DNA from: Candidatus Poribacteria bacterium
Lineage (GTDB): Bacteria; Poribacteria; WGA-4E; WGA-3G
DNA length: 64,000 nt
NCBI GenBank assembly: GCA_963663765.2
Contig: CAXXUA010000005.1
Span: 416,001-480,000, forward strand
Direction of reading: 5' to 3'
In this document: one piece after another, positions 1 to 64,000 of the stretch
Numbering within the stretch: position 1 is the stretch's first letter
Layout of the letters: each line of letters opens with the position of its first letter
Program-made: the position numbers and the translations under genes
Notes under the pieces: generated by a model
Database searches by the model: none
What the model was told of the DNA's origin: nothing
Seen by the model: only the letters and a program-made list of their open reading frames with translations

Positions 1-1173
1 AATGTCGGTTATGGTAGGCAGGAAATCGCTGATGCTGTATATGCACAGATACAGGAATTATGCTACTATCCACATTCACAAATCAATGTTCCTGCAACCG
101 AATTAGCCGAGAAGTTAGCTGCATGTCTACCCGGTGATTTAAACCATGTCTATTTCTGTAACAGCGGGTCTGAAGCAAATGAAACTGCAATAAAAATTGC
201 CAGACAGTATGGAAAACTAACATATCCAGGAGAAAATCGTTACAAAATCATTAGTCGTTATCGTGGGTATCACGGATTTACCTACGGTGCAATGTCTGCC
301 ACTGGACAAGCAAGGAGACGGGCTGCATTTGAACCGTTGGTACCGGGATTTTACCATGCTCAACCGCCATACTGCTATCGATGTCCACTCGGTTTAGATG
401 TTGCTTCCTGCAATGATGCATGTGTCAATGATATAGAACGAATCATACAATCAGAAGGTCCTGAAACAGTGATTGCTGTTATTGCAGAACCTATTATCGG
501 TGGAGGTGGAGTGATTGTTCCAACAGACGAATACTTCCCAAAATTGCGTAAAATCTGTGATGACTATGGATTGTTACTTATTCTTGATGAAGTAATCACA
601 GGATTCGGACGAACAGGAAAAATGTTTGCATGTGAACATTGGGGTGTACAGCCAGATATTATCACCCTTGCTAAGGGATTAACCAGCGGATATATACCAC
701 TGGGTGCATGTGTAACTTCAACTTCGGTATTTAATACATTCCTGGGTAATCCGGGAGAAAATCGGGAGTTTTCACAAGTTTGCACTTATGGTGGACATCC
801 AGTTGCATGCGCCGCAGGTATAGCAAATCTGAACATTCTGCAAGAAGAACGTCTTTGGGAAAACGCTGAAAAGGTTGGAAAGTATCTAATTGACAAACTC
901 AAGACATTACTTGACTTACCCATCGTAGGTGACGTGCGTGGGAAAGGTTTAATGCTTGCAGTGGAACTAATACAATCAGATGGTTCGCAACTTGAAACTG
1001 CAGAAACAAATAGAATTCTTGCAGAATTAAAACAAAAAGGTGTAATTGTCGGAAAAATCGGACACGCATTGTTTGAACCTGAAAACATTATTTTTATTGC
1101 ACCACCTTTGATTCTTACAGAAACTGAGGCAGACAAAATTTATTATACCTTACGGGAGGTACTTATCCAATAG
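1..1173 (+). CDS. Class III PLP-dependent aminotransferase, 5'-truncated by the window edge
   Basis: Frame is open from base 1 (NVGYGRQEIADAV...NSGSEANE...YHGFTYG) into the ORF at 292; DEVITGFGRTG and LAKGLTSGY motifs. Confidence 0.9.
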   Translation, partial: NVGYGRQEIADAVYAQIQELCYYPHSQINVPATELAEKLAACLPGDLNHVYFCNSGSEANETAIKIARQYGKLTYPGENRYKIISRYRGYHGFTYGAMSATGQARRRAAFEPLVPGFYHAQPPYCYRCPLGLDVASCNDACVNDIERIIQSEGPETVIAVIAEPIIGGGGVIVPTDEYFPKLRKICDDYGLLLILDEVITGFGRTGKMFACEHWGVQPDIITLAKGLTSGYIPLGACVTSTSVFNTFLGNPGENREFSQVCTYGGHPVACAAGIANLNILQEERLWENAEKVGKYLIDKLKTLLDLPIVGDVRGKGLMLAVELIQSDGSQLETAETNRILAELKQKGVIVGKIGHALFEPENIIFIAPPLILTETEADKIYYTLREVLIQ

Positions 1174-2031
1174 AAGTCTTAATTGGTGACGTTTAGCAAT
1201 CGGTATTTTGTCCGGTTGCGTCGCGATTGCATATTGAAGAGAACTTGCACAAGCACAATTGCGTTGACCGTCGGGTATTTTGGATACTATATTTTTCACT
1301 ATTTGTTTGGAAATCTCAACGTTGGAACGAAGATTGTTTAGTATCATCTCTGTAGTAACATTATCATGGTCAGGATGCCAACAATCATAGTCGGTAGAAC
1401 ACGCAAGCACTGCATAACAAATCTCTGCTTCGCGTGCAAGTTTTGCCTCAGGGGCTGCTGTCATACCAATAATGTCAAAACCGAGTTGTCTATAGACATT
1501 GGATTCTGCTTGTGTAGAAAATGCTGGTCCTTCCATGCAGATGTAAGTACCGCCATTGTGGACAGTTGCTCCAACATCTGTAGCTGCATCATATAAGAAC
1601 GTGCTGAGATGTGGACAAAACGGGTGGGCAAGACTAATATGTGCCGCAATGCCTTCACCAAAAAATGTAGACATTCTGTTCTTAGTGTGATCATAGAGTT
1701 GATCTGGTACAACGAAATGTCGCGGTTCAATGTCCTGTTTTAAACTACCAACAGCACTAACAGATATTAACCATTCTACACCAAGGGATTTCATTGCATA
1801 TATATTAGCACGTACATTTATATCTGAAGGAAGCAAAGGATGTCCAACAGCATGTCTTGGTAGAAAAACTACCAAATTACCATCAAGTTTTCCCTTGATA
1901 AACTTATCACTCGGTTTACCAAAAGGTGTTTCAATTTCAACTGAATCTATTTCAGTTAAACCTTCTATTTGATAAAATCCACTACCACCTAATATGCCAA
2001 TTTTGACATGCATATATATCATATACTCCAA
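1150..2031 (-). CDS. mtnP: S-methyl-5'-thioadenosine phosphorylase
   Basis: GILGGSG, PRH, MEGPAFST.AES, GMT..PEAKLAREAEICYA and TDYDCW motifs. Confidence 0.92.
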   Translation of the reverse strand: MEYMIYMHVKIGILGGSGFYQIEGLTEIDSVEIETPFGKPSDKFIKGKLDGNLVVFLPRHAVGHPLLPSDINVRANIYAMKSLGVEWLISVSAVGSLKQDIEPRHFVVPDQLYDHTKNRMSTFFGEGIAAHISLAHPFCPHLSTFLYDAATDVGATVHNGGTYICMEGPAFSTQAESNVYRQLGFDIIGMTAAPEAKLAREAEICYAVLACSTDYDCWHPDHDNVTTEMILNNLRSNVEISKQIVKNIVSKIPDGQRNCACASSLQYAIATQPDKIPIAKRHQLRLLLDKYLP

Positions 2032-2065
2032 AGGAAAGCAATCTGAATTGCAATAATAAATTTTT

Positions 2066-2887
2066 ATGCCAATATTACGATGTGGAAATTGGGTAGTTGA
2101 GGGAAAGTCCAGTTCTGCTGTTGCAACTTATATCAGGATAAAGGAATTAGACCTAATTTTCGATTTAGGTAGGTGTCCAATGCGTTTTATCGGCACTAAC
2201 CATGTCTTTATATCACATTTCCACCTTGATCACTATTTTGGGATACCCATCTATATCAGTCAACGATGGCTCGCAGGAATACCTCCGGGAAAAATCTATG
2301 TTCCATCTCAAGGATTCAAGCAATTACGGAACATACTCAACAAAATCTCTAATTTAGACGGAGGAAATAACTGGGGTTATCAACTATCACCAGTAGAAAC
2401 AGGCGATTCAATTCCGTTCAGACGGAATTTGGTTGCGCAAGTTCTCCCAGGAAACCACACTGTTCCAGCAGTTTCCTATCTAATCTGTGAAAAACGCAAA
2501 AAACTGAAATCCGAATACCACAATTTACCTGAAACTGAAATTATACAACTAAAACGTTCAGGTGTTGAAATAACTTATGAAGTACAATTACCCTTAGTCG
2601 CATATTTAGGTGATACTCAGGGTATAGCAATTGACTCACATCCATTACTTAAACAGTGCAAACTGTTAATATGTGAATGTACCTTTATTGCTCCTGAACA
2701 TCTTGACCGTGCAAAAAAAACACAACACTTACACCTTGACATGTTACCAAGTCTATTTAAACAATTTGAAAGTGAACATATTATACTAAATCACTTTTCA
2801 CGCCGCTACACATCTGAGTATATCCAGCACGAAGTCTATAAAAGGCTACCAAAATCTGAACACTCCCGTGTGCAGTTATTTCAATAA
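2066..2887 (+). CDS. rnz: Short-form ribonuclease Z (metallo-beta-lactamase fold)
   Basis: HFHLDH motif II, KLK.EY arm, YLGDT, ECTF, HLH and HFSRRY motifs. Confidence 0.75.
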   Translation: MPILRCGNWVVEGKSSSAVATYIRIKELDLIFDLGRCPMRFIGTNHVFISHFHLDHYFGIPIYISQRWLAGIPPGKIYVPSQGFKQLRNILNKISNLDGGNNWGYQLSPVETGDSIPFRRNLVAQVLPGNHTVPAVSYLICEKRKKLKSEYHNLPETEIIQLKRSGVEITYEVQLPLVAYLGDTQGIAIDSHPLLKQCKLLICECTFIAPEHLDRAKKTQHLHLDMLPSLFKQFESEHIILNHFSRRYTSEYIQHEVYKRLPKSEHSRVQLFQ

Positions 2888-2899
2888 CAATTGAACAAT

Positions 2900-2961
2900 A
2901 ATCACATTGGTGTCAATCGCAAAACATACACTGTTTTTCTTTGGTTGACACCAATGTGATT
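2900..2961. terminator. Perfect 17-bp inverted repeat between convergent genes, probable bidirectional terminator
   Basis: AATCACATTGGTGTCAA (2900-2916) and TTGACACCAATGTGATT (2945-2961). Confidence 0.5.
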
Positions 2962-3022
2962 CGTTGAATGCTAACCAACCTACTGACGACCATATAAGGG
3001 AAGGACATAATTCAAAAAGTTT

Positions 3023-4456
3023 CTATTGTGCAGCACCAGGATATGAGTTTGGATCTTGATCAGATGTACCATTTTCAAGTTCCACATAAAACATATAACC
3101 GTCTTGATCCAGATCAAGTTCATATTGACGTATAATCTGCTCAGCTTCTCGTAAATATGATCTGTCACCTTTTGTTAGACTGATATAGTCCTTGAATCCT
3201 TCATACGCTGCGCCAAACTCACGTATTGCTTTATAGCAAATCGCCTGTTGATATACAGCTTCGTTCCGCCATGAGGACTCAGCAGCATCGTCAAAAAGAC
3301 CTTGATATGCTTTTATTGCTCGTTCGTATTGACCACTTTGCTGGTAAAGGGAACCAATCTGGTAAAGTGCATTGGCTACAGCGAACTTTTTATGGGAAAT
3401 ATCACGGGCTAACACTTTATAGGTTTCAATAGCGTTGGGAAAATTCCTTAGAGATTCCCAGTTCCGTGCAATTTGCTCAAAGTTCTGTACGATTAACTCA
3501 GTCTTACCTTGAATCCATCTATCAGATGGTAATACATATCTGTCAAGTTTTTCAAATTCGAGCGCTTTTTTACTTTTATTACGCTGAATCTCATCCTGAA
3601 GTTGTTTGATTTCTATCAAGGTTTCTTGTGTTTTATTTAACAAATCCTTAACTTTGTCAGCTTGAAAAGTATCTGGAAAATCTTGCGCAACCTTAACAAA
3701 AGCTCCCCATCCACCTGAATTGGTGTAGTCATAAAGCTTGTAGAAATAGATGTTGCCGACCTGAAATTGTGCCTCAACTGCTTTTGGATGATCGGAAAAC
3801 TCTTTCGCCATTTTCTCAAATGTGGCAATTGACTCTGTATAATTCTCCAATGTCTCAAAGGCTTGTGCTACCGTATACAAGGATTCTGCCGCAGTATTGT
3901 AACTTTCATCAGTCCCATCGGTTTCATATATTGCTTTATAGTTTTGATAGTTAGCACGTTCTTGCTGGATGAGTTCACGGTTATTATGAATTTTTGCAAT
4001 ACCACTCTTGGCTTCATTTGCATAGAACCCGGTCGGATCAAGTTCTATAATTGCTTGATAATGTTCATTTGCCTTGTCCCATTCATAAAACCTTTTATAT
4101 ATCGTTGCTATCTGATAATGAGAACGTTGTGCATACTTACCATTCACATCGCGGTTGATAATTTCCAGATATTGCATTATGGCTGTATCGTATAATTGCC
4201 GCTGCTTAGACTTAGCTTTTTCTTTTTCTTCTGGGTCATCTGATTGCGTAGATACAACTTCTGCTTTGTCAAAGGTATCATCTGCATTTTGTATTTTGGC
4301 ACTCAATGGAACAATATTAACACCCCCGATACATCCAACAGTAGTTAACATAAAAAAACCAAGTATGAGTACAATGAGATAACTTCGGTCTATTCTTAAA
4401 ACCAAACCAGTCGTTAAACGAATCATCGTTCTTATCCTCCTCAGGAATGTAATCAT
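3023..4456 (-). CDS. TPR-repeat lipoprotein with a C-terminal Asp-rich Ca-binding-like motif
   Basis: Lipobox TVGC; repeated A.Y.IG..Y TPR helices; DLDQDGY...E...GTSDQDPNSYP tail. Confidence 0.75.
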   Translation of the reverse strand: MITFLRRIRTMIRLTTGLVLRIDRSYLIVLILGFFMLTTVGCIGGVNIVPLSAKIQNADDTFDKAEVVSTQSDDPEEKEKAKSKQRQLYDTAIMQYLEIINRDVNGKYAQRSHYQIATIYKRFYEWDKANEHYQAIIELDPTGFYANEAKSGIAKIHNNRELIQQERANYQNYKAIYETDGTDESYNTAAESLYTVAQAFETLENYTESIATFEKMAKEFSDHPKAVEAQFQVGNIYFYKLYDYTNSGGWGAFVKVAQDFPDTFQADKVKDLLNKTQETLIEIKQLQDEIQRNKSKKALEFEKLDRYVLPSDRWIQGKTELIVQNFEQIARNWESLRNFPNAIETYKVLARDISHKKFAVANALYQIGSLYQQSGQYERAIKAYQGLFDDAAESSWRNEAVYQQAICYKAIREFGAAYEGFKDYISLTKGDRSYLREAEQIIRQYELDLDQDGYMFYVELENGTSDQDPNSYPGAAQ

Positions 4457-4974
4457 TTTCTGTCAGTCAGTTGAAAAGTTGATTAGAATTAGGTCATGTT
4501 TAAAAGTATAACAAAAACAAAAAATATGTCAAGAAAATAATGTAAATTGCATGATATATGTAAACAACTTAACATTACGATCTACAGTACAATAAAGAAT
4601 CTCCTCTTCATTTGTAAAAAGGAACTATTAATACCAACATCAAAAATGTTTACCAGTGGAGTGTCTATTCTATAAATGGTAGGTTTATTCTTCAATAGAA
4701 CTTACGTAACAAACCCATTTTCATCTGCAGGTCCCTAAATACTTCAAGCATTCATACCGTTGATTTCTGTATTTGTGAATCCTTGTTCAGACAAAGAAGA
4801 GGATTGTTTATTTGGATTTTAAAATCTTATCCTGGTTATATAATAATCCTGTCCATCCTGGTTCAGACAAATGTCAAGAACTTTACACACCCAGTTCATA
4901 TTGGTTTTTCTATTGATATGGATGAAAATTTCTGTTATTATATTGAACAAAGTTTTTATTAAAGGTATATTGCA

Positions 4975-5676
4975 ATGAATGCTGATCCGACAACAATTGA
5001 TGCAATACTAACGCATATACAGGGAAACCTACTTACGAAGGTTGTTAATCTATCAGAACTACAAACAACAGATGGATTGCACCAATTTCGGAGTCATTTG
5101 CATAGTATCCACAATTTCTGTATTCGTGCTCAATTGTCAAAAGACATCAGTAATCAGGTAGAAATTCTGCTTTCAACAAGTGCAAGTTTCTGGCAACTCA
5201 TCGCTGACAATGAGTTACTTTTGGAGAACTTAAAGGATTTTACACGTGTTCGCACTTTCTCAGCAGAAGCAGAAGGTATTACAAATTTGGAAGAACTACT
5301 CAGTGGTGAGGACACGCTTCGAGATGTGATTATCAATAGTATTGCATTTATGCTGAATTGGAAAGCAAATACGTTATGGGTTAATTCAGCTAAAAAAGCA
5401 CGTTCTGCGTTGACAAAAAACTATATGTTGGAGATTCAGGATAGGATTTGGCAGTTCATAAAAGAAACACAGAATCAGTCTGAAGCGATAGATGTGGAAC
5501 AATCTGAAAAGATACGTGAACGCACAGAAAAGTTTATAAAGGTCATTCAAGCGAGCGACCTTACGACTGAAGCACAAATTGCTTTGTTGATACAAATTTA
5601 CACGATGTTACTGCGTTTTCAACTTGGACAATTGATTATACTGTTAGAAAACTTACAGGAAGACGCATCAGAATAA
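4975..5676 (+). CDS. Hypothetical alpha-helical protein, first gene of the mazG operon
   Basis: 233-aa ORF with AAGG RBS, ending 12 bp before mazG. Confidence 0.7.
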   Translation: MNADPTTIDAILTHIQGNLLTKVVNLSELQTTDGLHQFRSHLHSIHNFCIRAQLSKDISNQVEILLSTSASFWQLIADNELLLENLKDFTRVRTFSAEAEGITNLEELLSGEDTLRDVIINSIAFMLNWKANTLWVNSAKKARSALTKNYMLEIQDRIWQFIKETQNQSEAIDVEQSEKIRERTEKFIKVIQASDLTTEAQIALLIQIYTMLLRFQLGQLIILLENLQEDASE

Positions 5677-5688
5677 GGATTGCATTAA

Positions 5689-6471
5689 ATGCAAAAAGAA
5701 CTGTTTGAGTCACTCGTAGAGGTGATTGCGGTATTGAGGGGAGAGAACGGGTGTCCTTGGGATAGAGAACAGACGCATACTTCCTTGAAATCCACTTTAT
5801 TAGAGGAAACCTATGAAACCGTTGAAGCGATTGATTCAGGTGAACCGGACAAACTAAAAGAGGAACTTGGAGACCTTCTGCTAAACATCATGCTTCAAGC
5901 GCAGATTGCATCAGAACAGCAGCATTTTGACATATACGATGTGATAGATACGTTGACAGAGAAACTAATAAGAAGGCACCCACATGTATTTGGAGATGTT
6001 GATGTTAGTAATGCAGACGAAGTAGTGATGAACTGGGAAGCCATAAAGAAGCAAGAAGCTGGTTACGAGGATCGAACATCTGCACTTGATGGTATACCGA
6101 TTGCATTACCATCCTTATTACGTGCGCAAAAAATACAGAAACGTGCTGCCCGAGTTGGATTTGATTGGGAAAATATCTCTGATGTGGTTGACAAAGTTGA
6201 CGAGGAATTAGATGAGATGAAGGAGTGTCTACAAGAAAATGATGATGATGCTGTTGAAATGGAAATCGGAGACCTGCTTTTTGCTATAGTCAATTTGTGT
6301 CGCTTTGTTGATCTCCAGGCTGAAGAAACATTAAGGAAATCCAATCGTAAGTTTATCTCACGTTTTAAACGAATGGAGGTTGAATTGACAAAAAAGGGAA
6401 AAAGCATAGAAGATCAATCTCTTGAAGAACTTGATGAAATATGGGAAGCGGTAAAAAAAGATGAACTATGA
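5689..6471 (+). CDS. mazG: Nucleoside triphosphate pyrophosphohydrolase MazG
   Basis: GCPWDREQT, EELGDLL, KLIRRHPHVF, GFDW and EIGDLLF motifs. Confidence 0.95.
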   Translation: MQKELFESLVEVIAVLRGENGCPWDREQTHTSLKSTLLEETYETVEAIDSGEPDKLKEELGDLLLNIMLQAQIASEQQHFDIYDVIDTLTEKLIRRHPHVFGDVDVSNADEVVMNWEAIKKQEAGYEDRTSALDGIPIALPSLLRAQKIQKRAARVGFDWENISDVVDKVDEELDEMKECLQENDDDAVEMEIGDLLFAIVNLCRFVDLQAEETLRKSNRKFISRFKRMEVELTKKGKSIEDQSLEELDEIWEAVKKDEL

Positions 6472-7208
6472 AATTAATCAAAAAATATCAGTCCCCTTCA
6501 CATTATGACAAATACAACCAACTTATTGATAAGATAGATACCGAAGCGCCTCCGCAAATAGTTTTAACTTATAGAACCTCCCATCCGATAAATGTCTCTG
6601 GAAAAAAACTTGGTATATTTTCAGGTTCATTTAATCCCATCACTATTTCTCACATAAAAATGATAGAAGAAGCCCGTGAGTGCTTTCAGTTTGATGCGAT
6701 GCTGTTGCTTCTTGCAAAATCAAATGTTGATAAAGAAGTATTTGGATTGCCGCTTGCTGATAGGGCAATCATTCTAAGTCGATATGCAGAGAAACAGGCA
6801 CATGTTTCAGTTGGCATATCAAGTCATGGTAGGTACATTGACAAAGTTACAGCATTAAAGCAAATTTATCCTGCTAATACAGAGTTCTTTTTCATTGTAG
6901 GTCATGACACTTTGGTAAGGATTTTTGATTCGAAATACTACGAAGATATGCAAACTGAATTACAGCATCTATTTTCACAGTGCGAATTTATTGCTGCCAA
7001 TCGTGCCAATGTTGATATTCGAACGATCAAAGATTTTATGTCTCAACCCTCAAACCTTCCTTTTAGTTCCTCCGTCTCATATCTAAGACTCCCTGATTTG
7101 TATGCTGAAGTATCATCTACTGATGTACGTCAACGATTATTAGAAGATAAACCCATTTCACATTTAGTTCCCTCCTTTGTTGTTGAAATGTTGAAATCAG
7201 ATTGTTGA
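6468..7208 (+). CDS. NadD/Pof1-like nucleotidyltransferase
   Basis: GSFNPITISH, NVDK, GHDTLVRIFDSKYY and VSSTDVR motifs; ATGA overlap with mazG. Confidence 0.75.
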   Translation: MKLIKKYQSPSHYDKYNQLIDKIDTEAPPQIVLTYRTSHPINVSGKKLGIFSGSFNPITISHIKMIEEARECFQFDAMLLLLAKSNVDKEVFGLPLADRAIILSRYAEKQAHVSVGISSHGRYIDKVTALKQIYPANTEFFFIVGHDTLVRIFDSKYYEDMQTELQHLFSQCEFIAANRANVDIRTIKDFMSQPSNLPFSSSVSYLRLPDLYAEVSSTDVRQRLLEDKPISHLVPSFVVEMLKSDC

Positions 7209-7243
7209 GTCTATCGTAGTTTTCATTAATTTTGTAAATCATG

Positions 7244-7365
7244 CAGGACTTACGCAAAAAAGGTAGGCGTGCTTTGTAAGCGCGCTGGAAACCCATAAAA
7301 ACGCTGATAATTGCATCATTTTCAACATAATTTTTGATTAAATCAAGAAAACTGCGTAAGTCCTG
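7244..7365. mobile_element. MITE family A (TIR CAGGACTTACGCA), 122 bp, TSD TCATG
   Basis: Terminal inverted repeats and a 5-bp flanking direct repeat; nearly identical to 38360-38481. Confidence 0.85.
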
Positions 7366-7857
7366 TCATGTTAGGAATTCTGTATCAGTAGTGTGTTAAT
7401 ATTGACACACTATTGTATGTATTCTTGTTGTATTGTTTCTGACAAAAAACAATTATTTTAAATTAGATACAGTTAGAAATTACACACTAATGGTTGAATG
7501 TAAGAATACAAAGATTAAAATGGATAGAATGTTTAGAATGAGTAGACAATAATTTTATTGGCATCACTTTTGCTATCAAGTTGACATATAAGTGTTAATT
7601 ATATCAAGGAAAAGTATAATTGTTTTGAAACCAGATAAAGTAATTGACGTTTTGTATTGCAACACTTTTACAACATTTTCACTTGCTTTAATTTACAAAT
7701 AAATTATTGACTAATAAAAGTATTGTAAGAGGATGTGTTTGGAAGCTGGTTTCCTTAATATACAAAAAGAAATACGTTACCGCTGGATAAATGCAAGTCA
7801 AAAAGACATCATAAGTTGATGTTCACAACAGTATAAGGTTTGCAGGAGGCAGAATAT

Positions 7858-7989
7858 ATGTTTAACGTAATCGTTCTTGGCGGTTTAGGTTCCTTAATGG
7901 GAGTTGGTGCAGGATACTTAATTCTCAACGCATTTTTTGCGGGAGTGGAGCATATAGCCAAACCAGGATCTTTAAAATCAGAAGAATAA
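7858..7989 (+). CDS. Small 43-aa single-pass membrane protein, not in the ORF track
   Basis: AGGAGG RBS upstream; MFNVIVLGGLGSLMGVGAGYLILNAFFAGVEHIAKPGSLKSEE. Confidence 0.65.
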   Translation: MFNVIVLGGLGSLMGVGAGYLILNAFFAGVEHIAKPGSLKSEE

Positions 7990-8216
7990 AAAAGTTGACA
8001 ACAGACACTTTTTCTATTACCATTTTGCATCAGGACTTTCACAGTTTTCATGATTTAATCAAGGATTCTGATGAAAACGATGAAATATTCAGAGTTATTC
8101 TGAGAGCAAGCGAGCTTACAAAGCACGCCAACCGTAGTGAATGTAAGTCCTATTGTATATAATAGAGAAAAGGGAAGAAGGATATAGCAGTATTTTGTTT
8201 GTGAACTCAAAGTGAA

Positions 8217-8897
8217 ATGCAATTTGAACAACTCCATTCATGGGATGTTAGTATTGATGAAGCGAAGCAGATTCAAGGTGAGTTGCGCGAACGGGTAGTC
8301 CGGTTAGAACGGTTTGATAAAATCAGAACAGTCGCGGGTGTTGATATTGGGATTAGAGACAACATTGCACTTGCTTCTGTGGTAGTCCTAAACTTTCCAG
8401 ATTTACAGATTGTAGATGGTGTCGTTACTGAGAGTAAAGTAAGATTTCCGTATATACCAGGTTACCTATCCTTTCGCGAAATACCACCACTTTTGGTGGC
8501 ATTCGCGCGCCTGCAGACAGAACCTGACCTTGTTATAGTAGATGGTCAAGGCATTGCGCATCCGAGACGATTTGGTTTGGCATCCCATTTAGGATTGGTT
8601 TTGAATAGACCAACGATTGGGTGTGCTAAGTCTCGTTTGTGTGGACAATACACTGAACCTGACAAGGTAAAAGGTGCTTATTCTCCCCTTTTTGACAAAG
8701 ACGAAATAATTGGTACTGTTCTACGAACCCGTACGAACGTTAGTGTCGTTTTCGTATCCATTGGACATAATATTTCACTTGATGCTGCAAGAAAACTGAC
8801 CCTTGCTTGCTGCACGCGTTATCGTTTACCTGAGACAACGCGATATGCTCATAAAGCTGCCTCGGGTAATATCCCCGAAGGAGTGAAGTTTGTTTGA
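8217..8897 (+). CDS. nfi: Endonuclease V
   Basis: AGVD, FPYIPGYLSFRE, VDGQGIAHPRRFGLASH, GCAKS and RLPE motifs. Confidence 0.95.
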   Translation: MQFEQLHSWDVSIDEAKQIQGELRERVVRLERFDKIRTVAGVDIGIRDNIALASVVVLNFPDLQIVDGVVTESKVRFPYIPGYLSFREIPPLLVAFARLQTEPDLVIVDGQGIAHPRRFGLASHLGLVLNRPTIGCAKSRLCGQYTEPDKVKGAYSPLFDKDEIIGTVLRTRTNVSVVFVSIGHNISLDAARKLTLACCTRYRLPETTRYAHKAASGNIPEGVKFV

Positions 8898-9053
8898 GTT
8901 AGCGGATAATGTTCTTTATATGTATAGTCACAATAGGAATTCTAACTATAAAACAGATAGACTCAATCTTAGCAAGAAAACAATCTCCCAAGAAGTTTGA
9001 AATGAAGGGAATTAACTGACAATCCCAAGCATTTATGCTTGGGTCAAAAAACG

Positions 9054-9083
9054 TTGACATATATATGTCTTCTATGGTATCCT
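9054..9083 (+). promoter_or_regulatory. Sigma70-type promoter of tnpB element 1
   Basis: TTGACA-18 nt-TATCCT with an extended -10 TG. Confidence 0.55.
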
Positions 9084-9090
9084 TATAGGA

Positions 9091-9144
9091 CTGACTCCGT
9101 GATAGGTGTTGACGCACCTATCACACCACGTCAATGGAAGTCAG
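9091..9144 (+). ncRNA. Putative pseudoknotted 5' leader RNA of tnpB, copy 1
   Basis: P1 CTGACT/AGTCAG; 10-bp P2; loop TTGACG complementary to downstream CGTCAA; same topology at 46371-46422 with compensatory changes. Confidence 0.65.
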
Positions 9145-9163
9145 CACCCTACAAGAGTTAGGT

Positions 9164-10240
9164 ATGCCCTACAAAACACACAAGATTACATTGAATCCGA
9201 ACAACAAACAACGCACATGGTTTGCTCAGCAATGCGGATATGCACGTTTTGCGTATAATCAAGCGTTAGCAGATTTCAAGCGTGGATTAGATAATGACAA
9301 CTTCCAATCGTGGCAAACACTGAACGTCAATTTCAATCAAACGAAAAAGCATTATGATTGGACACGTTCACAAGACCAACGTGCTGCTTTATACGCCATC
9401 AAGAATTTGGGACAAGCAGTTACGAATTGGGTTAACAAACGCACGAAGTTCCCGAAGTTTAAAAAGCGTGGGATTAGGGATACATGGACAACAGACGAAC
9501 AATCTGTGAAAATTGAAGGCAAGAAGGTCCGGTTGCCTAAGGTTGGTTGGGTCAAAATGCGTCAAGCATTGCGTTTTGTAGGGAAGATTATCAGCGTGAC
9601 GATCTCAAGGACAGCACATCGTTGGTTTATATCTATCACTGTAGAAACAGAGGACACCGAAGTCGTTGACAATTCAACGCACCCTGTTATCGGTATAGAT
9701 GTAGGCATCAACACCCTTGCCACCTTGAGTAATGACACGAAATATGAGAATCCAAGACCCTTGAAACGCTATGAGAGAAAACTAAAGAGGGAACAACGCA
9801 AGTTGAGTCGGCGTGTTTTCAAGTCAAAAAACTGGTTCAAGCAGAAACACAAGTTAGAACGTCTCCACTATCGTATCGCTTGTATCCGAAACGATGCACA
9901 CCACAAAGCAACTACAGAGATCGTCAACCTTGCATCTACTATCAGCATTGAGACACTAAAAATAACGAACATGCTAAAGAATAGAAAACTTGCAAAGGCG
10001 TTATCGGATTCAGCGTTAAGCGGGTTTCTCAATAAGCTAAAAACGAAAGCAGATGCTTTCGGAATACCTGTATTACAAGCACCGATATTCTATGCTTCAA
10101 GCAAAACTTGTAGTCGTTGTAGACACAAGAAAGATGATTTGACGCTATCAGAGAGAACTTATCATTGTAATCAATGCGACTATCAAATAGATAGAGACAT
10201 AAATGCTGCAATCAACCTAAGAACCCTCGCTGTCGGATAG
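9164..10240 (+). CDS. tnpB: RNA-guided endonuclease TnpB
   Basis: N-terminal THKI.L.PN HTH; RuvC D (GIDVG), E (IETL) and D (DRDINAA); CxxC...CxxC zinc finger. Start ATG 9164 preferred over 9134 by alignment to copy 2. Confidence 0.93.
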   Translation: MPYKTHKITLNPNNKQRTWFAQQCGYARFAYNQALADFKRGLDNDNFQSWQTLNVNFNQTKKHYDWTRSQDQRAALYAIKNLGQAVTNWVNKRTKFPKFKKRGIRDTWTTDEQSVKIEGKKVRLPKVGWVKMRQALRFVGKIISVTISRTAHRWFISITVETEDTEVVDNSTHPVIGIDVGINTLATLSNDTKYENPRPLKRYERKLKREQRKLSRRVFKSKNWFKQKHKLERLHYRIACIRNDAHHKATTEIVNLASTISIETLKITNMLKNRKLAKALSDSALSGFLNKLKTKADAFGIPVLQAPIFYASSKTCSRCRHKKDDLTLSERTYHCNQCDYQIDRDINAAINLRTLAVG

Positions 10241-10400
10241 ACAGAGAGCATAAACGCTTGTGGAGTCCGAATAAGACCTCACGCAGTTCAGGATAGAGGC
10301 ACGAGAGACGGAAGCAGGAATCACACAGAGGAGAGTTATGTGTTTCAAAGAAGCACACGACTTTAGGCGTCGTGAGTATCACGAATGACTGTATTCCATT
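10232..10400 (+). ncRNA. Putative omegaRNA/reRNA of TnpB element 1 (scaffold plus flank-derived guide; boundaries approximate)
   Basis: Block ACGCTTGTGGAG...ATAAGACC...GGCACGAGA.ACGGAAGCAGGAA is conserved with 47537-47602 and runs into the right end. Confidence 0.6.
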
Positions 10401-11183
10401 ACACTGGTCTTTTGACTACAATCATGGTGCACAGAAACCTGACTTTGCACAAGAATTGACCCAATTACTTCATGGGTATATAGACAATTTTTCTAATGTT
10501 GATTTAAACAGAGATGTAGGTGAGAATTATAGTAGGCAGACTTATCAGATTTTACCGAATTTCTGGCGTGGTTATGTAAGACAGAATAACCCAGAAGGCA
10601 CTTCACATATTGGAAAAGTTGTGGTTGAACGTCAGAAACAGAACGGAGATACTTGGCAATATAGTGTCCAATATAAAAACACGACAAACGGTGAGGATAT
10701 AAGACTACATTTCTGTTGTCGTGATGATGTTTACCGTTCACTCATAGAAAGTTGGACTGTTGAAGTAAACAATAGTTGTATTGACCAATATTCAGGTCTT
10801 AAATTGAAAGGATATATTAGCAAAGACTCTGAGATTCGACTTCGTTATAATGATACGGAAATTACGACTGCAACGTTGGCAAACGCTTTACCATTAACAT
10901 GTAATTGGGCACTTTTTGATGTGATTTCCAATATTTCTGAACAGATTAGAAAGTCTGAAAAAAATGAAACGATTGTGCTTCTTGATGACCTTGAGCAATT
11001 CAGACCAAGGAACACTTTTGGATACCTTGAATCTATTGAATTTCCAATTCCACTTGATGGGTATTACCTCCACGGTATAGGTGCATTACCTTCTTATTGG
11101 TGGGTTGACAAAAACAATAATGTTGCAATTGTATCAAGTGTCTTTGAGACGTTGGTTTTGAGAGAGACAGTGGGAGATTCTCC

Positions 11184-12608
11184 ATGAGTGACCGACCAAA
11201 TATCATCTTTATTAACACTGATCAGCACTCTTGGAATGCGATATCTGCATACAATAATCCGTATCTCCAAACACCAAATATTGACTTACTTCATCGCAAT
11301 GGTACATCCTTTAGCAAGTCTTACTGTACTGATCCGGTGTGTGCGGCTGCACGTTCCAGTTGGGCAACAGGCTTATATACATCGGAAACGGGTGTGCCTT
11401 TCAATGGGGGTCATCTTCATGGAAACATCCCAGACATTGGACAGGTGTTGTCTGCTTCAGGTTATAGAGTGTTCCATTGCGGAAAGTGGCATGTGCCTGG
11501 ACGGGATGTACGCGAGAGCTTCGATACTCTGTATTATGGAAGACAAAAAATTGGTGCAGGGGGTGCAGCGTATTTTGATTCTGCTTCTACACATGCCGTA
11601 GCAAACTTTCTAATAAATTACGAAGGTAAGGACCCATTCTATCTGCAAATTGGATACATTGATCCGCATGATGTATGTGAGTATCTGCATAACCATGAGG
11701 AAAAAAGAATTCCTAACCCCGTGGAACAGGGCATACTGAAAGAGGACGATCTACCACCGTTACCTGAGAACTTTCTTTATGATGAACGAGAGACTGTATT
11801 ACATCGTGTCTGTAAACGAATTGACAATCAACTGATTCATGAAAAAATAAAAAAATCTGTTCGGAACTGGGATGAACTTCAGTGGAGATATTTAAGATGG
11901 AGTTATTACCGATTTATTGAGAAGGTAGATGCAGAGATTGGGAGAGTGCTTTCACTGCTCAAACAGACATCATTCTGTGATAAGACCTTGATAGTTTTTA
12001 GTGCTGATCATGGGGAGGCATGTGGTAGTCATCAGTTGTTTCAGAAATTTGACCTATATGAGGAGAGTGTTCGAGTTCCTTTTATTGTATCGTGTTTAGG
12101 TGATAGTGTTGATGTTGGTAAAGAGCACATGAATGAAACACATTTTGTATCTGGAGTTGATTTATTTCCAACTGTATGTGATTATGCTGAGATTGAAATT
12201 CCCAATAGATGCCAAGGAATGAGTATCAGACCCATTGTGGAAGGTAAAGAATCTGCTTGGAGAGAATACGCATTTATTGAGAGTAATTATTGGGGTCGGG
12301 CAATTGTTACTGATGACTATAAATATGTTACGGAATATAAGCCAAAAGAAGCTGAAGATTTTATACCGCCTGGTCCGGACGCTGAGCAACTTGGGCTTGT
12401 TCAGTTGTTTAGCAAACATGATGATCCTTGGGAAACGCAAAATCTTGCTGAAGAACCTGAGTATCAGGAAGTTATCAACTCATGTCGGGATAAACTGCTA
12501 ACACAAGAAAGTCAATTAATCAGACAACCAATTACTAACAAAGGACCGCAAAACGTTATATCTAATTGGGGTAAACGATTGCGCGAGTATTGGGAATATG
12601 AGAATTAA
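11184..12608 (+). CDS. Sulfatase (formylglycine-dependent)
   Basis: PNIIFINTDQ, CAAAR, GKWH and SADHGE motifs. Confidence 0.9.
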   Translation: MSDRPNIIFINTDQHSWNAISAYNNPYLQTPNIDLLHRNGTSFSKSYCTDPVCAAARSSWATGLYTSETGVPFNGGHLHGNIPDIGQVLSASGYRVFHCGKWHVPGRDVRESFDTLYYGRQKIGAGGAAYFDSASTHAVANFLINYEGKDPFYLQIGYIDPHDVCEYLHNHEEKRIPNPVEQGILKEDDLPPLPENFLYDERETVLHRVCKRIDNQLIHEKIKKSVRNWDELQWRYLRWSYYRFIEKVDAEIGRVLSLLKQTSFCDKTLIVFSADHGEACGSHQLFQKFDLYEESVRVPFIVSCLGDSVDVGKEHMNETHFVSGVDLFPTVCDYAEIEIPNRCQGMSIRPIVEGKESAWREYAFIESNYWGRAIVTDDYKYVTEYKPKEAEDFIPPGPDAEQLGLVQLFSKHDDPWETQNLAEEPEYQEVINSCRDKLLTQESQLIRQPITNKGPQNVISNWGKRLREYWEYEN

Positions 12609-12645
12609 ACTACAGATGCATTAACAAATTAAACAGGATTACAAA

Positions 12646-13854
12646 ATGTCAATATTTTCAAAACGATTGAATCGGTTACCACCTTACATGTTTGGTAAAC
12701 TGAAACAACTAACGTATGAACGACGTCAGCAAGGTATAGATATTATTGATTTGGGGATGGGTAATCCGAATCAACCCACACCCCAACCGATAATTGATAA
12801 GTTGACAGAAGCTGCACAAGAACTCAGAAATCATCGTTATTCCGCATCACGCGGTATCTACAATTTTCGTAGGGAAGTAGGATGGCATTATGAAAGACGT
12901 TATGGTGTAGACATTGACCCAAATGAGGAAGCAATTGCTGTCATCGGTACGAAAGAAGGTCTTGGACATCTTGCTTTAGCTTTGATTGATGAGGGTGACT
13001 TGGCGATGGTACCGAATCCTACCTTTCCTATCCACATGTATAGTATTGTTCTTGCAGGGGGTAGTGTTGTTAGTATCCCACTGATAGAGGAGAATGATTT
13101 TGTGCCCTCTGTTGCTGAGATTACACGTGATATATGGCCCCGACCGAAGGTGCTGATTCTGAGTTTTCCACATAATCCGACTGGTGCGGTGGTGGAGTTA
13201 GATTTCTTTGAAGAGGTTGTTCAGTTTGCTAAACAACAGGATATGATAGTTATCCACGATTTGGCTTATGCTGACATTGTATTTGATGGGTACAAAGCAC
13301 CGAGTTTCCTGCAAGCAAAGGGTGCGAAAGATGTTGGAGTTGAGTTTATATCGCTATCCAAATCCTATAACATGGCGGGGTGGCGATGTGGGTTTGCGGC
13401 TGGTAATCGTGACATCATTGAAGCCCTTGCACGTATAAAAGGATATTATGATTATGGTATCTTTGCTCCCATTCAGATTGCTGCTATAATGGCGTTACGC
13501 ACACCCGATGATGTGGTGATGGAGAACGCTGATGTGTATCGTAGTCGCCGGGATGTTTTGGTTGAAGGGTTAAACCGTATGGGATGGACAGTGTCAAAGC
13601 CGCAAGCGTCAATGTTTGTTTGGGCACCTATCCCTGAAAAATGGAAACATTTGAATTCTTTGGATTTTTCTATGAAACTTCTTAATGAAGCAGAGGTGTG
13701 TGTTTCTCCGGGTGCTGGATTCGGTCATAACGGTGAGGGATATATACGAATTGCTCTTGTAGAGAACGAGGATAGAATTCGTCAAGCATTACGACAGATA
13801 AAACGTGCTTTGTTCGCTGACAGTATTGACAATGTTAAGGAGAATGAGAAGTAA
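12646..13854 (+). CDS. Class I/II PLP aminotransferase (AlaC/DapC-like)
   Basis: IDLGMGNP, FPHNPTG, HDLAY, SLSKSYNMAGWR motifs. Confidence 0.88.
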   Translation: MSIFSKRLNRLPPYMFGKLKQLTYERRQQGIDIIDLGMGNPNQPTPQPIIDKLTEAAQELRNHRYSASRGIYNFRREVGWHYERRYGVDIDPNEEAIAVIGTKEGLGHLALALIDEGDLAMVPNPTFPIHMYSIVLAGGSVVSIPLIEENDFVPSVAEITRDIWPRPKVLILSFPHNPTGAVVELDFFEEVVQFAKQQDMIVIHDLAYADIVFDGYKAPSFLQAKGAKDVGVEFISLSKSYNMAGWRCGFAAGNRDIIEALARIKGYYDYGIFAPIQIAAIMALRTPDDVVMENADVYRSRRDVLVEGLNRMGWTVSKPQASMFVWAPIPEKWKHLNSLDFSMKLLNEAEVCVSPGAGFGHNGEGYIRIALVENEDRIRQALRQIKRALFADSIDNVKENEK

Positions 13855-13917
13855 AGTTTATGACTTATACAATGGTTTAACGTTCAGAATCGCGGATGAC
13901 GCGGATGATACCTCTTA

Positions 13918-14039
13918 GTAGGAGCGACCTCCTGGTCGCGACCGTGTTTGAATACAGTGTGACCAGTAAATCAACGGTATGAATCATGGCGAATACCATA
14001 CGCGCATTCGCCCAAAGGCATTCCCCAGTTCGCTCCTAC
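13918..14039. repeat. Inverted pair of GTAG-type REP sequences (REPIN/BIME-like)
   Basis: GTAGGAGCGA ... TCGCTCCTAC enclosing the recurrent AAATCAACGGTATGAAT motif. Confidence 0.6.
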
Positions 14040-14285
14040 GAAATAAAAGAATAGAATACTTACATGACAACCGATATGGCAAATTGTAAAAATGTAACTT
14101 ATTCTCAAATTTCACCAAAAAATGACGAAGACGTTCCTTCAATTAAGTAAATTTCATCAACAAAGAATTCTTAAAACTAAATAGCCCTGGATGTTCTGAA
14201 AATCCCATTGCTTAAAACCTTCCCTTATGCTACAATAGATAACCGAATCAACTAACAGAAATGGAGCAGAAAACAAACAAATTAT

Positions 14286-17200
14286 ATGACATTTCAAGAG
14301 ATAATATTAGCATTAGAGAAGTTTTGGGCAGATCACGGATGTATTATTCAACAACCTTGCGATATAGAAGTCGGAGCAGGTACATTTAACCCCGCAACAT
14401 TTTTGCGATGCCTTGGTCCAGAACCGTGGCAGGTGGCTTATGTAGAACCTGTGCGGCGTCCCACCGATGGCAGATATGCTGAAAACCCCTTCCGCCTCGG
14501 TGCATACTACCAATATCAAGTCATTCTTAAACCAGCACCAGAAAACGTGCTGCCTCTTTATCTTGAGAGTCTTTACCATCTGGGTATCTCTCCCCGCAAA
14601 AACGACATCCGCTTTGTAGAAGATGACTGGGAATCTCCTACACTTGGTGCGTCTGGTCTTGGCTGGGAAGTTTGGTGGAATGGTGCTGAAGTCACACAGT
14701 TCACCTATTTTCAACAGATGGGTAGCATAGAACTTGATCCGATCTGTGCTGAGATTACTTATGGGTTGGAACGTATTGCGCTCTACCATCAGGATGTTGA
14801 CACTTTTTTTGACATCCGTTGGAATGACCACCTGAATTACGGAGATGTCCATCACAGAAGCGAAGTGGAATACTCAACCTACAACTTTGAACATGCGAAT
14901 GTAGATATGCTTTTTGATCAATTTAGTACGTATGAGAAGGAAACGCATGCTTGTTTAGATGCGGGTTTAGTCCTTCCTGCTACTGACCATGTTTTGAAAT
15001 GTTCACACACCTTCAATATGCTTGATGCAAGGGGGGTTATCAGTGTTACAGAACGGGTGAGTTACATTGAACGGGTGCGTCGACTTGCCCAACGTATAGC
15101 ACGTGCTTATGTTACACAACGCGAGGAGATGGGACATCCGCTTATAGGAAGTTTCAGTACAGAATCAACCAACGTAGCATTAGATGTGGCATCTATCATT
15201 ACCGATCCGAGCGAAGATCAGCTGGCAACAGATTTGCTGTTTGAGATCGGTACGGAAGAGATACCCGCGAGTTATGTTCCTCCAGCATTAGAGCAGCTTC
15301 AAGAAATTGTAGCTAAGTCTCTTACAGAGCATCGAATTCCATTCAAAGAACTACAAACTTTAGGCACACCACGACGTATTACACTTGCAATCAAAGATTT
15401 GCAAATCAAGCAGGAAAGCATTGAGACAGAAGTTGTTGGACCACCCAAAAGTATTGCTTATGATGAGAACGGAGAACCGACAAAAGCAGCAATAGGTTTT
15501 GCGAAGACACAAGGTGTAGAAATTTCAGACCTTCGTATCGTTGAAACTGAACGTGGAGAATACATCGCTGCATCCAAACGTGAGGAAGGAAAATCTACAC
15601 ATGAACTGTTGGAAACGCTTTTACCCGAGTGGATTGAAGCACTTCGTTTTCCAAAAACGATGCGATGGGAAATAAATTCTGAAGATTCGCGTGATTTTGC
15701 TCGATTTGCGCGTCCCATTAGGTGGCTTGTGGCACTATTTGGGGATGGAATTGTCAATTGCACTTATGGGAATGCGCACGCAGGAAGAATAACTTTCGGA
15801 CATCGGTCTTTACATCACAATGCAATCACTTTGCTATCAGCTGACTTAGACACATACTTGGAAAAGTTACATGCTGCAGGTGTAATCGTCTGTCATAAGC
15901 AACGTAGAGATACAATAGAAAAGCAGGTCAGAACTATATTAGAAGATGAAGGATGTCTCGCTATAATAGATGAAGAATTGCTTGACACAGTGAACTATCT
16001 TGTAGAAAATCCGCAACCGATTGTCGGTAATTTTAGTGAGTCTCATCTTGAGCTGCCTCCTGAAGTGCTGATTACTGCAATGAAGAAACATCAACGGTAT
16101 TTTCCTATGTGGAAAAGTGAAACTGAACTTGTAGCGAAGTTTATCACGATTTCCAATGGTACAGATGGTAATATTGATGGTGTTCGTCACGGAAATGAAC
16201 GTGTGTTAAACGCACGGTTGGACGATGCGGAGTTCTTTTACAAAGAGGACCAGAAAACGAGTTTATTGGAAAAGGTTGAAAAATTAGGTTCAGTTATATT
16301 TCATGCAAAACTCGGATCACTATTAGATAAAGCAGAACGGCTTCAGTCTTTGGTAAAGTTCATAAGCACAGAATTAGCGTTGTCAGAAACGATTATTCAT
16401 CAGATAGGGCACGCAGCATGGTTATGTAAAGCAGACTTAACCACACAAATGGTCATAGAATTCCCTTCATTGCAGGGAATTATGGGTAGATATTATGCCC
16501 AAAATTCTGGTGAACCCGAACTGGTTGCAAGTGCCATTGCAGAGCATTATCAACCGCTTGGTGCGGATTCACCCTTACCTGAAACCGAAATCGGTGCAGT
16601 GCTTGCGATTGCAGATAAACTTGATACCATAGTGGGTTACTTTGGTATTGAGGAACGTCCAACAGGTTCACAGGACCCATATTCTCTAAGACGGCATGCA
16701 CTCGGTATAATCCGCATTCTTCAGGACAGGGAACTGCCAATCTCAGTTGATAGTGTTCTCAAAAAGGCTAAATCTTTATATGAGGTAGAATTAACAGATG
16801 ATACCGAGGGAAGTGTCCTTAATTTCTTTAGAGATCGTTTGCGCGTGATAATACAGACACTTGGATACACACCAGACATTGCTGATGCGGTGTTAGCTGT
16901 CGGTGAAGTAGACATAGTGGATATACTCAACCGTGCAGAAACGCTTGCTGAATTTCGCTTGACGTCTAATTTCGAAGTAGTATATAATGCACTCAATCGG
17001 GTGTTGAGAATCTTACCTGAAAATGCACCGAAAAAAGTGGATAAAGAATTGCTCAAAGATGACGCTGAAATAGAACTCTACAATCACATTTCAAATTCCA
17101 AATCCAACTTAGAAATAGCAATTCAACAGCATGAGTATATGAAACTGTTGATTTACTTAACAGAACTGCAACCCGTTATAGATCGGTTTTTTGATGACGT

Positions 17201-17318
17201 TCTCGTTATGGCGGAGAATTCGGCTGTACGCTCAAATCGAATAGCTTTGCTAAATTTGATTGCGGGACCTGTCTATGCTGTAGCCGATCTTACGAAATTG
17301 GTAATTGCGGGAGAATAG
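14286..17318 (+). CDS. glyQS: Glycine--tRNA ligase, fused alpha and beta subunits
   Basis: Alpha part ([28 protein letters not shown]) runs without a stop into the beta part ([29 protein letters not shown]). Confidence 0.95.
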
Positions 17319-17327
17319 TCTCAATTT

Positions 17328-17527
17328 CAGGACTTACGCACCCAACAGTAGGCGCGTTGGAAACCGAAAAAATGCTGAATATTACACCTTTTTCGTCATA
17401 ATTCTTCATCAAATCATGAAAACTGCGTAATACCAAATAAACGGAATTTATCTTTTTCCAACGGTAGGTGCGGTTTCCTAACCGCACACTTAGCAAGACG
17501 AATCACGCTAATTGGGTATAAGTCCTG
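17328..17527. mobile_element. MITE family A copy (TSD AATTT) with a nested family-E MITE at 17431-17518 (TSD TAA)
   Basis: Right TIR is split as TGCG-TAA[TACCAAAT...ATTGGGTA]TAA-GTCCTG. Confidence 0.75.
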
Positions 17528-17537
17528 AATTTATATT

Positions 17538-18812
17538 ATGAATATCAAAAAGTATCTCCGTTCTTTAACTGATTATTTTTTCACGGATATTAAGATATTA
17601 AGTTCTTTTGAAAACGCTTTTACTAAGATCGTAGAAAAGAGCAAACCTGCTGTTGTCAGCCTTACCATAGATAAAGGTGAAGAGAAAAAGAACACTACAG
17701 GCTCAGGTTTTATTTTTCGGAAAGATGGTCATATTTTAACGAATGAACATGTAGTGAATGGGGCAAAAAGTATCACGGTAAGATTATTCAATGGTAGTAC
17801 GTTTGAAGCAAACGTTGTTGGGGGCGATCCGAACACTGACATAGCGGTCATAAAAATTGAACGTGACAAAGAGTTTCCGTTTCTCTCAATTGCGGATTCC
17901 AAAAGCGTTAGGGTTGGCCAATTTGCTATTACTATCGGTGATCCGATAGGTTATAGACAAACTGTGACTGCTGGTATTGTTGGAGGTATAGATCGTTGTT
18001 TTCACACGAAAGATTCAAAACTTTTTCAATATCATAATAATTACATCCAAACAGATGCTTGGATTAACCCAGGCAGTAGTGGTGGTCCTTTACTTAATAG
18101 TAAAGGAGAAGTTATAGGTATAACTTCCTTAAACCCGGGAGAGGGATCAACCTTAGCGATTAATAGTGAACTCGCGAAAACAATTGGAGATCAATTGATT
18201 TCGCACGGGAAAGTTATCCGTGGCTACATTGATGCGAAAATGCAAAGTGTATCACAAGGTATCAAAATTACAGAAGTGGAACCTTGCACATCAGCATCCG
18301 AATGTGGTTTAGAAGTTAATGACATTATAGTTGAATTTGATGAGGAACAGGTACCCAAACTTTATGGATTCAGATTGAAGGTTGCGGAGTGCCAGATTGG
18401 CAAGCAATATCCGATCAAAGTGTTACGTAAAGAACAGGAAATCACAATCAATTTGACTATTGATGAGATGCCACCTAAATTAGTAGGTGGTTCTGTGAAA
18501 ACGAAGTCTGTTTCTTGGAAAACGCTTGGTTTATCTGTACGTAATTTAGAAAATGGCATTTATAAAAGATATTCCTACCTAAGTGAGGAAGATAAGGGCA
18601 TAATCGTTGAGAAGGTTAAAAAAGATTCCCCCAGTTTCAATGCGAATATTCCACGTAACGCACTCATCATTGCAATTAATGGACAAGACACTAATGATGT
18701 TCAAACTCTTGAGACGTTTCTACAAGAAAATCAAGACATATCAAATGTGACTCTTGATATTAAAAGTATTCATGGCATTGAAAAGGCAACGGTGGAGTTG
18801 AGTAAAGATTAG
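17538..18812 (+). CDS. htrA: HtrA/DegP-family serine protease with two PDZ domains
   Basis: GSGF, TNEHVV, DIAVIK and QTDAWINPGSSGGPL motifs. Confidence 0.88.
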   Translation: MNIKKYLRSLTDYFFTDIKILSSFENAFTKIVEKSKPAVVSLTIDKGEEKKNTTGSGFIFRKDGHILTNEHVVNGAKSITVRLFNGSTFEANVVGGDPNTDIAVIKIERDKEFPFLSIADSKSVRVGQFAITIGDPIGYRQTVTAGIVGGIDRCFHTKDSKLFQYHNNYIQTDAWINPGSSGGPLLNSKGEVIGITSLNPGEGSTLAINSELAKTIGDQLISHGKVIRGYIDAKMQSVSQGIKITEVEPCTSASECGLEVNDIIVEFDEEQVPKLYGFRLKVAECQIGKQYPIKVLRKEQEITINLTIDEMPPKLVGGSVKTKSVSWKTLGLSVRNLENGIYKRYSYLSEEDKGIIVEKVKKDSPSFNANIPRNALIIAINGQDTNDVQTLETFLQENQDISNVTLDIKSIHGIEKATVELSKD

Positions 18813-18887
18813 GTTATAGTGGAAGTCTGTAAAAGTCTTATATTTCTGATACCTTGATTTCTGTTGAGTTTGTTGAGGCAAAATTAT

Positions 18888-21800
18888 ATGCAACAATATA
18901 CTATTATCTGTATTCATTTCATCATTTGTATTGTTCTTCTTATTGGTTGTGGAGAAAAAGAGGACAAGGATATTCTTGCAGCACGAAAGGCAATTGTTGA
19001 AGGAGATTATGCTGCAGCGGAAATTTCAGTAAAGAATTCGCGCACTAATGATTCAGACAATCAGGAAGCGGTTTATCTTGATCGATTACTTGTATTACGT
19101 AGCAACACGGATACAAACAGTTGGCATCAAGCCATTGGTCAGATATTAGCACATCTTGCAACGTTGAATTCCGAGATTGACGCGATATCAATATTGGAGG
19201 ACCCTGATTCAGATGAACTTGATCAACAGGAACGACATATTCGGGCACGTAACTCTATATCAGGATTGTTGTCAACATCGCTTGCCCTGGCAGTTGAGAA
19301 AAGACCTGCGCTCCTTTCGGATTTAGCAAAAAGACCAGATGCTGTCGTTGTGACGGGTCTGTTAGAAGCAAGAAAATGTTATCAACCATCAGTACGCATT
19401 TCAACATCAAAACTATTACAGAAATTTCAAAGCGATACAGTTGTAGCAGATTCTTATATCACCTTATTGCAGGAAGATGCTACCCTCCACCAAGATCCGC
19501 AAATTCGAAAAGCAGCCATACAGGAATTAGGTACAATTCAAGATAACAAACTAATACCAACGTATAAAACAATTTTTAGCAGAACAGACGAAGTGCCCGA
19601 TTTAGCATATACTGCTATCGTAGCAGTTGGAACGCTATGTAAACCGCAATTTCAACCGAATCCAGAATTAGTTCCTGTTCTTCAATTAGCAACGCGAAAC
19701 AACAATGCACAAGTTAGAATGCATGCTGCGAAACTACTTGGTAGACTTCAGTCGGAAGCAGCTATCGTTGATTTGGTTAAGTTATTAGCAGATTCTAACG
19801 GATTTGTCCGAAGCACAGCAATAGATGCAATTGATAGAATTGGACTACCTGCAGTTGACACGCTTTTAAATATACTTCATTCCAGTGGAAGAAGTATCAT
19901 TCCTGATGAAGACAATGGCTATTCCGATCAATACCGTTTTATTGCAAGTGCATATATTGATGAACCTTGGAAGAAAAAATTTCGTTTGAGAGCACAATCA
20001 GCGGCGATAGATACTTTGGGAAGACTCAGAGCAGAGTCCGCTGTTTTACCTTTAATTCAACTACTTAGGAATGAAGATTTAAAAGGAGCAGCCCGTGCTG
20101 CATTGATTGCCATGCGCGGATTAGCCGTTCCTGCACTCATTGAAGCACTACAGACAAGTGAATTACCTATTCAGATTGAGTCGGCAAATGCTTTAAGCAG
20201 TATCGGTGACAGACGTGCAATTCAACCATTTGTTGACATCTTGACAGGGGAAGCACCTAAAGAAGTTAAACCGATTGCTGCAAAAGGTTTGGGTGACATG
20301 AGAGCACGTGGTACAAACAACGTAGCAATAGACGCACTTACAGCAGTTCTGGATCTGGATGATACAACGGTGACACACGCAGCGGAAGCACTTGGTAAAA
20401 TAAATGTGTCTTCAGAAGTGACGATACTCAAACTGATAGCAATTTCAATGGATAAGTTGCGTAGAGAAACTGTGCGTTCTGCAGCAATGAATGCTCTATG
20501 GCAAATGAAACCCGCAAATGCAACCCAACCGATGTTATTGCTTTTACTAAGTGATGATACAAGTGCTGTTATCCGAGCAAACGCTGTAAAAGTACTGAGT
20601 CGTATTAAAAACACGAATACATTACCCGTGCTGTTTTGGGTATTGTCAATGCAGTATGATGATATTTCCGATTTCCAAAGACAAATGAAACGGCAATATA
20701 AAACACTTGAAGCATTGCGAACCCATCTTGATTCATTGAAAATTGAGTGGACAGCAGACTATCCACGTCCGTATTATAGGATTTGGGGTGAGCTTAAACC
20801 TGTCCCCAGTCTTGTTCGTAGTGAAGTTGCTCGTTCTCTCGGTATTTTCAAGGGTGATTCTGTTGTTGAACCCCTTGTAAATGCATTAGCAGACGATCAA
20901 CGCGCCACGGTTCGACGTAGTGCTGCATGGGCACTTGGTAGAGTTGGAGGGGATGCCGCAGTAGATGCATTGATTACTGCTTTAAAGAAAGACAAACAGG
21001 GGTTTGTACGGCAAGAAGCTGCAATAGCTTTGGGGACGATCAAATCAGAGAAAAGTGCTGATCCGTTACTTGATATAATTAGGACTGATAAGTATGAAAC
21101 CGCACGTCTTGAGGCGACTAAGGCTCTCAGGGAAATAAATCCTGCGCTTGTAGATAAAGCATTAGTTGATATTATAAAAAAAGGGCTCGGTAGTTTTGAA
21201 GAAGGTTATGAAGTGTTATCAGTTCAAAATGAAGTTATCGGTGCTCTTGTTACCAACGGAAATGCGACAACAACCGGCTTTCTGCTTGACGCGCTAAAAT
21301 CTGTAGACGATGAATGGACTCATTGGGCAATCGTTTATATGTTGGGAGTTATACATGATAGTTCAGCATTGGACACAATGCTTGAAGCGTTGGATAATCC
21401 GAGTTTTGTTATACGTAAAGAAGCAGTGACTCGACTTGGTGGATTTAAAGACCGAAAAACTGTGGATCCTTTAATAGCCATTCTTGAAAACACCGATGAA
21501 TCTGTTACGATTCGTGCAGCAGCAATTTATTCACTAAATGTTCTTCGTGATGAACGTGCAGCTCCGGCACTCCGTGAAGCACTGAATGACGAGAACAGCG
21601 CTATAAGGTTACAAGCTGTGTCTGCTTTAGGTGGTATCAAAGATGCAAAATCAGTATTAAAATTGAGTGAAATGATAAACAATCTGTTAGAAACAGATGC
21701 TATTCGTGCTGCTGCTGTAGCTGCTCTTGGAAATATCGGAGATCCATCATCTGAAGATCTGTTTCTCCGTGCTATTGATGTCAGAATTGGCAATATCTCA

Positions 21801-22745
21801 AACAATGCAATTACTGCGCTCGGTAAGCTAAAAAGCACAATAGCGGTTCCTCGTCTTATAGAAATTTTGGAAGATAAACGGATTCCATTAGATACAAGCA
21901 CTGCTGCTATAGCAAACTCCTCACCCCGGATAAAAGCTGCGGTAGCATTAGGGTCAATTGAGGGACCTGAAGCAACACTCGCTTTGGCGAATCGAATCAT
22001 TGATGATACAGAGTTTATTGTCGCACTTGAGGATGCAGGAAATAGACGAAATTTAGCACTCAATGATAGGAAACGAAACTGGAGCTGGGAAGTAATTGTC
22101 AAATCTGCTAAGAAACTTCAACTACCTGAGTTCATTGCAGAAAATATGCAAACTCGTACAGAAGACAAATGGGAAGGAAAACCAATTAGAAATGCAGCGT
22201 CTGTTGCATTAGGACGCACTCGGTCACTTGATGTTCCTGAACTCAAAACAGCACTCGCTGAATCTGATGTTGATACACGAAAAGACACTGCACGGAAAAT
22301 TGGAGAAACGGGATCAGTTGCCCTAATCCCTGACCTTATCCTTGTAGCAAACGGAGAAAATGAGGACAACAAAGATGTCCGACGATTAGCAACACAGGCT
22401 TTAGGAGAACTTGCTGACGCATCAACGACTGATCCGTTGATTGAAGTTTTGAATAACATAGAAAATCATATTGAAATCCGCAGAGACGCTGCGCGTGCTC
22501 TCGGAAAAATTGCTACGGATAGCGCGGTTTCAGCACTCAATGCAATGTTAACAGAGTTGCATTCCAACCAAACTGAACGTGCCCTTCGTTTAGATGTTAT
22601 AAGAGCCATGGGAGATGCAAAAAACAGCAGTAGTACAAACATTTTGGAAACGGTCTTGGAAGATACTGATGCAGATATCCATTTCCTTGCAGCGTCTGCG
22701 CTTTATGAAATTACTGGCAATGGATATGGTTATGATAGGTTATAA
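18888..22745 (+). CDS. Large HEAT-repeat (PBS-lyase type) lipoprotein
   Basis: Lipobox LIGC; many VR..AA.ALG..G...AV..LI.AL.D repeats. Confidence 0.85.
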   Translation: MQQYTIICIHFIICIVLLIGCGEKEDKDILAARKAIVEGDYAAAEISVKNSRTNDSDNQEAVYLDRLLVLRSNTDTNSWHQAIGQILAHLATLNSEIDAISILEDPDSDELDQQERHIRARNSISGLLSTSLALAVEKRPALLSDLAKRPDAVVVTGLLEARKCYQPSVRISTSKLLQKFQSDTVVADSYITLLQEDATLHQDPQIRKAAIQELGTIQDNKLIPTYKTIFSRTDEVPDLAYTAIVAVGTLCKPQFQPNPELVPVLQLATRNNNAQVRMHAAKLLGRLQSEAAIVDLVKLLADSNGFVRSTAIDAIDRIGLPAVDTLLNILHSSGRSIIPDEDNGYSDQYRFIASAYIDEPWKKKFRLRAQSAAIDTLGRLRAESAVLPLIQLLRNEDLKGAARAALIAMRGLAVPALIEALQTSELPIQIESANALSSIGDRRAIQPFVDILTGEAPKEVKPIAAKGLGDMRARGTNNVAIDALTAVLDLDDTTVTHAAEALGKINVSSEVTILKLIAISMDKLRRETVRSAAMNALWQMKPANATQPMLLLLLSDDTSAVIRANAVKVLSRIKNTNTLPVLFWVLSMQYDDISDFQRQMKRQYKTLEALRTHLDSLKIEWTADYPRPYYRIWGELKPVPSLVRSEVARSLGIFKGDSVVEPLVNALADDQRATVRRSAAWALGRVGGDAAVDALITALKKDKQGFVRQEAAIALGTIKSEKSADPLLDIIRTDKYETARLEATKALREINPALVDKALVDIIKKGLGSFEEGYEVLSVQNEVIGALVTNGNATTTGFLLDALKSVDDEWTHWAIVYMLGVIHDSSALDTMLEALDNPSFVIRKEAVTRLGGFKDRKTVDPLIAILENTDESVTIRAAAIYSLNVLRDERAAPALREALNDENSAIRLQAVSALGGIKDAKSVLKLSEMINNLLETDAIRAAAVAALGNIGDPSSEDLFLRAIDVRIGNISNNAITALGKLKSTIAVPRLIEILEDKRIPLDTSTAAIANSSPRIKAAVALGSIEGPEATLALANRIIDDTEFIVALEDAGNRRNLALNDRKRNWSWEVIVKSAKKLQLPEFIAENMQTRTEDKWEGKPIRNAASVALGRTRSLDVPELKTALAESDVDTRKDTARKIGETGSVALIPDLILVANGENEDNKDVRRLATQALGELADASTTDPLIEVLNNIENHIEIRRDAARALGKIATDSAVSALNAMLTELHSNQTERALRLDVIRAMGDAKNSSSTNILETVLEDTDADIHFLAASALYEITGNGYGYDRL

Positions 22746-22768
22746 TAAGGTAATGAGGGGGTAATTTC

Positions 22769-25700
22769 ATGACACAACGAATAACAGTATCATTCCTGTT
22801 TATCTGCCTTCTGATGAGTTGTTCACAAGTTGAACACTCTTCAGAATACGTAAATATACCCGATGAAAAACTGGCAGAAGTTCTAAGACACAAATTAAAT
22901 CTAAATCCAGTTGGCCGGATACCCAAAAAAGAGCTATCAGAATTAACTGAATTGAGGATACAATCCTATCAAAAAATAAAAAGCTTAAAAGGATTAGAGC
23001 ATGCAACTGGACTTACAGACTTTAGGATATCTGGTAGTTATGAAATTGAAGACCTCTCCCTACTTTCAAACTTTACAAAGTTAGAGGACTTAGTTATCTC
23101 TTTCAATAGTGTCAGCAACATAAAACCGCTGGAAAAGTTAACAAATCTCACTGGGTTGACCCTCAATTATAATAGCATAAGTGACCTCAAACCACTTGCC
23201 AAGTTAACGAAACTTGAAAAATTATACATCGCGCGTAATCCAATATCCGATCTCACTCCGCTCAAAAAGTTGATGAATCTCAAGTCTTTGTGGCTTGTGG
23301 AAATTGAAGAGGTAAGAGACATTAGTCCTATCGCCGGTCTAACCCAACTCAAAGAGTTAACATTAGCTAATATACATATAAACGATCTTGCACCGCTCGC
23401 GGAACTGAAAAACCTGACTAAACTGAACCTAAACGACAATTACATTAGCGATATATCCGCACTATCCGGCTTGACAAACCTGACAGAGTTGAGTCTATAC
23501 CACAATCTTGTGAAAGACACCTCACCGCTCGCAGAGTTGACGAACTTGACATACTTATTACTTCACAGTTCAATCAATGATATATCCGCACTTGCTGGAT
23601 TGACAAAACTTGAAAATCTGATGCTCTATGCGAATTACATCACAGACATTACGCCGCTTGCTGACTTAACCAATCTTACTGAACTGAGACTTGAAGATAA
23701 TCAAATTTCAGACATCACACCGCTTGCTGACTTAACCAATCTTACGACATTACGACTGCATAACAATCAAATATCGGACATTACACCGCTTCGTGGTATG
23801 ACAAAGCTTCTTGTATTAGAACTTCGTAAAAACAATATCCAAGATGTTACGCCACTTGCAAATCTAACGAATCTTAACGCACTCTCCCTTGGTGGGAACA
23901 ATATTACTGATATTTCACCACTTGCCAAACTAACAAAACTGACACATTTAGGTCTTGCTTATAACGCTATCAAAGACATCAGTGTTGTTGAAAATTTCAC
24001 TGCTTTAGAGGAGCTAAATGTAAAACAGAATCCTGTCCAAAATTTGACCACGATTGATAAGATACAGAGTCATAATCCGGCATTACTTCAACCACCAACA
24101 AATAGACGGAGTAGAGAAACGCCTGAATTCGGTTATGTTGTTGCACGGCACGAAACGCCATCCGGTCTACCTACATCGGCCAAAGCACGACTCGGCAAAG
24201 GCGGAATCAATGTTATGCGGTTTTCACCAGATGGAACGCAATTGGCTGTCGGTACCGATGTCGGTTTGACAATTTACGATGTCTTTTCTGGAAATGAAAA
24301 GGGAATAGGCAGCAAAATAACTGCCGAAATCAATGCTATCGCGTTTTCCCATGACGGTAAGTTGCTTGCGTGTGGAGGTGCCTCAAACCCAGTGATACAG
24401 ATATGGAATCTACAGTATGGAAAAGAATTACCCGCCATTCCAGTCCCCGATGGTGGCAGGATAAATGACAGACTGAAATATGCGGTTACTGCTTTAGCAT
24501 TTACAAAGGATAATAATAAACTGATTAGCTTGGATGATGACGGAAATGTAAAACACTGGGATATAACAGTTGGTAGTAATACACCTATATTAGACATAAA
24601 TACTTACGGAGATAGTAACAATGTGTTTTCAATCTCTCATGACGGCAGTCATTTTGTATCACACACATATAAGGATAAACTTAAGATATGGGATACAACG
24701 AAAGACGAACCCATTGCAACACTCAAGGGGCATTCCCGTTTCCTTGATGGATGGCGACCCTTCAAAGATAAAAACAAACGACAAAAGGCAGATGTTCTTG
24801 CATTAGACTTCTCTTATGATGGGAAATATATCGCAAGTGGTAGTAAAGACATGACGGTACGTTTGTGGGATACGAAACGCCGCAAAAAACGCCATACGTT
24901 GAAAGGACATACAGGATGGGTTACCTCTGTTGCATTATCAAAAGATGGCAATACGGTCGCAAGCGGTGATACTGATGGTATACTCCGATTATGGGAAACA
25001 GAGGATGGTAAAGAGGTAGCGACACTCAAGGGTCATACTAATTCGATTGTCGCATTGAGATTCACGCCTGATGGGAAAACACTTGCAAGTGCCAGTGCTG
25101 ATGGCACAATACGATTCTGGGAAGTAAACAGTGGTGAAGAAATAAAGGTCTTTGCAACTGGACACACAGAATCGGTGAAAGCCATAGCGTTCTCCTCAGA
25201 TGGTTTTACCCTTTCATGTGCAATGTTCAATGGAACCGTCCAAAAATATGACATTGCAACACAGAAACAACTCTCAACCCTTACTACCGAGTCGCAAATC
25301 GTCGCCGAACAGGTAGTGCTTACACCTGACGCATCGCTGTTAGCATGTAAACCCTTAGAGAATCCTATAGTTTTCAATATAAAGGGAACAGAGTACGATC
25401 AATACGCTTCGTCTCACCGAATTCCGGGAAATTTTAGGGTATGGGATGTGTTGACTGGTAAAGAACTCCCCACGCAGATGTCCGCAAGAGACATCGTCTT
25501 ATCACAGAATAACAAATATATTGCAAGACACAAATGGAATCAGATCAACGTATCTGATGTGAGAAATGGGAATGATCTCTTTCAGATTGACATTGAAAAT
25601 GACTCAATACTCTTCTCACCCAACAGCAAGCTACTTGTCACAGGTGAATGGTCTTCTAACCCATCAGAGATATGGGATGTACAAGAACAGAAACGGCTTG

Positions 25701-26137
25701 CAACGCTTGGTACAGGTGATGAACCGATTGTATTTTCTGCTGATGGAAATATACTCGCCTGTAATCATAGTAATGATGTTATTTTTTGGGACTTGAGTGT
25801 ACCAGAAGAACCACTCTTTATTGGAGAGATAGGTGCATTTCACTCATCTCTGTATAACAGTTCTAATACAATATCTCCTGATAACACCATTTATCTCCAA
25901 TCAAAGCATCTCTTGGATGATTGGTTCTGTGAAGCACAGATTCAGTTATGGGATATCAATAGTGGAAATATGTTGTTAACACTCTATGGTCATACAGAAT
26001 CAATAAATACGCTAACCTTCTCACCCGATGGAAAAACGCTTGCAAGTGGTTCTGAAGATGGTACTGTGCTATTGTGGGATTGGGATGACATCCTAAACGA
26101 TGTCCGATTGAAAAACAGACTGGGTGATGATAGATAA
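22769..26137 (+). CDS. Lipoprotein fusing internalin-like LRRs to WD40 beta-propellers
   Basis: Lipobox LMSC; 22-aa L..L.L..N.I.DI.PLA.LT.L repeats followed by GH...V....FSPDG..LASGS.D.T..LWD repeats. Confidence 0.9.
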   Translation: MTQRITVSFLFICLLMSCSQVEHSSEYVNIPDEKLAEVLRHKLNLNPVGRIPKKELSELTELRIQSYQKIKSLKGLEHATGLTDFRISGSYEIEDLSLLSNFTKLEDLVISFNSVSNIKPLEKLTNLTGLTLNYNSISDLKPLAKLTKLEKLYIARNPISDLTPLKKLMNLKSLWLVEIEEVRDISPIAGLTQLKELTLANIHINDLAPLAELKNLTKLNLNDNYISDISALSGLTNLTELSLYHNLVKDTSPLAELTNLTYLLLHSSINDISALAGLTKLENLMLYANYITDITPLADLTNLTELRLEDNQISDITPLADLTNLTTLRLHNNQISDITPLRGMTKLLVLELRKNNIQDVTPLANLTNLNALSLGGNNITDISPLAKLTKLTHLGLAYNAIKDISVVENFTALEELNVKQNPVQNLTTIDKIQSHNPALLQPPTNRRSRETPEFGYVVARHETPSGLPTSAKARLGKGGINVMRFSPDGTQLAVGTDVGLTIYDVFSGNEKGIGSKITAEINAIAFSHDGKLLACGGASNPVIQIWNLQYGKELPAIPVPDGGRINDRLKYAVTALAFTKDNNKLISLDDDGNVKHWDITVGSNTPILDINTYGDSNNVFSISHDGSHFVSHTYKDKLKIWDTTKDEPIATLKGHSRFLDGWRPFKDKNKRQKADVLALDFSYDGKYIASGSKDMTVRLWDTKRRKKRHTLKGHTGWVTSVALSKDGNTVASGDTDGILRLWETEDGKEVATLKGHTNSIVALRFTPDGKTLASASADGTIRFWEVNSGEEIKVFATGHTESVKAIAFSSDGFTLSCAMFNGTVQKYDIATQKQLSTLTTESQIVAEQVVLTPDASLLACKPLENPIVFNIKGTEYDQYASSHRIPGNFRVWDVLTGKELPTQMSARDIVLSQNNKYIARHKWNQINVSDVRNGNDLFQIDIENDSILFSPNSKLLVTGEWSSNPSEIWDVQEQKRLATLGTGDEPIVFSADGNILACNHSNDVIFWDLSVPEEPLFIGEIGAFHSSLYNSSNTISPDNTIYLQSKHLLDDWFCEAQIQLWDINSGNMLLTLYGHTESINTLTFSPDGKTLASGSEDGTVLLWDWDDILNDVRLKNRLGDDR

Positions 26138-26302
26138 GCAATTTAGTGAGATTGTTTATTGTCTGAACGTGTAGATGCAAATCAAAGGTTACTAAAGGCA
26201 AATCATTGCAATTTAGACAGGTAGTCAATAGAAACCAAAAAACTGAATTTGTGATCTTTCATAAGAATGGTAAAATTCATTAACATTAAAAAGGAAACGC
26301 TT

Positions 26303-26626
26303 ATGGCATTTTTTGAATTACGTCAATATAGAACGCAACCCGGTCAACATGAGAACTGGGTGAAATACATGGAAGAAACGGTGATACCGTTCCAGATTTC
26401 TAAAGGCATGGTCGTCATTGGTAGTTTCATCGGTGAAGAGGAAGATGACCTTTACGTCTGGATTCGTCGGTTTGAAAGTGAGGAACAACGTGAAAAACTA
26501 TACGCAGCGGTTTATGAAGATGAACGTTGGGTAAATGAAATATCTGCGCGTGTGGGGGAACTCATTGATAGAACAAAGATCGTTGTTACACGGATGGAAC
26601 CGACCTCAATATCGCCACATCAATAA
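26303..26626 (+). CDS. NIPSNAP-family protein
   Basis: FFELRQY...PG and YVWIRRFESEE motifs. Confidence 0.85.
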   Translation: MAFFELRQYRTQPGQHENWVKYMEETVIPFQISKGMVVIGSFIGEEEDDLYVWIRRFESEEQREKLYAAVYEDERWVNEISARVGELIDRTKIVVTRMEPTSISPHQ

Positions 26627-26644
26627 CAACAATGGAGATGGATT

Positions 26645-27391
26645 ATGAACGCTGAAGAAAAATATCTGTTTGACCTGTGGGGATATGTCAATATTGAGGG
26701 CGTTTTAGGTGCAGATGAACTTACGGAATTGAATGCACTGATTGATGCACAAGACTATCCGGAACCTGCTGACGATAACATCCATTCGCAACGATTTGGT
26801 GGATTCTTAAAATGGGAAGACGAGGCTTTTCGCAATCTTCTGAACCATCCCCGTATAATGCCGTGTTTAGCAGAGATCGTCGGTCCAAAATTCCGACTTG
26901 ACCATGTTTATGGTATCCTGATGATAGATGGTAACCCTGGTGGCACACTACATGGTGGTGGCACACCTTACGATCCATCACAGTATTATGTCTTTCGTAA
27001 TAATCGGATGTATAATGGTTTGACAGTTGTATCTTGGGCATTGACAGATATGCTACCTGGACACGGAGGATTCTGCTGTATTCCAGGTAGTCATAAGAGT
27101 AACTATCCGTGTCCACCGCAGTTCCGTCCCGTTGAGAAAAATAACACATGTATGGCACCCGTACATCAAAAAGCAGGTGATGCTGTCATCTTCACGGAAG
27201 CGTTGACACACGGCACATTGCCGTGGATTGCTTCACATCAACGTCGTTCCATTCTCTTCAAGTATTCCCCTGGACATGCTTCATGGGGACGAGAAAGATA
27301 TGACGAAGCACTCCTTAACATGATGTCTGAGGAAGATCAGAAGTTGATGCTGGAACCGCCTTATGTTTCGCATCGAAAACCTGTTGTTTAG
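26645..27391 (+). CDS. Phytanoyl-CoA dioxygenase (PhyH) family protein
   Basis: LHGG, GGFCCIPGSHKSN, AGDAVIFTEALTHG and RRS motifs. Confidence 0.85.
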   Translation: MNAEEKYLFDLWGYVNIEGVLGADELTELNALIDAQDYPEPADDNIHSQRFGGFLKWEDEAFRNLLNHPRIMPCLAEIVGPKFRLDHVYGILMIDGNPGGTLHGGGTPYDPSQYYVFRNNRMYNGLTVVSWALTDMLPGHGGFCCIPGSHKSNYPCPPQFRPVEKNNTCMAPVHQKAGDAVIFTEALTHGTLPWIASHQRRSILFKYSPGHASWGRERYDEALLNMMSEEDQKLMLEPPYVSHRKPVV

Positions 27392-27463
27392 AATTGTTTT
27401 CTTGTAAAATGGGGTCTACATCCCCGAATAACCGATTTACTCAACAGCACTCGACTTATAGTT

Positions 27464-27621
27464 CAGGACTTACGCACTCAACGGTAGGCGGGGAATGCCT
27501 AAACGGCATTCATACCGTTGATTTGGTGCTTTGTAAGCGCGCCGGAAACCTAAAAAATGCTGAAAATTACATCGTTTTCGTCTTAATTCTTGATTGGATC
27601 ATGAAAACTGCGTAAGTCCTG
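27464..27621. mobile_element. MITE family A long variant (158 bp, extra REP-like hairpin), flanking repeat AGTT
   Basis: CAGGACTTACGCA...TGCGTAAGTCCTG; close to 36807-36964. Confidence 0.8.
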
Positions 27622-27772
27622 AGTTTTAATTTTGATTAGAATATCCTTTATTGCAATTATTAGTCATCAACTATTGTTTGAGAATTGAATGTGCAAATTA
27701 TAAAAAGAAAAGTTTGACAGTCCATAGAAGAACACTGATAACCAATCACTAACAACCATTTAAGGAGAAAAT

Positions 27773-29110
27773 ATGCCTTCAAGACCTAATGTAGTATTTA
27801 TGATCGCTGATGACCATCGTTGGGATGCCATTGCAGGTATGGGTGACCCGACGGTGAAAACACCAACGATGGATTCCCTAATGGAACGTGGTACGACCTA
27901 CCAGCGAACGCATATAATGGGGTCCCTTGTAGGCGCTGTATGTGTTCCGAGTCGTGCAGCAGTTCTTACAGGTGCGAATCTATTTCGTAGTGGTGGAAAT
28001 CAGATTAACCCTGATTTGGCGGTTTGGCCGCATGTGATGAGAGAAGCAGGATACCACACATTTTTTAGTGGTAAATGGCACAACGATAGGCAAACTTTTT
28101 CAAAGAGTTTTGACGATGCTGCTAAGATTTTCTTCGGTGGCATGGGTAACCAATATAAAGTACCAGTTTTTGATTTCGATCCGACAGGCAAATATCCTAA
28201 AGAAGATAGATATATTGGTGACAAGTTCTCTTCGACACTGTTTACAGACGCTGCTGTGCAGTTCTTAGAGGACTATGACCAAACAGATCCGTTTTTCCTT
28301 TACCTTTCCTTTACATCACCACATGATCCGAGGACACCTCCAGGAGAATATGCGACGATGTATTCACCTGAAGAGATACCACTTCCAGCGAACTTTTATC
28401 CTCAACACCCATTTGACAATGGAGAGATGCGAATACGAGATGAAAAATTAGCACCGTTTCCACGCACGCCTGAAGTTGTTCAGCAACATATTGCCGATTA
28501 CTACGGTATGATCAGCAGTCAAGATTACGAAATGGGAAGAGTGATAGAAACGTTAGAAGCAAAAGGATGTTTGGATAATACAATCGTTATCTATACGTCT
28601 GATCACGGACTTGCTGTCGGTCAACACGGATTGTTTGGTAAGCAGAATCTCTATGAGCATAGTATCCGTGTGCCATCTATTTTTACAGGTCCAGGTGTCT
28701 CTGAAGGTGTAACAGTAGATGAATTGACCTATCTCTACGATGTTTTTCCCACTGTGTGTGATCTAACAGATATTGAATGTCCTGATACTGTTGAAGGTAC
28801 GAGTTTAGTTCCGTTAATGGAAGGTTGTGTTGATAAGGTTCGCGATTCTGTTTTTGCTGCCTACAAGGACATTCATCGCACTGTCAGCGATGGTCGTTGG
28901 AAACTCATTCGTAATTATGTCTCTAAAGAAACTGGAAAAGGGACAGATTGTCTGCAGTTGTTTGATCTTGAAAATGATCCGTGGGAAATTGCAAACCTTT
29001 CGGATCTGACTGAACATCAGGATCGTATCAAGACATTGGCAGCTGAACTAAATAGATGGCAAAACGAGACTGATGACTTTATGAAAGATGTTCCGGTATT
29101 GTTGGGATAG
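27773..29110 (+). CDS. Sulfatase (choline-sulfatase-like)
   Basis: PNVVFMIADD, CVPSR, GKWH, SDHGLAVGQHGL.GKQNLYE motifs. Confidence 0.92.
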   Translation: MPSRPNVVFMIADDHRWDAIAGMGDPTVKTPTMDSLMERGTTYQRTHIMGSLVGAVCVPSRAAVLTGANLFRSGGNQINPDLAVWPHVMREAGYHTFFSGKWHNDRQTFSKSFDDAAKIFFGGMGNQYKVPVFDFDPTGKYPKEDRYIGDKFSSTLFTDAAVQFLEDYDQTDPFFLYLSFTSPHDPRTPPGEYATMYSPEEIPLPANFYPQHPFDNGEMRIRDEKLAPFPRTPEVVQQHIADYYGMISSQDYEMGRVIETLEAKGCLDNTIVIYTSDHGLAVGQHGLFGKQNLYEHSIRVPSIFTGPGVSEGVTVDELTYLYDVFPTVCDLTDIECPDTVEGTSLVPLMEGCVDKVRDSVFAAYKDIHRTVSDGRWKLIRNYVSKETGKGTDCLQLFDLENDPWEIANLSDLTEHQDRIKTLAAELNRWQNETDDFMKDVPVLLG

Positions 29111-29125
29111 TTCATTTGTTTACTT

Positions 29126-29163
29126 GTCTGAATCAGGTTTCTAATAAGAAACTTGGTTCAGAC
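29126..29163. terminator. Hairpin between convergent genes, built from the recurrent GTCTGAA.CAGG/CCTGGTTCAGAC repeat
   Basis: GTCTGAATCAGGTTTCT-AATA-AGAAACTTGGTTCAGAC. Confidence 0.5.
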
Positions 29164-29188
29164 TTAAGAATAAACGTTACTTAGTCAA

Positions 29189-30337
29189 TTATTGAGTACG
29201 TAACATTTTACCAATAACGAGTAAGCGTGCAGTTTGCTCAGCTGTGTCTGTGATCAATCGTTGTGCGTCCTCAACCGCCTCATCAAGTGACATTGGTGCT
29301 TGCGCTATTCCCACCATTGCATCAATCCCTTCGTCATAGACTTTCTCAGCTCCTTCTCCAATTCCACCCGCAATTGCAATGACAGGGATATTTTCTGCCT
29401 TTGCTATCTTTGCTACACCAACAGGTGTTTTCCCGTAAGCAGTTTGGTAATCAATTTGTCCCTCACCAGTAATGACAAGGGATGCGTCTTTCATTCGCTC
29501 CTTGAGATTGACGGTATCTATGACTATATCGACTCCCAGTTTTAGTTCTGCATTGAGAAATGCCATGAGTCCAGCACCTAAGCCACCTGCTGCCCCTGCA
29601 CCTGGTATGTCATTATAGGATTGTCCAAATGTGTTTGTTAATATTGAATCATAGTGTTTTAGGTTTGCGTCAAGTGTCTTTACCATCTCTGGTGTTGCGC
29701 CTTTCTGAGGACCGTATACTTGTGAAGCACCATTTGGACCGGTCAACGGGTTGTTGACATCACACGCGACAACTGTTTCTGTATCAGCAATTGCAGGGTG
29801 TAGGTCAGTCAAATCAATAGATTCCAACTTTGCTAATCCACCCCCTCCACGTTCAATTGGTATTCCATTTTTGTTGGTGAATTTCACGCCAAGTGCTTCC
29901 GCCATCCCAAATCCACCATCGTTGGTTGCACTTCCGCCTATACCGATGATGAGTCGTCTGCAACCTGCATCTAATGCAGCATTTATGAGTTGTCCGGTAC
30001 CATAGGTAGATGTTTTTAGGGGGTTTCTTTTTTCAGTAGGGACAAGTGGAAGACCGGATGCTGCTGCCATTTCAATGACAGCGGTCTTACCATCAGCAAG
30101 TATTCCAAATTTGGCATCTATTTCGTTATCAATTGGATCAAGTACTTGCGTAGTCTTGATTTTGCCATCTGTCGCGTCTACAAGAGATTGGACGGTACCT
30201 TCTCCACCATCAGCCATTGGAATTTTTTCAATGATAGCATCAGGAAACACGCGGTGTAGTCCTTGTTCTATAGCATATGCAGCTTGAAGTGCTGTTACAC
30301 TTCCTTTGAATGAATCGGGGGCGACGACAATTTTCAT
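29189..30337 (-). CDS. glxK: Glycerate kinase (class I)
   Basis: APDSFKGS, PMADGGEGT, GGSATNDGG, GPQKGA and ITGEG motifs. Confidence 0.93.
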   Translation of the reverse strand: MKIVVAPDSFKGSVTALQAAYAIEQGLHRVFPDAIIEKIPMADGGEGTVQSLVDATDGKIKTTQVLDPIDNEIDAKFGILADGKTAVIEMAAASGLPLVPTEKRNPLKTSTYGTGQLINAALDAGCRRLIIGIGGSATNDGGFGMAEALGVKFTNKNGIPIERGGGGLAKLESIDLTDLHPAIADTETVVACDVNNPLTGPNGASQVYGPQKGATPEMVKTLDANLKHYDSILTNTFGQSYNDIPGAGAAGGLGAGLMAFLNAELKLGVDIVIDTVNLKERMKDASLVITGEGQIDYQTAYGKTPVGVAKIAKAENIPVIAIAGGIGEGAEKVYDEGIDAMVGIAQAPMSLDEAVEDAQRLITDTAEQTARLLVIGKMLRTQ

Positions 30338-30379
30338 ATCAGATGATCAATGGATGTCAAAATTCCTATCTGTGCGAAT

Positions 30380-32668
30380 TCATTTCTTCTTCAATTCACC
30401 CCATAGGACAGCTGCCTTGTCCTTAGCTTGGACACTCAAACTTCCCGGAAGTGGAGCAGTACTTTCCGCTACCATGAAATTATCCATTACAAAATGTGCA
30501 ATTGGGACTTCAGATGTATAAACTATAAGACCGAGACAATCAATCGTAGGAAGGTTTGGTTCCTTAAACTCCAAGAGATGTTTTCCCTCAGACAACAATT
30601 CAAAATGTCCCTTATTAAAGACAATTTCTATATTATTTAGATTATCATATTTAACATCTGGTGCATCCTTGAATTCAATTGCAGACCAAATTGATTTGTG
30701 AAGAAATTTATAGGTGCGACGAGCTGTTCCTATTCCGTTTTCGTCATATTGGCCGATGAGAATTCCAACATTAGCGTTATGTGCTTCAAGGACATCAACT
30801 TTCACGCGAAGTTCTTCAGTATTTATGGGAAATCCAGAAAATACCATTTCATATTTTTGCCTGATTGCATGGGATTGTAGAGGTTGAACCCATACATCCA
30901 AAACTCCATCTTTCGCTTGCCAAGTGGATCTTTTTGTATCCGTTTGATGTTTTGGTTGTGTCCATGAATTAAGATTATCATCACTAAAACGTTCAACCCA
31001 AACGCCATCAATTGCAATTGGTTTATCATCACTGTTATCTTCAGGAACTTCTTTTGGAATTCTAAATGTGGAAACAGATGGACCGGAAATTTCAAAATCG
31101 TCCAGAGTTACAGTAGCGTTGTTGCCACAACTTTTTGGAAAAACAACAATTCCAAGGTAATCTATTGTTTTAAGTCTGGAACGGAAGTCAGTAATATATT
31201 CTCCATCTGAATGGAGATAGAATTGTCCACGATCAAACACTACATCAATTTCTGATAGGTTAAAACCAATCGTTGGTATCCCATTATTCATCACATTATC
31301 TGGTCCGCCTATGGTATGATTTGTGAATAGATATGCGTGTTGCATCACTTGATCATATAAACTGTTCGGTTTGTTCCCGATAAAGAGACCGGCATTTGCA
31401 TTTTCTGTATCAAGGATTTTCAGTTTGACACGTAACTGTTCAGCATCTATTGGAAATGCGGTAAATTCATAACTGTAATTTGTACTATATGCTAAGAAAT
31501 CATTGAGATTCAATCTGCCGTTACAGAAGGGTTGTGTTTGTACGTCGAACTGTCCGTGTTTTACTTGCCATTTGACTCTTTCACGTTGATGTTCACGTCT
31601 TGTCCAAGATTCCAGATCGTCATCATTGAAATCTTCAGTCCATGTTTTTACGTTCGGTCCAGTAAAACCTTCAGGAAATTCCGGTGGTACATTTTCTTGT
31701 AAGGGTGAGATATTCCAGAGTCTAATTTGGTTATCACTACCAACACTTGCGAGGAGGTTGCCATTTGGACTGAAAGCCACATCATAGACCGTTTCCTCAT
31801 CCATACTTAGGGTATTCAAAAGAGTTCCTCTGTTTGTGTCCCATAGGTTGATTCCGCCGCTGTCCTTGCCGCATGCGAGTATCTTCCCATCAGGACTAAA
31901 AGCAACGCACAACATAATTCTACCGATTTCTCTTGGAAAACTTCGCACTAATTCACCTGTGTGACCATCCCATAAATCTATTCCATTCCAACCTGCACTT
32001 GCTAAAAAGTGTTCTTTTTTACTGAATGCGATGTCAAAGACATCTTGTATATCTGGCTTTAGGGTTTGGATGAGTTTACCTGTTTCAAGATTCCACAGTT
32101 TGATGTTTCCATCTGCACCACCACCATTTGCAAGGATTCTACTATCAGAGCTGAAAGCAATACCGTCGATTTTGTCCGCATGTAGGATTCTTATAAGATG
32201 ATCTGTGTTGGGTTTCCAGAGTCGAATTGTCCCGTCTGTGCTTGCGCTTGCAAGAAAACTTCCATCTGGACTAAATGCAACATCGGTGACTTTGTTTGGA
32301 TGTGCTTTGAAGGTTCTCAATAGTCTTCCGGTATTTGGATTCCAAAGATTTATAACTTTTTCATCTGCACCTCCGCTTACGAGTATATTTCCATCAGGAC
32401 TAAATACAATTCCTCTCTCTGAATTTGCTTGTAAGGTTCTCAAGAGTTGACCGGTATGAGGATTCCATAGGCGTATTGTTGAGTCAGCACTCTTAGTCGC
32501 CAGCATATCACCATTGGGACTGAACTCCACAGATTTTACATAGTCCGTATGTCCTGTAAGTAATCTATCAGGGTCATCTGCAGCCATAGTTATCGATAGA
32601 AGAGAGAGACTAACCAGAAAGATTATAGCGATAATAAAGGTATTGATTTTCATAAACAGTGTCTCCAT
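30380..32668 (-). CDS. Secreted WD40 protein with two related C-terminal beta domains and a K-A-A-x-x-W-G-x-L-K tail
   Basis: Signal peptide; about 7 WD repeats; duplicated W.E.F.DD.L.SWT modules; ends LSVQAKDKAAVLWGELKKK. Confidence 0.85.
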   Translation of the reverse strand: METLFMKINTFIIAIIFLVSLSLLSITMAADDPDRLLTGHTDYVKSVEFSPNGDMLATKSADSTIRLWNPHTGQLLRTLQANSERGIVFSPDGNILVSGGADEKVINLWNPNTGRLLRTFKAHPNKVTDVAFSPDGSFLASASTDGTIRLWKPNTDHLIRILHADKIDGIAFSSDSRILANGGGADGNIKLWNLETGKLIQTLKPDIQDVFDIAFSKKEHFLASAGWNGIDLWDGHTGELVRSFPREIGRIMLCVAFSPDGKILACGKDSGGINLWDTNRGTLLNTLSMDEETVYDVAFSPNGNLLASVGSDNQIRLWNISPLQENVPPEFPEGFTGPNVKTWTEDFNDDDLESWTRREHQRERVKWQVKHGQFDVQTQPFCNGRLNLNDFLAYSTNYSYEFTAFPIDAEQLRVKLKILDTENANAGLFIGNKPNSLYDQVMQHAYLFTNHTIGGPDNVMNNGIPTIGFNLSEIDVVFDRGQFYLHSDGEYITDFRSRLKTIDYLGIVVFPKSCGNNATVTLDDFEISGPSVSTFRIPKEVPEDNSDDKPIAIDGVWVERFSDDNLNSWTQPKHQTDTKRSTWQAKDGVLDVWVQPLQSHAIRQKYEMVFSGFPINTEELRVKVDVLEAHNANVGILIGQYDENGIGTARRTYKFLHKSIWSAIEFKDAPDVKYDNLNNIEIVFNKGHFELLSEGKHLLEFKEPNLPTIDCLGLIVYTSEVPIAHFVMDNFMVAESTAPLPGSLSVQAKDKAAVLWGELKKK

Positions 32669-32723
32669 GAGTCTATAGTTAACAAACTTAGAATACCACT
32701 ATTCAGTTCAATATATGGAAGGA

Positions 32724-32797
<74 letters not shown>

Positions 32798-32810
32798 AGT
32801 TTGAAGAATT

Positions 32811-32885
32811 TGGAGGTGGCGGTCGGAATCGAACCGACGAATAGGAGTTTTGCAGACTCCGGCCTTACCACTTGGCTACGCCACC
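32811..32885 (-). tRNA. tRNA-Cys(GCA), CCA encoded
   Basis: GGTGGCGTAGCCAAGTGG...GGAGT-CT-GCA-AA-ACTCC...GGTTCGATTCC...TCCA. Confidence 0.95.
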
Positions 32886-32892
32886 GAAAGAA

Positions 32893-32964
32893 AGCGGGAG
32901 ACGAGATTTGAACTCGCGACCTCCACCTTGGCAAGGTGGAGCTCTACCACTGAGCTACTCCCGC
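32893..32964 (-). tRNA. tRNA-Gly(GCC), CCA not encoded
   Basis: GCGGGAGTAGCTCAGTGG...CCACC-TT-GCC-AA-GGTGG...GTTCAAATC. Confidence 0.95.
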
Positions 32965-32976
32965 ATAGATATTTAC

Positions 32977-33275
32977 AGCGTATCTCATCAATACGATTTA
33001 TTTTCAAATTCACCGGATCACGTGTTGAGTAAATCGGGGTTAGAAACCCCTCCTACCATTTATGAGATAGGTTGTACAGCGTATCTCATAAATACGATTT
33101 ATTTTCAAATTCACCGGATCACGTGTTGAGTAAATCGGGGTTAGAAACCCCTCCTACCATTTATGAGATAGGTTGTACAGCGTATCTCATAAATACGATT
33201 TATTTTCAAATTCACCGGATCAATTGTTGAGCAAATCGGGGTTAGAAACCCCTCCTACCATTTATGAGATAGGTT
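32977..33275. repeat. Three tandem copies (101-bp period) of a 97-bp family-B MITE separated by GTAC
   Basis: Units 32977-33073, 33078-33174 and 33179-33275; TIR AGCGTATCTCATAAAT / ATTTATGAGATAGGTT; internal REP GGGGTTAGAAACCCCTCCTAC. Confidence 0.9.
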
Positions 33276-33308
33276 GTATTGTATAGAAACTCCAGTTAGA
33301 GCGTATGT

Positions 33309-33337
33309 ATTTTAACATGTATTTACAAGGATGTCAA
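33309..33337 (-). promoter_or_regulatory. Sigma70 promoter of the tRNA operon
   Basis: Minus strand TTGACA-17 nt-TAAAAT with an extended -10 TG. Confidence 0.7.
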
Positions 33338-33353
33338 ATTAATTCTTTTTTAT

Positions 33354-33535
33354 GGGTGTGTAAAGTTTTTGTAGAAACCCAGATTTTAAAAGAAGTCCGT
33401 CCAGTTTCTATCAAAGCTTGCTTGACGTTAGGGAACTGTGGACATCGTAGGGGCGAGGTCTCCTCGCCCGCGTAAAACTTCTGTTCAGGCGGGGAGACCC
33501 GCCCCTACGCACAGTAACCAAAACTTTACACACCC
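33354..33535. mobile_element. MITE family C (TIR GGGTGTGTAAAGTTTT) carrying two inverted GTAG REP hairpins
   Basis: TIRs at both ends; diverged inverted partial copy at 62768-62897 and a lone TIR ending at 4892. Confidence 0.75.
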
Positions 33536-33661
33536 CCATTTCAATTAGACATTGAAATAATTATAGTTGCGTGGTATAATTCTGATGTTTAAATTAACAT
33601 TGAGAATCGCAAAATGAATTCTAATCCTTAAAAATAAAAGAGAGTTGAGGACTCTGATTCT

Positions 33662-34594
33662 ATGAAACGAGTAAAGATCACCGGAGTTGAGCAAGAGATA
33701 TCGCTGCTAATTCTGGGAACAATGATGTATTCACCCGCACAATATGAACATAGCACAAATATGCTTGATACGTTCTTTGATGCAGGTGGAAATGCTCTTG
33801 ACACAGCACACATCTATGGAGGAGGGAATAGTCAAAAGTTAATCGGTCTCTGGATGAAGGAACGTGATAATCGTACAGAGGTGTTTTTAATAGATAAAGG
33901 AGGTCATCCACAAGGTGGAATTCCAAATCGTGTATCCCCCGAATACATAAAACAAGACCTTGACGAAAACTTGAAACGTCTTGAAACTGATTATATTGAT
34001 CTTTATATGCTACATAGAGATGACATCAATATTTCTGTAAGTACTATAATTGATTATTTGAACGAAGAGATAGACTTAGGACGAATCCGGGCTATTGCAG
34101 CATCTAACTGGACACCCAAGCGTATTGTTGAAGCAAATACTTATGCAAAAGAAAACAAACTAAACGGTTTCGTTGCATGTAGTAACAACATAAGTCTTGC
34201 AGTTCCAATGGAACCTATGTGGGGAGGATGTGTTAACGTAGACGATGATGCAAGACGATGGCATATTGAAAGCCAATTTCCTCTTATGCCGTGGTCATCA
34301 CAAGCACGAGGTTTTTTCAGTGGTGCATTCACACCTGAAAAACGTGACAATGGAGATATGGTACGGGTCTATTACAATGACGACAACTTTGAGAGACTTT
34401 CACGTGCTAAAAAGATAGGCGAAAAATATGGATTCTCTCCTATACAAGTATCTCTGGCGTATAGTCTAAATCTTCCCTTTCCGATTTTCCCTATTGTTGG
34501 TCCAGCGAATTTAGATGAGATGAATTCTTCACTTGGTGCATTGAATCTTGAACTTTCAGTTGATGAAATGGCATGGTTAAACCTTGAAACATAA
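33662..34594 (+). CDS. Aldo/keto reductase
   Basis: LGT, DTAHIYGGG, L.TDYIDLYMLHRDD and ASNW motifs. Confidence 0.9.
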   Translation: MKRVKITGVEQEISLLILGTMMYSPAQYEHSTNMLDTFFDAGGNALDTAHIYGGGNSQKLIGLWMKERDNRTEVFLIDKGGHPQGGIPNRVSPEYIKQDLDENLKRLETDYIDLYMLHRDDINISVSTIIDYLNEEIDLGRIRAIAASNWTPKRIVEANTYAKENKLNGFVACSNNISLAVPMEPMWGGCVNVDDDARRWHIESQFPLMPWSSQARGFFSGAFTPEKRDNGDMVRVYYNDDNFERLSRAKKIGEKYGFSPIQVSLAYSLNLPFPIFPIVGPANLDEMNSSLGALNLELSVDEMAWLNLET

Positions 34595-34630
34595 TAAAAT
34601 CATCCTTAAATCTAAAATTGCAGGTAATAA

Positions 34631-35740
34631 ATGAAAAACACATTTTTTGACATAAAACTATTTTTGCTACTTACGATACTAACCTTTAGTACTTTGCATT
34701 CAACTTTTGCACAAGAGAGTTGAGGAGCGTGAAGCAATCCCGCAATCCCTCGGAGCGGGATGGGTGAAGTCAGTTTGACTTCAGAAGATAAGAAATTTCA
34801 GACTTCTGTTAGTATGATGAGATGGTATGACGCGAAAGGCGGACACTTTGAAGATGAAGGTGTTTTCATTGATGGAAATGGAAACAGAACAATCGGTACA
34901 GTTCCAAATCACCGACATCATGTTACATTAAACGTTTATAGGATTGATGTCAGTTTAAAATACCAACTTGCTCCTCTATGGTCATTAGAAGCAAATCTCC
35001 CATTTGAGTCCAAAGTCCAAGAAGCCATTGTTGAGAAACTTGATGGTGTTGACTATGACGATAGACAATGGGCAGCGATTGTAGAGAATGGACGTATACA
35101 TCATCGTGATGATGCCTACACAGGTCTTACTGATTCAGAAGTTTTTCTTAGTCATTATAGACTGGGTGTTATCACAGAAAATGATTTCTTGATGGGACGA
35201 ATCGGTATGTCAATTCCTATTGGTAAAACTGAAGAAGATCCTTGGGAACTTGGCGAAGCCGGACTTGAACATCTACATTTACAATTTGGAACAGGTACTT
35301 TTAACCCTATCATAGATTTACACTACAATCTACCGATATATCAAGGAATAGCAGCGCACACCAGTCTTCGGACAAAACTACCGTTTTATGAGAATAGCAA
35401 AACATATCGGGGCTCCAGAGAACTTACATATACTGGGGGGTTGAACTATCGTTTAAATAAGTGGTTTGCTTTTCAAGCGGGTTATCTTGGTATATATCAG
35501 CCTTATGCGTATTGGGATGGTGAAATAGATAAGAATACAGGTTTGCTTTTTGGGATGGCATCTCTTGGGACGTCTATATCAACCCCATTTAACGTTCCCT
35601 TATCCGTTACGCTCATGCTTCCGCTTCATCAAAAAACGCTATATGATGATAGTGAGACTTTAGCTGATACCAATTATGAGGAAAGTGACGCATTTGAATT
35701 TGGTCCATTAGTCTCAATGACCGTCTTATATTCATTTTAG
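34631..35740 (+). CDS. Putative outer-membrane beta-barrel selenoprotein with a U-G-A-U motif (Sec31, Sec34), 369 aa
   Basis: ATG 34631 encodes a signal peptide (...STFA-QES), then TGA GGA GCG TGA (34721-34732), in frame with the ORF at 34760; GC-rich hairpin at 34737-34761; C-terminal Y-S-F beta-signal. Confidence 0.8.
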
Positions 35741-35827
35741 GTTCTTACTTGTGAACCATCCGTTAGTTCCAGAGACTTAATCACAACTTTTCCAACACAA
35801 GCATTTGCGGACAACTATAAAGGTAAA

Positions 35828-36268
35828 ATGATAGCACAAAGCAGAGGAGTCCAAGTTTTTCAGGGAGTAATTAGTATAATTTTGGGTGCTGTCAGTGTTC
35901 TCTTAGCGGTTATGTTAAGTAGATCCGCTTACTCAACAGCGACACTTTTCACCTTTTTTGTAGTTGGATTGACACTCATTTTTTCTGGTGACTACCTTGT
36001 TAACCCTTTTGGTATGCCTGTAAATACTTTCAAGCAACAACTTCTCAGTGAGATGTGCCTGATCGCCTATGGCACATTTTACTTGAATATTGGTATATCC
36101 CGTCTTTTAAAGCCCTTGTTAATGTTCAACATTTCCCACTATTTACATCCTGTCTGGATTCGACGGGGGATAAGTACAATCGGTATATTGTTAATCATTG
36201 GAGGTGTTTACGGGATTTACCAATTAAGACGAACTGAAGGGATTGAATCCTCAGCGGAAGAATCATAG
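35828..36268 (+). CDS. Hypothetical membrane protein with about 4 TM helices
   Basis: Four hydrophobic segments; AAGGT RBS. Confidence 0.7.
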   Translation: MIAQSRGVQVFQGVISIILGAVSVLLAVMLSRSAYSTATLFTFFVVGLTLIFSGDYLVNPFGMPVNTFKQQLLSEMCLIAYGTFYLNIGISRLLKPLLMFNISHYLHPVWIRRGISTIGILLIIGGVYGIYQLRRTEGIESSAEES

Positions 36269-36300
36269 TAAAAGAAAAATATCCAAAAATAGCAGGTGAT

Positions 36301-36606
36301 TCATCGTGCGATAATGACTGCATAACGAAGTGGTGTTTCTCCGATATTCTGTATACCGTGTAGTATCTGACAATCAACATGCACAGCCTCATTTGGACCT
36401 ATAAGGTGTGTCTGCTCACCGTATAGGACTTCTCCGTCACCAGAAAATACGTAGAAAATTTCTTGACCGTCATGTGTGTGTGGTGGATGTGCGCGTTGCC
36501 CCGGTCCAACTTCGGATATATGTAAACTAAGTTGTTCCCTGTTTGCACCCTCTTCAAGAATATACCTATCAATGCCTTTGATATCAGTTCTAACTTTATC
36601 TACCAT
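36301..36606 (-). CDS. Cupin-domain protein
   Basis: HPPHTH..QEIFYV..G.G and HGI.N.G motifs; AGGAGG RBS. Confidence 0.85.
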   Translation of the reverse strand: MVDKVRTDIKGIDRYILEEGANREQLSLHISEVGPGQRAHPPHTHDGQEIFYVFSGDGEVLYGEQTHLIGPNEAVHVDCQILHGIQNIGETPLRYAVIIAR

Positions 36607-36628
36607 TGTAGTGCCTCCTGTATTTTAT

Positions 36629-36750
36629 CAGGACTTACGCACCCAACGGTAGGCGCGCTTTGTAAGCGCGCTGGAAACCTAAAAAATGCTGAAAATTACA
36701 CCATTTTCGTCATAATTCTTCATCAAATCATGAAAACTGCGTAAGTCCTG
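36629..36750. mobile_element. MITE family A, 122 bp, TSD TTTAT
   Basis: TIRs plus a 5-bp flanking direct repeat. Confidence 0.85.
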
Positions 36751-36806
36751 TTTATAATACTATTACTTCCTTGAATTCATGTCAAGTATAAAGAAGAATA
36801 AAGTTC

Positions 36807-36964
36807 CAGGACTTACGCACCGAACGGTAGGCGGGGAATGCCTAAATGGCATTCATACCGTTGATTTGGTGCTTTGTAAGCGCGCTGGAAACCTAAAAAA
36901 TGCTGAAAATAACATCATTTTCGTCGTAATTCTTGACTAAAACATGAAAACTGCGTAAGTCCTG
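36807..36964. mobile_element. MITE family A long variant, 158 bp, TSD AGTTC
   Basis: TIRs plus a 5-bp flanking direct repeat. Confidence 0.85.
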
Positions 36965-37001
36965 AGTTCTTTACTTTCATAGAAAGGAGAGTTATTCATT
37001 A

Positions 37002-37328
37002 ATGTCAGAAAGAGAAATTCCATACCAAGACATAACAGGTCAACTCATTCTACGTGACCACCTTGCAGCAGACAGAACAATTCTTGCTAATGAGCGAACC
37101 CCCCTTGCCTATATCCGTACCGCCTTAACGTTATTTGTGGCAGGATTGTCTTTCGTCCATTTTGATATTTTAAATAGACCTGTGTTAGATGGCATAATTG
37201 GAAGTTTATTCATGATGATTGGTGCCATAACATTTTTTCTTGGACTATATAGATATAACAAAATGAAATCTTTAATTCGCGAGATCAAGCAGAAAGAATC
37301 AGCGGAAGGAATCACTGATGAAATTTAG
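37002..37328 (+). CDS. DUF202/YidH-family membrane protein
   Basis: RDHLA.DRT.LANERT.LAYIRTAL motif. Confidence 0.85.
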   Translation: MSEREIPYQDITGQLILRDHLAADRTILANERTPLAYIRTALTLFVAGLSFVHFDILNRPVLDGIIGSLFMMIGAITFFLGLYRYNKMKSLIREIKQKESAEGITDEI

Positions 37329-38343
37329 AGAGGTAGTTGTAACTGGACAAAATCAGGTTGAACTGCAAACCGGTGAATTTGATGATTCAAATCTTTCACC
37401 GAATGAAGTTCTTATAGATACAGAATATACATTTATTAGTAGTGGTACAGAATTAGCGAACTACACTGGAAAAGAACCGAAAGTAATTCAGAAAGGCACT
37501 TGGTGTGCGTATCCGTGGCGATCTGGGTATGCAAATGTAGGGATTGTCCGGGATGTAGGAATGAATGTAAACAGCGTTGTTCCTGGAGATCGTGTCTTTA
37601 CCTATGGACGGCACGCTTCAACCATCAGGTATTTCCAAGATAGGCTCATTGCTCCTGTTCCAAACACAATTGACCCTGCAGTCGTTGCTGCATCCCGCAT
37701 GGCTGGGGTTGCTATGACAGCAATTATCGTAGCAGAAATCAATATTAACCCGTGTGTTATTGTTTTTGGTTTAGGACTTGTTGGTAATTTGGCATCACAG
37801 ATGTTTCAAATTCAAGGGTGTCAAGTCATCGGAGTAGATCCTGTGAGAGAACGACGAGAATTGGCAGAACGATGCGGTATCACGGATACAGTCAGGGGTG
37901 ATGCTGATGAAGTGCAAGCACAAATTCAAGCACTTACAAATGGTGGACTTGGTAACATCACCGTTGATGCTGTTGGACATAGCAGTGTCGTCATGCAAGC
38001 ACTCCGTGCAACTGCAAACCATGGACAACTTGTGATACTCGGATCACCACGTGTTTCTGTTACTGATGATTTAACTACACTTCTCTCCGATATACATCTA
38101 CGTTGGATAACAATACGAGGTGCCTTGGAATGGTGTGTTCCTATGTATCCAGAGATTGGCAGCCGTCCCTCCCAATACAGCAAACAACAGACTATTTTCA
38201 ATTGGATTCAACGGGAACAATTGGATGTTGAATCTTTGATTTCGCATCGTCTTAAACCTGAGCAAATAAAAGAAGCCTATGATGGTCTTCTTAACGCACC
38301 CAATCTATATACTGGTGTAGTATTAGATTGGACAACACATTAA
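37318..38343 (+). CDS. MDR-family (zinc-binding-type) alcohol dehydrogenase
   Basis: ISSGTE, GY.NVG.V and GLGLVG motifs. Confidence 0.85.
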   Translation: MKFREVVVTGQNQVELQTGEFDDSNLSPNEVLIDTEYTFISSGTELANYTGKEPKVIQKGTWCAYPWRSGYANVGIVRDVGMNVNSVVPGDRVFTYGRHASTIRYFQDRLIAPVPNTIDPAVVAASRMAGVAMTAIIVAEININPCVIVFGLGLVGNLASQMFQIQGCQVIGVDPVRERRELAERCGITDTVRGDADEVQAQIQALTNGGLGNITVDAVGHSSVVMQALRATANHGQLVILGSPRVSVTDDLTTLLSDIHLRWITIRGALEWCVPMYPEIGSRPSQYSKQQTIFNWIQREQLDVESLISHRLKPEQIKEAYDGLLNAPNLYTGVVLDWTTH

Positions 38344-38359
38344 GGTATTAAGAACTTAT

Positions 38360-38481
38360 CAGGACTTACGCAAAAAAGGTAGGCGTGCTTTGTAAGCGCG
38401 CTGGAAACCCATAAAAACGCTGATAATTGCATCATTTTCAACATAATTTTTGATTAAATCAAGAAAACTGCGTAAGTTCTG
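38360..38481. mobile_element. MITE family A, 122 bp, TSD CTTAT
   Basis: Matches 7244-7365 except one base in the right TIR. Confidence 0.85.
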
Positions 38482-38603
38482 CTTATTATATGTGCATATA
38501 TGTGAAGTTGTAAAAGATGATAAGAAATCATCACAGGAAATTTTCTTGAAAATTGCTACAATCTATGATATAATTAGTCTTAATATATATTGTAAAAATC
38601 ATT

Positions 38604-38678
38604 GGTAGAACAAAAGTTAACTCCGTTGTGCTTTGTTTTATCTATAGCAATTCTAACAGAAAAAGGAGGTGAAGTAGA
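38604..38678 (+). promoter_or_regulatory. Candidate S15 autoregulatory leader
   Basis: About 12-bp stem (38604-38642) whose loop CTCC is complementary to the SD GGAG at 38665-38668. Confidence 0.35.
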
Positions 38679-38969
38679 TTGGCAATTGATGCAGCAAAGA
38701 AGAAGGAATTGATTCAACAACATCAAATACATGATCGAGACACCGGTTCACCAGAAGCACAGGTCGCAGTATTTAATGCTCGTATTAAGGAACTGACAGA
38801 ACATTTTCAAACGCATAAAAAAGATCACCATTCACGATATGGACTTTTTCGATTGGTAGGGAAACAACGTCGTTTGTTACGTTATCTCTACAAGAAAGAT
38901 GTCCCACGGTATTATCGTTTAATTAATGAACTCGGAATTCGCGACACAATCGGTGTACAAAGAAGTTAA
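38679..38969 (+). CDS. rpsO: 30S ribosomal protein S15 (TTG start)
   Basis: DTGSPEAQVA and HKKDHHSRYGL motifs; precedes pnp. Confidence 0.96.
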   Translation: MAIDAAKKKELIQQHQIHDRDTGSPEAQVAVFNARIKELTEHFQTHKKDHHSRYGLFRLVGKQRRLLRYLYKKDVPRYYRLINELGIRDTIGVQRS

Positions 38970-39009
38970 AAATCCGCCGTAAGCATTTAGGAAATGAGGA
39001 GGAAATTGA

Positions 39010-41349
39010 GTGAAAGTTGAAATGCAACTCGGAAGTGAAAAACTTTCAATAGAAATGGGTAAAGTTGCTAAACAAGCAGATGGTGCCGTTTGGGTACAAT
39101 ACGGTGGAACAGTTGTCTTGGTGACCGTAGTAGCAGATGATAAAGAAAATGATTTAGACTTTTTCCCTCTAACAGTAGATTACAGAGAAAGATCCTATGC
39201 CGCTGGACGCATACCTACAGTATATGGAAGACGTGAACCTCGACCTGGAACATCAGAACAATTGGTTGCACGTCTAATAGATCACTGTATACGTCCACTA
39301 TTCCCAAAGCAATTTAAAGCTGAAGTACAAGTTTTGTGCACCGTCTTATCATCAGATGGTGTTCACCCTGCAGATGTCCCCGCACTCATCGGCACATCTG
39401 CTGCGCTATCTGTTTCAGACATACCTTTTAGTGGTCCAGTAGCAGCAGTCACCATTGGGAAAAAAGATGGAAAATTAATTGTAAATCCAACCTATGAAGA
39501 ATTACATTCTTCTGAGATAGAACTATTTGTCAGTGGTACATCTAATGCTGTGATGTCTGTTGAAGGTGGTGGTCACGAGATACCAGACGACGAAGTAATT
39601 GACACAATCATTGCAGCACACGAAGAGATAAAAGAAATTATCAAACTACAAGAAGGAATTGTCGCTGTTTGTAGTCAGGACAAACGTGAATATGAATCAA
39701 AAACTGTTGAAGATACGTTAAACACTCGTATTAGAGACCTTGCCACCATACGTATACGAGAATCTATAGGGATGGCAGACAAACAAATACGTGAAGATTA
39801 CCTTGAACAGATTCAATCAGACATTCTATCGGAAATCCAAGAGGATACCCCCGAAGAAATTGATCCCAACGCTGAAAAAGACGCAAGGTCTATCCTAAGC
39901 GATATTGAAAAAGAGGAGATGCGGAAAGCTATCCTCAGTGAAGGAAAACGCGTTGATGGACGTGGTGTAAAAGATATTAGAACTATTTCAAGTGAAGTTG
40001 CTCTACTACCTCGTACACACGGTTCTGCGCTTTTTACTCGTGGTCAGACGCAGGCACTATGTGTAACGACACTAGGCACCTCTGGTGATGAAGATGTACA
40101 TCGTGGTTTGGATGGAGAACACCGAAATGCCTTCTTTTTACACTATAACTTCCCACCCTATAGTACTGGTGAAGTGAAACGCATGATGGGTCCGGGACGA
40201 AGAGAAATTGGACACGGTTCGCTCGCACAAAAGGCACTTGAACCTGTCATTCCAAATAAGGAAGAATTCAACTATACTATTCGGGTTGTCTCAGAAATAT
40301 TGGAGTCAAATGCTTCCTCTTCAATGGCTTCTGTGTGTGGTGCTACATTAGCACTTTTGGACGCAGGGGTGCCTTTAAAAAAACCTGTCGCAGGTATTGG
40401 TGTTGGTCTCATTAAAGAGGGTGAACAGGAAGTCATATTAACCGATATGCTCGGTACAGAAGATTTTCTCGGTGATATGGATTTCAAGGTCGCAGGAACA
40501 AAAGAAGGTGTGACAGCCGTACAAATGGACATAAAGATTGATGGCGTTACACCTGAGTTAATGCGGACAGCTATTCATCAAGCAAGGGAAGCACGTATCG
40601 CAGTTATTGAACAGATGAATTCTGTCATTAGTACTCCGCGCGAAGAGTTATCCCCCTACGCACCTCGTATCTACTCACTTCAGATAGCCACTCAAAAGAT
40701 AAAAGACCTGATTGGTCCTCGCGGTAAGACCGTTCAAGGTATTCAAGAAGAAACGAATACCACCATCAATATTGAAGATGATGGTAAAGTTGAAATCGCT
40801 TCAACCAGTGCCGAAGATGTCAAACGTGCTGAAGAAAAAATACGTGAAGTTACTGCAATGCCTGAAATCGGGAAAGAATATACTGGTAAAGTTGTCCGGA
40901 CAGCATCATTTGGTGCATTTGTTGAAATTCTCCCAGGTAAAGATGGATTGGTTCATATTTCACAAATGGGTGATGGTTATGTTCGTAAAGCTGAAGATGT
41001 AATGCAAGTTGGCGATGAAGTGACAGTGAAGATCTTGACAATTGACGATCAAGGTAGAATAGACCTGTCACTAATTGCTGCAAACGGTGTTCCACGAGAA
41101 GAACTTGAAACCAATTCTGAACCCGAGGATGGTTCAGGTGAAGGTGGTCAAGGTCAACGAGAACCCCGTGAACGCTCTAACTACAGAGATAATCGTCCTT
41201 ACCGTGATTCGCGTGACAATCGGGACAATCGGGACAATCGGGACAACCGGGACAACCGGGATAAACGCAACAACCGATATGGACAGAAAGATAACTATCA
41301 GGATTCAAAAAATAGAAGATCACCACGTATTCCTAAAGGTAGGTTTTAA
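39010..41349 (+). CDS. pnp: Polyribonucleotide nucleotidyltransferase
   Basis: DFFPLTVDY, HGSALFTRGQTQ, RREIGHG, GDMDFKVAG, KH and S1 domains. Confidence 0.97.
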   Translation: MKVEMQLGSEKLSIEMGKVAKQADGAVWVQYGGTVVLVTVVADDKENDLDFFPLTVDYRERSYAAGRIPTVYGRREPRPGTSEQLVARLIDHCIRPLFPKQFKAEVQVLCTVLSSDGVHPADVPALIGTSAALSVSDIPFSGPVAAVTIGKKDGKLIVNPTYEELHSSEIELFVSGTSNAVMSVEGGGHEIPDDEVIDTIIAAHEEIKEIIKLQEGIVAVCSQDKREYESKTVEDTLNTRIRDLATIRIRESIGMADKQIREDYLEQIQSDILSEIQEDTPEEIDPNAEKDARSILSDIEKEEMRKAILSEGKRVDGRGVKDIRTISSEVALLPRTHGSALFTRGQTQALCVTTLGTSGDEDVHRGLDGEHRNAFFLHYNFPPYSTGEVKRMMGPGRREIGHGSLAQKALEPVIPNKEEFNYTIRVVSEILESNASSSMASVCGATLALLDAGVPLKKPVAGIGVGLIKEGEQEVILTDMLGTEDFLGDMDFKVAGTKEGVTAVQMDIKIDGVTPELMRTAIHQAREARIAVIEQMNSVISTPREELSPYAPRIYSLQIATQKIKDLIGPRGKTVQGIQEETNTTINIEDDGKVEIASTSAEDVKRAEEKIREVTAMPEIGKEYTGKVVRTASFGAFVEILPGKDGLVHISQMGDGYVRKAEDVMQVGDEVTVKILTIDDQGRIDLSLIAANGVPREELETNSEPEDGSGEGGQGQREPRERSNYRDNRPYRDSRDNRDNRDNRDNRDNRDKRNNRYGQKDNYQDSKNRRSPRIPKGRF
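41212..41265 (+). repeat. 9-bp tandem repeat x6 (CGGGACAAY) encoding (RDN)n in the PNPase tail
   Basis: Seen directly in the sequence. Confidence 0.9.
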
Positions 41350-41560
41350 TTTCTCCCTTGCGTTTATTTTTAATTGATTGAATCACTTCTACCTTATGAA
41401 GTATAAGAGTACAAGTTTTTGACGAAGTCCAGGACAAATAGAAAAACATCTACTTTGAATTGTAAGAGTGATGAGGACTTATCTCCAATGATGGGTGAAT
41501 TTTTTAGAAATGACTTCTTGATTCTATTGAAATTCACCCGTTTTATCTGCATATTCTTAG

Positions 41561-41875
41561 ATGGTGAGTATAATGAGAACACGGATCTCCAACGCAAAAA
41601 GAGAAGTAGAACACGCTAAAAGCGATATACTTGCTCAGAAATGGATGACCAATTTATTGGCTTTCATTTTAATTCTTCTAATCATTGTTTTTGTCATTCT
41701 ATCAATTCCAGCAGTGAAAAGGCAAATTGTACACCTAATACGCATCTTATTATATGGCAAAGAGCAGAAACCTGAACGACCTAAGGTCTCACCTGTTGGA
41801 CAATTAAATCCTCTCCTAAACCCATCATTTTCAATAAATGGAAATTGTAATGAATACCAATTGGTCTTACTATAG
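41561..41875 (+). CDS. Small hypothetical membrane protein
   Basis: One long hydrophobic helix; start uncertain. Confidence 0.5.
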   Translation: MVSIMRTRISNAKREVEHAKSDILAQKWMTNLLAFILILLIIVFVILSIPAVKRQIVHLIRILLYGKEQKPERPKVSPVGQLNPLLNPSFSINGNCNEYQLVLL

Positions 41876-42470
41876 AAGCATCTTTTTACGGTATGTATAC
41901 TCACCTTTCAAAAATTTATATAAAAAAAGCATACCAAAACACGCTTGTAATTACTTAGCAATACTTCTGATTTTTGGTATTGGTTTTACAGCATTTGGTA
42001 TTATCAGCGGTTGCGGATATGTTTCTTCATCTTCGTATCTTGAACACATAGAAAGTATAAATATCCCACTTATAGATATTCAGGATGCCGATATTGCTTA
42101 CGACAATGTGTCACAACGACCCTTTGATGAAATCATTCAAGAAAAACTAATAGAACGATTCAACCGTAAATGGAAAGATGGGAGTGATTCTGAACTGACT
42201 ATCAGGATTCAAGACTACGATATAAGAGAACACGGTTTTGGTCCGAGTGGCAATGTAGAATTGTTAAGAATGAGTTTGCAGGTGGAATACCAATTCCTGG
42301 ATAAGGTTAGAGATAATCTCATCGCAAAGGCAGACAACTACCTACAAATACACGACTTCTATATTGTTGAAAATCGAGGGGAACCTCCTGAAACAGTCGA
42401 TCAAGCGAAGAATCTGATAGTTGAAGAACTCATAGATGACCTCTACAATCAGCTTGCAGAACAGTGGTAA
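41838..42470 (+). CDS. LptE-like lipoprotein
   Basis: Lipobox ISGCGY, SINIP, and a C-terminal A...I.EEL.DD.YN....W pattern. Confidence 0.55.
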   Translation: MEIVMNTNWSYYRSIFLRYVYSPFKNLYKKSIPKHACNYLAILLIFGIGFTAFGIISGCGYVSSSSYLEHIESINIPLIDIQDADIAYDNVSQRPFDEIIQEKLIERFNRKWKDGSDSELTIRIQDYDIREHGFGPSGNVELLRMSLQVEYQFLDKVRDNLIAKADNYLQIHDFYIVENRGEPPETVDQAKNLIVEELIDDLYNQLAEQW

Positions 42471-42472
42471 CT

Positions 42473-43483
42473 ATGAAATTCCAAGGCACAATAGTTCTCT
42501 GTATTCTGTTCTTGATGATATTTATATCATGTCAACAGCAGGAAAACTTGATTTCTGTCCAACAAGAGGGTATTTATATATTTGGTACATGGTATGCTCC
42601 TACCAATGAGAATGTAAAACATACAAGAACAGAGATACTGAACAGTATTAAGTTACACAATCAAATAAGAAAAAACTCACTTCCATTAATTACGGATGTT
42701 GCACCTGAAACACTTTTGCCTCAGAATGGTGAAATTAATGACTGGGTTCGTTCACGCAAACCCACAACCTATAATCCTAAAACACTCTACGTAGATAGAT
42801 TCATCCCATCTGAAGACGAAATTACAATATATAAAGAATTTGGATTTCAATCACAAGCAGAGGTGGAATTCCAAAGTCCAAAATACGAATCCCTCCCATT
42901 TATATTACTTGAGATATTTGATATGGGAACACCAGAAAACGCTTTCGGGATCTTCAGTGTCAACAATTATCCAAATCCAAAATTTGAGTGGATAGGATGT
43001 AAAGCGATAATTTCAGGAAAATACTTATGGTTTTGGAAGGGGAAATATTTCGTTCAAATTGAAGGCTATGGAATCGCAACCGGAATTCGTAACGGAATGA
43101 TCGAATTAGCAAAAGTAACAGCAAAAAAGATACAGGATAAGCCACAAAAAATTCCTTTGTTTGAGTTACTACCAAGTAATTATATACGAGGTAGTGAAAG
43201 ATTATGGTCAACCGATTGGACATTGCATCAAATTAATAAAACCTTACCCGATATTGTCCCTCAATTAGAGATCGGTGCAATGGGTGTATTTGCTAAATAC
43301 TTACCAAAGAAACCAAAGAATAATAGAAGGCACTATTATGTCTTTGTTATAAAGTATCCAAGTGTAGCAACTGCTGAAAAAGCTTACACACTTTATCAAA
43401 ATACCTTGGTGCAAGAAATGGTAAATTTTGAAATTCATCCGAATGCAGATTCAATACTTATTGAGCAACAGGTTGATTATTGA
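42473..43483 (+). CDS. Hypothetical lipoprotein (DUF6599-like)
   Basis: Lipobox FISC; LEIFDMGTPENAFGIFS and FWKGKYFVQI motifs. Confidence 0.6.
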   Translation: MKFQGTIVLCILFLMIFISCQQQENLISVQQEGIYIFGTWYAPTNENVKHTRTEILNSIKLHNQIRKNSLPLITDVAPETLLPQNGEINDWVRSRKPTTYNPKTLYVDRFIPSEDEITIYKEFGFQSQAEVEFQSPKYESLPFILLEIFDMGTPENAFGIFSVNNYPNPKFEWIGCKAIISGKYLWFWKGKYFVQIEGYGIATGIRNGMIELAKVTAKKIQDKPQKIPLFELLPSNYIRGSERLWSTDWTLHQINKTLPDIVPQLEIGAMGVFAKYLPKKPKNNRRHYYVFVIKYPSVATAEKAYTLYQNTLVQEMVNFEIHPNADSILIEQQVDY

Positions 43484-43718
43484 AGTAAAATACTTGAATT
43501 GATGGTATGGATTGAGTTATATTTTGCTTTTAGTAAAATTGCAACCGGTCAATCACTTTGAATATCACGTCATTTATACAAAGGACGCTTTTCTCCAGGA
43601 AAAAATTGCCGAATTGCAGAAAATTCGCGAATGGATTTATAGGTACTAACCCATGCAGAAACAATGATGAAACAAACGTATTCATCTAAAATGAAGCACT
43701 TTACGGTGAGTAATCAGG

Positions 43719-43747
43719 TTGACAATTCGCTGTGAATGTCTTATAAT
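43719..43747 (+). promoter_or_regulatory. Consensus sigma70 promoter of the toxin-antitoxin operon
   Basis: TTGACA-17 nt-TATAAT, with a TAATCAGGTTGA direct repeat at 43711 and 43748. Confidence 0.75.
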
Positions 43748-43819
43748 TAATCAGGTTGATAATAAGATAATAGTACTTACCATAGCATTGATAACTACGA
43801 TTTGTATAGAGGTATATCA

Positions 43820-44038
43820 ATGACAACGCGCCTTGAACAAGTTTTTACAGAAGCATCAAAACTTTCACCGAAGGAACAAGATGCCCTGGCGGATTGGATG
43901 CTTGCTGAACTTCGCTCTGAGAAAAAATGGGATAGATTATTCGCCAATTCTCAAGAGGTATTATCTAAATTGGCTTCTGAAGCAATTGCCGAGTATCGTA
44001 GTGGTCAAACAAGAGAACTTAATCCAGACCAACTATGA
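43820..44038 (+). CDS. Type II antitoxin
   Basis: 72-aa MTTRLEQVF.EASKL...EQDALA ORF with an ATGA overlap to the toxin; GAGG RBS. Confidence 0.75.
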   Translation: MTTRLEQVFTEASKLSPKEQDALADWMLAELRSEKKWDRLFANSQEVLSKLASEAIAEYRSGQTRELNPDQL

Positions 44039-44304
44039 ATTCAAGAACGACAAAACGCTTTCGCCAGATGCTTGTGAAATTACCAAGTAACATTCAACAA
44101 CAGGCTAAGGAGGCATACAAACTCTTCATTGAAAACACACACCATCCGAGTCTACGATTCAAGAAAGTCCACAATACAGCTTCAATTTACTCCGTACGTA
44201 TCAACATCAATTACCGAGCGGTTGGGGTTGTTGAGAATAGCGTAATTGTTTGGTTCTGGATCGGTCCACATACAGAATATGAGAAATTACTTGGCGAACT
44301 ATGA
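44035..44304 (+). CDS. RelE/ParE-superfamily toxin
   Basis: HPSLRFKKV, SVRI...YRAVG and WFWIGPH.EY motifs. Confidence 0.85.
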   Translation: MNSRTTKRFRQMLVKLPSNIQQQAKEAYKLFIENTHHPSLRFKKVHNTASIYSVRININYRAVGVVENSVIVWFWIGPHTEYEKLLGEL

Positions 44305-44380
44305 GATTTAGGACTTACAAAATAATTGGGTTTGTGGTATCACGGTTTATAATGGCAAAAATAATTCACCAGGAATATAG

Positions 44381-44703
44381 ATGTCAAACTTCAACAATGC
44401 ACAACTCCTTCTAATGAATATCTTCTTAAAGACCTGACACAACCAGAATTTGCGAAAGGTTATCTTGAAGCTGCACTCCAAGATTTTGATAAAGATGGCA
44501 ATAATGAGATACTATTACTTGCAATGAAAGATATTGCAGAAGCATAAGGCGGAATTGAAGGACTGGTCACATGGACATATCTCAGTCCACAGGTTCTCAC
44601 CTATCTCCTTAGTCCCGAGCACCTGACACAATTGGATAAAGTGCTGGAGATTCTCTCTTGGTTAAAAGATACCCGCGACTCAGAACAAGCCGCCATGGAA
44701 TAA
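44381..44703 (+). pseudogene. Addiction-module antidote (HTH) pseudogene
   Basis: YLEAALQD...LLLAMKDIAEA*GGI... with an internal TAA at 44545-44547 and no in-frame start. Confidence 0.65.
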
Positions 44704-44707
44704 TACA

Positions 44708-45029
44708 ATGAAAATCAAACCAGTTAAAGGTAGACCCATGCTGCACTGGGTAGGCAAACGTCCCTTTGACACGATCTATTTTGGCACGCATTGACATAGA
44801 CCGCACCATCTTTGAAGAGTAAATTGACGATTTTCGCGCACAAATTGATTGTGTGTTGATTGATACGGACTACACAGGGGAACATTTCAATATAGTTTTG
44901 AGCGATGTACCAGAGAAAAAGGACGATTATGTTGAGGGAGAATATAAGGTATTACTGCCACGTCCAAAGGCCCGCGTCGCTGTGAAGATTATTGATATGC
45001 TTGGTGAGGAAACGGTTTTTGCGAAATGA
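44708..45029 (+). pseudogene. Internally deleted site-specific DNA methyltransferase (Mod-like) remnant
   Basis: N-terminus KGRPMLHWVGKRP joined out of frame to C-terminus DFRAQIDCVLIDTDY...VAVKIIDMLGEE; internal stop; no catalytic motifs. Confidence 0.6.
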
Positions 45030-45127
45030 CATAAATTAATTCAAGGCACTTAAAAATATAATTTGCGTAATCAGAACATTTTCAGAGACGTTCATGTCTA
45101 TAAATACGCTATCATGAAACAAAACAG

Positions 45128-46198
45128 ATGAAAAGAACACCGCTTTATGAAGTACACAAGTCCCTATATGCAAAATTCACCGAATTTGGTGGGTGGGAAA
45201 TGCCTTTACAATATAGCAGTATTGTAAAGGAACACCTTGCCGTACGTGAAACTGCAGGCTTGTTTGACCTATCTCACATGGGAGAGATTGACATAAAAGG
45301 GAACGGTGCAAATGAATTAGTGCAAAAACTTACCACAAACGACACCAGTCGACTGGCTGATGGTCAGGTGCAATATACACTAATCTGTAATGAAAGTGGT
45401 GGTATAGTCGATGATATTTTGATTTATAGGTCTGAAGACAATAACTATACACTTGTTGTTAACGCTGCTAACATTGAAAAAGACTTTGATTGGATTAAAA
45501 CACATAATGATACAAAGGCTGAAGTGAAGGATGACAGTGATGATACAGCAATGATTGCACTACAAGGTCCAAGATCAATGGACATACTTGTGCGTTTCAC
45601 TCCCGAAGAACTTGCTTATGAAATCAAGTTCTTTCGGTTTGAAGTTAGTAGGGTTGCAGGAAAAAATACCGCAATTTCAAGAACCGGTTATACGGGTGAA
45701 ATCGGTTTTGAGTTATATCTTAAGTCAGAGGATGCCGAAGATGTGTGGAATGAACTCTATCCAGTTGTGATTGAGGAAGGAGGACTACCAGTCGGTCTTG
45801 GTGCGCGCGATACGTTAAGACTTGAAGCAGGATTACGCTTATACGGTATGGACATGGATGAAAACACAACACCTTATGAAGCAGGACTCGGACGTTTTGT
45901 TAAGTTAGACACAGACGATTTTATCGGTAAAGATGCTCTCCTTGTACAGAAGGACACTGGAGAATTAAAAAAGAAATTAGTTGGTTTTCAAATGTTGGAC
46001 CGTGCTGTTGCGCGTTGTGGGTATACCGTCTATCAGAACGACGAGGTTATCGGCAAAGTGACAAGCGGTGCACCTTCACCGAGTCTGAATTGCAATATTG
46101 GATTTGCATCCATCACAAAAAACTCAGGGAACAACATAGAAATTGAAATTAGAGACAAACTGTACCACGCGAAAATCGTGAAGGTGCCTTTTATTTAA
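45128..46198 (+). CDS. gcvT: Glycine cleavage system T protein
   Basis: FGGWEMP, FDLSHMG, SRTGYTGE.GFE and GLGARDTLRLEAG motifs. Confidence 0.96.
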   Translation: MKRTPLYEVHKSLYAKFTEFGGWEMPLQYSSIVKEHLAVRETAGLFDLSHMGEIDIKGNGANELVQKLTTNDTSRLADGQVQYTLICNESGGIVDDILIYRSEDNNYTLVVNAANIEKDFDWIKTHNDTKAEVKDDSDDTAMIALQGPRSMDILVRFTPEELAYEIKFFRFEVSRVAGKNTAISRTGYTGEIGFELYLKSEDAEDVWNELYPVVIEEGGLPVGLGARDTLRLEAGLRLYGMDMDENTTPYEAGLGRFVKLDTDDFIGKDALLVQKDTGELKKKLVGFQMLDRAVARCGYTVYQNDEVIGKVTSGAPSPSLNCNIGFASITKNSGNNIEIEIRDKLYHAKIVKVPFI

Positions 46199-46370
46199 TG
46201 AAATTACAACATGCTGTGGCAATATTATGGGCTTTTGCACAAAAATCCTATTATGTTTATCAAGAATCACGACAAAACCCCTACCTTTAGGTAGTGGAAT
46301 GTAGTCGTGCTAAGTGCTTGTGTCAAGAAAAAACTTGATTTTGGTTTAAAACATGAGATACTCATTATAC

Positions 46371-46422
46371 CAGTTCAGTGTAGGTGCTACTAACACCTAC
46401 ACACCTTTAGTAGAGGGAACTG
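46371..46422 (+). ncRNA. Putative pseudoknotted 5' leader RNA of tnpB, copy 2
   Basis: P1 CAGTTC/GAACTG; P2 GTGTAGGTG/CACCTACAC; loop CTACTAA complementary to TTAGTAG. Confidence 0.65.
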
Positions 46423-46443
46423 ACGTCTTCATAGGACTGGAAT

Positions 46444-47640
46444 ATGATCATGCTAAAAACACATAAGATTGCATTGAATCCAAATAACAATCAACGAAAA
46501 TGGTTTGCACAACAGTGTGGCTATGCGAGATTTGCATATAATCATGCATTAGCAGATTTCAAGTCTGCATTGGCAAATGATGAGTTCTTATCCGCTGCGA
46601 AGTTAAACACTCGATTTAATATTGCTAAGAAAGCACATGCTTGGACTAAAGATATGGATCAGGTTGTAGCCAATAAAAGCATATTTGGTAACTTGTCTGC
46701 TGCGCTTGCGAATTGGGTTGGTAAACGTGCGAAGTTTCCGAAGTTCAAGAAGCGTGGCAAAAAGGACGCATTCACCACAAATAATCAATCTGTAGAAGTT
46801 GAAGGTAAGCGTATCAAACTTCCTAAGATTGGTTGGATTAGAATGTTTGAATCATTGCGTTTTGTGGGTAAGATTATGAAAGTGACGATCTCAAGGACAG
46901 CACATCGTTGGTTTGTATCTATCACCATAGAAACAGAGGACACCGAAGCAGTTGATAACTCAACGCACCCTGTGATTGGTATAGATGTAGGCATAAACAC
47001 ACTTGCCACATTGAGTGATGGCACGAAATATGATAATCCAAGACCCCTGAAACGATATGAAAAGAAGTTAGCAAGAGAACAACGTAGATTAAGTAGAAAA
47101 GTTTTCAAGTCTAACAACTGGTTCAAACAAAAACACAAGTTAGAACGTATCTATTATCGTATCGCTTGTATCCGAAACGATGCACATCATAAAGCAACTA
47201 CAGAGATTGTCAACCTCACATCCGCGATCGGTATTGAGACACTCAAGGTTACTAATATGCTGAAGAACAGAAACCTCGCAAAAGCATTGTCAGATACAGC
47301 ATTAGGCGGTTTCCTGCTAAAACTCAAGACAAAAGCGGAAGTGCGCGGTATACCTGTCAAAGAAGCAGATATGTTCTTTGCAAGTAGTAAAACCTGTTCC
47401 GGTTGTGGACACAAAAAGAAAGACCTAACACTTTCAGAAAGAATGTATCACTGCAGTCAATGTGATATGTCTATAGATAGAGATGTCAACGCTGCAATAA
47501 ACTTGAAACCAACTACGGTGGGACACACCGAAGGTCACGCCTGTGGAGTGCAAATAAGACCCAACGCTGTTCAGAAAAGGGCACGAGACACGGAAGCAGG
47601 AAAAGTCGTTTGGAAACAACTCAAACCGTTTCCAATATAA
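46444..47640 (+). CDS. tnpB: RNA-guided endonuclease TnpB; C-terminus reads through the omegaRNA region
   Basis: GIDVG, IETL, DRDVNAA and a zinc finger; paralog of 9164-10240. Confidence 0.93.
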   Translation: MIMLKTHKIALNPNNNQRKWFAQQCGYARFAYNHALADFKSALANDEFLSAAKLNTRFNIAKKAHAWTKDMDQVVANKSIFGNLSAALANWVGKRAKFPKFKKRGKKDAFTTNNQSVEVEGKRIKLPKIGWIRMFESLRFVGKIMKVTISRTAHRWFVSITIETEDTEAVDNSTHPVIGIDVGINTLATLSDGTKYDNPRPLKRYEKKLAREQRRLSRKVFKSNNWFKQKHKLERIYYRIACIRNDAHHKATTEIVNLTSAIGIETLKVTNMLKNRNLAKALSDTALGGFLLKLKTKAEVRGIPVKEADMFFASSKTCSGCGHKKKDLTLSERMYHCSQCDMSIDRDVNAAINLKPTTVGHTEGHACGVQIRPNAVQKRARDTEAGKVVWKQLKPFPI

Positions 47641-47963
47641 GAACTAAGAACCCCAATGTTTTAGCTTGGGGAGTATGTCAGTCGTTCCAGTAGTATTATT
47701 TACAATCCCATGTTCACAGTTTATCTCAGATAATCCTACGGCAAAAGAAATATACCCAAATATTGGGAAATGAAACCTATCAGATCCATTCAATTGTCCA
47801 AAATCATTCTTGTGGGAAGGGTTTGGAACCTTGAATTCAGATCCTCTGTAAAAAATTCGGAGTTATAAAAACATTCAAACAAAGAAATTTTATGACAAAT
47901 GAATGTCTCTGTGAAACCTATTGGATTATTTAACGACAACATAAAAACGTGAAGGAAACATAG

Positions 47964-48350
47964 ATGATTCCAAAGAATTTAAAATACAATGAAAGCCATG
48001 AATGGGTTAGACAAGAGGACGACATCGCTACTATAGGCATCACAGACTATGCACAATCCGAAATACAGGATATAGTCTTCGTTGAATTGCCAGATGTCGG
48101 AACACATATCACACAGAAGACAGAATTCGGAGTAATAGAATCTGTCAAAGCAGCCTTTGATCTATACGCACCTGTCAGTGGAGAAGTAATTGAAGTGAAC
48201 GAATCTCTACTTGATGCTCCAGAACAAATCAATGAATCTCCTTACGATGACGGTTGGTTTCTCAAAATCAAGATGACAGATTCCAATGAACTTGACGAAC
48301 TGCTTGATGCTAATGATTATCAAGCACATATTGAGGCGGAGCATGCTTGA
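47964..48350 (+). CDS. gcvH: Glycine cleavage system H protein
   Basis: HEWV, GITDYAQ and ESVKA lipoyl-lysine motifs. Confidence 0.96.
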
Positions 48351-51219
48351 AAAGGAAAAGTTTAACTTCGCTGATCGGCACATAGGTCCTTGGCCTGAGG
48401 ACGTTCAACAGATGCTGACAACACTCGGATATACTTCAATGGAAGCATTCATTGAGGATGTTGTCCCGTCAGATATACGTTTAACCTCCCCACAAAGTCT
48501 AAACATCGGTGAAAAAGCCAACTACTCTCAAGGTCTTTCAGAGGATGAAGTAGTTGAAGCATTAAAACACCTTGCGAGCCAGAATCAAGTTTACCGTTCC
48601 TATATCGGAATGGGTTACTATGACTGCTTCGTTCCCCCAGTCATCCAAAGAAACATCCTTGAAAATCCCGGTTGGTATACCCAATACACACCCTATCAAG
48701 CAGAAATTTCTCAAGGTCGTTTAGAAGCGTTGCTCAACTTCCAAACAATGGTGATAGATTTAACCGGACTGCCTGTCGCCAATGCTTCACTGCTTGATGA
48801 GGCTACTGCTGCAGCAGAAGCTATGGGAATGTGTTATGCAAATGTACCAAGTGAGATCAGTCGTATCTTTTTTGTATCAGAAACCTGCCATCCGCAAACA
48901 ATCGCTGTACTGCAGACACGTGCAGAACCCCTCGGCATTGAGTTAATTATCGGTAATCATTGGGATGTCAATTTTGACACACCAATATTAGGTGCAATCG
49001 TTCAGTATCCCGCAACGGACGGATCGATTTATGATTACCAACAATTCGCTGAACAGGTGCATGCAGCAGGTGGATTATTTGTTACTGCAACAGACCTTTT
49101 AGCACTCATGCTCTTGAAACCGCCAAGTGAATTCGGAGCAGACATTGCCATTGGCAACTCACAACGGTTTGGTGTTCCACTCGGATATGGGGGTCCGCAT
49201 GCAGCATTTCTCTCTACGCATGAAGAACTCAAACGCAGCATCCCTGGTCGGATTGCTGGTGTCTCACACGATGCAAACGGGAATCCTGCAATCCGTTTAG
49301 CACTCCAGACACGTGAACAACACATCCGACGCGAAAAGGCTACGAGCAACATCTGTACAGCACAAGTACTCCTTGCAGTGATGGCAGGTATGTATGCAGT
49401 TTATCATGGTCCTAAAGGACTTAGACAGATTGCTGACCGTGTCCATACGCTAACTTGTACTCTACGTAATGAACTTGATCAACTCGGTTTTCCTACTGGA
49501 GATACCCCCTGTTTTGATACACTCTATGTTAATGTTGGTACACAAAATATTAAAAAAATACTTAATACTGCTAAAGCAAAACAGGTCAATCTACGTGCAA
49601 TTGATTCATCACACATTGGTATTTCACTTGACGAAACTACGACACATGCTGATGTTGAAGACTTGATAAGACTCTTTCCAAATAATACTACTGAAAAACA
49701 AGACAACAAACCTATTGAAATTAATATCCCTAAAGAATTACGACGTACAACCCCATGTCTTACCCATCCTGTTTTCAATAGTTATCATTCTGAAACAGAG
49801 ATGCTCAGATATATCCATAGATTGCAAACGAAAGACCTTTCTCTCGTAAACGCAATGATACCACTCGGTTCTTGCACCATGAAACTCAACGCGACAACAG
49901 AAATGGTGCCTGTCACATGGCAAGAATTCGGGGGTTTGCATCCATTCGTTCCAAGTGAACAGGCACAAGGATATCATATCTTATTTGAACAGTTAGAAAC
50001 ATGGTTAGCAGAGATTACTGGTTATAGTGGTATTTCATTGCAACCAAATGCTGGCTCACAAGGGGAATATGCAGGATTGTTAGTCATCCGGAAATACCAT
50101 CAAAGTCGAAACGAAGACCATCGCGATGTGTGCCTTATACCAACATCAGCACACGGCACAAACCCCGCAAGTGCAGTTATGGCGGGTATGAAAGTTGTCG
50201 TCGTCGCATGTGATACAGAAGGTAACATTGATATAAATGATCTACAAGAAAAAGCTGAAGAAAATCAAGAAACACTTTCCGCAGCGATGATTACCTATCC
50301 TTCAACGCACGGTGTTTTTGAAGAGAATATCCATGAGATCTGTGCAATCGTTCATCAATACGGGGGTCAGGTATATATGGATGGTGCGAATCTCAATGCA
50401 CTTGTCGGATTGAGTCAACCTGCAGCCCTCGGTGCTGATGTCTGCCATCTCAATTTACACAAGACGTTCTGTATTCCACACGGAGGCGGCGGTCCAGGTA
50501 TGGGACCTATCGGTGTGAAGGCACATCTAACAAATTTCTTACCTAATCATCCTATCGTCAAAGTCGGGGGAACCCATGGAATTGGACCTGTGTCGGCAGC
50601 ACCCTGGGGAAGTCCAGGAATTCTACCTATCTCATGGACATACATTGCGATGATGGGAGCAGATGGACTTAAATATGCAACAGAAGTTGCTATCCTGAAT
50701 GCAAATTATATAGCCAAACAACTAGAAACACATTATCCTGTGCTTTACACAGGTAAAAATGGATTGGTTGCACATGAATGTATCATTGATTTACGCAACT
50801 ATAAGAAAACCGCAGGTATAGATGTAACGGATGTTGCAAAACGTCTCATGGATTACGGTTTCCACGCTCCTACAGTATCTTGGCCCGTTCTCGGTACAAT
50901 GATGATTGAGCCTACTGAAAGCGAATCTAAAGAAGAAATTGATCGTTTCTGTGATGCTCTTATTGCTATACGTGAAGAAATCGCAGAAATTGAAAATGGC
51001 AATGCAGACAGAGATGATAATGTCTTGATAAACGCTCCACATACTGTAGAATCAGTTACACAAACTGACTGGGATCATCCCTATTCACGTGAAAAAGCTG
51101 CATTTCCAAAACCTTGGGTACGACAAAGAAAATTTTGGTCTTCAGTTGCACGAATTAACGAAGTTCATGGAGACAGAAACCTTGTTTGTTCCTGTCCACC
51201 ACTCGCAGAATACGAATAA
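48343..51219 (+). CDS. gcvP: Glycine dehydrogenase (single-chain P protein)
   Basis: [31 protein letters not shown] and HLNLHKTF motifs; ATG 48343 follows a GAGG RBS. Confidence 0.96.
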
Positions 51220-51277
51220 ACATATATCACAAAAGGTAGAATGTTCTAACTAAGAACCTACAAGAAAAATACCAAAC

Positions 51278-52651
51278 ATGAAAGCAGTCATCATAGGTGC
51301 AGGTGAAGTCGGATTTCACACTGCCAAATTGCTAACAGCAGAAAAAAACGATGTCGTCTTGATAGACGAATCAGAAGAAGCCTGTCAACGCGTAAACGAG
51401 CAACTGGATTTGCAGACATTGTGCGGTTCTGGTGCATCCCCAGTATTGCTAAAAAAGGCTGGAATCAGTGATGCCGAACTTATCATTGCTGTTACGAACA
51501 GTGATGAAATCAATATGCTTGCATGCCAAATTGCTGAACGTTATCAAGTAGAAACAAAAATCGCACGTGTTTCAAATCCAGATTATTTTTCAGATGAAAG
51601 CGGGTTGACACCGCAAGATTTCGGTATTAACTTGCTTGTTAATCCTGAAAGACTCTGCGTTGAGGAGTTTATACGTCTCCTAAAAACACCTGAAGCTCGA
51701 GAAATTGTTGAATTTGAAGATGGAAGAATACAACTCGCGGCATTTCGCATAAGAGCGAAAAATCCATTTATTGGAAAATCTCTTATGGAATTAGATAAGG
51801 ATGGAGTGGTTTCTGATGTGCGTTTTGCAGCAATAAAAAGACGGGGTGAAAAAGATGTCATCATACCGAGAGGGAATGATGTACTCAGACAAGGAGATGA
51901 TGTTTTTGTCATTGGTAGTGCATTCGCAATTGAACAATTGTTCAGATTGTTCGGGATATTTTTCAACACACATCTGCATCGTGTTGTAATTGTTGGTGCA
52001 AGTACCATAGGAATTGAACTTGCACGTGAACTTGAAGGGAACGGTACTGATGTAAAACTGATTGAATCCGATGAGAAACTTGCCGAACTGGCTTCACAAA
52101 CCTTAAAAAGAACAACTGTTCTTCATGGTAATTACCTACAATTTCATTTGTTAGAGGAAGCTGGGATTGAAGAAGCAAATGGATTTGTTTCGGTTACAGG
52201 GGATGACGAAAATGATATTATGGCATGCATGACTGCAAAGGAGCACGGCGCACAACGCGCACTAGCTTTAATCCAACAACCGCGTTACCTTCCGCTGCTC
52301 AATCGTATACCACGTTTAGATGGTGCAGTCAGTAGACATCTGACCGTTGTTAGTAACCTTCTACGTCTCATCCGTCGTGGAAATATTGTCTCTGTTGCTT
52401 CACTTCACGAAATTGATGCCGAAGTAATTGAAATCATTACGGGTGTTAACGCGAAAATCGCGCATAAAGAAATCAGCACTTTGAGAAACAAACTACCAGA
52501 CAATGCATTTATTGGTGCAATACTCCGGCGCGAAAAACTCATTATTCCACATGGTGACACAGTGATCCAACCTGCCGATCGTGTTATTGTCTTCAGTATG
52601 CCGGACGCAATCGCTGTTGTTGAAGATATGTTCGCTACACGTAGGGTGTGA
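51278..52651 (+). CDS. trkA: Trk system potassium uptake protein TrkA
   Basis: Two RCK N/C pairs; GAGEVG and VTGDDENDI motifs. Confidence 0.92.
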   Translation: MKAVIIGAGEVGFHTAKLLTAEKNDVVLIDESEEACQRVNEQLDLQTLCGSGASPVLLKKAGISDAELIIAVTNSDEINMLACQIAERYQVETKIARVSNPDYFSDESGLTPQDFGINLLVNPERLCVEEFIRLLKTPEAREIVEFEDGRIQLAAFRIRAKNPFIGKSLMELDKDGVVSDVRFAAIKRRGEKDVIIPRGNDVLRQGDDVFVIGSAFAIEQLFRLFGIFFNTHLHRVVIVGASTIGIELARELEGNGTDVKLIESDEKLAELASQTLKRTTVLHGNYLQFHLLEEAGIEEANGFVSVTGDDENDIMACMTAKEHGAQRALALIQQPRYLPLLNRIPRLDGAVSRHLTVVSNLLRLIRRGNIVSVASLHEIDAEVIEIITGVNAKIAHKEISTLRNKLPDNAFIGAILRREKLIIPHGDTVIQPADRVIVFSMPDAIAVVEDMFATRRV

Positions 52652-52815
52652 TTGATAACTTCCAAATCCCATACTAAGTTAGTATATACAGATATATATT
52701 GTGAATTATATAGGAAGAATATACATCTAACAATTTGGATAGTTAATGAAACAGTTCTTATCTGGGACAGGGATAAATTCACAAAGAAAATGATGACTAA
52801 CAATATAGGAAATTG

Positions 52816-54807
52816 ATGATGAAAAAAAGTCTTTTACTTTATACCTTACTTCTACTGAATATATCTATATCCTCTATCAGTTATGCACAAGACAACACAC
52901 AGACAGGCTTACCTGAAGGTGCAATTGCACGCATTGGAAAAGGTGGAATCAATATCATGCGATTCTCAGCAGATGGCAAGTACCTTGCAGTGGGTACGGA
53001 TGTTGGTGTATGGATATATGATATTCATGAAGGTAATGAAACTGGTTTGTTCACAGGTAAACCCGGGCAAGTTAATGCACTGGCATTCTCAAAAGATGGT
53101 ACAGTTCTTGCAAGTAGTGGTTATGAAAGTCGGATAATTCAGATGTGGAACTTAGTCACTGGTGAAAAACGGAATCATATTGAGTTGGATAAAAGGTCAG
53201 ATTCAGTTTCGGCATTAGAGATCAAAGAAAAAATACTCATCAGCACTGATCGAATAGGCAAACTAACCTATTTCAATGTTGATTCAGGTCAAGTATTAAC
53301 AGAATCTAAGGATGTTGGTTTTCATGATTCGATTGCATTCTCTGAAGATGGTAACAATTTTGCATTAGGTGTACGCGGTGGTCGAATACATTATTGGGAT
53401 GTAACATCGGTCAAGAAAGAAAAAACACTATTAGGTCATGCGAACTTATTCAATAGAGGCGAAAATACAATTAATGCTTTGGCAATTTCCCCTGATGGGG
53501 GAATCATTGCAAGTGGAAGCGAAGACAAAACCGTGCAGCTTTGGGATACCCGGAATTATAAACTTCTCTCACGACTAAAAGGACATAGTGGATGGGTTAC
53601 CTCGCTTGCTTTTTCAAAAGATGGGAAACTACTTGCAAGTGGAGATGCTCAGAAGACAATAAAACTCTGGGACGTGGAATCCAAGAAGTTAACAGAAACT
53701 ATAATCGGGCATAATAACACCATAAATGCATTAGCTTTTGTACCTGAAGGAACGCATCAGTACAGTGGGTGTCTTGCAAGTGGGAGTGCTGATGGAACTA
53801 TCCGTTTTTGGAATCCGAATACTGGAGAAGAAATCACTATCTTTACGACAGGACATACAGAGTGGGTAAAAGCATTAGCCTTTTCTGAAAATGACACAAC
53901 CCTTGCAAGTGCTGTCTTCAATGGTACAGTAGAGTTGTGGAGTCTACAGACAATGCAAGAACTTACCACCTTTACTATGGGTCTTAGTGATGCAACTGAT
54001 AGTGTGAAGTTATCACCAAATGCTAAGTACTTTGTCTGTCGTGGAAGTACAGGAATGATTGCATTTAATTCTTTAGGATACGGGGTGCGTAGTAGTAGTA
54101 GAATGGATGACAAGTATAAAATATGGGAAATTGCATCTGGTAATGAATTGCAAATTCCGATTCAGCAGCGTTCTTTTGCACGTACACTCCCCACTTTTTC
54201 ACCAAATAGTGATATGATTGCCGCAAATGATCGTCAAGAAATTAGCATTTTACATTTTGAAACTGGTACTGAGTTGTTTCGTATGAAACCGCGTCAGTCA
54301 ATACATCGTGGACAACTTGTATTTTCACATGATGGGAAAAAATTTGCTGCAGTTAGGCATCATAACAGACCTCAGGTGTGGGATATTACCACGCAGAAGG
54401 AGATTACTCCTGCAGGTGTTGGTATATCAGAAAATCTTGCGTTTGCTCCAGATGGGAAAACATTCGCGTCTGCTAGTCCACAGAGTATTTCTCTATGGAA
54501 ATTTGAGGCAAACAATAAGAATTCTCACAGAAAACTAACTCAAACATTCTGGAGGATATCTGAAGCAATAACATTTTCTCCCGATGGAAAAGTCCTTCTT
54601 GGTACCGACAGAAAACGTATTAAGTTAGTAAGTGTAGAAACAGGAAAGTTCATCGGAAGTCTTACAGGTCATACGGAACCGATTGAGTCATTAGTGTTTT
54701 CACACAATGGTAAAACACTTGCAAGTGGAAGTCAAGATGGGACGGTAATGTTGTGGGATTGGGAAAAGATCATTAACGACGAATTATATAATCAACAATT
54801 GCGATAG
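52816..54807 (+). CDS. Secreted WD40-repeat protein
   Basis: Signal peptide; LPEGAIARIGKG start of the propeller; paralog of the WD40 half of 22769-26137. Confidence 0.88.
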   Translation: MMKKSLLLYTLLLLNISISSISYAQDNTQTGLPEGAIARIGKGGINIMRFSADGKYLAVGTDVGVWIYDIHEGNETGLFTGKPGQVNALAFSKDGTVLASSGYESRIIQMWNLVTGEKRNHIELDKRSDSVSALEIKEKILISTDRIGKLTYFNVDSGQVLTESKDVGFHDSIAFSEDGNNFALGVRGGRIHYWDVTSVKKEKTLLGHANLFNRGENTINALAISPDGGIIASGSEDKTVQLWDTRNYKLLSRLKGHSGWVTSLAFSKDGKLLASGDAQKTIKLWDVESKKLTETIIGHNNTINALAFVPEGTHQYSGCLASGSADGTIRFWNPNTGEEITIFTTGHTEWVKALAFSENDTTLASAVFNGTVELWSLQTMQELTTFTMGLSDATDSVKLSPNAKYFVCRGSTGMIAFNSLGYGVRSSSRMDDKYKIWEIASGNELQIPIQQRSFARTLPTFSPNSDMIAANDRQEISILHFETGTELFRMKPRQSIHRGQLVFSHDGKKFAAVRHHNRPQVWDITTQKEITPAGVGISENLAFAPDGKTFASASPQSISLWKFEANNKNSHRKLTQTFWRISEAITFSPDGKVLLGTDRKRIKLVSVETGKFIGSLTGHTEPIESLVFSHNGKTLASGSQDGTVMLWDWEKIINDELYNQQLR

Positions 54808-54860
54808 TTTTTCTACAATTTAGTTTTTTGGTATCATTATATATTCATCATTTTATTCTG

Positions 54861-55103
54861 CTAATAGATGATGCATTGTCCATCAGTGCAAACGCTTCCT
54901 GCCTTTTGCGTAGCGTCGCCAGCCATATTTTCTTCCTCAGCAGATTCAAATTCCGAAATTAGAGATACAGATTCATTAGATGGTTCTGATATATTGAACT
55001 GTAGCGAATCGTTATCAGTGAAGGTTAATGAACATCCTGCTAATATGACAACAGCAACTATCACACAAGTTACTAATAGAAGGTTACTCCATTGAATTTT
55101 CAT
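54861..55103 (-). CDS. Small lipoprotein with a C-terminal CTDGQC motif
   Basis: Lipobox LAGC; acidic linker; starts 4 bp after the DUF362 gene. Confidence 0.7.
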   Translation of the reverse strand: MKIQWSNLLLVTCVIVAVVILAGCSLTFTDNDSLQFNISEPSNESVSLISEFESAEEENMAGDATQKAGSVCTDGQCIIY

Positions 55104-55107
55104 AAGT

Positions 55108-56220
55108 CTATACCTCTATTTTCTGAAGATTCACTTGTTCCAGTGAATTCATTCCTAATCCAAGTCTTGCTGCCGAACTGATGTGGTTAGCAAATTTTGA
55201 CATTGAATTCAACCCCATTTCTTCACGTTTCTGATTGACAGTTTGTAGTATTAAGACATCAAGAATAACTGGATCTTGACTGACAAACATTCCTCCATAC
55301 TGCCATGTGCTTTCAGCGTGATATAAGGGGCCACGGTCATAAGATGCTACTAAACCATCAACGATGTTGAGGACGACCTTATCTTTTAGCACTATATTCT
55401 CAAAGATTTCTCCGATTGCAGGGTTACAGTAAAGTGGTTTCCCATGAAATCTGCGAGTGTTATCAACACTGCCGAAAGCTATGTTCTTTAGACATCCACT
55501 CACACCTGCCATATCATGATGTTTCAGCACAGGGACGTTTACTATAACATCTACCATTTCCGTTACAATCCGTGAATATCGGGAACGTGTGCTTTCATTT
55601 TCTCGTCTGGTAATGCTGTCCTTTTCAGTTTCATAATAGACATCATCATCGTAACCGATATCGGGTAGGTCAGATGAAAGCGTACGAACAGTTGCTTCAT
55701 CGGTCTTGATAGGATACCCCGCATTTAGCAGGTGTTTTTCAAAGCGGTCCCAAATAATAATCTGTTTTTTTAGAACGCCAGCATTGAATAGACCATCAAT
55801 GATTTTGTCAACGATAATGGCATGTGTGCTTAATTGTGGACCTGCGATTGGGTTAACTTTTATACCAACGACTTGGTCTGGTAGGACGATTTCTCGCCAT
55901 GCCTCTTTCGCGGATTCGCGATCGGTGAGTTTCATCAATGCTTGATCAACCATTTCACCGACAGCATCCTCATTGAGTTGGTCTTCTTCCCAGACATTTT
56001 TCCCGAGAACTTCCACAGCTGGTGTTAGATCTGTAGCTTTTGGTTGAATGACAGGTACTTTTCCACCAATCTGTGCGAAAGCAGGGAGTGTAGTCAGTGC
56101 TACCCCACCAATTGTACCAATTTGACCAAGGAATTGCCGTCTGTTGAATTTGTCTTGATTGCGAAATGTCTCTTCGCTATCTGTGAGAATATTTGCAATA
56201 ACTTTATCATCTGTTTTCAT
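55108..56220 (-). CDS. Tat-exported DUF362-domain protein
   Basis: NRRQFL twin-arginine signal; VGIKVN, NVPVLKHH..AGVSGCLKN.AFG, IVDG and DPV.LD motifs. Confidence 0.8.
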   Translation of the reverse strand: MKTDDKVIANILTDSEETFRNQDKFNRRQFLGQIGTIGGVALTTLPAFAQIGGKVPVIQPKATDLTPAVEVLGKNVWEEDQLNEDAVGEMVDQALMKLTDRESAKEAWREIVLPDQVVGIKVNPIAGPQLSTHAIIVDKIIDGLFNAGVLKKQIIIWDRFEKHLLNAGYPIKTDEATVRTLSSDLPDIGYDDDVYYETEKDSITRRENESTRSRYSRIVTEMVDVIVNVPVLKHHDMAGVSGCLKNIAFGSVDNTRRFHGKPLYCNPAIGEIFENIVLKDKVVLNIVDGLVASYDRGPLYHAESTWQYGGMFVSQDPVILDVLILQTVNQKREEMGLNSMSKFANHISSAARLGLGMNSLEQVNLQKIEV

Positions 56221-56825
56221 CAGAGTTTACCTAATTCTGTGAGGATTGTTGCTGTTGGAACGCGTGTATTTTGTGAATCAATAGACTTCCAAGCGATCTT
56301 TCCATCCGTTGATATAATAAAGGCTGCAGGTCTTGCTATTGATGTGTCAGTTTGATCAAGCACATTATACGCATTTATAACATCTTTGTCTGCATCAGCA
56401 AGTACTGGAAAACTGAGACCGATTTTTTCTATTGTCCCTTTTGTTGTATCCACATCTTCAGAACTGATAGCGAATAATTCTGCATCGGCAGTTTGGATGT
56501 TCTCATAATTGTCTTGCAACTCGCCGAGTTGTGTCTGACAAATTCCTCATCCACCCGTGCGATAAAAAACGACGACCACTTTTTTGGTGCCGATATAGTC
56601 TTGTAGGTTGTGAGTTTCACCGTATCCATCAGGTAATTCAAATGTAGGAGCAGTAATACCTATGGGTAAACCATCACCAACTGGTAATTCCTCAGAGTCA
56701 TCACCCGAATCAATCAGCTCCATATTCTGTATTACTTCCTCAGTTACAGGATCGTCGGTTGAGGTACAACTAAATACTCCCATGAGTAATAATACAAATG
56801 AAAAATAAACTATAGTTTGTTTCAT
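56220..56825 (-). CDS. AhpC/TSA (peroxiredoxin-like) selenoprotein lipoprotein, UGIC motif (Sec93), 201 aa
   Basis: In-frame TGA at 56547-56549 joins two track ORFs: VVVFYRTGG-U-GICQTQLGELQ; SECIS-like hairpin at 56509-56541. Confidence 0.88.
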
Positions 56826-56854
56826 AGTTACTCCTCATACTCATCTGTTATTAG

Positions 56855-56960
56855 AACCTATCTCATAAATAAGTATTTTAGATTCAACGGGCGGGGAAAC
56901 CCCACCCCTACAATGTTAACGATAGAGAACAATCCAATATTTGGATTTATGAGATACGCT
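56855..56960. mobile_element. MITE family B copy with a different REP cargo, TSD TTAG
   Basis: AACCTATCTCATAAAT...ATTTATGAGATACGCT flanked by TTAG on both sides. Confidence 0.75.
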
Positions 56961-56969
56961 TTAGATATA

Positions 56970-58073
56970 TCAAAGTTTACCTAATTCTGTGAAAATATCC
57001 TGAATAGGCACTCTATGACTGGTACCTCCAAGGAATTTGGATACAATTGTTCCTTGTGGGTTTAATATATAGGTAGAAGGTCTGGCGATTCTGGTATTAC
57101 CTCTATCAACAACGTTATATGTCTTGATAACATCCAAACTACCGTCAGAAAGTACTGTGTAGTCAAGTCCTTCATTTTGTACAGTATTTTTAGTAGTTGA
57201 TATGTTATCAGAACTGATAACGATGAGTTCTCCACCTGCAGATTTAATTTCATTGTAGTTCTGTTGCAACTCAACGAGTTGCTCTACGCAAAACGGTCAC
57301 CAGCTACCTCTATAGAAGATCAGTACGACGTTATTGTCTGATGTATAGTCAGAGAGCGAATGTTGTGCACTGTTTCCATCAGGTAATTCAAAATCCGGTG
57401 CGATGCTTCCAACGACTAATCCTTCACCTGGACCGAGCGTAACAGGGTCAGGAATTTTTGTCAGTTGAATAGTCAAATCATAGATCTGATCCGCGCTGAG
57501 GGGTTGTATGACTATCTCACTATCTTCATAGTCTTCATGCGATATATTTAGTGTAATAATCTGATCGATAGGAAGATTTTCAAAAGAAAATACCCCTTCA
57601 TTATTTGTTAGTGCAGACATATTTTCTTCATCTTCCGTAGTAAGTTGCACAAGTATATTTGCCAGTGGATTGCCAGAGTCAATATCAGCTAATACTCCCG
57701 ATATATGAGATACTGGTTCTGTTAGTACTACAAGCACAGTCTGTACCAAAGATACAATTTCATCTGCGAAAACTGTTGCATTCAACTCTGTCATCTCATA
57801 CCCTTGTGCAGAAATTTGAATTGTATAATCTCCTTCCTCAAGCTCGGTAAATTCGTAAGTCGAATCCGTCTCAACTTGTCCTATAAGTTCTCCTGCTTTC
57901 AGTATACGGACCTGAATTGATGCACCGTCAATTGATTGTACTTCACCAGAAATGGATCCCGTTTGAATAAAGCTTTTGTCAATTACATCTTCATCAACGT
58001 CTTCTGTTGTTCCACATCCGTATGCAATTAGCATCAAGCATGTTAAAGCAAGAAGTGTAAGTGTTCGTTTCAT
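56970..58073 (-). CDS. Lipoprotein with two carboxypeptidase-regulatory-like beta-sandwich domains fused to an AhpC/TSA selenoprotein domain, UPFC motif (Sec259), 367 aa
   Basis: In-frame TGA at 57297-57299: LIFYRGSW-U-PFCVEQLVELQ; SECIS-like hairpin at 57258-57294; lipobox AYGC; GAGG RBS before ATG 58073. Confidence 0.88.
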
Positions 58074-58186
58074 GAGTATTATCCTCAATTATTTTTATAT
58101 ATGATTTTCATAAGTTCCACTTTTAACATTTTCTATTTTTTGTAAAATGGATATGTTTTTTGAACCAGGTTTTACAAGATTTTGAG

Positions 58187-58678
58187 TCAGGCGATAAAAT
58201 GCAAATTATCATCAGACACATTAATAGACCCATCAATTCTTGAATTTGTTTCGGCACTATTACGCAGATAGATAGATACTGTATTACCCGAGCCACCGTT
58301 CCAAATAAGATACCATGGTAATACTTGTGTTGTGTCTTCATAATTCTTACCTACAAGAGAACCACCGACTTTTGTCCCTTTGTAGTTGAGCGTAATAGAA
58401 AATGAAGTTCCAATAGGAAATCCAAGAGAGTCTGCATGGGGAACTTCAACCCAATCATCTGTTCCATCAAATTCCAATGCCTTCCCGAACACACCATCAA
58501 CCAACTTTGCGCCGTGGATAGTGCCATCATTACCGTTGTCGGATGAATCGGTTGCTACACCTGCCGAATCCCTATTAAACAACCACATCCCCATGATATT
58601 ATCTAAATCAATTGCTGCATAGGCTGGGAGTGTTATTACACAGATTGTTAAAAGCATTAGTATAGTCTTTTGTATCAA
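58187..58678 (-). pseudogene. LamG/concanavalin-A-like secreted protein, apparently C-terminally truncated
   Basis: GMWLF...ATDSS.NGNDG.I.GA..VDG.FGKALEFDG.DD.VEV N-terminus; stops at LHFIA in mid-domain. Confidence 0.6.
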
Positions 58679-58762
58679 AATATTTTTCCCTCCAATTGAA
58701 ATTTGCTACCTTGATAGTATATCATAATACGTTTTATAAAGTCAAAAAATTTTCAACAAAAG

Positions 58763-59368
58763 CAGGGTTATTCAGTTTTTGGTATTTTTGGCAAATATGT
58801 TAACATACTTTAATATGTTTGTTTGTATATTGTCGGATTGATATTACCTTAGTCTGAACCAGGATTTAAAAATCAAGAAATCAACGGTATGAATGCTATA
58901 TAGCATTCCCCGGGTATGAATGCCTTATGGCATTCCCCGGGATTTACAGATTTTCAGGATTAGAGTTTTATGCCGTTGATTTCGATTGAAAAGATAGACT
59001 TTCCCTCAGCAGAAACGCTTGATGCGGTAAATCTTGGAAATCCGTAAATCCTGCTAATCCTGGTTCAGACAATCGGGGTTACAAACCCCTCCCACAAGAA
59101 TCCATTTCGGACAATTGAATAACCCTGGGGTACGACAGAAAGATTTGACAAGTAATTGTTAGTGGTAATCTGTAAATCCTGCTAATCCTGGTTCAGACTA
59201 TCGGGGTTACAAACCCCTCCCACAAGAGAAACCCTCCAACACAGTCGGGGTTGAAAACCCCTCACACAAAAGAAAATACCAACACTTTTTTCTTAAATTG
59301 ACGCTCATGGTGAGGTTTCCTAACCGCACTGACCATCGTAAAAAAAGATAGATCCAGTTAATTTGGTA
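58763..59368. repeat. Mosaic of nested repeats: family-D MITE (58763-59127), GTCTGAACCAGG element (58852-59070), REP hairpins and an inverted family-E MITE (59277-59368)
   Basis: CAGGGTTATTCA...TGAATAACCCTG; about 52-bp direct repeat near 59044 and 59172; homology to 17431-17518. Confidence 0.7.
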
Positions 59369-59517
59369 TCACCTCAGGCATCGGTGCTATCCGTGTAATC
59401 TTGTATCTGTATTTTGTTAGATTTGCAGATTGTATGAATTGACGAAAAATAACTGTTTGACTGCAAGCAACAATTCATGCAATAATAGCACATACAATAA
59501 GACAATCAAGAAATAAT

Positions 59518-60648
59518 ATGGCAACTGTAAAACTGGAAAATGTTACAAAACGGTTCGGCGAACTCACTGCATTAGACGACATTACACTTGATGTAAAGGA
59601 TGAAGAGTTCTTTGTCCTACTTGGTCAGACTGGTGCTGGTAAAACAACTACACTAAGGTGTATTGCTGGATTGGATAAACCTGAAGAAGGAAACATCTAC
59701 TTGGACGGTGTTCGCGTCAACGACAATACACCTGCTGAACGTGATGTTGCCTTCGTATTTCAATCCCATATTCTTTATCCACACCTCTCCGTATATGAGA
59801 ACATGGCGTTTCCCCTACATCCACGCAAACTCTCCTCTGAAGAGATTGATCGGCGCGTCAGAGATATTGCCCAAATGTTACATATTGAACATCTACTCAT
59901 GCGCAATCCCAATCAGCTAAGTGGTGGTGAGACACAACGTGTGGGACTGGGTAGGGCAATGGTGCGAAGACCACAAGTATTCCTAATGGACGAACCAATC
60001 TCAAACCTTGACGCAAAACTTCGTTCAGAAATGCGGGTTGAAATCAGATGGAGACAACGCGAACTTGGTACGACTACATTCTATGTCACACATGATCAGG
60101 TGGAAGCAATGTCAATGGCAGACCGAATTGCTGTGCTTGATTCCGGTAGAATACAGCAGTTAGGTACACCAGCAGAAATATACAACCATCCAGCAAATCT
60201 GTTCGTTGCAAATTTCATTGGTAATCCAAGCATGAACTGTGTCCCGTGTGAAATCTCGTCAAACAATGGAAATCTACAACTAAGTCTTCCCCATAGTGAA
60301 AACGGAAAAAACATAATTGCAATACAGGATTCACGTATTACGAACAGATTAGGTGATTTAGATTTGAAACAGAACTTAATCTTTGGAGTACATCCTGAAG
60401 ATGTACTTGTTAGTCACCAATCGGTTCAAAATGCTTTTCAAGCTGAAGTTTATAGTTTTGAACCACTTGGTGCTGATACTATCGTTGAGATTACATTGGG
60501 AACAGATGCAAACGGTTCACATACAATTTTAAAATCACGTACTGTTCCCAGCTTTGAAGTTGAAATCGGTGAGAATATTTATGTATCGTTTGTTTCTGAA
60601 CGTATACATCTTTTTAATTCAGATACAGGTGACACTTTACTTTCCTAA
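59518..60648 (+). CDS. Sugar ABC transporter ATP-binding protein (MalK-like)
   Basis: GQTGAGKT, LSGGE.QR, MDEP.SNLD and VTHDQ motifs; C-terminal TOBE region. Confidence 0.92.
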   Translation: MATVKLENVTKRFGELTALDDITLDVKDEEFFVLLGQTGAGKTTTLRCIAGLDKPEEGNIYLDGVRVNDNTPAERDVAFVFQSHILYPHLSVYENMAFPLHPRKLSSEEIDRRVRDIAQMLHIEHLLMRNPNQLSGGETQRVGLGRAMVRRPQVFLMDEPISNLDAKLRSEMRVEIRWRQRELGTTTFYVTHDQVEAMSMADRIAVLDSGRIQQLGTPAEIYNHPANLFVANFIGNPSMNCVPCEISSNNGNLQLSLPHSENGKNIIAIQDSRITNRLGDLDLKQNLIFGVHPEDVLVSHQSVQNAFQAEVYSFEPLGADTIVEITLGTDANGSHTILKSRTVPSFEVEIGENIYVSFVSERIHLFNSDTGDTLLS

Positions 60649-60672
60649 TAGGTATTTCCTAAGGACACAACC

Positions 60673-60807
60673 ATGAGTTTGCAGCTCAAGTTATTTAACC
60701 TTCTTCCTAATATCATCAAAAAAATTGGATGCCAGTTTCTACGGAAAATTGGTCGTGATCCAGATGCTTGGTTGGAAGATTTCTTGAAAAAACACAAAGG
60801 AGAGTGA
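60673..60807 (+). CDS. Small 44-aa hypothetical protein, not in the ORF track
   Basis: AAGGA RBS; MSLQLKLFNLLPNIIKKIGCQFLRKIGRDPDAWLEDFLKKHKGE fills the gap between two co-directional genes. Confidence 0.5.
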   Translation: MSLQLKLFNLLPNIIKKIGCQFLRKIGRDPDAWLEDFLKKHKGE

Positions 60808-60810
60808 TTT

Positions 60811-62445
60811 GTGACTGGTGGAGATATTCTCATTGAATGTTTGAAAGCACAAGGTGTTTCAACGATTTTTGGCATGCCCGGTACACAAAATATCAACATT
60901 TACGATTCGCTTCTCCGTCGCGGTAGTGGAGCAATAAATTCCTATCTGGTGCGGCACGAATACTCAGCCACGTTTATGGCAGATGGCTATGCTCGTGCGA
61001 CCGGTGAGGTCGGTGTTGCTATAACTGTCCCCGGTCCAGGGGCAAGCAATGCTTCTACAGGGATATTGGAAGCTTACACAGATTGTATTCCTGTCTTACT
61101 CATCACTGGACAGAGTCATTCCAATTTCTATAGCAGAGATCAAAGCAAAATGTTCCACGGTCTTGACCAAATGCGTTTTTTTGAGCCAATCACCAAGTAT
61201 TGTGCAATTGCTCATACGTTTGATGAGATTCCCATAGTTGTTGAAAACGCATTTAAAGCAATGCGTAACGGAAGACCTGGACCTACAGTATTGGAATTTC
61301 CGATGGATGTTCTAACTGCAGAGGGAGTAGTCAACATACCGCTTAACGTTGAGCGCGAAGATTCATCTTCACCAGACGAATCCACACTGAACAAAACTAT
61401 TGAAGAAATCTCCAATGCAGAATTCCCACTGATCCTCGCAGGTTCCGCTGTGATTCACACACATGCAAGAAACGAGTTAAGGTTATTAGCAGAGAAAATT
61501 AATGCACCAGTAATTGTCACTCGCTGTGCAAAAGGTGCATTGTCGGAAGACCACCCATTGGCACTACAGGCTTGCTATGGTTATTTGGGACAAGAGGTAT
61601 TAAAACGTTCTGATTGTTTAATTGGTATCGGACCCAGATTTACCTCCATTGATACACAAAGTTGGACATTAGAACCTCCCTCACCATTTATCCATATAGA
61701 TGAGGATGAAAACGAAATAGGAAGAGAGTATCCGTGTAATATTGGGTTGGTAGGGGATTTAAAACTCACCTTGCAAGCACTCATTGAAGATGTTAATGTT
61801 AAGCATAACGGATGGGAGAGTGTATTGCCACAACTTCGCGCTAAGTTCAACAAACAGTCACCATTACCAATTATTATCGACCTACAAAAGGTTCTTCCGC
61901 GAGACACCATATATTCAATAGATGTTCACTCTCTGGGATATGCATGTTTTACAGAGTTTCCAATTTATGATCCGCGTAACTTTCTTCACCCTAACATCGG
62001 TGTCGCATTAGGGTATTCTTATCCTGCAGCTATAGGTGCTAAAGTTGCGTATCCTGAACGTCCTGTTGTATGTTTTTGTGGGGATGGTGGTTTCTTAATG
62101 GGGGCAATGGAAATGGCAACTGCAATGAAATACGGCATCAACGTCATTGCAATTGTGATAAATGATGATGCGTTATCAGCCATAAAAGGTTCACAACGTC
62201 AAGCATTTGATGGACGCACGATTGACACTGAACTACACAATCCCGATTTTGTTGAATTTGCCGAATCTTTTGGTGCTTATGCGAGGAGGGTTGAAGAATT
62301 GGGGGATTTTCAACAGATATTACAAGATGCACTCAATGCTGGAAGACCTGCACTGATTGAGGTGATGATGCATGAATATCAAGACGAAATCATTGATTCT
62401 ATCGGTTGGTTAAATGAATATAGTCTTAGAAAAACATCTACTTAG
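60811..62445 (+). CDS. Thiamine-pyrophosphate-dependent enzyme (acetolactate-synthase-like)
   Basis: FGMPG, RHE..A.FMADGYARATG, GPGASN and GDGGF motifs. Confidence 0.9.
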   Translation: MTGGDILIECLKAQGVSTIFGMPGTQNINIYDSLLRRGSGAINSYLVRHEYSATFMADGYARATGEVGVAITVPGPGASNASTGILEAYTDCIPVLLITGQSHSNFYSRDQSKMFHGLDQMRFFEPITKYCAIAHTFDEIPIVVENAFKAMRNGRPGPTVLEFPMDVLTAEGVVNIPLNVEREDSSSPDESTLNKTIEEISNAEFPLILAGSAVIHTHARNELRLLAEKINAPVIVTRCAKGALSEDHPLALQACYGYLGQEVLKRSDCLIGIGPRFTSIDTQSWTLEPPSPFIHIDEDENEIGREYPCNIGLVGDLKLTLQALIEDVNVKHNGWESVLPQLRAKFNKQSPLPIIIDLQKVLPRDTIYSIDVHSLGYACFTEFPIYDPRNFLHPNIGVALGYSYPAAIGAKVAYPERPVVCFCGDGGFLMGAMEMATAMKYGINVIAIVINDDALSAIKGSQRQAFDGRTIDTELHNPDFVEFAESFGAYARRVEELGDFQQILQDALNAGRPALIEVMMHEYQDEIIDSIGWLNEYSLRKTST

Positions 62446-62508
62446 CAATCTGTGATGATAGCTAAGGAAAACCATGTGACTTACGTTTGACGAAAACATA
62501 ATCCTATC

Positions 62509-62763
62509 TCATAACACCAACCTATCACTTTCTTTGTATTCTGCAAACTTTTCAAGGAGCATAAGTTGTTCAGGCTGCTCAATAGGCTTTTCATGATGGG
62601 ATTTAGGTGCAAAATTCATTACTAACGCTTCAAGCATCGGTTTTCTATTTTCCTCTTTTGCACCGCCGTGATAAAAGTGCTCTTTGGTTAACATATAGAA
62701 TTCCGACCACAACGTCTCAAGAAATACATTTTTCCTGTGCTGATTGTTATGCCAGGTGGATAA
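62509..62763 (-). pseudogene. 3' remnant of a Dam/M.EcoRV-like adenine methyltransferase
   Basis: [12 protein letters not shown]...[30 protein letters not shown]; 5' part replaced by a family-C repeat. Confidence 0.6.
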
Positions 62764-62905
62764 CGGACAGAAGTATTACGCGGGCAAGGTATCCTCGTCC
62801 CTACGATGTCTACAGTTTCCTAACATCATGTAAGCTTTGATAGAAACTGGACTGACTTCTTTTAATATCAGGATTTCTACAAAGACTTTACACACCCATC
62901 AAAAT

Positions 62906-63299
62906 CAGGGTTATTCAGTTTTAGGAGTTTTCTGTTATTGAGATTTACTGAAAGTTAATACCCAAATGAGGTTTCTTAACTGCACCTTATACATCAATTT
63001 TAGATTATTGAAACATGAACATCGCTCTTTAGTCCCGACAAATGCCACACGCGCATTTGGCGTTGATTTGGTAGGGACGATATGTTTATAGAAAACGAAT
63101 ACCCTCCCCAGATCTTTAGTCCCGTAGGGACGATATGTTTATTCTTCTATGCCGTTCCTACGGAACTCAAGAGAGTTAGATAACATTTTTCTATAAACAT
63201 ATCGTCTCTACGGGACTAAAGACACGGCCAAGATGGCAACACATAAAGTTAACGTCATAGCAAAAAATCATCAAAAATACCTAAAACTGAATATCCCTG
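62906..63299. mobile_element. MITE family D, 394 bp, 20-bp TIR, 9-bp TSD CATCAAAAT
   Basis: CAGGGTTATTCAGTTTTAGG / CCTAAAACTGAATATCCCTG; TSD at 62897-62905 and 63300-63308. Confidence 0.85.
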
Positions 63300-63316
63300 C
63301 ATCAAAATATCGTCAC

Positions 63317-63345
63317 TTGACATAATTCACTGTTTAGGATATAAT
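63317..63345 (+). promoter_or_regulatory. Consensus sigma70 promoter
   Basis: TTGACA-17 nt-TATAAT upstream of the sulfatase RBS. Confidence 0.7.
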
Positions 63346-63366
63346 CGCTTTTAAAAAGGAGTTAGC

Positions 63367-64000
63367 ATGAACTTATCATCCCATCCGAATATTCTTTGGC
63401 TTTCTATAGAAGACACCAGTCCCCGATTTGGTTGCTACGGTGATCCCATTGCGCGTACACCGAACATTGACCGACTTGCAGCTGGTGGCTGTCGGTTTCC
63501 AAATGCGTTTTGTACAGCAGGTGTATGTGCACCGAGTCGTTCTGCTATTATCACCGGTATGTATCAAACCTCTATCGGTACACACCACATGCGCACAACG
63601 CATAGAAACCGCAATACACCAAATATGCCGACACCCTATTCTGCTGTGTTACCCACTTATGTCAAAACCTTCACCGAATATCTACGAGCTGCAGGTTACT
63701 ATTGTACTAACAACAACAAGACCGATTATCAGTTCACACCGCCAATTACGGCTTGGGACGACAATAGCAATGAAGGACACTGGCGAAATCGTGCTGATGG
63801 ACAACCTTTCTTCTCAGTTTTTAATCCTACCGTTACACACGAAAGCGGTATGTGGGATCGGGATAATAGACCTTTGAAGACCAACCCAGATGACGTAGAA
63901 TTACCGCCGTATTTACCAGATACACCGAAAGCCCGCGCAGCGTTGGCTCGACATTATGATAACCTTGAGACTGCAGATGCGCGTGTAGGTAGATTATTGA
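63367..64000 (+). CDS. Sulfatase, 3'-truncated by the window edge
   Basis: ATG 63367 after AAGGAG; PNILWLSIED, RTPNID, CAPSR and KTDY motifs. Confidence 0.9.
   Translation, partial: MNLSSHPNILWLSIEDTSPRFGCYGDPIARTPNIDRLAAGGCRFPNAFCTAGVCAPSRSAIITGMYQTSIGTHHMRTTHRNRNTPNMPTPYSAVLPTYVKTFTEYLRAAGYYCTNNNKTDYQFTPPITAWDDNSNEGHWRNRADGQPFFSVFNPTVTHESGMWDRDNRPLKTNPDDVELPPYLPDTPKARAALARHYDNLETADARVGRLL

Follow-up and report, generated by a model that had tools for sequence, protein, structure and literature searches.

TnpB, the ancestor of Cas12, is encoded by some of the most abundant genes in prokaryotes, and the control of its expression from within its own element is largely undescribed in the literature that we searched: studies of the 3′ omegaRNA and of how it is processed were all that came up on tnpB control, and none described a tnpB 5′ leader. 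The window analysed here, a stretch of 64,000 nucleotides from a Candidatus Poribacteria contig, holds two tnpB genes, each preceded by a short segment that an earlier note had read as a co-varying, pseudoknotted RNA acting in cis on TnpB translation or mRNA stability. The locus raises three questions: whether the fold exists, whether it is already known, and what it might do for the gene behind it.

Leaders and expression signals of the two tnpB genes

A folded 5′ leader stands before both tnpB genes of the window and is a real structure, laid out as follows.

Copy 1
9024..9043, plus strand: left-end subterminal hairpin CCCAAGCATTTATGCTTGGG, a transposon-end DNA structure outside the leader RNA
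9054..9083, plus strand: predicted promoter, −35 TTGACA (9054-9059), 18-nt spacer, TG-extended −10 TATCCT (9078-9083), 10/12 matches
9091..9097, plus strand: P1 5′ strand CTGACTC, paired core CTGACT (9091-9096), predicted transcript 5′ end
9099..9124, plus strand: P2 hairpin, stem GTGATAGGTG (9099-9108) with CACCTATCAC (9115-9124)
9109-9114, plus strand: P2 loop c, TTGACG, complement of c′
9125-9128, plus strand: linker ACCA
9129-9134, plus strand: c′, CGTCAA, complement of the P2 loop
9135-9137, plus strand: TGG, which with CCA can make a 3-bp mini-stem, P3, around c′
9139..9144, plus strand: proximal P1 3′ strand AGTCAG, pairs with CTGACT
9155..9161, plus strand: distal repeat of the P1 3′ strand, GAGTTAG (GGAGTCAG in sister copies)
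9164..10240, plus strand: tnpB, 358 aa, with OrfB_IS605, Cas12f1-like TNB and HTH_OrfB domains

Copy 2
46278..46297, plus strand: left-end subterminal hairpin CCCCTACCTTTAGGTAGTGG
46335..46362, plus strand: putative promoter, TTGATT (46335-46340), 16-nt spacer, TG-extended GATACT (46357-46362), 8/12 matches
46370..46376, plus strand: P1 5′ strand CCAGTTC, paired core CAGTTC (46371-46376)
46378..46402, plus strand: P2 hairpin, stem GTGTAGGTG (46378-46386) with CACCTACAC (46394-46402)
46387-46393, plus strand: P2 loop c, CTACTAA, complement of c′ TTAGTAG (46407-46413)
46403-46406, plus strand: linker ACCT
46407..46416, plus strand: c′ TTAGTAG followed by AGG; CCT/AGG makes the mini-stem P3
46417..46422, plus strand: proximal P1 3′ strand GAACTG, pairs with CAGTTC
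46434..46440, plus strand: distal repeat GGACTGG, complement of CCAGTTC with one G-U pair
46450..47640, plus strand: tnpB, 396 aa from ATG 46450, 73% identity to copy 1

The topology that the earlier note had described for the two elements was recovered helix by helix, together with the 4-nt ACC(A/T) linker that they share. Its description of the pairing sequences as almost wholly different has to be corrected for P2, where the lowest three pairs (GUG/CAC) are nearly invariant, as are the ACC that follows and a GGG; the remaining helix positions vary freely. Folding z-scores of −2.87 and −2.82 for the two copies, together with the covariation described below, bear out the view that the fold is unlikely to have arisen by chance. 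Lying 5′ of the ORF and downstream of the hairpins at 9024-9043 and 46278-46297, the leader is, as had been claimed, neither the 3′ omegaRNA nor the left-end DNA hairpin.

The start codon of copy 1 is placed at ATG 9164 by alignment with homologues, although the ORF list has an in-frame ATG at 9134; a leader peptide beginning at 9134, in frame with tnpB, was considered and rejected, the homologues either having no such ATG or having it out of frame. Copy 2 has the conserved start ATG 46450 and also an ATG of its own at 46444, where most sister copies have ATC.

A promoter ahead of each leader had likewise been proposed. The promoter scan found that of copy 1, whereas the site of copy 2 fell below the threshold of the scan and was seen only with a looser rule. 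Applied to 58 distinct leaders, the looser rule fires in 36 and not in the other 22, and in 35 of these 36 the distance from the end of the −10 box to P1 is exactly 7 nt; the single exception is a leader whose upstream region has been replaced. With this spacing the RNA is predicted to begin with P1, and its first nucleotides would be helical. RNA-library contigs from four runs in three studies cover the element, at a depth of about 15 over leader and ORF and of 500-950 over the 3′ omegaRNA region (high depth at 47455-47674). These contigs mark no transcript starts, and 46255-46365, ahead of the predicted start, is covered just as deeply as the leader, so read-through transcripts or DNA carry-over may contribute to the coverage.

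The leader matches no known RNA family. A cmscan of the window against Rfam 15, IS605-orfB-I included, gave no match to it at gathering score, which leaves this RNA absent from Rfam, and a search of 8950-10450 and 46200-47950 at E ≤ 10 returned neither a leader match nor any riboswitch family, nor any ribozyme family, whether hammerhead, twister, pistol, hatchet or HDV-like. RF03065 (IS605-orfB-I), which belongs to Rfam 15 (PMC11701678), does not include the leader. A weak match to RAGATH-18 (47540-47602, E 1.8) lies elsewhere, and a guide RNA of the omegaRNA or RAGATH-18 type, made up of a scaffold and a guide, sits at the 3′ end of tnpB and runs into the right end, which the leader does not. 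The leader is a new RNA motif, found neither in Rfam 15 nor in the literature searched. Pairing between leader and omegaRNA was also considered and rejected: among 21 distinct elements the loop and partner words recur in the element's own 3′ region 1 and 2 times, whereas non-cognate pairs do so at 8-10%, and in neither window copy is there a notable stretch of 8 nt or more that the leader shares with, or could pair to, the remainder of the element.

Covariation and occurrence of the fold

The covariation that had been seen between two copies extends to further homologues. RNAalifold applied to 34 leaders gave 14 pairs, 11 of them with compensatory changes, and a model-based alignment of 62 matches, representing 58 distinct leaders, has 94.2% of cells paired and changes on both sides in 20 of 25 pairs. 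None of 500 shuffled controls of the 58-leader alignment reached the observed value on any of five measures, and sliding the partners by 1-3 columns lowers pairing from 94.2% to 35-45% of cells. The structure lies on the sense strand, between the promoter and the tnpB start codon. Within P1 and P2, G-U cells outnumber A-C cells by 45 to 15, a bias that fits RNA and the top DNA strand of the transposon alike.

The pairing of the P2 loop with the downstream strand, also claimed earlier, is strongly supported, even though the model used for the genome searches contains P1 and P2 only: all 6 pairs of c/c′ co-vary and 90.2% of their cells are paired. In an alignment-free test, which left out the two variants with P2 and the loop pairing deleted (L050 and L079), cognate strands make a mean of 5.93 contiguous Watson-Crick pairs (27 distinct loops) against 2.83 for 698 non-cognate combinations, and none of 5000 permutations attained the cognate value. 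One sister copy in the genome even has loop and partner exchanged, CGTCAA/TTGACG in place of TTGACG/CGTCAA.

Loop bases that pair with a downstream strand, and do so with covariation, are one mark of a classical H-type pseudoknot, and the leader resembles both this type and the kissing loop of the purine-riboswitch L2-L3 kind in that a loop pairs with a downstream segment on a short stem while an outer helix closes the whole. In pseudoknots, however, a short linker limits the helix that can be stacked over a long intact stem. It is sterically doubtful that c/c′ could form alongside full-length P2 as a true pseudoknot, because the 4-nt linker would have to span a stem of 9-10 bp with a loop helix of 6-7 bp, and the fold may not be a classical pseudoknot. 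Whether read as 4 nt across 9-10 bp or as a mini-stem of 2-3 pairs, neither geometry appears comfortable, and the leader differs further from the purine-riboswitch type in its junction strands of 0-1 nt and the lack of an evident ligand-binding core.

The covariance model finds 28 leader copies in the window's own genome, every one of them directly upstream of a TnpB match and on the same strand, and it also detects leaders in 46 of 151 genomes from the phylum, with some 280 matches in these 46. In a second, distant TnpB lineage of this phylum the leader takes a longer form, with an inserted hairpin, and the architecture recurs in TnpB relatives with as little as 31-34% identity. Linker length is 4 nt, or 5-6 nt in the long form, and P2 ranges from 8 to 13 bp; L050 and L079, having lost P2 and the loop pairing, retain the 5′ strand and both of its partners. 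What is established, then, is that the helices exist and co-vary, where they lie, and that they are confined to tnpB genes.

On a TnpB tree, from which L139, L147 and L191 were left out as truncated or without a start, the rows with a leader occupy two places apart from each other. Eighteen of them form one clade; in the other place, L119, L120 and L142 are grouped with the leaderless, tnpA-linked L030 of the same genome, so that three of four carry a leader. All of the leader-bearing rows are Poribacteria or close metagenome relatives, and the two places are separated by TnpBs of plasmid, viral-contig and other metagenome origin that lack the leader. Relatives outside the phylum were sampled, and the absence of the leader there is limited to these samples. 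Among eight plasmid TnpB relatives examined (37-43% identity), six follow an upstream transposase or recombinase ORF, and in the two stand-alone ones, L116 and L118, the leader fold was not found by eye or by RNAfold. No leader was seen in eight viral-contig relatives, and a viral search with the L119 protein found no relative. Of 75 metagenome relatives of the L120 protein, eight score at least 45 with a motif detector whose null maximum, over 90 mononucleotide shuffles, is 41. The convincing leaders are only L142, L143, L144 and L146 (score 59, 76-78% identity); L162, L191, L193 and L212 (scores 45-46) barely exceed the null and have atypical geometry, and in L145 (57% identity) the motif is visible by eye. 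The presence of the leader in two distant TnpB lineages, together with its absence from the sampled outside relatives, raises the prospect of module exchange or of a host-specific factor.

A second partner for the 5′ strand

The P1 3′ strand occurs a second time 10-20 nt after the fold, typically 2-10 nt before the start codon, so that the 5′ strand has two potential partners. In copy 1 its possible partners are the proximal 9139-9144 and the distal 9155-9161, of which the latter lies 2 nt upstream of the start codon and overlaps a Shine-Dalgarno-like sequence; the distal repeat of copy 2 lies 9 nt upstream of ATG 46450 and is the partner chosen in the MFE structure. The 5′ strand makes 6.53 contiguous pairs with its own distal region against 4.94 with those of others (17 distinct P1 types; 0 of 5000 permutations). 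In an alignment of the distal pairing, 5 of 6 pairs show changes on both sides and 81.0% of cells are paired, a figure to be read with the knowledge that this alignment was fitted to the distal pairing itself and that the proximal-model alignment reaches 94.2%.

Folding was carried out on sets of 51 unique leaders, which left out L050, L079, L048, L007 and L067 as well as L055 and L076, whose ATG is not matched by the start-codon pattern. When the proximal strand is blocked, 40 of the 51 make at least 5 pairs with the distal partner, the helix ending 2-10 nt upstream of the ATG in 38 of these 40; the other 11 have no good distal partner. A Shine-Dalgarno-like tetramer is present in 37 leaders (none in 14), and the distal helix overlaps it in 31. 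The two states are predicted to be iso-energetic, with means of −24.6 and −24.7 kcal/mol, and the MFE structure uses the proximal partner in 16 leaders, the distal in 29 and neither in 6. In L046, L051 and L057 the distal helix reaches bases upstream of the predicted start, so that read-through RNAs would be sequestered more strongly.

The reading that we consider best, and hold with about even confidence, is that the leader belongs to the mRNA of stand-alone (tnpA-less) IS200/IS605-type tnpB genes in Poribacteria and is a cis-acting, possibly bistable 5′ structure that would both throttle TnpB translation and protect the RNA 5′ end. The cis-regulatory role proposed in the earlier note is strengthened by the co-varying second P1 3′ strand beside the start codon. 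The transcript would begin at or within one nucleotide of the P1 5′ strand. In one state this strand would pair with the proximal copy, giving a compact fold that leaves the ribosome-binding region free, and in the other it would pair with the distal copy and draw the Shine-Dalgarno region into a helix. We infer a low, gated translation of TnpB from a strong promoter, which would be needed because abundant omegaRNA is cut from the same transcript; the promoter would thus feed abundant guide RNA while the structured and possibly bistable leader limits the nuclease. We further infer that the 5′ end, being kept base-paired, would resist decay that depends on it. The leader offers a concrete, testable case of 5′ control of a stand-alone tnpB.

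Several transposons provide precedents for such an arrangement. The 5′UTR of IS200 and the leader are both structured regions inside the left end of an IS200/IS605-family element, downstream of a subterminal hairpin. In IS200 the ribosome-binding region is paired to an upstream strand, which limits translation of the element's protein, and an alternative, non-sequestering fold has been proposed there too; for the leader, a corresponding pairing is predicted. The two differ in that the gene here is tnpB rather than tnpA and in that the leader is closed by a helix at its 5′ end, encloses a hairpin whose loop pairing co-varies and has two alternative 3′ strands. No sequence or Rfam relation to IS200 was found, and a consensus scan, which is weak evidence, found no minus-strand promoter-like site within either leader from which an art200-like antisense RNA might arise; the sole such site of copy 2 (46326-46298) lies upstream of the leader. 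In IS10 and IS50, an upstream strand folds back onto the translation start region of the transposase mRNA and limits expression; the element's own transcripts start downstream of that strand, which confines its effect to read-through RNAs. In the leader, too, an upstream strand is predicted to pair close to the translation start of a transposon gene, but here it would be made up of the first nucleotides of the element's own transcript. The leader also shares with RF03065, RAGATH-18 and the omegaRNA (reRNA) that it is a structured motif tied to IS605 orfB (tnpB) and found by comparative analysis; the omegaRNA and RAGATH-18 are, however, at the 3′ end, whereas the leader is at the 5′ end and has no pairing to the 3′ region.

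Alternative readings of the leader

The same structure might serve without any switching, as a static 5′-terminal stabiliser of the tnpB/omegaRNA precursor, in which case the distal repeat would be incidental or else a reserve partner, holding the 5′ end in a helix when ribosomes unfold the start region. Stem-loops at the 5′ terminus do stabilise bacterial mRNAs, and the constant position of P1, with the first RNA nucleotides predicted to be helical in 35 of the 36 leaders that have a recognisable promoter, agrees with such a role, as does the scarcity of unpaired nucleotides among those conserved. So does the predicted occlusion of the start region, which differs only modestly between the two states (6.4 versus 8.3 of 18 nt paired). 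A stabiliser, however, needs neither a co-varying loop pairing nor a second partner that co-varies and, in 31 of 51 leaders, reaches into the Shine-Dalgarno region, and L050 and L079, which have lost P2 and the loop pairing, have kept the 5′ strand and both of its partners. We consider the static reading unlikely.

Less probable again is that the leader is an operator, at which TnpB, the TnpB-omegaRNA complex or a Poribacteria-specific host factor would bind and shift the balance between the two P1 pairings, resulting in autoregulation. Its putative site would consist of the ACC linker, GG(G) and the GUG/CAC base of P2. The three bottom pairs of P2, like ACC/GGG, hardly vary, whereas the other helix parts do so freely; such conserved sequence may equally stem from tertiary contacts inside the RNA. 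The two places of leader-bearing rows on the TnpB tree, confined to Poribacteria or close relatives and with leaderless TnpBs between them, hint at a host-linked function, but the leader has no relation in sequence or pairing to its own 3′ omegaRNA region, as the counts of 1 and 2 in 21 elements indicate.

A bolder proposal, in which we have little confidence, is a host-lineage-specific riboregulator module that moved between two distant Poribacteria TnpB lineages and is a genuine two-state switch read by a trans signal. The signal might be the TnpB-omegaRNA complex, a Poribacteria-specific factor or a small molecule reading the pseudoknotted core, and it would set the 5′ strand either to free the start region or to sequester it; a new small ribozyme would be a less likely version of this proposal. 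If it were true, an RNA-guided transposon nuclease would for the first time be seen under the control of a dedicated sensor.

It is very improbable that the structure works as single-stranded DNA, that is, as an accessory fold of the top strand in TnpA-mediated excision and integration or in replication, rather than as RNA. IS200/IS605 elements transpose in single-stranded form with the use of subterminal hairpins (PMC10055086), which would accommodate a DNA fold, as would the G-U over A-C bias and the position of the leader about 50-70 nt inside the left-end hairpin in both window copies. The distance to that hairpin nonetheless differs among families, and the structure is locked not to the transposon end but to the expression signals, P1 lying 7 nt from the −10 box and the distal partner 2-10 nt from the start codon. 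Furthermore, homologues share the hairpin type itself, with its CTTTAG-like loop, as does the genome's tnpA-carrying element, which has no leader-like structure; and if the helices were DNA, their 54 G-T cells would be weak.

Weakest of all is a new-class small self-cleaving ribozyme or metabolite-binding riboswitch, to which the compact pseudoknot-like fold, the dozen or so conserved nucleotides (CAGUG, CACACC, GGG) and a bistable expression platform recalling riboswitch design would lend themselves, but the junctions leave no obvious pocket, no rationale ties a metabolite to TnpB, the strand order a-b-c-b′-c′-a′ seems unlike that of hammerhead, HDV-like, twister and pistol ribozymes, and the failure of any Rfam ribozyme or riboswitch family to match at E ≤ 10 leaves the ribozyme floated in the earlier note without support.

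Whichever function applies, the leaders hold more than 20 distinct c/c′ helices, strand swaps included, and it is this unusually rich covariation that makes the motif well suited to an Rfam family, to structure probing and to use as a compact regulatory part.

A folded leader between promoter and start codon

At a fixed position between promoter and start codon, both tnpB genes carry a folded 5′ leader composed of a closing helix (P1), an inner hairpin (P2) and a pairing of the P2 loop (c) with a downstream partner (c′); a direct check of the sequence found all of the helices described in the earlier note to be in place in both copies. The two genes are stand-alone, their proteins are 73% identical, and each is preceded, in order, by a left-end hairpin, a promoter-like site and the leader.

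Features of the two tnpB copies in the window
9024-9043, +, copy 1 left-end subterminal hairpin, upstream of the promoter-like site
TTGACA, 18 nt, TG-TATCCT, +, copy 1 promoter (promoter scan)
9155-9161, +, copy 1 distal repeat of the P1 3′ strand
9164 (ATG) to 10240, +, copy 1 tnpB; OrfB_IS605, Cas12f1-like TNB and HTH_OrfB domains
46278-46297, +, copy 2 left-end subterminal hairpin, upstream of the promoter-like site
46434-46440, +, copy 2 distal repeat of the P1 3′ strand
46450 (ATG) to 47640, +, copy 2 tnpB; OrfB_IS605, Cas12f1-like TNB and HTH_OrfB domains

An endonuclease V gene directly precedes copy 1. Copy 2 interrupts a glycine-cleavage gene cluster between gcvT (45128-46198) and gcvH (47964-48350) and runs in the direction of that cluster, so transcripts could read through into the element and out of it. 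The cluster is followed by an ORF of 977 aa (48286-51219), and elsewhere in the window three tRNA genes (Rfam tRNA, 65-73 bits) are clustered on the minus strand at 32724-32964.

P1 and P2 were recovered by RNAfold (z-scores -2.87 and -2.82 for the two copies), and among sister copies there is a third variant with loop and partner swapped (CGTCAA/TTGACG versus TTGACG/CGTCAA). A protein-based scan, with one genome per species, gave 80 loci, all titled Candidatus Poribacteria and with TnpB identities of 50-83%, whose upstream regions keep the topology with changed helix sequences. From a plain MAFFT alignment of 34 leaders, RNAalifold predicted P1 and P2, with compensatory changes in 11 of 14 pairs. 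A covariance model (R1) was then built on P1 and P2 only, leaving out the loop-to-downstream helix; it produced 62 matches in 91 sources, and in the alignment based on it (58 distinct rows) 94.2% of cells hold standard pairs and 20 of 25 pairs show changes on both sides. None of 500 shuffles reached any of five covariation measures, and sliding the partners by 1-3 columns brought pairing down to 35-45%. The c/c′ helix, although absent from the model, co-varies at all six pairs and is paired in 90.2% of cells; in an alignment-free test of 27 distinct loops, cognate loop and partner averaged 5.93 contiguous Watson-Crick pairs, against 2.83 for 698 non-cognate combinations (0/5000 permutations matched the cognate value). 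The third pair of P3, the CCN/N′GG mini-stem framing c′, co-varies as well (AU 25, UA 16, GC 6, UG 2, other 5). The leader is a real RNA motif. Cells with G-U outnumber those with A-C (45 to 15 in P1 and P2, 54 to 32 across all helices), and therefore the structure belongs to the sense strand. One rival reading is that the leader is a single-stranded DNA structure.

A linker of 4 nt is probably too short for a loop helix of 6-7 bp atop an intact P2 of 9-10 bp, and a P3 of 2-3 bp is unable to bring its own loop to the P2 loop side by side. So, on geometric grounds, c/c′ either alternates with full P2 or forms once the invariant pairs at the bottom of P2 (GUG/CAC) have opened to provide, together with ACC, the strand that crosses.

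A simple rule detected a -35/-10 pair in 36 of the 58 distinct leaders and none in the other 22. In 35 of these 36 the -10 box ends exactly 7 nt ahead of the first P1 nucleotide, the single exception being a leader with a replaced upstream region. The usual sigma-70 spacing puts the transcript start at or beside P1, and we infer that the RNA starts at P1.

A second partner strand and its possible role

The P1 3′ strand is repeated (distal copy) 10-20 nt downstream of its first occurrence (proximal copy), directly ahead of the start codon; like the tie between P1 and the promoter, this repeat had escaped the earlier note. The distal repeat follows the 5′ strand across lineages: CTACTTC occurs with GAAGTAG twice, CTGTTTC with GAAACAG twice, and CCGTATC with GATGCGG and GATACGG. 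Over 17 distinct P1 types, the 5′ strand forms 6.53 contiguous pairs with its own distal region and 4.94 with those of others (0/5000 permutations). A further model was fitted to the distal pairing, in an alignment that leans towards the fitted structure, and shows both-side changes in 5 of 6 pairs and pairing in 81.0% of cells, less than the 94.2% of the proximal helix. When the proximal strand is blocked, the 5′ strand forms at least 5 pairs with the distal partner in 40 of 51 unique leaders, and in 38 of those 40 the helix ends 2-10 nt ahead of the ATG. A Shine-Dalgarno-like tetramer is present in 37 of the 51 and overlapped by the distal helix in 31.

The predicted mean energies of the two states are -24.6 and -24.7 kcal/mol, which is to say iso-energetic, and the minimum free energy partner is proximal in 16 leaders, distal in 29 and neither in 6. 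Predicted paired bases between -15 and +3 number 6.4 versus 8.3 of 18, a modest gap that counts against a crisp on/off picture. A mechanism built on two alternative partners and a co-varying tertiary pairing is plausible: the compact state, with P1, P2 and the c/c′ contact, would keep the start region accessible, pairing of the 5′ strand with the distal repeat in the alternative state would bury the Shine-Dalgarno region, and the balance of the two would set a low translation rate, with the 5′ end paired in both. Beside this stand two rivals: that the leader is a pure 5′-end stabiliser, and that TnpB or a host factor uses it as an operator.

In contigs from four sponge-associated RNA libraries of three studies, depth is 500-950 over 47455-47674 and about 15 over the leader, the ORF and the rest of copy 2; therefore the guide RNA is far more abundant than the mRNA body of the same transcript. 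Pairing a strong promoter with a brake on translation would suit such an excess. The contigs extend to DNA ahead of the predicted start as well and show neither start nor strand. Sequencing-adapter sequence directly follows 47614 and 47634, and 47540-47602 matches RAGATH-18 weakly (E 1.8), in the expected location of the omegaRNA at the 3′ end of copy 2. The stretch 47455-47674 is probably the abundant omegaRNA of the copy 2 element, whose 3′ ends would lie near 47614 and 47634.

A search of Rfam 15, which includes IS605-orfB-I (RF03065), returned only three tRNAs over the whole window at gathering score and no match on the leader at E <= 10. A ribozyme or riboswitch is the last rival, and the ribozyme raised as a possibility in the earlier note has no positive evidence in its favor. 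No account of a structured 5′ leader on tnpB turned up in the literature searched. The closest known system is the IS200 tnpA 5′UTR, where a stem-loop sequesters the Shine-Dalgarno and, together with an antisense sRNA, limits transposition (PMC4513863); there the regulated gene is tnpA rather than tnpB and the architecture also differs. In the leader studied here, a promoter scan found no antisense promoter. The leader, described by neither Rfam 15 nor the literature searched, is best filed with transposon 5′UTR structures that control expression.

Distribution, ancestry and natural variants

In the genome of the window (6.35 Mb, 15 contigs), the 45 TnpB matches fall into four families or more, and each of the 28 R1 matches has a TnpB match immediately downstream of it, on the same strand. 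The copy 1 type accounts for about 6 of the TnpBs and the copy 2 type for about 20; further, smaller groups stand at 28-34% identity, some adjoining Y1 tnpA genes (6 tnpA matches), and five ORFs of 550 aa stand at 25%. The Y1 transposase genes adjoin a different tnpB family, and therefore the elements studied here are tnpB-only. The leader is exclusive to stand-alone tnpB: it was not found on the tnpA-linked tnpB of the same genome, whose tnpA has only a short plain leader yet the same type of left-end hairpin. A CTTTAG-type loop is common to the left-end hairpins of tnpB-only and tnpA-carrying elements, which suggests mobilisation in trans.

Across the phylum the short-form model matches 46 of 151 sampled genomes (32/37 in genus g1, 12/57 in g2, 1/20 in g9 and none in 19 other genera). 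A longer form with the same element order, in which an extra hairpin follows c and the linker is 5-6 nt, occurs in relatives at 50-62% identity (L081, L085, L086, L093-L109) and in two other TnpB families of the same genome (31-34% identity). A helix finder was applied to 12 of these long-form leaders: c/c′ has at least 6 contiguous pairs in 11 (all except L097), P1 is present in 11 (all except L086), and P2 has at least 6 contiguous pairs in 9 (all except L093, L100 and L101). Their c/c′ sequences mostly differ, ATGTCG/CGACAT being common to L099 and L104 and ATATCAC/GTGATAT to L096 and L101. Outside the phylum the motif was found only in close metagenome relatives of one distant family (L142, L143, L144 and L146, 76-78% identity), and by eye in L145 (57%); it was not found in sampled relatives at <=43% identity, in 8 viral-contig relatives or in the 2 stand-alone plasmid relatives inspected. 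The phage-borne relatives L124 and L131 have a different, simple leader, a hairpin of 9-10 bp (CCTTTCACTT/AAGTGAAAGG) that includes the Shine-Dalgarno-like AAAGGAAG right ahead of the start codon: an IS200-like sequestering stem.

In a quick TnpB tree of 46 rows, with some long branches, leader-bearing proteins occupy two separate places: a clade of 18 leader-bearing rows (support 100), and L119, L120 and L142, which share a starred four-row group with L030, a leaderless tnpA-linked protein of the same genome. TnpBs without a leader, from plasmids, viral contigs and metagenomes, fall between the two. The leader label needs 3 changes on this tree, of which the starred branches force at least 2. 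Two histories fit: an old leader may have disappeared in cases where tnpB was joined to a transposase gene, or a module of left end and leader may have moved between TnpB lineages inside the phylum.

Several Poribacteria loci carry altered leaders. In L048 the segment between two direct repeats is deleted, one copy being left beside the ATG; in L050 and L079, P2 and the loop pairing are gone and the 5′ strand is retained with both of its partners; L064 and L070 have lost 5 nt by slippage between CACCA repeats. A sister of copy 2 (697722-697818 of contig C13 in the same genome) has an insertion of about 85 nt between leader fold and start region, which contains a GGTGCGGTT..AACCGCAC-type palindrome. 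In L068 (~1090-1140, another genome) this palindrome, in opposite orientation, replaces promoter and P1, and it may be a small mobile palindromic element landing in these leaders.
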